In this document: in pieces, positions 1-64,000 of the stretch
How the letters are laid out: each line of letters starts with the position of its first letter
How positions within the stretch are numbered: the stretch's first letter is position 1
Assembly: GCF_032062105.1 (NCBI RefSeq)
Contig: NW_026932975.1
Coordinates: 434,001-498,000, forward strand
Source of the DNA: Saccostrea cucullata
Lineage: Eukaryota
Length of the DNA: 64,000 nucleotides
Direction: 5' to 3'
Program-made: the position numbers and the translations under genes
The notes under the pieces: model-generated
What the model saw: the letters and a program-made list of their open reading frames with translations, nothing else
Database searches by the model: none
Told to the model about the DNA's origin: nothing

Positions 1-12000: not shown

Positions 12001-15000
12001 TTACTTCCTTCCAATAACTGCTGAAAAAGAGGAAAAAATATTTTTAAATTTAACAAAAAATAAATAAGTACAATTTGTGTGAAGTTAGCATATTAACTAA
12101 TTTAGCTTCAGAATACCAATTCTACTTACTTAGTTCAGTACCGCTACAGTCTTCGTCTATCCTTCCGTCTCCATCGTTATCTGTAAATCCAAAAATCAGA
12201 AATAAATACTAACTGTTCACATGAAGACCTCTCTAGACTGAATGCAGCAAACACAGAAAAGTCTAGAATCGTTATGACGTCATTAGCACATCACCACAAA
12301 TAACATTAAAGATCCATATGTATATTGCGATAAAAAAACGTGTAAATCCCGCAAAACTAGTAGATCTTTAGAACGAACGAATGAACATAATAGTAACGAT
12401 GATTAGAAATTTCGAGAGAAAGGGAAATCAAAATGAACATTCTAAAAAAATTTTTTATAACAACTCTCATATGTAAAGAAATTCAAGCTACTATGAACCA
12501 CAGATATGAGTAAAAGGTAGAATAACTAAATGCTTTGGTTGATTATTGTATACAGAGGGGGTCTTTAAAACTTCGTATTGGCTTTGAAGACCAGTCTTTC
12601 GGATGGGACCGTAAAACCAAGGCCCTGCATGTGTTGTAGTATGGCACAAAAAATATTCTTCTCTACCGATCAATAGTCCTTAATATCGAGTACAAGTCTT
12701 AAATTACCATCTCTCCACCAGCGAATTATTGAATAGTGGCGCCTTTGTATGAGTGAAATATTCTCGAAGAAACGTTAAACAAACAAACGGAAAATCAACT
12801 CATTATGCAAAACATTTAAACAAACTGACGCCAGTCGTTACCTTGTCCGTCGCAATCCTCTTCGTCCAATCTCCCGTCGCAATCGTTGTCTATTTCATCG
12901 CCTTTCTTCATCGGTGGTGCGTCACATACTGGGGCTTCACTTGTGGTCGGAGCAGACGGTGAGCTCGTGACTTGAGGATGCTGAGAAATTAAACAAAATA
13001 AAATTACACAAATCATAACATAAATTGGAAATTTCAAATATTACAACAGTTTACAACTATGCAAAAATATCTATCTTTTAATAAAGTACAATTCTCAGTC
13101 ATCTTAGGTTTTCAGTAAGGCGTTGGATTCTCGACATCAAATAGCTTCTGGAATTTACACAGCCTTTCTTTCATTCACTGTTGAAATATACATGGAAAGG
13201 AAATTCGAGCGAATGTCATCGAGTGTAGCAGTGATCCAATGACAGCGTTTCGTGCGGCAAAGAGGTGGGGCTTAAGTTATCTCATGATTGTCAACAAGAG
13301 TCTAAAGTTCCTGTCAGATGTTATTGATTTTTTTAACCAATGATAATCTATGTCGCCATTTGAAAAACGCTAATTACGTAGCCGAAAATACCACGCCTAC
13401 TGAAAGTCCAAGGATGACTGAATATTGTACTACTTTCCATAACAGAGAATCTTTGCATTAAATTTAAGAGAATTTTTGTGATTTGTTGTATAATGGCACA
13501 GTGATTTTGATCTTCTCAAATACTTAAATGTCGGTCAAGTTCTAAAACAATCTTTGAACAAGCACAACTATATTACAATCTTGCAGTCAACGATAAAATC
13601 AACTTTTGAAACAGGCTTGAAATAAGGTAATCAAAGTATAAATGGATAAAAAAGATATATTTAAAGGTGACTGATTCAACAACGCTTGAATTTACAGTGC
13701 AGGACGCCTTCTGTTTAGAGCAAATTGATCAGAAACAACTCACATGAACAGGATTGATGGGATTGACTAGGAATCCTATTGGAAATCCGTACGATTCCAC
13801 ATGAGCTCTGCCAAATAGGATTCCTCCTATTGTGACGTTGGGGCTTGTGTGTGTGACGGTGTGGGTTCCTACCGTTATATTAACGTACCCTCCTACAAGG
13901 TGCGCGCCGGGTATATGCACGTACTTCTGATGGTTTGGCAGTGGTTTTCCATCTAGAAGAAGGCCACCCTTTTGATGACTGTCGATTATAAACATAAACT
14001 GATTTAGGTATTGGCCTTTTGAATACTCCGGAGTTGTAAATGTATAATCTGTGCCGTACTGCTCAATGGGAGGCACCGTGATCATTGAGGGGTCGATATC
14101 TTCATGATGGTAGGCCTGGGTTCTGGAAAACTGAAATAAGGCGATTGGTTCACTGGCCACTACATGGGAGTACAGGAAGGAACTATAGACTTTTTGCACA
14201 AAGTCTCCGGCATGAGGAATGGTAAAGTTGTCAGTGAAGAGTGTTCCGTTAATTTTACCTTTCACCGATACTTTTGTGTTGTCTTTGCTTGCCACAAATC
14301 GAAACTCATCACCAACCGATCTCGCTGGGATGGGTACCGTTGCAAAATTTTTGCCCCATGACTGTACTGGCATCAACATTTCTGTTAGATGATCACGTGA
14401 CCCACCCGTGTTACCAACTATGGTTTTCTTGTTACCACTGATGACTCCGACAGGAAGACTTGAAATCACGTGACTTCCTGTTAGATCACCAACGGAGCTT
14501 ACTTGAAAGGTTTGGTATTTGTTCATAGTAACGTTTATCCAATCATTTTTGTGATACACGTGATTGTTGTACGTCACTTGAACTCCGTCTCGGTTCGGAA
14601 GCTGTATGGACACGTGTGTGTTGTCATTTCCAGAGATAACTGCAAACACGCAATAGTAGTAGGCCGGTGCGTATGAGATGGTGTAATACTCTGTACCTAA
14701 TACGTCTGTTGGTAAGGCTAGGTAGGCGTCATCTGATGCCGTCTCTCTGTTGACGCCGTAGACAACTATCTCATCATCAGTTGTTATTTTGATGGCTTTG
14801 TTGACCAGTTCGGTATGGTTCAAACGAAAATGAGGATCGACTTCCACCTTGTGGACAACACCGCGGGTCACAACAAAGGACATGTGGATTCTAGGATTTG
14901 TGGAGCCTGGGGAATTGACGTGAACATGGACTGGGTGATTACTGGCGGTAGTAATAAATAGTTCTGGACTGATGTCAAGTTTTGGATTGTGAAAGTTGTC

Positions 15001-15174
15001 CAAAAACGCAACAATGAATTTTGTTCCCGTTATCCAATGCAGCTTAAAGATAAAAAAATTTATTGAAGACAGGACAGGATTTGTTGGTGTACATTGTAAA
15101 AAATAAGAATCTGTACATAACTCACAGTACACCAAAGGAAGGAAAAATAGTCCAATACACAAAATGGACTTCAT
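12001..15174 (-). CDS. Secreted IgGFc-binding-domain protein, paralog 1 (apparent 2-nt frameshift at start of exon 2; possible pseudogene allele or assembly error)
   Basis: Exons 15174-15126 (MKSILCIGLFFLPLVY), 15042-13744 (IgGFc_binding domain), 12980-12842 (S/T/P linker plus CDAPPMKKGDEIDNDCDGRLDEEDCDGQ), 12180-12130 (DNDGDGRIDEDCSGTEL), 12020-12001 (TVIGRK*). Spliced length is 1558 nt, not a multiple of 3. Confidence 0.85.
12590..12790 (+). mobile_element. Diverged SINE 3' part
   Basis: TCTTTCGGATGGGACCGTAAAACC...ATGAGTGAAATATTCTCG...ACGTTAAACAAACAAAC resembles the reverse complement of the 11064 SINE. Confidence 0.6.
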
Positions 15175-15195
15175 TTTGTATACAACTGGAGATAA

Positions 15196-15232
15196 GACTG
15201 ACAAGTTTCGAGACGGATTACCTAATTATATA
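15196..15232 (-). promoter_or_regulatory. Putative TATA plus Inr core promoter of IgGFc-binding paralog 1
   Basis: Minus-strand TATATAA (15232-15226) lies about 30 nt upstream of a TCAGTC initiator-like motif (15201-15196), which is about 25 nt before the ATG. Confidence 0.45.
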
Positions 15233-16010
15233 ACGTACATTTATACGTGGGCCTACATGTACGTGAATGATGGTCAGATGTTCAATGCTTACTTGGAAAA
15301 GAGGGGTCAGAAAATAGGCCAATTTTCGATTTTTTTTTTTTTTTATTATTTTTTTTTTAATGATCTATGATCACATTCGTCTTGAATTTTTTTATCACAG
15401 AAAGTCGCAGACTTAGATACAATGTCTGTACTAATAATTTTTCTGGTATATGAATTTCCACCCCCAACATTCCGCCTCCAACTTGGCTCATGCGGTGCAT
15501 AAAATATCCTTCAACTTTCCGGAATATCGAGTTATCTCTCCTTTGAGTGATAAAGTAATTTGGTTTGTGAAAAAAAGTTTGTTGCAGATATTAATCTTGG
15601 GAAAGAGGGGACAAATAATACATTGAGAATTCTACTATTCAATCAAATTTTCACCGCCATTTAATTTTTTTCATCCCTAAATTGCGGATAAAATTTAAAA
15701 GACATTCCACAAATGGGGATATAAATGTCATTCTTTAAATCTAATTACCGGTAATGCGAACAGTAATATTTCTCTTTCATATATAGAGAGGAAAGACATG
15801 GATCGCTACATTTGACAAAATCTTATGTTATTATTCCTAATGTCAGTGTATTGTTTTACTTTCAATCTGGTCTGGGAAATCAGGAAAACTAGGTAAAGCT
15901 TTTCAGTGGACAATTTATTTCATATTTGTAAATTGATGAAATATCTGTGTAATAACCCTTTAAAAAAATTAAGATTTTTAAAAATTTTATTATGAAAATG
16001 TTTAGTTTTG

Positions 16011-17557
16011 ATGGCGGTTGACGGTTCTCAGAGAAACGAAGACTGGCAATCCTTCCGATCTGTTACCGACTGCAATAAGTACATGCTGACCAATGAAATT
16101 AATTGTGACATCACTTTCTTGATCGGAAGAGAGCGACAGCGCATGTCCGCCCATAAATATGTTCTTGCGAGTCGAAGCTCTGTCTTTTTTGCCATGTTTT
16201 ACGGTCCTGTGGCTGAAACAAATACTGAAATTGCGATTCCTGATTTGAAACCAAACATTTTTGCCTCTCTCCTGCGGTAGGCTAGTATACACAACCTAAA
16301 GTAATATGATAAAATAAAAATTAATATTCTGAGCACTAAATACGAGTAGTATGGAAAAGAAAATTTTTGAGTTCTTGAAATTTAGTTACCACAAATCCTG
16401 TATTTATCATTTAATTTTTTTCACATTCCTCGTTCTCTTTCAGTTTTCTGTATTATGAAGATTTGACTGTTCAAACGAATAATGCTCCAGATTTGCTTTA
16501 CGCAGCAAACAAATATGGTCTGATGAAAATTGTGAAAAAATGCAAAAAGATTCTGGAAGAGACAATGTCGGTCTCCAATGTCTGCAGTATCATGGAAAGT
16601 GCTCACACTTTTAACGACGCAGAACTACTCCGGAAGTGTCGAGAATTTTTCTATAAAGAGTCCGTGAAATGTATCCAATCAGAATCCTTTTTAGATCTCT
16701 GTGCAGAATGTATAGATAACATCATTTCCTCTGACGAACTTACCGTAGAGGAGTACTTGATTTTAGAGAGGGTTCTTGAGTGGGCAGATGCTGAGTGTGT
16801 TCGGAAAGACAAAGATTTAAATGATGCCAACAGACGACAGGCCCTCGGTAAAATCTTGAATCACATCAGGTTCCCTATCATGGATTCAAAATATTTTGCC
16901 GAAAATGTAGCTTGTCGTGAAATACTGTCAAAATCGGAAAGGCTTGCTATTTTCACTTTTATATGCAGCGGTCATAAATCTCAGACTGATTGTAATTTTA
17001 AGACATCCAAACGGAGAGGAAGATATGCGAGATCTAGTTCTTCGAGGCAAAATGCCCACATGTCACAAAGTAACAGACAAAGAGTGGCGATGCGATTTGC
17101 GCGCGAAGGACACGTTTCACTTAGGAACGAAAATCTTTGGTATGTGGGACAGAAATCCGATAAAATTGACTTTACGTCTTCCAAGACAATATATATTCAT
17201 GGAATCGTGATGTACGGCTGTGGAATTGAGGGGACAGAGTACAGCGTGAATGCCTCCATCCTTAGAACTGGTTTACCATTTCTTTCCAATGAACTTTCCC
17301 ACGTGAGCACAACGGTTCCTGTGAGAGTACCATATAAAACCTTCAACGTATTCTTTCCGGAACCTGTGCACATTTCACCGAATATAAAGTACACGATATC
17401 TGTGACCATGCAGGGTCCACGAAGCTACTGGGGAGAAGGAGGTGAGGAATCCGTAACTAGTGACGGTGTTCAGTTCGACTTTCACAAATCGTCAGGGGAG
17501 GCAAATGGAACAGATGTGGATCACGGTCAAATTCCTGGACTTATATTCATTAAATAG
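16011..17557 (+). CDS. BTB/POZ-BACK-PHR domain protein (BTBD1/2/3/6-like Cullin-3 adaptor), about 459 aa
   Basis: Exons 16011-16276 (CDITFLIG...SAHKYVLASRSSVFFAMFYG, BTB) and 16444-17557, joined in phase 2 (CG|gtaggc...cag|T). BACK region (LEWADAEC...IRFPIM) and PHR C-terminus (NGTDVDHGQIPGLIF). Confidence 0.9.
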
Positions 17558-17959
17558 ATCTGAATTTGCTTGCGTCTATAAGCTACTTATTTTTATTTTT
17601 ACACTCTCATTGGGTGACTATGGATATCTAAGTGTACAATGAAGGTACATTATTAGTTCTTTACTGGAAGGGACCATAGGTTTCCCCCTCGTCCTTCCTT
17701 CCATCTATCTGTATGTTCTTTATCGAACTAACGAGAAACTAAGGCTTATTATTAATTAATCTCTTTTTTTAAATTTGCAGTTTTGCCCAGGACTAGGTGT
17801 ATTTTGCCTAATCTGACGCTAAATATAACCAGGTATCTCGAAATAATTTGAAATCTAATCGTTTGTTAATGTAATGAAATTTGTGTTCTAACTGTAATGC
17901 TTGCTGGTCTGTTATTACGCCTATACAGAATATTTCTTTGCATGTCGATTTAAAACTTA

Positions 17960-18106
17960 CAGTCAAAACTATCTCGAACTCGACAGGACCTTGGAAAACT
18001 TCGGGATGTCGAGAGTCAAATACAACAAATGATTAGGACCTCCATTTCACTGCGACATATCCATGGTACACGATGTATCGGTGACTGAGATACCGAAGTT
18101 TTACTG
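17960..18106. mobile_element. Tc1/mariner-type MITE
   Basis: TA|CAGTCAAAACT ... AGTTTTACTG|TA. Confidence 0.7.
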
Positions 18107-21100
18107 TACAATAACAAATGAAATTATGACCTGTCAAATTTTTTCTTTCTGAATTTATACTCGTTTAGTTCTAGCCTTGTTTCAGTTATGGAAACAATTA
18201 CTATATATTGAGATGTTTACCATTCTTACTCTGAATTTTTTTTATAAATATGGACATTTAAGTATAACTTGGATTTATAGTATTCGTTTGAACGGCGGGT
18301 TGTGTACAGCTTTTGGCGGGAGTGTGAAATGGAGTATTTGCTGTTCCGATTTTATTTCAGGTTGTGGATCGAATGGCGATCAGAAATGATTTTGTCTATA
18401 GTTTAGAATGTCAAGTTATTTACAGAGTGTATCATTCATTATATAACAAAGTTTTGTTCATCATCAAAACATATTGATTGCAGTGATACATATCCGAGTA
18501 TGACATTGCTATTAAACATTAAAAAAAAACATCACCAATGTTTTTGTTGTTTATCAAGACATTTTATATATAGAAGCGCAAGCAAACAATTTTAACTCCA
18601 TATCTATTAATTATTCATTGTGATTTTTTAAAGTTTAGCGATCTATTCTTGAAATTTGATCGAACGTTATTGGACTAAACATTTAAAACAGGCAATAAGA
18701 AGAGATAATTGCTAGATAAGTCTTGATTTTTTTGTTTGTTACGGACACCTCGGAAGAGTAATTTTCAAAACAATGATTACTCTGGGTGCATTGTAGTAAT
18801 TCAAGGTAAAAAAAAAAGCTTTCTAACTTTGACTTTTCAATAGAACGCGTTGCACGGAATGCTCTTATTTAATTGTTTGCATTTCTTTTATTTTAACTGT
18901 TTTGTTTAAAGCAATGAGGCTTTTCGTCTCTGAAACTTCTTCAGCCACGTGAAATTGTGGAATATTAATCAGAATGGACATCCTGATAAAAGCAACAGGT
19001 AAGGCATACAAAAAATATCTTATGTGCTTCATTGCATTTATTTATTGATGGAAAAATTTATTTCATGTAGAGGGTTTAAAAATGTTCACGTCGTACTCTT
19101 GGAGTTGTTCTCCCTGCTTTTCTGATTTTTTTTTTCGTAAGAACAACGTGTAATCTGTCCAAAGACGGGAAAATCTCACATTCTGATGGAATAACACGAA
19201 CATTTAAAGCTAAATGCCGGATTATTGATATTCAATAAATCAGAAATCCATATTCGGATTTAAGCGTTATTCAATTCAATCATTATCGACCACTTTTACT
19301 TCTCCTTCAACAAATATTAAAAGAATCTTTAAAAATACGCTGCATTTCTAACTATGGTTTTCACATTTTTTTTAAATTAAAATAGAAAAAGTTTTGTAAC
19401 GTTTTTCTAAAAAATTCATAACACCAACTTTTTTTTATTTTTTAGTAAAAAAATCTGTGCATGGGAAAACACTTCATTTACACCCATATAAAATTTCCAT
19501 TATGAAATAAAATTAATGAACAAGATTTTTTCAAACAAAAAATTGTGAAAAAATACTAGAGTAGTTTTGTGTATAACCTAATTTAAGAAAAAAACAGCGA
19601 TGATGTTAATTAATAAGACAGCATTTAGGTAGCACAAAAATTAAAAGAAATGATTTTTCTAGCTGCAGGCCATCCAATACATTATTTTTCCAGAGAGCTA
19701 CAGTGTTGCAACTATGCTTTTCCATGAGGCCTTATGGCTCAACTTTTTCTTTTTCGTATTTCTCGAACAACCGAGTACCTTTTTTCATGTTAATTTTTTT
19801 TATTTTATAAAAAGTGATACGCTATTAAGTTATTGAATATAATTTTTTTTCCATCAGACATGTCTTTTCATGACGGAATCATATTATACGTGCACATGCG
19901 TAAATTCACATAACTCGATATGCTTTTAAGAGATGTTTTAGTTCAGTGGAAACTCAATCGATGATTCCATTGAATATTGATATGCACATTGTTTGCAGAG
20001 CTTGGTTGTACAACTTGGTATTTGTCTAACATTTAAGTTCTTTCATTTGAGATAGAGTTGCATTCATCATATCCTTGAAATCTTTTTCCGATAGATTTAT
20101 GGTCCATATTTTCTAAGCCGGGATTAGGATGAGGTATAAGTATTTGCTCTAGACCAGGGGGTACAGTATGAGATGTTTACGAGTGATTTTCTCACATTCT
20201 ACGCATACACTGTCCTTCACCCGATGCCATTTTAAACTGTATTGATGACTGAGATATGATATTTAATTGCATTTGTAAGAATTCATTGGTAAAATGATAT
20301 AAAGTTTGTATGAAACAAGGGCACCGCAAAGCGGAGCATCCCTTCTCACAGAGCATATCAGCATTGATTCTACATCGATCTTGAAAATATGTTTTGAAAA
20401 TCTTCAGATTTGTGCTTATCTTAGGTTTTTTTTATCTTGTTATCAAACAATTTCTGGCTTAACTTTAGATTTAGCTTACCTGAGCCAAAGTGAATCAAAT
20501 CAGTTGATTTGTTGGTCTGTTTTGTCACTGTAATTTTTATAAAATTCTCCATAACCAGTGAGCCAATTTAAACCAAACTTTACACATCTTAACTTATGAG
20601 TGCAAATATGAGGGTAAAAATGTTATAAAATGGCATACATGCATTATCATACAATTAAAATCAAATCTAAGTTCTGAGAATTATCTAATATATTAGAAGA
20701 TGACAATCTAATTTAAATAAGGTAAAGTTGAAATTGCTTAGAATACCACGGTATTTTCACTGGTGGTCGTTTTACAAAGTAATGGAGAAATAAATCAGCA
20801 ATGAAAAGCTTATATATACCTCTTTGTACTACTTATCTTATAAATCTACAGCTAGTTTTTGGTGTGTCATCTTCTTCACTGCATTTCAATATCCAAATGT
20901 ATTTTTAAAATAAAAAGTAAGATGTTATCGAAAGGTGGAGTAAATTCAAGATAATCAAACGGCATTTGTTGCTTTCTAAAAATATCGCGTACCTTGTAAC
21001 GAATGTCTTCATTATTTTACGACTAGAAATTAAATCTAAAACACCCTTTTAAGATTTGAACTGCAAGGTTGGCTGTAAAGCAAATACAGATTTAGTACAG

Positions 21101-21186
21101 ATGGCTATTTCTCTTTTTGGTTTTTAACAATGTTTACATAACTCTTACGCAAATTCAAGATTTTTGAAATAAGGTGGTTCTTTAAT

Positions 21187-21254
21187 ATGACAGCTCTTTT
21201 CAAGGCCAGCCCTTTACACACATGGAAGTTCATTAACGGTATATTATCTCTAAG
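21187..21254 (+). CDS. Candidate alternative first exon V1 (MTALFKASPLHTWKFINGILSL-R)
   Basis: ATG, open to AG|gtaatt, phase 2. Confidence 0.35.
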
Positions 21255-21966
21255 GTAATTGCATGGATTTCTTAAGGAAACGCACTCGAAGACACCTCTT
21301 TGCATTATAACAAATTATATACGAAACTTTTTAATTTATTTTTTTGTGGCCCATACTGACGATAAGTTGTTAATTACGAAACTGGCAAGGGGGTGGAATG
21401 ACTCTCCAGCGAGCAATGACGGAACTCTTTAATCTTGATAGTGCTTCTATACTAACTGGCAACACAATCGTAACTGCGCACCCTACCCTGTACTCGATGT
21501 GGTAGCGATAGTGCAAAGTGAGAATACGCATGATAATTTATATTGCACCATTTCAAACTGCTGTAAAAGCAACCCTTCGATTGTACCGTCTCATTTAGGG
21601 ATTGTCAAAAACATTGAAATTTATTTCCAGAGAATCGACACTATAGGGAGACTTATCAAACAGTGGAGAAAAAGGGTTTTAAAATCTGTCTGTGTCAATT
21701 CAAGTCTGCTTTTTAACTAGGATTACTCAATTGCACGAGAGAGGATTCAGTTTTTAATATGTAGGCTTAAAACGAAGTCTAAACGGATTTTTTCTGATCA
21801 TTTATGAAAAGATAAGACAATCAATGGCAGATTCTCCGCTCGCTGATTTGCGGCACGACCTGGTCAATGCCACGAACGTTAGTCAGTCGTCTGCGTTGAG
21901 CGCATCACACGGATCAAATAAGCTGTATCCGGAATAATGATTTGGTAATTAGCAAAGTATACAAGC

Positions 21967-22049
21967 ATGAAGGAACGGAACTTGTTTATGTGCTCCTTTC
22001 AAGAATTGTCACTTCCGGATATCACTCCAACAAGAGGACCGGAAGCGAG
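21967..22049 (+). CDS. Candidate alternative first exon V2 (MKERNLFMCSFQELSLPDITPTRGPEA-R)
   Basis: agcATG, open to AG|gtaatg, phase 2, in a locally GC-richer island. Confidence 0.45.
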
Positions 22050-23634
22050 GTAATGTTACTATCAATCGCCTTGTTCGTATTTAGGCTGTCATTAATTTTG
22101 CAAAATTCCTAAATTTTAAATTTATGTGGATTTTTTGAAAGATTGGTACTCTGTAAAATCACACCTGTGAAACTGCCTTGTTCATATTATACATGTACCA
22201 ACATTTAATTGTCAAGACAATAATATTTCTTTTTTTTTCTGAAATAGTTCCATTAATTTAAATATATTTAATATCTATATTTTTCAACTATTTTTCAATT
22301 AGGATTAAAAATAGCTTTAATGTTCCTCTGCGCTTCATAAGACAAAGAGATTGTGTATAGAATTGTTAATCAAAACATAACAACTTTAGAAAGAAAACTT
22401 TGAACGCGATGATATGCAAAATTCTATTTTAACGACAATAACCTCATTTTGAATGTGATAACTACTTTGAAATTACTCCATTTTTTGAAGCAATTTTATT
22501 CATTAGCAAAATCGATGAATTGATTTTGATTTTGAAATTCTCATTATAAGTGCAATGTTACTTTATACCCTGAAAATATCGCCAATATAATTGTGATTTT
22601 TACGTGATACTTCGTTCTATTGTAATTGTTAAATGCAGCTTGCATTCTGCATTTAAATACATGTATAATGGATTAATGGTTTAACTACGTGTTTTTTCTC
22701 AAAATATGACATTATAATGGATTTAAGATTTAAAATTATTGAACAAAAAAGAATTGAAGGTTGATATAAATTGTATTCGTTATGAATTCATATCCAAACT
22801 TTAACATTCCCGTATTTATTGACTTATTTCTTCAATCTCAGCACAACCTATAATTATTTTGATATTGCCGCGATTGAAAAGGGGCCATTTACTTGAATGC
22901 TAATATGTATATAATTTTACAGCTGTTTTAAAACACAAAAAAAGGTTTTTACCCGGACATTTATCATTTAAAGTGGTGAATGTGACTCAATCATCCGATT
23001 AAATTGACACGATTTACATTTCTTTTCCTCAATGTAAATATGAAAAACATGATTCAGATATGTAGAATATGATTTATCATTTTCTTTATCATAAAGGTGA
23101 AAACCTTTTCACATAACGTTCGCATTTTTCTTTGACATGCTAGTTTTTATCGGAATTTTGCACTTTTAATTCTCTACTTTATTGGACCAACACCAGAATT
23201 CTTTAGACTCGTCCTTTACCATTCATTTATTTGACATTTTTGTTCCTATTGCCTAAAGAAATTCAAACAAGAAAACGCCTTTTTACCAAACTATTTCTTT
23301 ACTATTCCTAGTTTTGTGATATCGATGCACTGTACACAGGTTATTCTGATTCCGCGTTATGCAACTCTTAATTGCATGATGAATGCTTAGGTTTGTTCAC
23401 TAACGATTTTTCAGAAATCGGTAAACATTTTTTTCGATGTTATCTCTGGAATCATTTGAATTGAGGTTTATAGACAGTAGATGTAGAGTACTTTACGAGC
23501 TGGGCTTCATGAATCCTGAGATTTCTAATATATTTTTTTAAAGGATCAAATCTTGGTTCTTATGGCTTTGAGTAATTAATCTAAACAGCACATACTTCTT
23601 TGGTTTTATTGAAAATGCCGTGATTATAATCATT

Positions 23635-23705
23635 CATCTTCGCAAGCCAAGGGTTTTCGGTCCGTAACACTCCCACGGACCGAAAACCTTTGGCTTGCGA
23701 AGATG
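23635..23705. mobile_element. 71-bp hairpin mini-element with 9-bp TSD
   Basis: 31-bp arms with 1 mismatch and a 9-nt loop, flanked by ATAATCATT direct repeats. Confidence 0.8.
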
Positions 23706-23800
23706 ATAATCATTGAATTTCTGAACTTTCTTTGCTGTCTTTGATTTATAATCTTTTTTGCAACCTTTATGTAGTAGAAAATGTATACGTCACAGTTGGA

Positions 23801-23850
23801 ATGACGTCATTTCTTCCATTAGTGCATCTTTTTGTCAAGAGGAAATGTAT
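23801..23850 (+). CDS. Candidate alternative first exon V3 (MTSFLPLVHLFVKRKC-I)
   Basis: ATG, open to AT|gtaagt, phase 2. Confidence 0.35.
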
Positions 23851-26037
23851 GTAAGTTTCTTTAAAACTAAAAATCATTTGCCATTTTTTAAGTTCTATAG
23901 TGTTGACTTGTAGAAAACCTCCCTCCGCGACCCCACACGGCGGACAACTGTCTGGAAGTTGTCGGTAAAAGGTAACATAGCTATGGTGAAGGTTTCTAAG
24001 AAGTACCTGAAATAGGTCATGTCGTAGAAATTTTGACCCAGCACTGTTTATATAGCTTCATCTGTCCACATCATCAGTTGGATTGATTTTTTTAATGAAG
24101 GAGGTAAAGCTTTTTCATTTGGTTGTTTAATTTTTCGACTTCAGCGTTTGGGTATCAGGTTTAGAACTAAGGTTGAGTTTTTTATTTTATTTTTCGGATC
24201 ACGAGTGTTGTATTTTCTTCTAGATATTGGAATGCATTGATATTTTACAGTAAAATGCAATTTGATTCCAGTTTCTTGATATCTAAAACTTCAATTTTCT
24301 TATACGTTTGGGAAATAATAAATGGATCTAGAAATCGGAAATTAATCATATGGAAAGTTCTACGACAGGGGCTATATATTTTATGCAGCAATATTTTTAA
24401 TATTTGTAGATCTGGACTAGAAAAATCCTTATACATTATCAAAACGTTTTATAAAACTGTTTGAAACAAAAAGGTATGTGGAAACCTTTCGACAACCTGT
24501 GTCCATAACGAGCTATATTGTATAAGGTCATACGTGTTAGTGAACACTTCTGGAATTGTTTTTTGCGAATATTGCAGTTAGTTTACTTCAATAGGATAAA
24601 GACACAAACAAATGCAAATCATGTTGCAGATAATGAAGAGAGGAAGTGCCAGTTCGTGAGGCAGATTATCTGATTTCATTTGTCTTTAATGGTGTTTTGT
24701 GCATCAATCCACTGTATTTACGTTGCTTTTGATATTTTTGTTTCTTGTTTTCTTCGGTGTTTTCAATGAAAGACCCCCGCATTTGAAATAATACCACAAT
24801 TTTTAAGTTGTAAATCAGTTTTCAATACAAAACGCCATTCATATTTTTGACAACAAGCAGACTTGTAATTTCTTTTATGTTCATTTTGACATTGTATTGA
24901 TCATAACTCTTAAAGGATTTAAAGTTATGCACGCAGAGAAGTTGTTTAGACCCACATTATGATTAAAATCCGAAGCCATGTTCCCGATGCTGGTCATTTG
25001 TCTCTGCTTTTGGCATTTTAATAAAGTTCAGTCTCAAGTTTTTAATGAACATATATCTCTTTAGACCTTTCATCAATTCCAATATTTGCTTTTTAAATAC
25101 CCATTTCACAAAGATTTTATAGGAAACGAGGAAGATGTGTTTAGAAACCATGTAATATTAGAACCAGGAGAGAACATATTTTACTTTCGTAAAAATCATC
25201 AGAATAAAAAATGAGTATTTTGATAAGCCTATTCAAAATTTATTTGATATCAATTGAACCGGAGAGGAATTCTTTAGTAATTAGACAGAGGAAGGGTAAT
25301 AAATGCCGATATCCTTTAATACGCTGACGATGGGGAGGTGATATAGAATGTCGGGTCTGGAGGTCTGGTATTGTCAGGAGTCAGAGCCAGTCAAAAGACG
25401 AACTCAGGCAGGGAGTTTCTGATTACCAGCGCTGTGTACCGGATGTAAGTTTACTGAAAAAGCCGTAATCCAACGCGCCCTGGATCACTTCATCGAACCA
25501 TTGGACCCTATACCTACAAAGAATCACCATTACTGCATGTGTGTGTAAAGAAGCCGTAATTACCTCGTTTGGACCAACTTTCTACATTTTCATTGTGCTT
25601 TTATATCCTCGACTTTCATACTAATCCATAGTTATATTTACAGACATTTTAGCTGTTTGACTAAACATTTTGAGACTTTGACACTTTACTATTGGAATTT
25701 GTTCCTTGTTTGGCAATGCTGTGTGAAGACATGATAAAAAGAAAAGAAAACAATTCCGGAGTGGGGATTGTGGACAATAAGCGACGAACGGGAATTACGT
25801 ATAACAATAGAAATAACCTGCCATATGTGTGTTTATATTTACCCAAAAGTTTAAATACAGCAGCAGTATTACTGAAGTTTATTGACAATTCTATCAATGT
25901 TTGACGACCTATTGTTCTTTAGATTGGGTCATTGTGATATTTTCAAAATTGTTCTTCATACTTGTTTTGCATCCTTTTCCTGTGCTTAAAGTGAAGATGC
26001 CGTTGGCATTTGCAGCTAAATTTGTTTAAACGTTCCT

Positions 26038-26267
26038 ATGATTAAGATGTATCTGGCAAGTTGCGGTCAACAAATTCGCCAGGTGGACGTTAACGATAAT
26101 AGGAACCTGAAGATGGTCAGTGGCTATGACCTTCTGGACAAACTCTCCCGCCGAAGGATGTATGCCCGCTCCAATGTCCGCGAGAAGTCCTCCCTGTCAG
26201 ACCACTATGACCAGCAGAATTTCGTCATCAGCCTTGATGACGTAGGAATTGAAGTTGAGGGTCTTGG
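26038..26267 (+). CDS. Candidate first coding exon V4 of the 33014-34334 gene
   Basis: 76-codon GC-rich ORF ending GG|gtaggt. Phase 2 matches the 33014 acceptor (GG+A = Gly, then LMER...). Confidence 0.65.
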
Positions 26268-26305
26268 GTAGGTGTTGCATCAGTGTCTTCTACTTTCAAA
26301 AGTGT

Positions 26306-26308
<3 letters not shown>

Positions 26309-26340
<32 letters not shown>
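26309..26340 (+). repeat. (TC)n microsatellite
   Basis: Uninterrupted TC dinucleotide run. Confidence 0.95.
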
Positions 26341-26343
<3 letters not shown>

Positions 26344-27729
26344 GCACCCAACTGACAATATCGGATCCCATTTCAATAAGATAGAGAAAGCATTTCGTAA
26401 ATTACATTACCTGCAATGAAAATCATTAAGTTTTGCAATATCAAAATCTGAAGAAAAAAAATGATTTGAAAAATAATTTGATTGAAAAGGATGATAATAG
26501 ATAATACTACTCAGTACTTTAAAGATTCAACAGGCATGCATAACTTCTGGTTAAAGATGTCCAGATGCATAAAAACTCGAATAGATTTCTAATTTTGACC
26601 TCATACGGTTTCTGTGCGTGGATTAAACAAATTACTTGTGGACATGTTACACAATGTACATGTACGTAAGATTGACATTTGGATAAGGTGGATATTATCC
26701 GTAATGGTAATGAAACATTAATATTACATCAAGACAACGAACATTTATAATAATCAAGCATGCATTCCCTGTTGACCGGGTTACATCCGGCTTTTGCTTC
26801 TTATAATGATCGGGTAAGCGCAAAGATCCAAAGACAATTCAGTGTGAAATACTAGTTTATTACCAAACATTCTGATAAAAGTGAGTATGCATTTGACTTA
26901 AAGATATATTCTTTATTTTTAAAAACGCATGAATTAATCGGACCCTTTAGAAGATATTAATAAATGAGAAATTATTTGACTGTTTGTACATAATCTCAGA
27001 AGTTTCAGAAAAATATTTATAGTGGTCTTTTTCAACAGAAACATCAACTCTGAAGAATTTTTCCGATAAAGTCGTCGAATATTTTTCCATCCAAGAAAGG
27101 AACATCTGTTGGTTCAAGGCGTATTGAAAATTTATCAATTTGAATAATTTATAATCATGTTAAATGCATTTGTTTTCTCACTGAATAACAAATTCTTTGA
27201 GAGACAGCAGGTTGCCAGTAATTATATGTTTGATATACAAGGTCACGGAACTTCTTTATTCTCCTGCCTAATTCTTATCGACTCGATCATTCCGGGTCAT
27301 TGCTAGACATCTGTCTTACCCGCCCGGAATTACCATTCTGCTAGTCTTAACATTGTTCACGGGGGTTTTTAATTTCGAATCAGTTTTCTCAAATTTGGCA
27401 GAGATAAGGCTTGTAGAGGATTAAGGTAGTAATGGTAGGTTAGACATTCCTTGATACTTCAAATGTTAAATAAAAATTAATGTCAAAATAATCATTTAAG
27501 TGAAGAGATAAATTAAGATGATAATAGTTTTTTGCCGATTAACCGATATTCTGTTGGCGTTTATTAAAAAAAAGGATATGAAGTGTTTGCATTTGATGAC
27601 CATTGCATGAAAATGCTTATGTCATTCAGAATCATAAGTGTTGGCAAACTATGGTCAACATTGCTTCTTTACTGTCAATTCAGAACTGCTTAGATAGAAA
27701 GACAAGAAATGAAGGCTATTACATTTTTG

Positions 27730-27800
27730 GTCTCTCTTTAGGAATTATACAAAGCTGAAAGCTCTGAGCTTTCAGCTTTGTATAATTCCTCAAGAGAGAC
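27730..27800. repeat. Near-perfect palindrome
   Basis: 35-bp arms with 1 mismatch around a 1-nt centre (27765). Confidence 0.85.
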
Positions 27801-29680
27801 TATATAATGTAATCAGCGCATTCGCTTCTCACATCATCATGAGTTTTAAACTGTAAGATTGACATCTCAAAGAAATCAAATTCTTTTGCAACTTTTGAAA
27901 AATGATCTGGTCTACTCATCATTAAGAAGGTATTTCACAACATTGTTGAAGTATATAGACCGTTAGACAAATTCTCGCCGCATTCATTTGAATTTCAACA
28001 TGAGATGAACATTTTAGGTCATTTTTTTTTAACCAAAAGATGTGAATCGTGGTTATGTTCATTTCATGTATGGCACTTTTTCTCTCCAGAAACAAGTTTA
28101 TCAGACATTCTGGAAACGTTTTGTTCCTGTATAAAAGACATTAACTGCTCCTTCTAGCATTTATTTTTTATAACTATGCATCTTGTGAAGAAATTATTCT
28201 GCATGCCCTTTAGCAACGTGTAGGAACATATAGAACATATAGGAAAGAATATCCATTTAATGGCACATTGTTGAGAATAAATGCCGTATTTTCAATTGCT
28301 GTACATTAACTATATTGAATGCAGTTCCGTAAAAAGTTTAAATTGATGTAAATTGAAATGCATGAAGAGATTTATTTCGTCTTTGTCGGGAAGATAAGTG
28401 AAAATTATGACACCACTTGAGATCTAGGTAAATACAAGAAGTTAATTTGTGTAACATTATAGAATTCGTCCACTAGGGCGGTTATCTCAGATCGATAAGT
28501 CGTGTTTGAACTTCAATTTGAATGTTTGTGGCTGAGATGCTATCATTTAGAATTTGAAGAGGTTCGTAATCTTCGTTATATTATTTGCTTTTCACAGATC
28601 GATATTAGGGGATGAATCTGGACAGGTGTGGGATAAGTTCCCCTGCTGTTCTTTGTATAAGTGGTCTATTGCTAGAACATCTTTGAGGTAGATATCAGAA
28701 AGTTTTCACGGTGGGGCACCACGGAGTCAAGGGTTGTTTTTTGTGGAAATATTTTGGTAGTGTTGTTTTCAGCTGGAAATATCTATCAGGTAAGAATAAG
28801 GTAACTGAATAAAAAAATCTAATTGCAAGGTGTTCGATGTATGTATATTTTAATTTAAAGATTTGACGATAAGTAATTTATAATTTGATAAATAATTATA
28901 CATAATTTTTAAAGAGAATATATATGCTGGTAAATAAATATCTACCGGTATATCAAGCGACAAACTTAAATGACGAAAAAGAGTAAGCTAAACTTTTTTT
29001 CTCTAAGTCCTGAGATTAAAGAGACATTTGAAGAAGGTGTTTATGCATACTTTTGCATCTACACAGGTACAAATTTTTTGAGGCTAAATTGTGTTTTTCA
29101 TTTTAAGGTGAATATGGTTGTAAGTTTTTGAATACTCAGCAGCAGATGTATTTCTAATTTTCTATAGTTGTAGGTTTTTTTGAATGGTTTTGTAATGCTC
29201 TTTATCCATTCATAAGTAAATTAGAAAATTTTGTAAATTAAATGTCAGAAGAGTAATTGTGATCCATTTTTAACTCTTTTACATTTTAACTGTTAAAGAT
29301 TTTAATTCAATCAACTTACTGAATCGAGGAAAAAAATGCTCCTGGTGCATACTTTCAATGTATCCCATTCAGTGATTTATTCTGTCATTTACTCCTCAGT
29401 TTATTAAAAGCCCGCTTAATTTACATTTTTCACATATTGATAGATTCTTTGATCGTCAAATACAGAAAATGATTTCATTTAAGATTGATATCTTTATTGA
29501 CCCATTGCATAATATTTGGCATCAAATTACATTTTTATTAAAGATAGCATTGAATTTGTCTTAATCTTTTTTAAAACACTAGACACTTCAAGTTAAACCA
29601 GTGGGACTAAATTGTCGTGTATGAATTACAACATAAGGATTACCAGATACGCCTTTTATATCTCTGTCTCTCTCTATTTG

Positions 29681-29730
29681 ATGTTTCTTGGATTCCAGTT
29701 AAGAGAAACAGTCAGCCCAGCCTTCTCTAG
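29681..29730 (+). CDS. Candidate alternative first exon V5 (MFLGFQLRETVSPAFS-R)
   Basis: ATG, open to AG|gtgagg, phase 2. Confidence 0.4.
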
Positions 29731-30363
29731 GTGAGGTCCCGTATCGTTAGGTCTAAGGACTGAATTTCTGAAGACGTACCAGTATCCATGTTGTGAGTTC
29801 TATAACACTATAGAACAAGGTCTGACCCGCGCTTGTCATCTCGTCTGTGGGGATTACAACCAAATGAAAATCTTTCTCGGCAATTTCTTGTAATTTCGCG
29901 GAATGATATTTAATTTATGATATATTAATGGTTTGTAATTGTGGGATAATATCGCTTTTATGGATTCCAGCAGATCCTCTGTTTACTGTGAGGACAGTGA
30001 CAAGGCTTAGGGTCCATTGAAGCTGTCTTATCCCACCGATGATTCCTTTTCCTCTGACACTCAGATCTAATCACGATATCAGTAGTTTAAATAACAGCAA
30101 AAATATTTATCAAATACACAAAGTCCTTTAAATTTTTCTTCTTCGCACTTCAGAGTTGTTTTGACATATGATTTAATACCTTTGTGAATGTTGTCCCCTC
30201 CAGAACGGAGCACGCGATAATCATAGCTGGTTTTTGTTAGGCCTTCTGTATCTCTATTTAGTCTATTTAACCCGGTCTCTCTCTAAATAAGTGGGGACTT
30301 TTGATTTTATTTGTTATGAGTCTCTCTCTGTCGTGTGGAGGGTCTTTATAAGGAAAAACCAAC

Positions 30364-30437
30364 ATGTCAGAGGAACGCAAGCTGTTGAATTTGTTCCCTG
30401 TATCTTTGTCTTTGGAAGATAAACAGTTACTTGTGCG
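30364..30437 (+). CDS. Candidate alternative first exon V6 (MSEERKLLNLFPVSLSLEDKQLLV-R)
   Basis: aacATG, open to CG|gtaggt, phase 2. Confidence 0.5.
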
Positions 30438-32403
30438 GTAGGTATTGATGCTTATAATTAAAAAAGTTTAAAGTGGCTCAATATTCTTAAAATGATGCTC
30501 ATTTAAAGTCTAAGTCGAGGGAATTGAGGTACCAAGCTTTGAAAGTGCGTGCATTAAAATGTTTGTCTAAAATTAGAAGATTTTGCCTTGAATATACAAT
30601 GGTAATTATGATGAAAATGAATATTAGTATCCGTAAATCTAATCATTTTTTTTACTAACTTGCATGAAAACGTTCTTCAAACGTTTAATAAACAATCAGA
30701 GTAACAACGTGTATCGTAACTTTAAAAGGATACGTGGACAATATATGGTTTCTTTTTCATCTATATTTTGGATCCCACCTTACATTTGCATGACATTTCT
30801 TAAATGCCAAATCTAACGTGATAATTTCTTCTATAGTCTTTCTTAGTCTCTTTGTAGAAAGAAGACTTAAATTGCAGTTGGCGTCAACCTAGAATTTTTA
30901 GTTCTACCTCTAATTTGTACATGAAAAACTTGGTCACAAGAAGAACGGTAATCAAAGAGACCCTATTATGGATTCCAAGAAATGTCAAGATAAACTTCAC
31001 CTACTTCCGGAATGTCGCGCGCATTTTGCTTAAATCGTGAGCAAGTTTATTATACATGCAAGGTTCTGTTTCAGATAAGGGGTTGAACTTCCTGCAAAGT
31101 TGTCGATTTGTCTGCAGGGGATAGGTGGTCGAGTTTCCTAATTGAAATCTTGCTCGAATAACAAAATTTCTATGTGGTGACATTCGATTGTGTTTTGATG
31201 CAGTTTTGTTGATATTTGTATCGTTAGTTCTCTTTGTGAGCAAACTTCCGGTGCAGAATTATTAGATTCCATTTTTCAAGACAAAAGGACAAGTAACAAT
31301 CAACAAAAATGGTTTCATTTTCGATCAATAGAGCATAAAAGTGACTGATTGAAAATACAACATTGTGAAGAAATTTCATAACAGTCAGTAGCGATAAAAA
31401 TCTGTGTGTGCTTAGAGCATCGATTTTCCTTTATTACATTTATTACCTTCATAGGATTGAATTGCTATTTTGTAGGCACTAATGGAGCAAATATAATCAA
31501 AGTTTACTTGTAAATCACCACTGAAGACTTGTCACTAAATAAAACAGATGTATAGAACGAAATGAGAAATTTTGCAGATTAGAAAACTTAAATTAACTTC
31601 TCATAAACACATTATTGCTACTTCTTTAGAAATCTTGGTTAGCAAATGGTGGGATCAACCAATGTGCCGTAAACGCTTCAAGAACATTAATACCCCATGA
31701 CTGTTCGGGTTGAAGAAACCAGGCGAATCTTTTCTTCCTTTCTTCTTCGCATTCTTTATGTATTTCAGTGAAATCAGTTTTATTAAGAAGTCGTGCATTT
31801 GTCTCTTAGGAACCGTGAAGACTTGGGGTATTTTGTTCGCCTTGTGACAAAAATCGTATTAGAACAGCTCAAAGAATCTGAAAACACGACGCAACGAAAG
31901 GGAGACTTCGTATTTGCCTCTGTATTTTCTTTTTCAAAGAAGGATGGTTTTGAAAAGATGCCCAGTGTCGCAGTGCGCACCTGCCACGGATTCTTTTATG
32001 TGGGTATTAGCTCCCCTTGATGGCCGTCCATTTCCTGTCTAGGAAACCCCTGCCGAGCATGTGTAATTAAGTGGCAATTAAAAAGAAAAGATTGGAGTGT
32101 ACCGAGAGAAAAACCTTTTAACCTTTCTTACAAGACAAACATTAAACACTTCATTTCAAATATCTGTTATTGATCTATTCGTATATGAATATTCTTGCAT
32201 TTTCTTTTGGTTGTTGTCTGAATATTTAAACACAAGTGTTGTCGGAGAAAACTCCTTTTAGATTTATGTGACGTCTCCGCGAGCTCTCGGGATTAACAGT
32301 TCCTTCGTCGTCAGTGATTTTTTGAAGTTTATTTCCATTTGGCTCTACATTTTGATGAAAAAGTTTGGAGAAATATAACGTATTTGACAATTGTTCTGTA
32401 AAA

Positions 32404-32459
32404 ATGAGACAAAAAGGGTGTTTTCGATATTCCTCGGAATCGGATTTTCATTTACCTAG
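32404..32459 (+). CDS. Candidate alternative first exon V7 (MRQKGCFRYSSESDFHLP-R)
   Basis: aaaATG, open to AG|gttggt, phase 2. Confidence 0.35.
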
Positions 32460-33013
32460 GTTGGTTTGTTCAGTAATATTTTTTTTCCTAGACAAACTTC
32501 AGTTCTAAGCTTTTATTCTGGACTTTATTATGCCAATTGCGTTAAGCAGATCGATTCTAGACTTTCATTTCTTTCCTTGTACACAATGTTTTTTTCTTTG
32601 TTTGTCAGATAAGAATTTCTGTAAGTGTGTTTGTAAGATAAAATTCGTCATAGAGCAACTATACATGTATATAGGTTTGTAGATTCATTTTTTAAAGCTT
32701 TTAAAGGTGGAATACGGAAAGAAAATAATTTTATTTCTTGTAAATGTTAAATTCTACGTCGTCTTGCGTGAAATCATCATGGTTGGAAAAATCCATTAAT
32801 AGCTCTGAAGTTAGTAACTTTTATTTTTTCTTTTAAATGGAACTCTCAAAGATTACTTTCTCATTTTTATTCATTTTATTTTTTTTAAAAAATTCAAAAC
32901 ACAAACATTTTAAAGAAACAAACAAAAGGTCTTTGACTCCAGCGAAGGTTCCTCCTTTTACGCCCTATATACTGTAAAATTATCTGTCATGGCAGGTTTT
33001 TTTGTCGTTGTAG

Positions 33014-34334
33014 ACTGATGGAGAGGACAAGCATAGACCACCGACGCTCTCGGACAGTGCCCTGGTTCGAGGACAATAGATCCTCCTATCAGCACCACGC
33101 CGAGTACCTTAAAAAGCTATCCACTCTGCGAGATGAACTTATTCTTCAGGAGCAGTCACACCTTGCCAATGCACTCGACAGATTACGCATGCGCCAATAC
33201 AGCAGAGATAACGCGCTTGCGCGGAATAGATCAAAGGATTTTCCTCCAGACTCAAGGCGATCTTTAGTGACTACCATCGAACAATTCCAGAAAATGAGAC
33301 CAAAGAGGTCTCCACCACATATATCCCCATTAGAGGGAAAACAGATTCTAGAACCACAGACTTATAAACCCTCCAAAAGTCCGCAGTTATCGGAGAAAGG
33401 TGCGTCTCAACGGTTAATGGACGACAGTGTTCGGGCAAACCTACAGAGGATACCACCAACAACCGTGCAACCGACATCTAGCATCCCGAATATAGGACGT
33501 AAATCCATCGCTAAAAGCAAGGAACTGGTATTAGATGGTTCTCCAATCCACAGGCGTGGTACGTTACCGTCGCGAGATGAGAGAGACCCATTGGAAATAA
33601 ACCCGTTCAAAGCTGTGTACAAGGGTAATAATGGAACGCGTTTAAAGCGTCTAGTGCGACCAGATTCCGACGAACTTGATTTGCGAGCTCAAGCTATAAG
33701 GTTTGAAGCATTAAGTGATAAAGATAGGATAAATATGGACAAACTGAGAGAATATTACTGCATTTACTATCTACCAACAAACACACCAACGAACGTGTCA
33801 GATGACGAAGATTCAATGGAAATACCGGAAGAAAGAGTTGTGCAGGAATCGGCGGGATTTCAGCATGATAAAAAGAAACGTTTGACTCTGCTAGAGGGTA
33901 GAGGAAAAGGTGTACATCCCGCTGATCGTGTTATTAATTCTCCAAGGAAATCTCGAGAGGAACAAAATAACAACGGAATCACAGACAGATTGTTTCTAAA
34001 TGGCCAGGGAATTCGAGACCAGGATGTGACAGTACCGGCGGAAAGTCAACCGCTGGAGGAAAGCCCGTCGTTCTCCATATACGGTGATCAAAATTGTGCA
34101 GTTCCTGCCCGGAAGCAAATCATTGTGGACATGCCTTCTATTGTATTCAATAACGCATCACCAGAAAATGAGAATTCTGACGTCTTGGAACGGAAGCGGC
34201 GTTCAGTGTTACAAAAGACGTTCAAGCAGAATGAGATCCGACAACGGGAACTACGTAATCTGTTCGATGACGTCAGAGAATTGAACAAACGTAGTGACGA
34301 ACTGACAGAGTCAATAAAGTCCTCTTCAGATTAA
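33014..34334 (+). CDS. Constant coding exon of an uncharacterised, largely disordered protein with predicted helical/coiled-coil ends (438 aa from ATG 33018)
   Basis: 1.3-kb stop-free, GC-enriched ORF. Acceptor ttgtag|A CTG ATG at 33013/33014; AATAAA near 34556. No domain recognised. Confidence 0.8.
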
Positions 34335-34580
34335 AATAGTGCTTTCGCAAAAGTAGTATTACCATTCTTTTCAGAGACATTTTTCGTAATTTATTACATG
34401 CAGTAGCTCATCGGTGCCATGTCACTAGTTGCCATGTCATTGCATGCCAATTGTTGTTCATCTAGTCATTCACAAGAATCTATTCTATACACTTTTGTTT
34501 ACATCAGTGCACATTGCTTAAAATTCTTTTGTTTAAAATATTTATGAAAGAAATGAATAAAATAAATTTCAAAGCTTTAA

Positions 34581-36650
34581 AAAGATGTGTTTTTGAAACA
34601 CTGATGCCTCCATTTAGCAGATTTGGTGAAAGTCAAAGTTGCCAAATGCAAGGTCAAGACATAAAACATGTTGTTACCTAAGGAAAGGACTTGTCTGAAT
34701 AATTATACCTGTAAAATATGAAAGCCTAAGCACCAATCAATAAAACAAAAATGACCAACATCAAACTTTTTTTAAAATTTGAGTCAAGGTCATGGTCAAA
34801 GTTACCAAAATAATGGTACCCAGAGGAAGGTCTTCTCGTTAGAGACGTATGTGTGAAACATTAAAGTCCAAACACCCACTGTTTAAAAGTTATGGCCAAG
34901 GTTAAGTTTTTCAAAAATAGGTCAAACTACAATGTCAAGGTCAAACATTATTGTTATCCAAACGAATGTCTTGTACTAACTGTTCAAAAGTTGTGGCCAA
35001 GGTTAAAGTTTTATTTTAAAGTTGGTCAAACTAATAAATTGTAAAAAATACTAGTACTAGTATATATAAATTCTTAGAAAAGTCTTCTCATATACAGTTT
35101 AAATACTAGTCCATAGATGAAGTACGAAAGCCATTTCCCAACTGTTCGTAGGTTATGACCAAGGATAAAGTTTGAAATTTTTTTGGCAAAAGTGGGTGAA
35201 ACTCCAAGATCAAGGTCAAAAAACAAATACATGTATGTTAGAACCCAAAGGAAGGCCTTGTCACAAGGAATTATGAAAGTCTTAGCTCCAACCAATCAAA
35301 AGTTGTGAGTAAGGTTTAAAGTCTTTTGTGGACAAACAGACAGCTAGACAAACGGACGGACAGGGCAAAACTATAAACGAGTACTCCCGATTCTTCGATT
35401 TTCAGCATAACAAGATGTGTTTGTGAAACACTGATGCCCCGGTATGGTAACATAGCGAAGATTAAACTTTTCTGATATGCAAATTTAATATATTGTTTTT
35501 CAAAGTAGAGTATTCTCAATGGAAATACAATTGGGAAATATGAAAGTAGGCCAAGGTTAAAGTTTTTCATAAATACGAAAATCTCCAAGGTCAAAGCAAT
35601 TTGTATCCAATGACAGGTCTTGCCACAAAGAATACATACTAGTATGTGAAGTATGGAAGCCCCAGTCCTAACCCTTCAAACGTTATGGCCAAGGTTACCG
35701 ATTTTAAAAAGTAGGTCTAACTCCAAGGTTAAGGGATCATAATTCTTGATATCAAATGAAATGTCTTGTCACAAGGATTACATATGTGAAGTATGATATC
35801 ACTAGCCCTTGGAGTTCAAAAGTTATGGCCAAGGTTAAATTTTTTTCATAAGTCGGAAATCTCCAAGGTCGAAGTCAAAAGGTCAAGGTAATTGGTATCT
35901 AATGAAAGGTCTTGCCACAAAAAAATACATCTGTGAAGTATGGAAGCCCTAGCCCTAACCCTTCAAAAGTTATGGTCAAGGTTACCGATTTTGAAAAGTA
36001 CTTCAAACTTTAAGGTCAAGGTCAAAGGGTCAAATTTGGTGGTACCCAAAGAAAGGTCTTGTCTCAAGGATGAAATATGGAAAGAATCAAAGCACTAGCC
36101 ATAACCCTTTTAAAGTTATAGTCAAGGTTTGCTTTTTAAAAGTACGTCAAACTCCAAGGTCAAGGTCAAAGGGTAAAAGTTCTTGGTATCCAATGAAGGG
36201 TCTTCTCACAAGGATTACATATGAAAGTCGTATCCCTTATCGTTCAAAAGTTAAGGCCAAGGTTAAAGTTTTTTCACAAGGACGGAAATCTCCAAGGTCA
36301 AGGTCAAAAGTTCATGATTGTTGGTATGTAATAAAAGTTCTTGCCACAAAAAATAAATATTTGAAGTATAAATGTCCTGGTATCTACTGTTCAAAAGATA
36401 TGGCCAAAGTAAAAGTTTGGAATTTTTGTGTAAAAGTGGGTCAAACTCCAAGGTCAAGGTCAAATTTGGTGGTACCCAAAGAAAGGTCTTATCACAAGGA
36501 ATACACATGTGAAATATGAAAGTCATAGCTCCACTAAATTAAAAGTTATGAGCAAGGTTGAAGTTTTTGCGGACAAACAGAGGGACAGACATACAGACAG
36601 AGAGACAGCTAGACAGACGGACGGACACGACAAAAACTATATGCATACAA
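34581..36650 (+). repeat. Two adjacent Helentron-like non-autonomous elements with internal tandem arrays (about 130-140 bp units)
   Basis: Both start with AAGATGTGTTT.TGAAACACTGATGCC (about 34582 and 35412). Internal CAAGGTCAAGGTCA...GAAAGGTCTTG...AAAGTTATGGCCAAGGTT units, ending in GACA/GACG microsatellite blocks. Confidence 0.8.
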
Positions 36651-37222
36651 ACAAAAAAAATTGTGTTTGGACGAATGAATTTATCTCACTAGAGCATTTG
36701 CAGGGCAGTAGCAGTCCATATAACATTGATACTTTCTCAGAAGGAAATTAGTATTTGATATATTTAACATTATATAACCATTACTTTTTCTAAACTTACT
36801 TTAAAGGGAAATAAACATCTACAAAATCTACATCTTTTAATTATTAATGAGCTCAATAGACTACTAGCACCAATTGCGATATGGGACCAGAGCAAACATG
36901 GACATCAAAATACATGTACGTCAGAGATGGGATCAGGTGTCGTGGAGGAGTAGGCATCCCCCGTGGACCAAGGCTCGTAGTATTTAAAGGGGTTGCAACC
37001 ACTTAAGAAACAACAACTAACATGCAAAAACTTTCATCAACTAAATCAAATTCTAAAAGAGCTAAATTGTCCAAACTCGAATATCCAGTTGGAGGGGATA
37101 TTCCAACGTTTTTTACTCGAAATTTTTACTCAGAAATTACCACTAACTAAATTTCACTATACTGCAACCAAGTGTGGTAGAACAGTCTTTCAATAAACAT
37201 TTTCAAGAACATAAATTAATGT

Positions 37223-49900: not shown

Positions 49901-52900
49901 TATTCCAATTAACTGCACAATTCTCCGATATAAATGTTAAAGGAATTTAAATATCTCTAGTCAATATGATCAATTTACGTCAGGTGTCTCAATTTTAAAA
50001 GAAGAAAACCTTACCTACTGCAGAATTAACTTGTCTTGAATAGCAATTTTAAACCTCCTTCACAGCTAGAATTTGAAACAGTTCTCCCCCCAAATCCAGT
50101 GATAAAATATTAATTTAGCTCTGTTTGTGCTGCACACATACTCTAGTAACATTTTCCAAGTGATCCCAAATTAGGAGCGATTTAAATACTGAATACCCTT
50201 TTTCTTCCATTTCTCCTTTCTGACCATGTGGCAAAAATAACAGCGAGGAGTAAATTAGACCAGAGACGTGCCAGAACATACATGAAGAGGGTCTACCGGC
50301 TTCTCTAATTTAAATTGACCTGGGTGAAAATAAATTTATAAATCAGATACAATGACTGAGTTCTATGTGCGAGTCCACACCTGGGTATTAAAGGGAAAAG
50401 TAAACACTTGACGATCATTGTACTGCAGAGGAGCTTTATTCCAAGCAATCCCCGAGTTCCTGTACAAGTCCCCCATTTGAATCATCAGTCGTGAAAAACA
50501 TAATAGGATTTTATTCAGCTGCTAAATCGTCAAAAGAGATGTGTAAGAGATGATAAATTTAGATTAATATTAACGTCACCATAAGTCCCCTGAACTAGGC
50601 ATGAGAAAAGAAAAATTTCAAGGTGTTCAAAGTGCAAAAAGTAACATTATGTGAACTATCCAAGCAATCCTGAAAATCCAATATCTTATTGATTTTTTTA
50701 ACTGAAAAGTGAAAACACAACAGAAGTCCTTTTGTGTGTATCTTCTATATCAGGATATGTTGAAAAGCTTTACACTTATTCAAAAGTTCAAGTTGATATT
50801 CAGACTGAAATCTGATGAATTTAAAAACTCTGGATAAGTTTCAGTTCAATGTTTGATAATGCAAAAATGTTTCCGTTTCAGTGGAATATTATTCAAGGAC
50901 ATCAATTTCAAATCTTTTCCACTATTCAAATTCATATTTTCTGGGCTAAGTAGTTACATGTAATACAAAACGATATTCTTAATTGAGACAAGTACAGTCC
51001 AATCTCTTTATCCTTGAAATTGATGGGACCCATAAATCGTTTTGACATTTGTATCCTAGATTTTAGAAACTACATGAAATTCAGCATTATCATATTAATA
51101 TAGAAAACAAAACATATTATTTTCCACATAACATCCTGTATCATTCCAAGATATTTATATCAGCCAGAGGATCAAAGGCCAGAAGGTTGATATTGGTAGT
51201 GGTCAAAGACTGATATGTGATGTGGAGAAAGCATATTTATTACATATACTTACTGTAAATGTGTTATATTTAGCATATACGATATTTGGAGGGAATTGAT
51301 TTTTGAACAAGACTGTAAGCGTAGATTTGATTAAAAGCATTTCTAATTTAATAATGTTCTTATTTATGTATAGTTGTACTTGAGTTAGCGGAAGATTCCA
51401 AAAGTGTGAAAAAGAATACACAGCCAAATGCAATATGTTAACACTAGTATAAAATATACATAAAACATCTGCTTTAATAGATACTAACCATTGCTAATTT
51501 TATCTAAGAAGATCGAGTAATGAAAAAATAATTGGAGAATGTTAATGAAAGAAAACAGTTGTGTTTTCCCAATTACATGAACTGCTTTTTAAAGGTTAAT
51601 GTCATGTATGCAACTGCAAGCATTGCAAGGGGCATGATATAAATAAAATATGTATCAGGTAGCCTTCCAGGATCCATACTGTGCAGTCCTGGAAGCTGAT
51701 ATGACTATTGAATGAATATGTTCTTAAATAATGAAGTTGTGGTTTATTAATTAAAATAACTCTATTTCACTGACACCTTTTTTTTTTATTTCTGGATTAA
51801 TTAAAAATGAAATACTAAAATTTATATTTCCAACATTCTGTAGTTTTCATTACTGACATTTAAAAGTTTTCATTATGTAACAATAATCATAAAGATCCTT
51901 TCCAACAGTGAAAATAAAAATTCCACAGATTTTCCATCATTGATTTCCAACATAAATTAAAATCTGGTGCAGTCACCAACATATAAATCGGTGGACATTG
52001 GATTTTGGGAACAAAAAATGCATATAGCTCAAGCAAAACTTTTAATAAGACTTAGTGCTACATTTATCATGATTTATATACAATTTATTATATAATACTT
52101 TTATTCAGAAAATGAGTGGTTTGAAATAAGTGTAATATTTATATCCTGTTTTATTTTGTGCATATTTGATTGTTTGAGAGGGAACCCTAAAATATTCTGA
52201 AAATGTAATAAAATAAATGTAGGAAATAAAAATTAAAAATGTTGAGAATTAATTTCAAAATATTAAAAAACTGCAAAATCTAGGAAATGAGATGCAGTGA
52301 TCCAAGACCTTTAACCATATTGTATAGGTCTCTATTACTTAGCATCCCTGATTCTGTTTAAGCTTCAGTTTTTTAATAATCATGTACAGTAAAACTCGGT
52401 TGGTTACAATGAAGTCACTACATAGACCTATTAATTACTTCACTATATCCGTAATTTTTCATATAAGGAATTCGTTAAATTTATATAGCTGGTTATCCAC
52501 GATAACTTTGCAATAATTGGGGATTCGCAATATCCATGTTCGCACTAAACGAGTTTTACTGTATAAAATAGCTATGCCTCTGATAAAATGGACTGGGGGA
52601 CTTTTTAGTGTGCAATCACTATATCAACAGTGTTTAACAATACATGAATGAAAACTCTAATTAAATAAAAATTTTCTTTTCTAAATCTACATCTGATGTT
52701 TCACATATGAAATTTCACTAAAAAAAACCCCCTACAGCCCACGACCCAGATTTGTGTATGATAAGTAGAGTAGCAGGTGCCCGTAAGTCTGGGTCGGGCT
52801 CACGCACACCCCACAATGGGGGGATTCACGGGAGGATTAGCTTCACGATCAAGGCAATTGAACATATAAAATATTCAAAAATATAAAAGATTTGTCTTAT

Positions 52901-53163
52901 ATGACATGTTGATTATCAATAATAAACAAAGAACAGAAAAAGAAAGGGATACATATACAATCTCAACACTAGACATTCAGTCGCCAACTGTTTTTATCGA
53001 TTCTAAATTTAAAACTTGGTTTAGATTGTAAAACATGTGTCAAAAAGTTAAAATCTAACTTCATAAGTATCGTTACTGTCAAGCAGTAGAATATTTTGCA
53101 CTACAAACACTTACCCGAACCTGGTGTTGTTATTGTGAAAACTAGCAGAAAAACTCGCAGCAT
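43966..53163 (-). CDS. ACVR1: Activin/BMP type I receptor, ALK1/ALK2 (saxophone) class, about 532 aa
   Basis: Exons 53163-53115 (signal [16 protein letters not shown]), 47149-47010 and 46630-46438 (Cys-rich ectodomain, CCAYNLCN box), 46252-46035 (TM), 45683-45584 (GS box [13 protein letters not shown]), 45309-44689 (kinase: [26 protein letters not shown]; ALK1/2-type L45 loop [14 protein letters not shown]), 44493-44363, 44112-43966. All phases are consistent. Confidence 0.93.
48942..49244. mobile_element. hAT-like MITE in ACVR1 intron 1
   Basis: TIRs CAGGGGATGACAAAT / ATTTGTCAGCCCCTG, flanking direct repeat GTTAAAG, internal TTGCCC/GGGCAA repeats. Confidence 0.75.
52387..52561. mobile_element. 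Tc1/mariner-type MITE
   Basis: TA|CAGTAAAACTCG ... CGAGTTTTACTG|TA. Confidence 0.8.
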
Positions 53164-53819
53164 TTCTCCGCCATGACAGTTCTTTTGTGACCTTCAGGTT
53201 AAAGTTAAAAGGTCAAATTTATTTCCCGCGATATTTCAAACCATATAGGCCTACACTACTTTAGGTCTATGATGTACAGCGTCTATTATATTTATATAAA
53301 ATATTTTCTTGTATATTTTTTTTTATCCTATTAATAAAATACACGTTTTTTTAATTATGACAAATTGAATTATGGCTAAATACAGTAAAAATTTCATGAA
53401 GAAGAGGGGTCCTGAAAACAAAACTTTTCAGTTTTGACAACGGAAATTAAATGGGTTTGCCTTTTATTTGATAACTTAAACTTAAATTCATAAATTTAAT
53501 TAATTTTTTTAATTAACACTTTATTAGATATCTTCTTAAGTCAAGGGTTTCTGATCTGCTAGGTATACTCTCATCCTCTGACCTCACATCTTTGCTAGTA
53601 GGGTTTCTGACAAATCCTCAAGGTTAGCAAAGATGTCTTGATTTTCAAAGAATATTTTAAACAGTTTTCACACTTGATGTATTTGAATCTTTAACTTAGA
53701 CTGTAATTTTTCAAGATTGAAAATTAGGAGTATGATTTAATTCTTTATTAGATGCAGGGTACTTGTTCAGGAGAATACACTGTTTTTTGATTTGAACACA
53801 TGAACAACTGTCTATCAAA

Positions 53820-54205
53820 CAGGAAAGGAGAAAATGTAAGTCTAGGCCCAGAATTTGAACCAGGTACCCCTAGAGGCATATTTAGTCAGGTACTCTACAA
53901 ACTGAGCTTTCTAGGTCAAAATCTATGGTCAGCAAAGCATTTTCTCCTTGTCTGTTACATATTTTGGTGCCTGTCATTTACTTCAGAATGATTGAAATCA
54001 AACCTTCCACTGCTCCTTTATGCTGATGGCAGTGTAGAAGCTACATTGTCTTGGAGGTCAAGACAATTTGGTATGCAAAAGTATAATGGTTTTGTCTGTG
54101 GATATCAGTCTGGGTAGCTCATTTGGAAGAACACCTGAATAATGTATACTGATGCCAGAGATCACAGGTTCACAGTCTAGCCTAGCTTACATTTTTCTCC
54201 TTTCT
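53820..54205. mobile_element. Inverted pair of tRNA-like units (foldback or twin-SINE-like element)
   Basis: Termini AGGAAAGGAGAAAATGTAAG / CTTACATTTTTCTCCTTTCT. Each arm has an A-box-like AGCTCA.TT.G and a B-box-like GGTTCA. Confidence 0.55.
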
Positions 54206-56606
54206 AATTAAAATTAATAGTTTCCATCTACTTTTTAAACACAGTGCGAAGTATTCAAATTCTATAACATTTAGCAGAACATAAAGATTTTGACTTCAGA
54301 GATTCCAGCAGGCCTTACCTAAACTTCTCTTAATAATTTTTTTTTAATAAAGCAACAAATTCAGTCCTAAATGTGTTCAATGAATATTTATTGTTCATAT
54401 GCAGTAAACAACAAAGAAATGATTCAAAAACATTAAATCAGAATTGTATAAAAGTTGTGATTCATATGTGTAACAATGTATTACATAGTTACATGTTCTG
54501 TGTTAGTTCAATATAGAATTAATCTGAATGATCTTTATAAGTACCAATCCATTGTGGGTTTTTCATGATTCTTGATTCATTCACAGAATGTAGAACATTG
54601 TTCTTGGCATACATATCTGATTCTAATACATGTAGTATAATATTGCAGGTACATTTTTTATAATCATCAATTCAAACTTGGAGGTAAATAACTAGTGAGC
54701 AAAAATTTTCGAAAAATATTTCATATACCCCCTGGTAATAAATCATGTGATGAACAAGAAGTCTAAAAATATCAAGATTATAAGCACCTTTTACAGTCAT
54801 AAAATTATATAATCACAAATACAAAGACAGACTTAACAAACTGTAATTAAATATTTTTTTATCTACTTTAAAAAAAATTTAAAATGTATGCAATGAGAAT
54901 TAAAATGAAATTATTATCTACAGTAAAAAGCTATGATAGTTTTCTTAATTGTAGTACTGACTATTGACTTATGCCAAGAAAAGAAGGCTTACGGGCCTAC
55001 ATCACCTGATTTTTTAAAGGGAACTTCATCTAGCTATATGCCATATTTATCTAAAGTGTCTCATTAAACAGTTCTAAAACAACCAAAAAAAGGTTTACTC
55101 CAGCTTGCTAGAGATTCATGCCGAGATACGTACTGTTGCGAGAGACATTAACTGAGGCTTTTAATGGAGGAGTAATTTATGGTTCAAATTTTAAAATTGC
55201 CTTATTTTAATTCGTCCAGTTTAAAATTTGCCCTCTTGTAAAGTATGGTTGAACTCGAGGGATATTGCTTATTCTAATATGAGGAAAAATCTTGTTCACA
55301 TTTCTAAGCACAAGTTTGTCAAATCTGTATAAGTAAAGAAGAAACTTTTGAAAAATTACATGCCACTTCAAACTCAGCTCTACCAACATCTGAATTTTCC
55401 AAGGGAAAAAATCAACTTCAGTCAGGTACAAATATGAAATACACTGTACAATATTAATGCTTTTTTTTTTCAAATATATACTTGTACTTTACATTTCTTG
55501 TAATAATCTCTGATATTGAAATACATATACACTTTACTATACTAGTACATGTATTGACATATTTGGTGTATTCCAAAAATAATAATTAAAAAATATGACA
55601 CAAAATGGTAATTTTTAATACACTTAACATGGGGGTAAGACAGGCACATCACACAAGGTATTATCTTATTGTGGTTTAATGGAAATATACTGTTTTAATA
55701 TCGCAAAAGACAAAAAAAAAAAAATGTTGGCGATGTCAAAATTATCACAACAATGGTACATGTATAGATTTCATTTGCCATTTTTTTGATAAGTTCTCTG
55801 AATGTAAACATTTCAAGCCATTGTTTGAATAAATCCCAGCTGACTTTTTTTTTTTTTCTACATTTAGCTAGAACCCACTATAATCAAATTTATATATACT
55901 AAATAAATGAAATAAATACTATCTGAACAAGCACCATTTCTGAAATCAACAATATCACAAAGATTTATAATCACAAGAAAAACACAGTTTCATTAGTCCT
56001 TCAAATTAAGTTGTGAATACAAAGTTATACTGTTCATTTGGAAGGATATATTAAAAATATCTCCTACAATAGTCTGTGTAAAAACTAAAAAGTTGATCAA
56101 CATGACTGTGTGACTCTGTAAGAAAACCAAAGATCCCTTTGTAATTGAATGTACGTTTAAACAACTTCTTTTAACTTCTGGCCCCTTTAGTTCTAAACGG
56201 TAAGGCTTAATTGAACAACTTCATCCTGTTTTTACTACTTATTCTCCATTTACATATTAAACAGATTTAAATTCTTTTCCCCCAAAGCTTAAGATAATAT
56301 TAAGTTAATACTTTGGTCAATAAAAAAACAAAACAAAAAAAAAACAAAAAATAATTGCCTGTATATGCAAGCTATTAAAAAAATCCTGATTACAGATGAA
56401 ACTCACTGTATTGGTATTCATTTTGACAATGCACTTCTTTTCAGAAAATAAATTTGCTGTATGAATGAGTAAATATCAAAACATTATATATGACTATTTT
56501 CTTCCAGTGCAAAGAGTGTTAACCTTTCTTCCCCAAATGTCAAAAAAAAGCCTTATTTAGATCCCCTGCCTTTTCCCATTTTGTCATGGTTCTATCCCGT
56601 CTTGTG

Positions 56607-59600
56607 TTATGTGGAGAGTTGCAGAATTTGTCGTATTTTGTCGACACAGACATCGGAGGCCAGTCTTGCCTCTTTGCTTGCTGTGGAGAAGTTGAGGAAG
56701 CCATGAGGAAGATCATCCACCGGATGCAGCTCCACCTGGTTACCAAGGCTACGCAGTCGTCGAGCAAACATCACCGCATCATCCAACAGGGGATCTAGGT
56801 GGCAGGCCTTTAGAAAACACGAAGGTATCATTAAAAAGAAGATAAAGGCTGTCATTCATGAATTTGTTTTTTTAAGAAACATATATCGTCTATGTAAAAT
56901 AATTTGAAATGATTAGAACATCAGTTTATATAAATAAATATACATATTTTAAAGTTCTTTAAATACAATCTATTTTAAGATGTCCTAGGGCCTTCACAGT
57001 CACTGAATATAAATAATTATAGGCAGTAAGTGGTACAAAACACATCTTGAGTTCTATCCATGTTTATTTACAAACACATTTACAGGCCTACTTACCACCA
57101 TTTTTATGGGAGGTAGACACTTCAGCATTTCATCAGGGGCCAGGAACGGTGACATGTAGGGATTCTTTACTATTGGATGTTTCCGGAACATCTGTAGAGG
57201 ACTGAACCTCTTGTGAACTTCCTTGGTGTACTGGGGGGTGAACTTTCCAGTGAAACCGTATCGTAGAGATTCGCTGATCTCGGGACAGGAGGGACTGTGG
57301 GTAAGAGAGTGGCTATGGTGGTTTATCATTGACAGGTCCAATTCCAGCTTTTCTTTACTGTCCTGTGAAACTGACTTCTGCATTCCTGCCATATCTGACC
57401 TTGTCAATGACCCTGCCATTAAGTCCATTACACAGGAAGTATGACCTGGTCGGTTTTGTTGTAAATGTCCGTCAGATTTGGAAGCAGGAAGGGTGAAATC
57501 ATTCACCGCTGTATCATCATTGGTTGGTTCTGAGATGTCTTCAGGTTTTACAATATCATAATCCTCCTCTTCAGAACTTTCTAGAATAATTTCATCGGAG
57601 TTCTCTGTGGTTAAGTGTTCCACCTCTTCTATACTAGACTCCGAAGCCCGATTGACCGTCTTTAAAATCGTAATGTCCTCATCTGAATCTGCACAGATTC
57701 CCTCCAGAACAGAGGACTGCTGACTAGAAATATCTGGCTCATCATGGAGTGATTCAATGGAGTGACATCTGTTTGATTTGTCCATTTTTTGTCCAGAAAT
57801 GTTGTGGTCATCTAAATTCTCCAAAGATTCAATGGAATGACAGCTACTTGTCATTGAGGAGAAGTTGTCTCCCTTGTTTCCAGTTTTGTCCTTGTAGTTA
57901 AAGATGTCTTCATCATGGAGTGCCTCTTCTGCCTCAATGATCTCAAAAGGTTCATCTACTGCATTCTCTATCTTGTCTGCTATCCCAGCATATGCTTAAA
58001 ATAGATTAAAAAAATTTACTTGTTACATCATGGACATGCTTTGCATAAATACATGGCTTATCACATGTAATGGCAACTCAAACATTGCATTAATTTTTTA
58101 AAATGCTATCTGCAGTCTTTATGACTTTCTGTGATGACCCCTGTTCATCCTTACATTTAACATGCTAGCTGCAATAATGTAGCCCTCCCCCCTTTTTTTA
58201 AAAAAGAAAAAATCAGATTAAAAAAAATAAAATAGGAGAGGGATACATTATTGCAGCTATTAACACACATAAATTAAACTGTAAAACATCCTTATAACTT
58301 TGAAATTAAGAAATCTGTAGAAAACTTACCTGCCAGACACCTCATCATGATTCCTACTGGTAGGAGGGGGTCCATCAGGGCTAGGATGCGGGCAGGAGAG
58401 GGTGTGTACCTCACCAGGACCACAGGGTAGGCAGTCATAATCCCGTCCGGGATCTGGATCCCACAGGATGCTGCCCTCAGAGCAGTGGAGATCATCAGGT
58501 TCCCTCCCGCACTGTCCCCAGCCAAACACAAGGTCTCTCCCGTCCAGCCTACAATTCAATCATCATGTTTTATTAAGGCTTTGTAAATTAATCAGGCCCA
58601 ATACACATATTACATACCATAAACCAACATTCTAAGTTTACCAGTATCTTTTACCTTAAAAAAACCATAGGTAATCAAAGATTACGAAGCTCACCTCGAC
58701 GAATGTAATCAGTCTAAGTAATGCAAATCTCAAATCATATTTTCTTAAAAGTAAGTATTTATTCTGACAACAATATTCAAGCAAGTGCTGTTTAAATAGG
58801 TCTTAAAGTTCATTGGGATTGATCTGTTCCAAAAACTTTAACCTGGTCACTCATCTGGAAAATGTAGGTAAGATCCAGCATCCAAAGCAAGTTTTGATTG
58901 TTCATCCTTAGATGCATCATCCATGCAAGTTTGCTCTAGGTAGGACTTATGATTACTTGGGAATAACCTAGTCACTAATCTGGAAAATGCAGGTCAGATC
59001 CAGTATCCAAAGCAAGACTGGTAGTGTCCATCCCTAGATGCATCATCCATGCAAGTTTGGTCTGGGTAGGGTTAATACTGTAGAAGCACCAATTTTCGTG
59101 GAGATAAAATTTCGTTGATTTGTCATCAAAAATAGTTTCGTTGGCATTTAATTTCGTTGTTTTGAGAGTAAGCCTTTTCAATATATAGTCATATAAAATT
59201 TTGTGTGGGATTTAATTTCGTTGATAATTGTTTCCAACAAAATAAATGAAATTAAATCCCCAACGAATATTTGTGCTTTTACAGTAGTTACTTTGGAATG
59301 GACCTGCTCCAACCTGGTCACTCATCTGGAAAATGTAGGTCAGATCCAGCATCCGAAGCAAGTCAGGTAGTGTCCATCCCTAGATGCATCATCCATGCAA
59401 GTTTGGTCTGGGTAGGGCTAATAGTTACTTTGGAATGGACCTGCTCCAAAAACTTTAACCTGGTCACTCAACTGGAAAATGTAGGTCAGATCCAGCATCC
59501 GAAGCAAGTCAGGTAGTGTCCATCCCTAGATGCATCATCCATGCAAGTTTGGTCCGGGTAGGGCTTATCGTTACTTGGGAATGAACCTGCTCCTAAACTT

Positions 59601-62338
59601 GAACCGGGACGCCGACGCTAACGCCGAAGCCAACACCGGGGGTATAGCACAAGCTCATCTCGACTTCGTCGAGGTGAGCTAAAAATGTATCAAATTTGTT
59701 CTTTATGAATAAAGCTACAATTCTCTCTGATGAACCATCAAAAGTTAGGGCATGTAAACATTCTTTTATGTAAGGCCTAACTGTTTGTTGAAAGACTTTT
59801 GTCTTGATATTTTTTTATTGTTCAAATGAAATAATGTATAGCAATTATACTTTCGTTTTAGTCATTCTTATAGCTCTAACATAAATCTTATCAATGTACA
59901 CTTTAATGTAATTACCAAATAAGAAAATTCATGTTTCGTGACCTACTTTAATCTTTTGCTTTGAGACCATTTTCTATAAAACATTAAGACATTTACCAAG
60001 TTTTGTACGATTTTTGATGGCCCAGGCATAGGCAAAGAAGCACTCTTCTAGAGCTCTAGGAAATGGTTGTTCTGGAGCCAGGGAGTAGTCTATAGACAGT
60101 ATGGGAACATTGAGATCCTTAGCCCACTGTCTGAGATAGATCCCGTGGGATTTGGAGGACTGGGCTACAAACCCTCCCCCATGACAGTGGATCAAGAGAC
60201 TGCTGGACATTGGGAGGCGATGGCGGGGGTTCTGATTACCATGACGCAACTCCTGTCAACAGAATAAAAGATGGGTCATACCGGTATATCAAATTATATA
60301 TCGTAAGTAAACAGGACTTTAAACTTCAATTTTATTTATAGATTTGATAATAACATCTCTTATACTGTATATGTACTTAAAAAAGCGGGATTCATATTTT
60401 TGCTCAGAAATCGTACATATATACAATATACAGTGTGGAAGTGTGTAGCGCCAATTCCTGAATAAGTCAACAACTCAATACACGTTGATTGCCCTAAATT
60501 TTGAATATGCTAATTTATGTACACGTAGAGTATTACACATGAAATGAATTATACATGTAATATAATTGAAGATCAAAGCATATGATGGTAATATTTACAG
60601 ACAAATCAGAGAAACTATCAGTACCTGCCCCTCCCTGGGTTCATATGACATCAGTCTGACTTTCACTGGTCCTGGCCCAGTGTGGGCACAGGGAGCTGTT
60701 ATTGTGACCATGTCTGTTGGATTGTCAGAGTTCACAGCTGGTAACTCAAAAGACTCTGGCATCAGGTACATCACCTCATTCACCTTAATGGCTGGACAAA
60801 CTAAAGAAGGCAGGGCCTAAACAAAATAAAGTCAATGTTGGCAGAAATATGTTTTGGACAGAAATATAAGAACAGTAAAATTAGGTAGAGTTTATGAATA
60901 CATTACCTGCATAATGTCAGACTCTGTTATGGACCAGAAATTCTTGCAGAATTCTACACTGGCTGTTCTTGTTACACTCACAATCTGTCAGGAAAAAAGG
61001 AGAAAAACTTTTCAACATTGTCTGATTGAGACAATTTCATAAATTCAGTAAAAAATAAGTCTAAATTATTCATGTATTTTTACACTGGTTTCTTTGGTCT
61101 TTATTGTGCTACAAATGATTGCATCTTCATATTCCTATTTTACAATAGGCATTTTACTACTTTATCAGTGTTTAAAAATGTTTCCAATAAATCAAGAGAT
61201 TAGTTGAGCCCAAAGCCGTAGTCATAAACTGTACTCACCTGCTCTGCTCTGAGTTCAGGGTTCATGAAATACTTCCCGCTGTGAATCACAGAAGTGGTCA
61301 GCTGTTTGAAGTTAGTTTTCTCCAGGTATCCCTCACTGAAGGATGCCATAGCAACAGCTACTGTTGTCAGGGGTTTGTGCATGCTTTCACAGAACTAAAA
61401 TGTACAAGACCGATATGTGGCATTTGTTCCTACATGTATCAACTTTTCATGTGACAGTTCAACAAATAAATTCTAGCATTTTTATGACAGCTTGTTACTT
61501 ATATCTTACTCATGCAGATGATTTAAATAAACATGGTCTAATATAAAAGATACTAAGCAGATTAAATCAATATTAAAGTACAAATTATTGATGACAAACC
61601 TGGAAACCTAAACATCGTCCATAGAAACAATTTTGACCCAAACTCTCTACTTCCTCCATCAAGCGCTCTACCACAGGGTCGTTTAAATTGTCTTCATCAG
61701 CAAACAGTGACCCTTCCTGACTGTAAACTACAAGTTTTTGGGCATAGTAAAGAGTGGCTCTTAACTGGCCGAGACATATTACATAGGCCTCTAGTTCCTT
61801 GCTGTAAAAGTTCCCTCGGAAAAATAAGGAACTGCGATTGGCATTGACATAGCGAGACAGTCTTAAAAGGTTTATGCAGCATTTTTGGACAACTTTCAGA
61901 AGGCTGCGATATCCATTAGCCTGTGTGTCTGGTGACAAATCGTACTTTGGAAGAAGTGGCACTATCTGTTCAATGGATGGCTGTATACCTCTGAAAAAAA
62001 TTGTAGAAATATTTTTTTTTTAATCAAATATATTTTATATATTTTTCAATTAATTCTTTCATTTAAGGCAACAAAAAAGAGTGAATCATTTTTAAAAAGT
62101 ACTGACATTACTATCAATGGGTTGTTCACTGTGAATTCTCTCATAAATTGTACAGAATTACCTTCCTAACCAACATCTCATCACAGTTTACCACTCACCT
62201 GTCAAGATGCTCAAATAACATGCAGAAAGACTGATGGAATTTAGCATGTGTGCTGCTTGTTCCATGCTGAAAAAATTCAATGTTACTGAGTGATAATGCC
62301 CTTAGATCTCTGAATAAAGAGTTAAATAGTCTCGCCAT
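56607..62338 (-). CDS. LIPE: Hormone-sensitive lipase, about 843 aa
   Basis: Exons 62338-62199, 61990-61600, 61394-61239, 60984-60907, 60816-60625, 60252-59997, 58548-58330, 57994-57096, 56807-56607. HSL N-terminal motifs ([17 protein letters not shown]), [37 protein letters not shown]. Confidence 0.94.
58685..59685 (+). repeat. Helentron-like element with an internal tandem array (about 125-146 bp units) in a LIPE intron
   Basis: About 4 copies of CCTGGTCACTCATCTGGAAAATGTAGGTCAGATCCAGCATCC...; (GACGCC)-like microsatellite; terminal hairpin AGCTCATCTCGAC-TTC-GTCGAGGTGAGCT, whose arm is inverted at about 58688. Confidence 0.75.
59078..59284. mobile_element. MITE inserted into the tandem array
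   Basis: TA|CTGTAGAAGCAC...GTGCTTTTACAG|TA. The neighbouring uninterrupted unit reads ...AATAGTTACTTTGG, confirming a TA duplication. Confidence 0.85.
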
Positions 62339-63241
62339 TTCGAATGTCAAGTGACATGTCGCAATATCATCCAGCTGTAAATAAAAACACAACCAAAGTT
62401 CAAACCGGAAGTACTTCAGCAGAGAATTTTTCCAAAAAATCTTTATCTGCTAGATTAATTATTTACAATTTAATTTAATGACGATGATTGATTTTTTATT
62501 AAATAAAAAATATCAATTTCATTTAATATATTTTCTCATTAATATTTCAACCAATGAGATTCCAGAGTTCTAGAAAAGCAGAATGAAAAACAAAAAGATG
62601 AAAACGGTAAAAACATTTGACAGCTGATATTTTAGATATGTTTTGTTGTAATGACAGACTCTTTTTGCTACTTTAACTCGTTGTATCACTTTCCTTTATT
62701 GTCGCTGTATAGCATGGCTAATGTTTTGTAGATAAATAAGAGTTGATGCTTTTCTAAAATTGCGATTGTTTTTGTCTAGTCAGGTTTCATTGTTTACGCC
62801 ATAAGATTTGCTAATACGTCATAATAAGAGCACTGTTTGGTGAATTTTCATGTCAGTATATATTGAGAAAAATATAATGAAAGATTTTTTTCATGGGATT
62901 TTTCATCCTTAATATTCACTAAATTAGATTAGCATGTCTAGAAGTGTAATTACACAGTGTAATTTGATGTTTGTGGTTTTGAACAAGTGATCATGATCAT
63001 CACAAAATTCTTTGATCCCTCTCAACTTCTCTACACTTTAATAAAATATCACTCTATAGTAAATCATTTAGGCCTATTTAAAATTCTATACATCAGATGC
63101 CAAATTTAAAAGTCCTAAATTTAAGTAATATACGTAAAAAAAAAATACAGAACATATTCTATATTTACCAAATATTGGCTATAATTTGTTAAAAGGACAA
63201 ATCCCTTTCCCCAGTCGACAATAGAACACACGTTTTGATGT

Positions 63242-63572
63242 GGCGTCAGTAGTCTAGTGGTTAAGATGCCGGACACCAAACCGAAAGGTTGTGAGTTCGA
63301 ATCCTGGCCACGGCAAATCAACGTTGTGTCCTTGGGAAAGGCACTTTTCACGAATTTCCTCACTCCACCCAATTGTAAAAGGGGTACCTGGCTATAGACA
63401 GTGAAAGATATTGTCAGAATGTTAGTGTTCTAGCGCCTTAACGGCAGCTTGCACTGAGAAAGATTCTGAATTGTTATGGTCTGCTGGGGTAATAATGTAT
63501 TGTGAAGTGCTTTGAGTAGCATTTATGCTAGAAAAGCGCTATATAAAAACAATCATTATTATTATCATTATT
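63242..63572 (+). mobile_element. tRNA-derived SINE (second family)
   Basis: A box (TAGTCTAGTGG), B box (GAGTTCGAATCC), central GTGTCCTTGGGAAAGGCACTT, 3' end GCTTTGAG...AAAAGCGCTATATAAA and an (ATT)n tail. Confidence 0.85.
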
Positions 63573-64000
63573 ACATTTTAGGAGATTGAAAGAAGAGAAA
63601 TTATGATTTGTGATCATGTCCTCCAGTCTGTTCTATACTGAATTACTTAATCTAGATTATCCCTGATGTAATACACTGCTCCCTCTTTGTCAAACTCGAT
63701 CATCTCTTAATTTTGAACTTCAGTTGCTTTTAATTTTAACCAATAATCAAACTTTCCCAGATGATCTTGATAACATAATTTGTTGAATTTGTAGAGTTGA
63801 CAGTAACTGGTATAATAACGTGAGACAGACAGATTCCAGGGGGCCCAGTTGTTCTGAAAGATGGCTGAAGCAATGGAAAGTGTAGAAGACTGCGAAGGAG
63901 AGAAAATTCTGGAGGCTTCACATTCCAACAACAAGGCAGGAAAAGACGGACTTCTATCCAATCACAAGATTTCACAGAATGAATCGGGCTTTGATTTAAG

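Follow-up and report, generated by a model that had tools for sequence, protein, structure and literature searches.

In a 64,000-nucleotide stretch of the genome of the oyster Saccostrea cucullata (contig NW_026932975.1, positions 434,001 to 498,000 of the forward strand; referred to here as the window), a single gene at 18.9-34.6 kb on the + strand very probably takes its 5' end from one of five or more conserved alternative first exons, arranged in the order E-A-B-C-D, and has its entire common coding body in a single terminal exon. The gene is RefSeq LOC134236713, which is single-copy in the S. cucullata genome. In a database protein comparison, the ORF encoded in the window is 100% identical to XP_062574883-87, and the RefSeq isoforms comprise X1-X4 and one 438-aa form, so the locus is not the unannotated gene that a first-pass annotation of this DNA had taken it for. 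That annotation had also proposed seven or more variable first exons, a claim which we correct to four coding first exons and one non-coding one. The models of LOC134236713 and of its orthologues LOC133197229 (Saccostrea echinata), LOC130051891 (Ostrea edulis), and LOC111126378 (Crassostrea virginica) are automatic and each is named 'uncharacterized protein'; within the literature searched, we found no mention of any of them. The neighbouring genes are the same in O. edulis, C. virginica, and S. echinata. The ORF at 36070-36519 sits in a 146-bp tandem repeat and was not counted as a gene. The features of the locus are, in window coordinates:

18951-18998, + strand: aligned part of exon E, the most upstream conserved 5' exon, whose counterpart is the coding exon of isoform X5 in O. 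edulis and C. virginica
21335-21966, + strand: conserved block directly 5' of the exon A ATG (blastn, 70-75% identity to C. virginica and O. edulis), presumably 5'UTR and promoter
21967-22049, + strand: exon A coding part, 27 codons plus 2 nt, exact match to the N-terminus of isoform X2 (467 aa)
26038-26267, + strand: exon B coding part, 76 codons plus 2 nt, exact match to isoform X1 (516 aa)
28390-28610, no strand assigned: conserved non-coding element inside the first-exon region
30364-30437, + strand: exon C coding part, 24 codons plus 2 nt, exact match to isoform X3 (464 aa)
32404-32459, + strand: exon D coding part, 18 codons plus 2 nt, exact match to isoform X4 (458 aa)
33014-34334, + strand: constant exon, with the acceptor at 33013/33014 and the stop codon at 34332-34334

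The constant exon matches all RefSeq isoforms at 100%. Its acceptor, ...TTGTAG/ACTGATGGAG, is conserved in four species and reads into LMERTSIDHRR, with a junction codon that encodes R after exons A, C, and D or G after exon B, followed by L-M-E-R. One codon past the acceptor, an internal ATG at 33018, overlooked in the first-pass annotation, opens the 438-aa ORF of the core isoform. An AATAAA polyadenylation signal is located at 34556 and the similarity to S. echinata stops at 34582; the 3'UTR probably extends to about 34580.

The N-termini of X1, X2, X3, and X4 map exactly to 26038, 21967, 30364, and 32404, respectively, and exons A-D each carry their own ATG and share the same phase, phase 2, relative to the common exon. 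In the mechanism that we propose, A, B, C, and D would each supply, along with the start codon, a distinct peptide (27, 76, 24, and 18 residues, respectively), and because each exon ends after two bases of a codon, all four would join the single acceptor in frame. The use of these four donors in S. cucullata is suggested by the RefSeq models together with conservation. Exon A is 81 nt long in 4/4 oysters with 88-99% nucleotide identity, and the changes are almost only synonymous; a motif resembling it is present in Haliotis, Mercenaria, and Mya. The start of exon B in other oysters is the ATG equivalent to 26047, from which 219 nt run without indels across oysters, with differences mostly at codon position 3, and the exon B module SGYDLLDKLSRRR is also found in the scallop Argopecten. 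Exon C is conserved in four oysters. Exon D has a weak donor, TAG/GTTGGT (4.75 bits), and its peptide is conserved in O. edulis and C. virginica; the exon is intact in S. echinata though absent from the annotation of that species, where only a blastn alignment revealed it.

Exon E, also overlooked in the first-pass annotation, ends at the donor CAG/GTAAGG, with the G at 18999. Its coding capacity varies among oysters, from no in-frame ATG in Saccostrea, where the phase-2 frame lacks a start codon, to 8 to 35 residues in the others. An ATG is present at 18974, but in phase 1, where it would open a 9-codon uORF whose TGA overlaps the main ATG at 33018. Transcripts that begin with exon E should initiate at the latter, giving the 438-aa core. 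The element at 28390-28610 is 82-84% identical to its C. virginica and O. edulis counterparts, a level above that of the coding constant exon. It matched no Rfam family, nor did RNAalifold detect covariation supporting a folded RNA; its possible roles include enhancer, promoter, and non-coding first exon.

Spliced transcripts were available from Magallana gigas in the form of Logan contigs, which are assemblies whose 5' ends may be truncated. In these contigs, four different 5' exons share one constant-exon start, equivalent to 33013/33014 in the window. Contigs L028 and L029 join the exon A orthologue, ending exactly at the equivalent of 22049, to the constant exon; L019 joins the exon C orthologue (mapping to 30361-30437 and then 33013-34336 in the window); L020 joins the exon E orthologue directly to the constant exon; and L030 joins one further 5' exon to the identical constant-exon start. 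The 5' exon of L030 matches neither the open segment at 23801 discussed below nor the X6 exon of C. virginica, and was rejected as an orthologue of either. Logan contigs with a 436-aa ORF from C. virginica and a 431-aa ORF from O. edulis are genome-collinear and thus provide no junction evidence.

The position of exon E upstream of A, B, C, and D is what might be expected if the latter were mutually exclusive internal exons behind one shared non-coding first exon such as E. Several observations make this arrangement improbable. Over the 55-76 nt that precede the ATG, the M. gigas exon A and exon C contigs stay collinear with the genomic loci of the aligned oysters (for L028 and L029, 24 nt in the window and 76 nt in C. 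virginica) and show no upstream junction, as far as contigs with possibly truncated 5' ends can tell. Exon E itself is joined directly to the constant exon in M. gigas, no polypyrimidine-AG acceptor is found just upstream of the ATGs of A-D, and blastn against the other oysters detects conserved blocks upstream of each first exon. These blocks, together with 5'UTRs collinear with the aligned oyster loci, suggest instead that each first exon may have a separate promoter.

We then considered whether the 5' exons matter only as promoters and 5'UTRs, with peptides that are functionless passengers on a working protein consisting of the 438-aa core. In keeping with this explanation, nearly all of the molluscs compared retain the ATG at 33018 together with the L-M-E-R start, and what exon E can encode differs freely from oyster to oyster. 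Exons A-D behave differently. O. edulis and C. virginica have the peptides of A-D in an unchanged order and at unchanged lengths (81, 219, 72, and 54 nt), S. echinata likewise has those of A-C, and the ATG, exact length, and phase are retained in the oysters compared. Substitutions at codon positions 1/2/3 number 21/13/57 against C. virginica (chi-square P 1e-8) and 21/5/55 against O. edulis (chi-square P 3e-11). Most changes in A-D are synonymous, which is not expected of untranslated sequence, and the exon B peptide is still recognisable in a scallop. Because purifying selection acts on the A-D peptides, we conclude that they are functional, which is all that such selection indicates, and passenger peptides are quite unlikely.

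The seven ATG-to-GT segments on which the first-pass annotation was built are all as it described them: each begins with ATG, is open, has a length of 3n+2, and is followed by GT. As first exons spliced to 33014, four of the seven (21967-22049, 26038-26267, 30364-30437, and 32404-32459, that is, exons A-D) hold up, with coding-type conservation in related oysters, whereas the three at 21187, 23801, and 29681 have neither such conservation nor exon support. The segment at 21187-21254 (+ strand; donor at 21254, 7.45 bits) is shifted out of frame in S. echinata by a 5-nt deletion, the donor GT is gone there, and no match was found in Ostrea or Crassostrea. The segment at 23801-23850 (+ strand), whose ATG lies inside a CRE-like palindrome, TGACGTCA (23802-23809), is preserved in S. 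echinata as to ATG, open frame, phase, and donor, yet its peptide has diverged there at many positions and by a 3-nt indel, and with no match in Ostrea or Crassostrea the segment is kept within the genus only. The segment at 29681-29730 (+ strand; donor at 29730, 10.2 bits) lies within a non-coding block, strongly conserved, that precedes exon C; identity is 93% with S. echinata and 77% with O. edulis, but the GT at 29731 reads TG in both species. Most likely, all three are chance ATG-GT segments.

The phase statistics were also examined in a systematic scan. With donors of at least 3 bits and ATG-open segments no shorter than 48 nt, the counts in phases 0/1/2 were 13/14/15, and the proposed phase-2 enrichment was absent with all or weak donors. 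It emerged only with donors of at least 7 bits, where the counts were 2/0/5 and Markov shuffles gave roughly 1.2 in each phase (P about 0.003), and is accounted for by real exons: 3/5 strong phase-2 segments are annotated exons and the remaining 2 are at chance level. The statement that phase 0/1 segments mostly reach at most 18 codons is wrong as a limit, as there are a 46-codon phase-0 segment ending at the donor 29107 (8.2 bits) and a 32-codon phase-1 segment ending at 26661. A protocadherin- or UGT1A-like array in which all seven or more segments are genuine variable first exons is thus very unlikely: the right phase and GT in 7/7, the strong donors of two of the three unannotated candidates, the ATG, frame, and donor retained at 23801, and the lineage-specific 5' exon of M. 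gigas in L030, which indicates that species-specific first exons exist, are set against the frameshift and lost donor of 21187 in the sister species, the donor of 29681 missing in two relatives, the lack of coding-type conservation or of any match outside the genus for 23801, the roughly 1.2 strong phase-2 segments expected by chance in the span, and variable exons that are not paralogues.

The protein shared by the isoforms of this alternative-first-exon gene belongs to an uncharacterised family of metazoan proteins, in which two long helices enclose a largely disordered middle. In a structure model, residues 20-69 and 388-437 form helices predicted at pLDDT above 90, and confidence is low elsewhere. 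The earlier description of the shared body as a disordered scaffold agrees with this prediction, in which pLDDT falls below 50 for 263 of 438 residues; the two confident long helices are an addition to it. Alignments revealed the family motifs in both helices, W-[FY]-E-D ... YLxKLxxLR in the N-terminal one and P-x-I-x-F ... QNE[IL]RxxELxNLxEDV[KR]ELN in the C-terminal one. A profile search returned 105 relatives at E up to 0.001; sampling these gave members from an annelid, from echinoderms, and, with weak similarity, from a sea anemone. We found no Pfam domain in the LOC134236713 protein or the relatives checked, no solved structure for the family in PDB sequence profiles, and only low-scoring, unrelated neighbours in the ESM Atlas (best 0.78).

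Alternative first exons are a common gene design, and the locus belongs to this ordinary class. Among the systems to which the first-pass annotation had likened it, plectin (PLEC) is the apt one: in both genes, unrelated short ATG-bearing first exons spread over many kilobases are spliced in frame to a common exon, and the isoforms differ only at the N-terminus. The oyster protein, in contrast, is related to plakins neither in sequence nor by domain (no Pfam match), its common body is a single exon, and isoform-specific targeting, which has been shown for plectin, is for the oyster gene a possibility. The comparison with clustered protocadherins and UGT1A extends to the ordered row of first exons and the one shared acceptor of the constant region. 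It fails beyond that because A-D are short exons among which no similarity could be detected: each variable exon of those clusters encodes a whole domain and is a tandem paralogue of the others, whereas the oyster exons encode 18-76 residues each, and pairwise local alignments among A-D did not score above shuffles (best P 0.07-0.10).

By analogy with the way plectin first exons work, the N-terminal peptides may be interchangeable address or partner-binding modules on a helix/disordered scaffold. We tentatively regard it as possible, though on balance not probable, that they form an ancient set of interchangeable address or partner-binding tags on a metazoan-wide coiled-coil and disordered scaffold, each with its own promoter and each directing the shared scaffold to a compartment or cell type of its own; on the same tentative reading, exon B would be no younger than the common ancestor of oysters and scallops, and exon A might go back to that of bivalves and gastropods. 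The interest that remains is modest and lies in a family that lacks any known domain, has members in molluscs, an annelid, echinoderms, and perhaps a sea anemone, and carries several independently conserved N-terminal modules, which makes the gene a tractable case for asking what role short N-terminal tags play in a lophotrochozoan.

LOC134236713 is a real, conserved alternative-first-exon locus with four coding first exons and at least one non-coding one; it is already covered by RefSeq models and its kind is common. The 438-aa open reading frame at 33018-34334, in the constant exon, is 100% identical to the Saccostrea cucullata proteins recorded as "uncharacterized protein LOC134236713". A cluster look-up returned isoforms X1 (516 aa), X2 (467 aa), X3 (464 aa) and X4 (458 aa) together with the 438-aa form. 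The gene, which the first-pass annotation had described as unannotated and represented by an orphan exon, is therefore annotated. It has one copy in the S. cucullata genome. The constant exon follows the acceptor TTGTAG/ACTGATGGAG at 33013/33014 and has its own ATG one codon past it. Exact mapping of the isoform N-termini placed the coding parts of four first exons, A to D:

21967-22049, forward strand, exon A (isoform X2)
26038-26267, forward strand, exon B (isoform X1)
30364-30437, forward strand, exon C (isoform X3)
32404-32459, forward strand, exon D (isoform X4)

These exons were compared with the orthologous loci of S. echinata, Crassostrea virginica and Ostrea edulis; each exon was searched separately, and spliced products were represented by their database protein entries. 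The A-D peptides lie in identical order in the orthologous loci, and the coding lengths (81, 219, 72 and 54 nt for A, B, C and D) are invariant among the oysters compared. Codon changes are mostly synonymous, with 21, 13 and 57 differences at codon positions 1, 2 and 3 against C. virginica (P = 1e-8) and 21, 5 and 55 against O. edulis (P = 3e-11). The gene model of S. echinata omits exon D, which is intact in that species. We infer that the N-terminal peptides are functional. Upstream of each of the four exons, blastn also detected blocks common to Crassostrea and Ostrea:

21335-21966, upstream of exon A, Crassostrea and Ostrea
24774-26037, upstream of exon B, Crassostrea and Ostrea
29563-30363, upstream of exon C, Crassostrea and Ostrea
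30986-32403, upstream of exon D, O. edulis, with the C. virginica match confined to 32041-32230

Seven variable first exons had been proposed, and all seven segments do start with ATG, stay open, have a length of 3n+2 (phase 2, as needed to join the acceptor and read LMER...) and are followed by GT. Four match isoforms X1-X4 and are conserved, while the other three fail the cross-species comparison. Segment 21187-21254 has a 5-nt deletion and has lost its donor in S. echinata, with no match in Crassostrea or Ostrea; 29681-29730, which sits within a strongly conserved block, has GT replaced by TG in both S. echinata and O. edulis. In S. echinata, segment 23801-23850 retains the ATG, the frame and the donor; it was rejected for its many amino-acid changes and an indel there and for having no match outside the genus. 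Judged by these alignments, the three are most likely chance occurrences. The ATG of the last is part of a perfect CRE-like palindrome, TGACGTCA, at 23802-23809, which is conserved in S. echinata.

A systematic donor scan over 17.6-33.0 kb counted ATG-open segments of at least 48 nt per phase, with Markov shuffles as the control. Donors of at least 3 bits gave 13, 14 and 15 segments in phases 0, 1 and 2, so the suspected phase-2 excess is absent among all or weak donors in this interval. It did appear once the threshold was raised to 7 bits (2, 0 and 5, against approximately 1.2 per phase in the shuffles; P ~0.003). Annotated exons account for three of those five phase-2 segments, so this excess reflects real exons and nothing beyond them. 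Minus-strand counts were 1, 2 and 2. Phase 0 and 1 segments are not limited to 18 codons, as had been thought, since donor 29107 closes a phase-0 segment of 46 codons and donor 26661 a phase-1 segment of 32 codons.

Five Magallana gigas Logan contigs (L019, L020, L028-L030) lack the intron and therefore originate from spliced RNA; other Logan contigs are unspliced. Exon C is joined to the constant exon in L019, which maps to 30361-30437 and then 33013-34336, and exon A in L028 and L029, where it stops at the position matching 22049. Upstream of the ATG, the 5′ portions of L028 and L019 follow the aligned oyster genomic loci collinearly for 55-76 nt, which fits first exons rather than internal exons. 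L030 joins one more 5′ exon, with no orthologue detectable in the window, and L020 joins the most-upstream exon, E, in which isoforms X5 of both O. edulis and C. virginica begin. The exon E orthologue in the window ends CAG/GTAAGG, with the donor G at 18999. Its phase-2 frame has no ATG in either Saccostrea species, and the conserved ATG at 18974 is phase 1, out of frame in Saccostrea. With the junction inferred from the exon ends, splicing (18974-18998 + 33014-33020) would make this ATG the start of a 9-codon uORF that stops at a TGA overlapping the main ATG at 33018 (TGATG), an arrangement that may serve translational control. Exon E transcripts probably encode the 438-aa core isoform. The coding capacity of exon E varies among oysters, in contrast to that of exons A-D.

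Among the known systems invoked for the locus, plectin, with its alternative first coding exons, works alike. The UGT1A and clustered protocadherin type does not apply because exons A-D show no significant similarity to one another and are far below domain size. The protein has no Pfam domain and no PDB relative, and its gene identifiers are not mentioned in the literature searched. Homologues occur throughout bivalves and gastropods, and the constant part begins [RGK]-L-M-E-[RK] in nearly all of them. Profile searching yielded 105 relatives. The ones that could be named, among them proteins from the annelid Owenia, a sea cucumber, sea urchins and, weakly, a sea anemone, are all uncharacterised and carry no Pfam domain. 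AlphaFold2 predicted two confident long helices in the 438-aa core (residues 20-69 and 388-437), with pLDDT below 50 in 263 of the 438 residues. The exon B module (SGYDLLDKLSRRR...G/LMER) was found in the scallop Argopecten. Haliotis, Mercenaria and Mya carry an exon A-like motif, [ST][FL]xE[LV]xLP[PD][IV], ahead of RLMER, a match that is suggestive only.

A non-coding element at approximately 28390-28610 is 82-84% identical among Saccostrea, Crassostrea and Ostrea, exceeding the coding constant exon; Rfam gave no match for it, and covariation did not support an RNA structure. Just 3′ of the gene, a tandem repeat of ~146 bp (5.4 copies, 68% matches) spans 35587-36369, and a 149-aa ORF at 36070-36519, lying mostly within it, is probably spurious. 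On the 3′ side of the C. virginica orthologue (28449-32888 of that locus), a long array matches Logan contig ends every ~50 bp, indicating a minisatellite.

The oyster loci share the gene order IgGFc-binding (minus), BTB-BACK-PHR (plus), LOC134236713 orthologue and TGF-beta-receptor-type kinase (minus), the kinase gene falling within the fetched range in C. virginica and O. edulis only. The upstream neighbour, a plus-strand ORF at 16463-17557 with BACK and PHR domains, is kept in synteny in three other oysters, where the orthologues have BTB as well. Three large minus-strand ORFs (724-2064, 7042-8415 and 13729-15204) each contain a full IgGFc_binding domain (Pfam E ~1e-58) and form a tandem paralogue set or the exons of at least one IgGFc-binding-like gene; the other oysters likewise have an IgGFc-binding gene upstream of the BTB gene.
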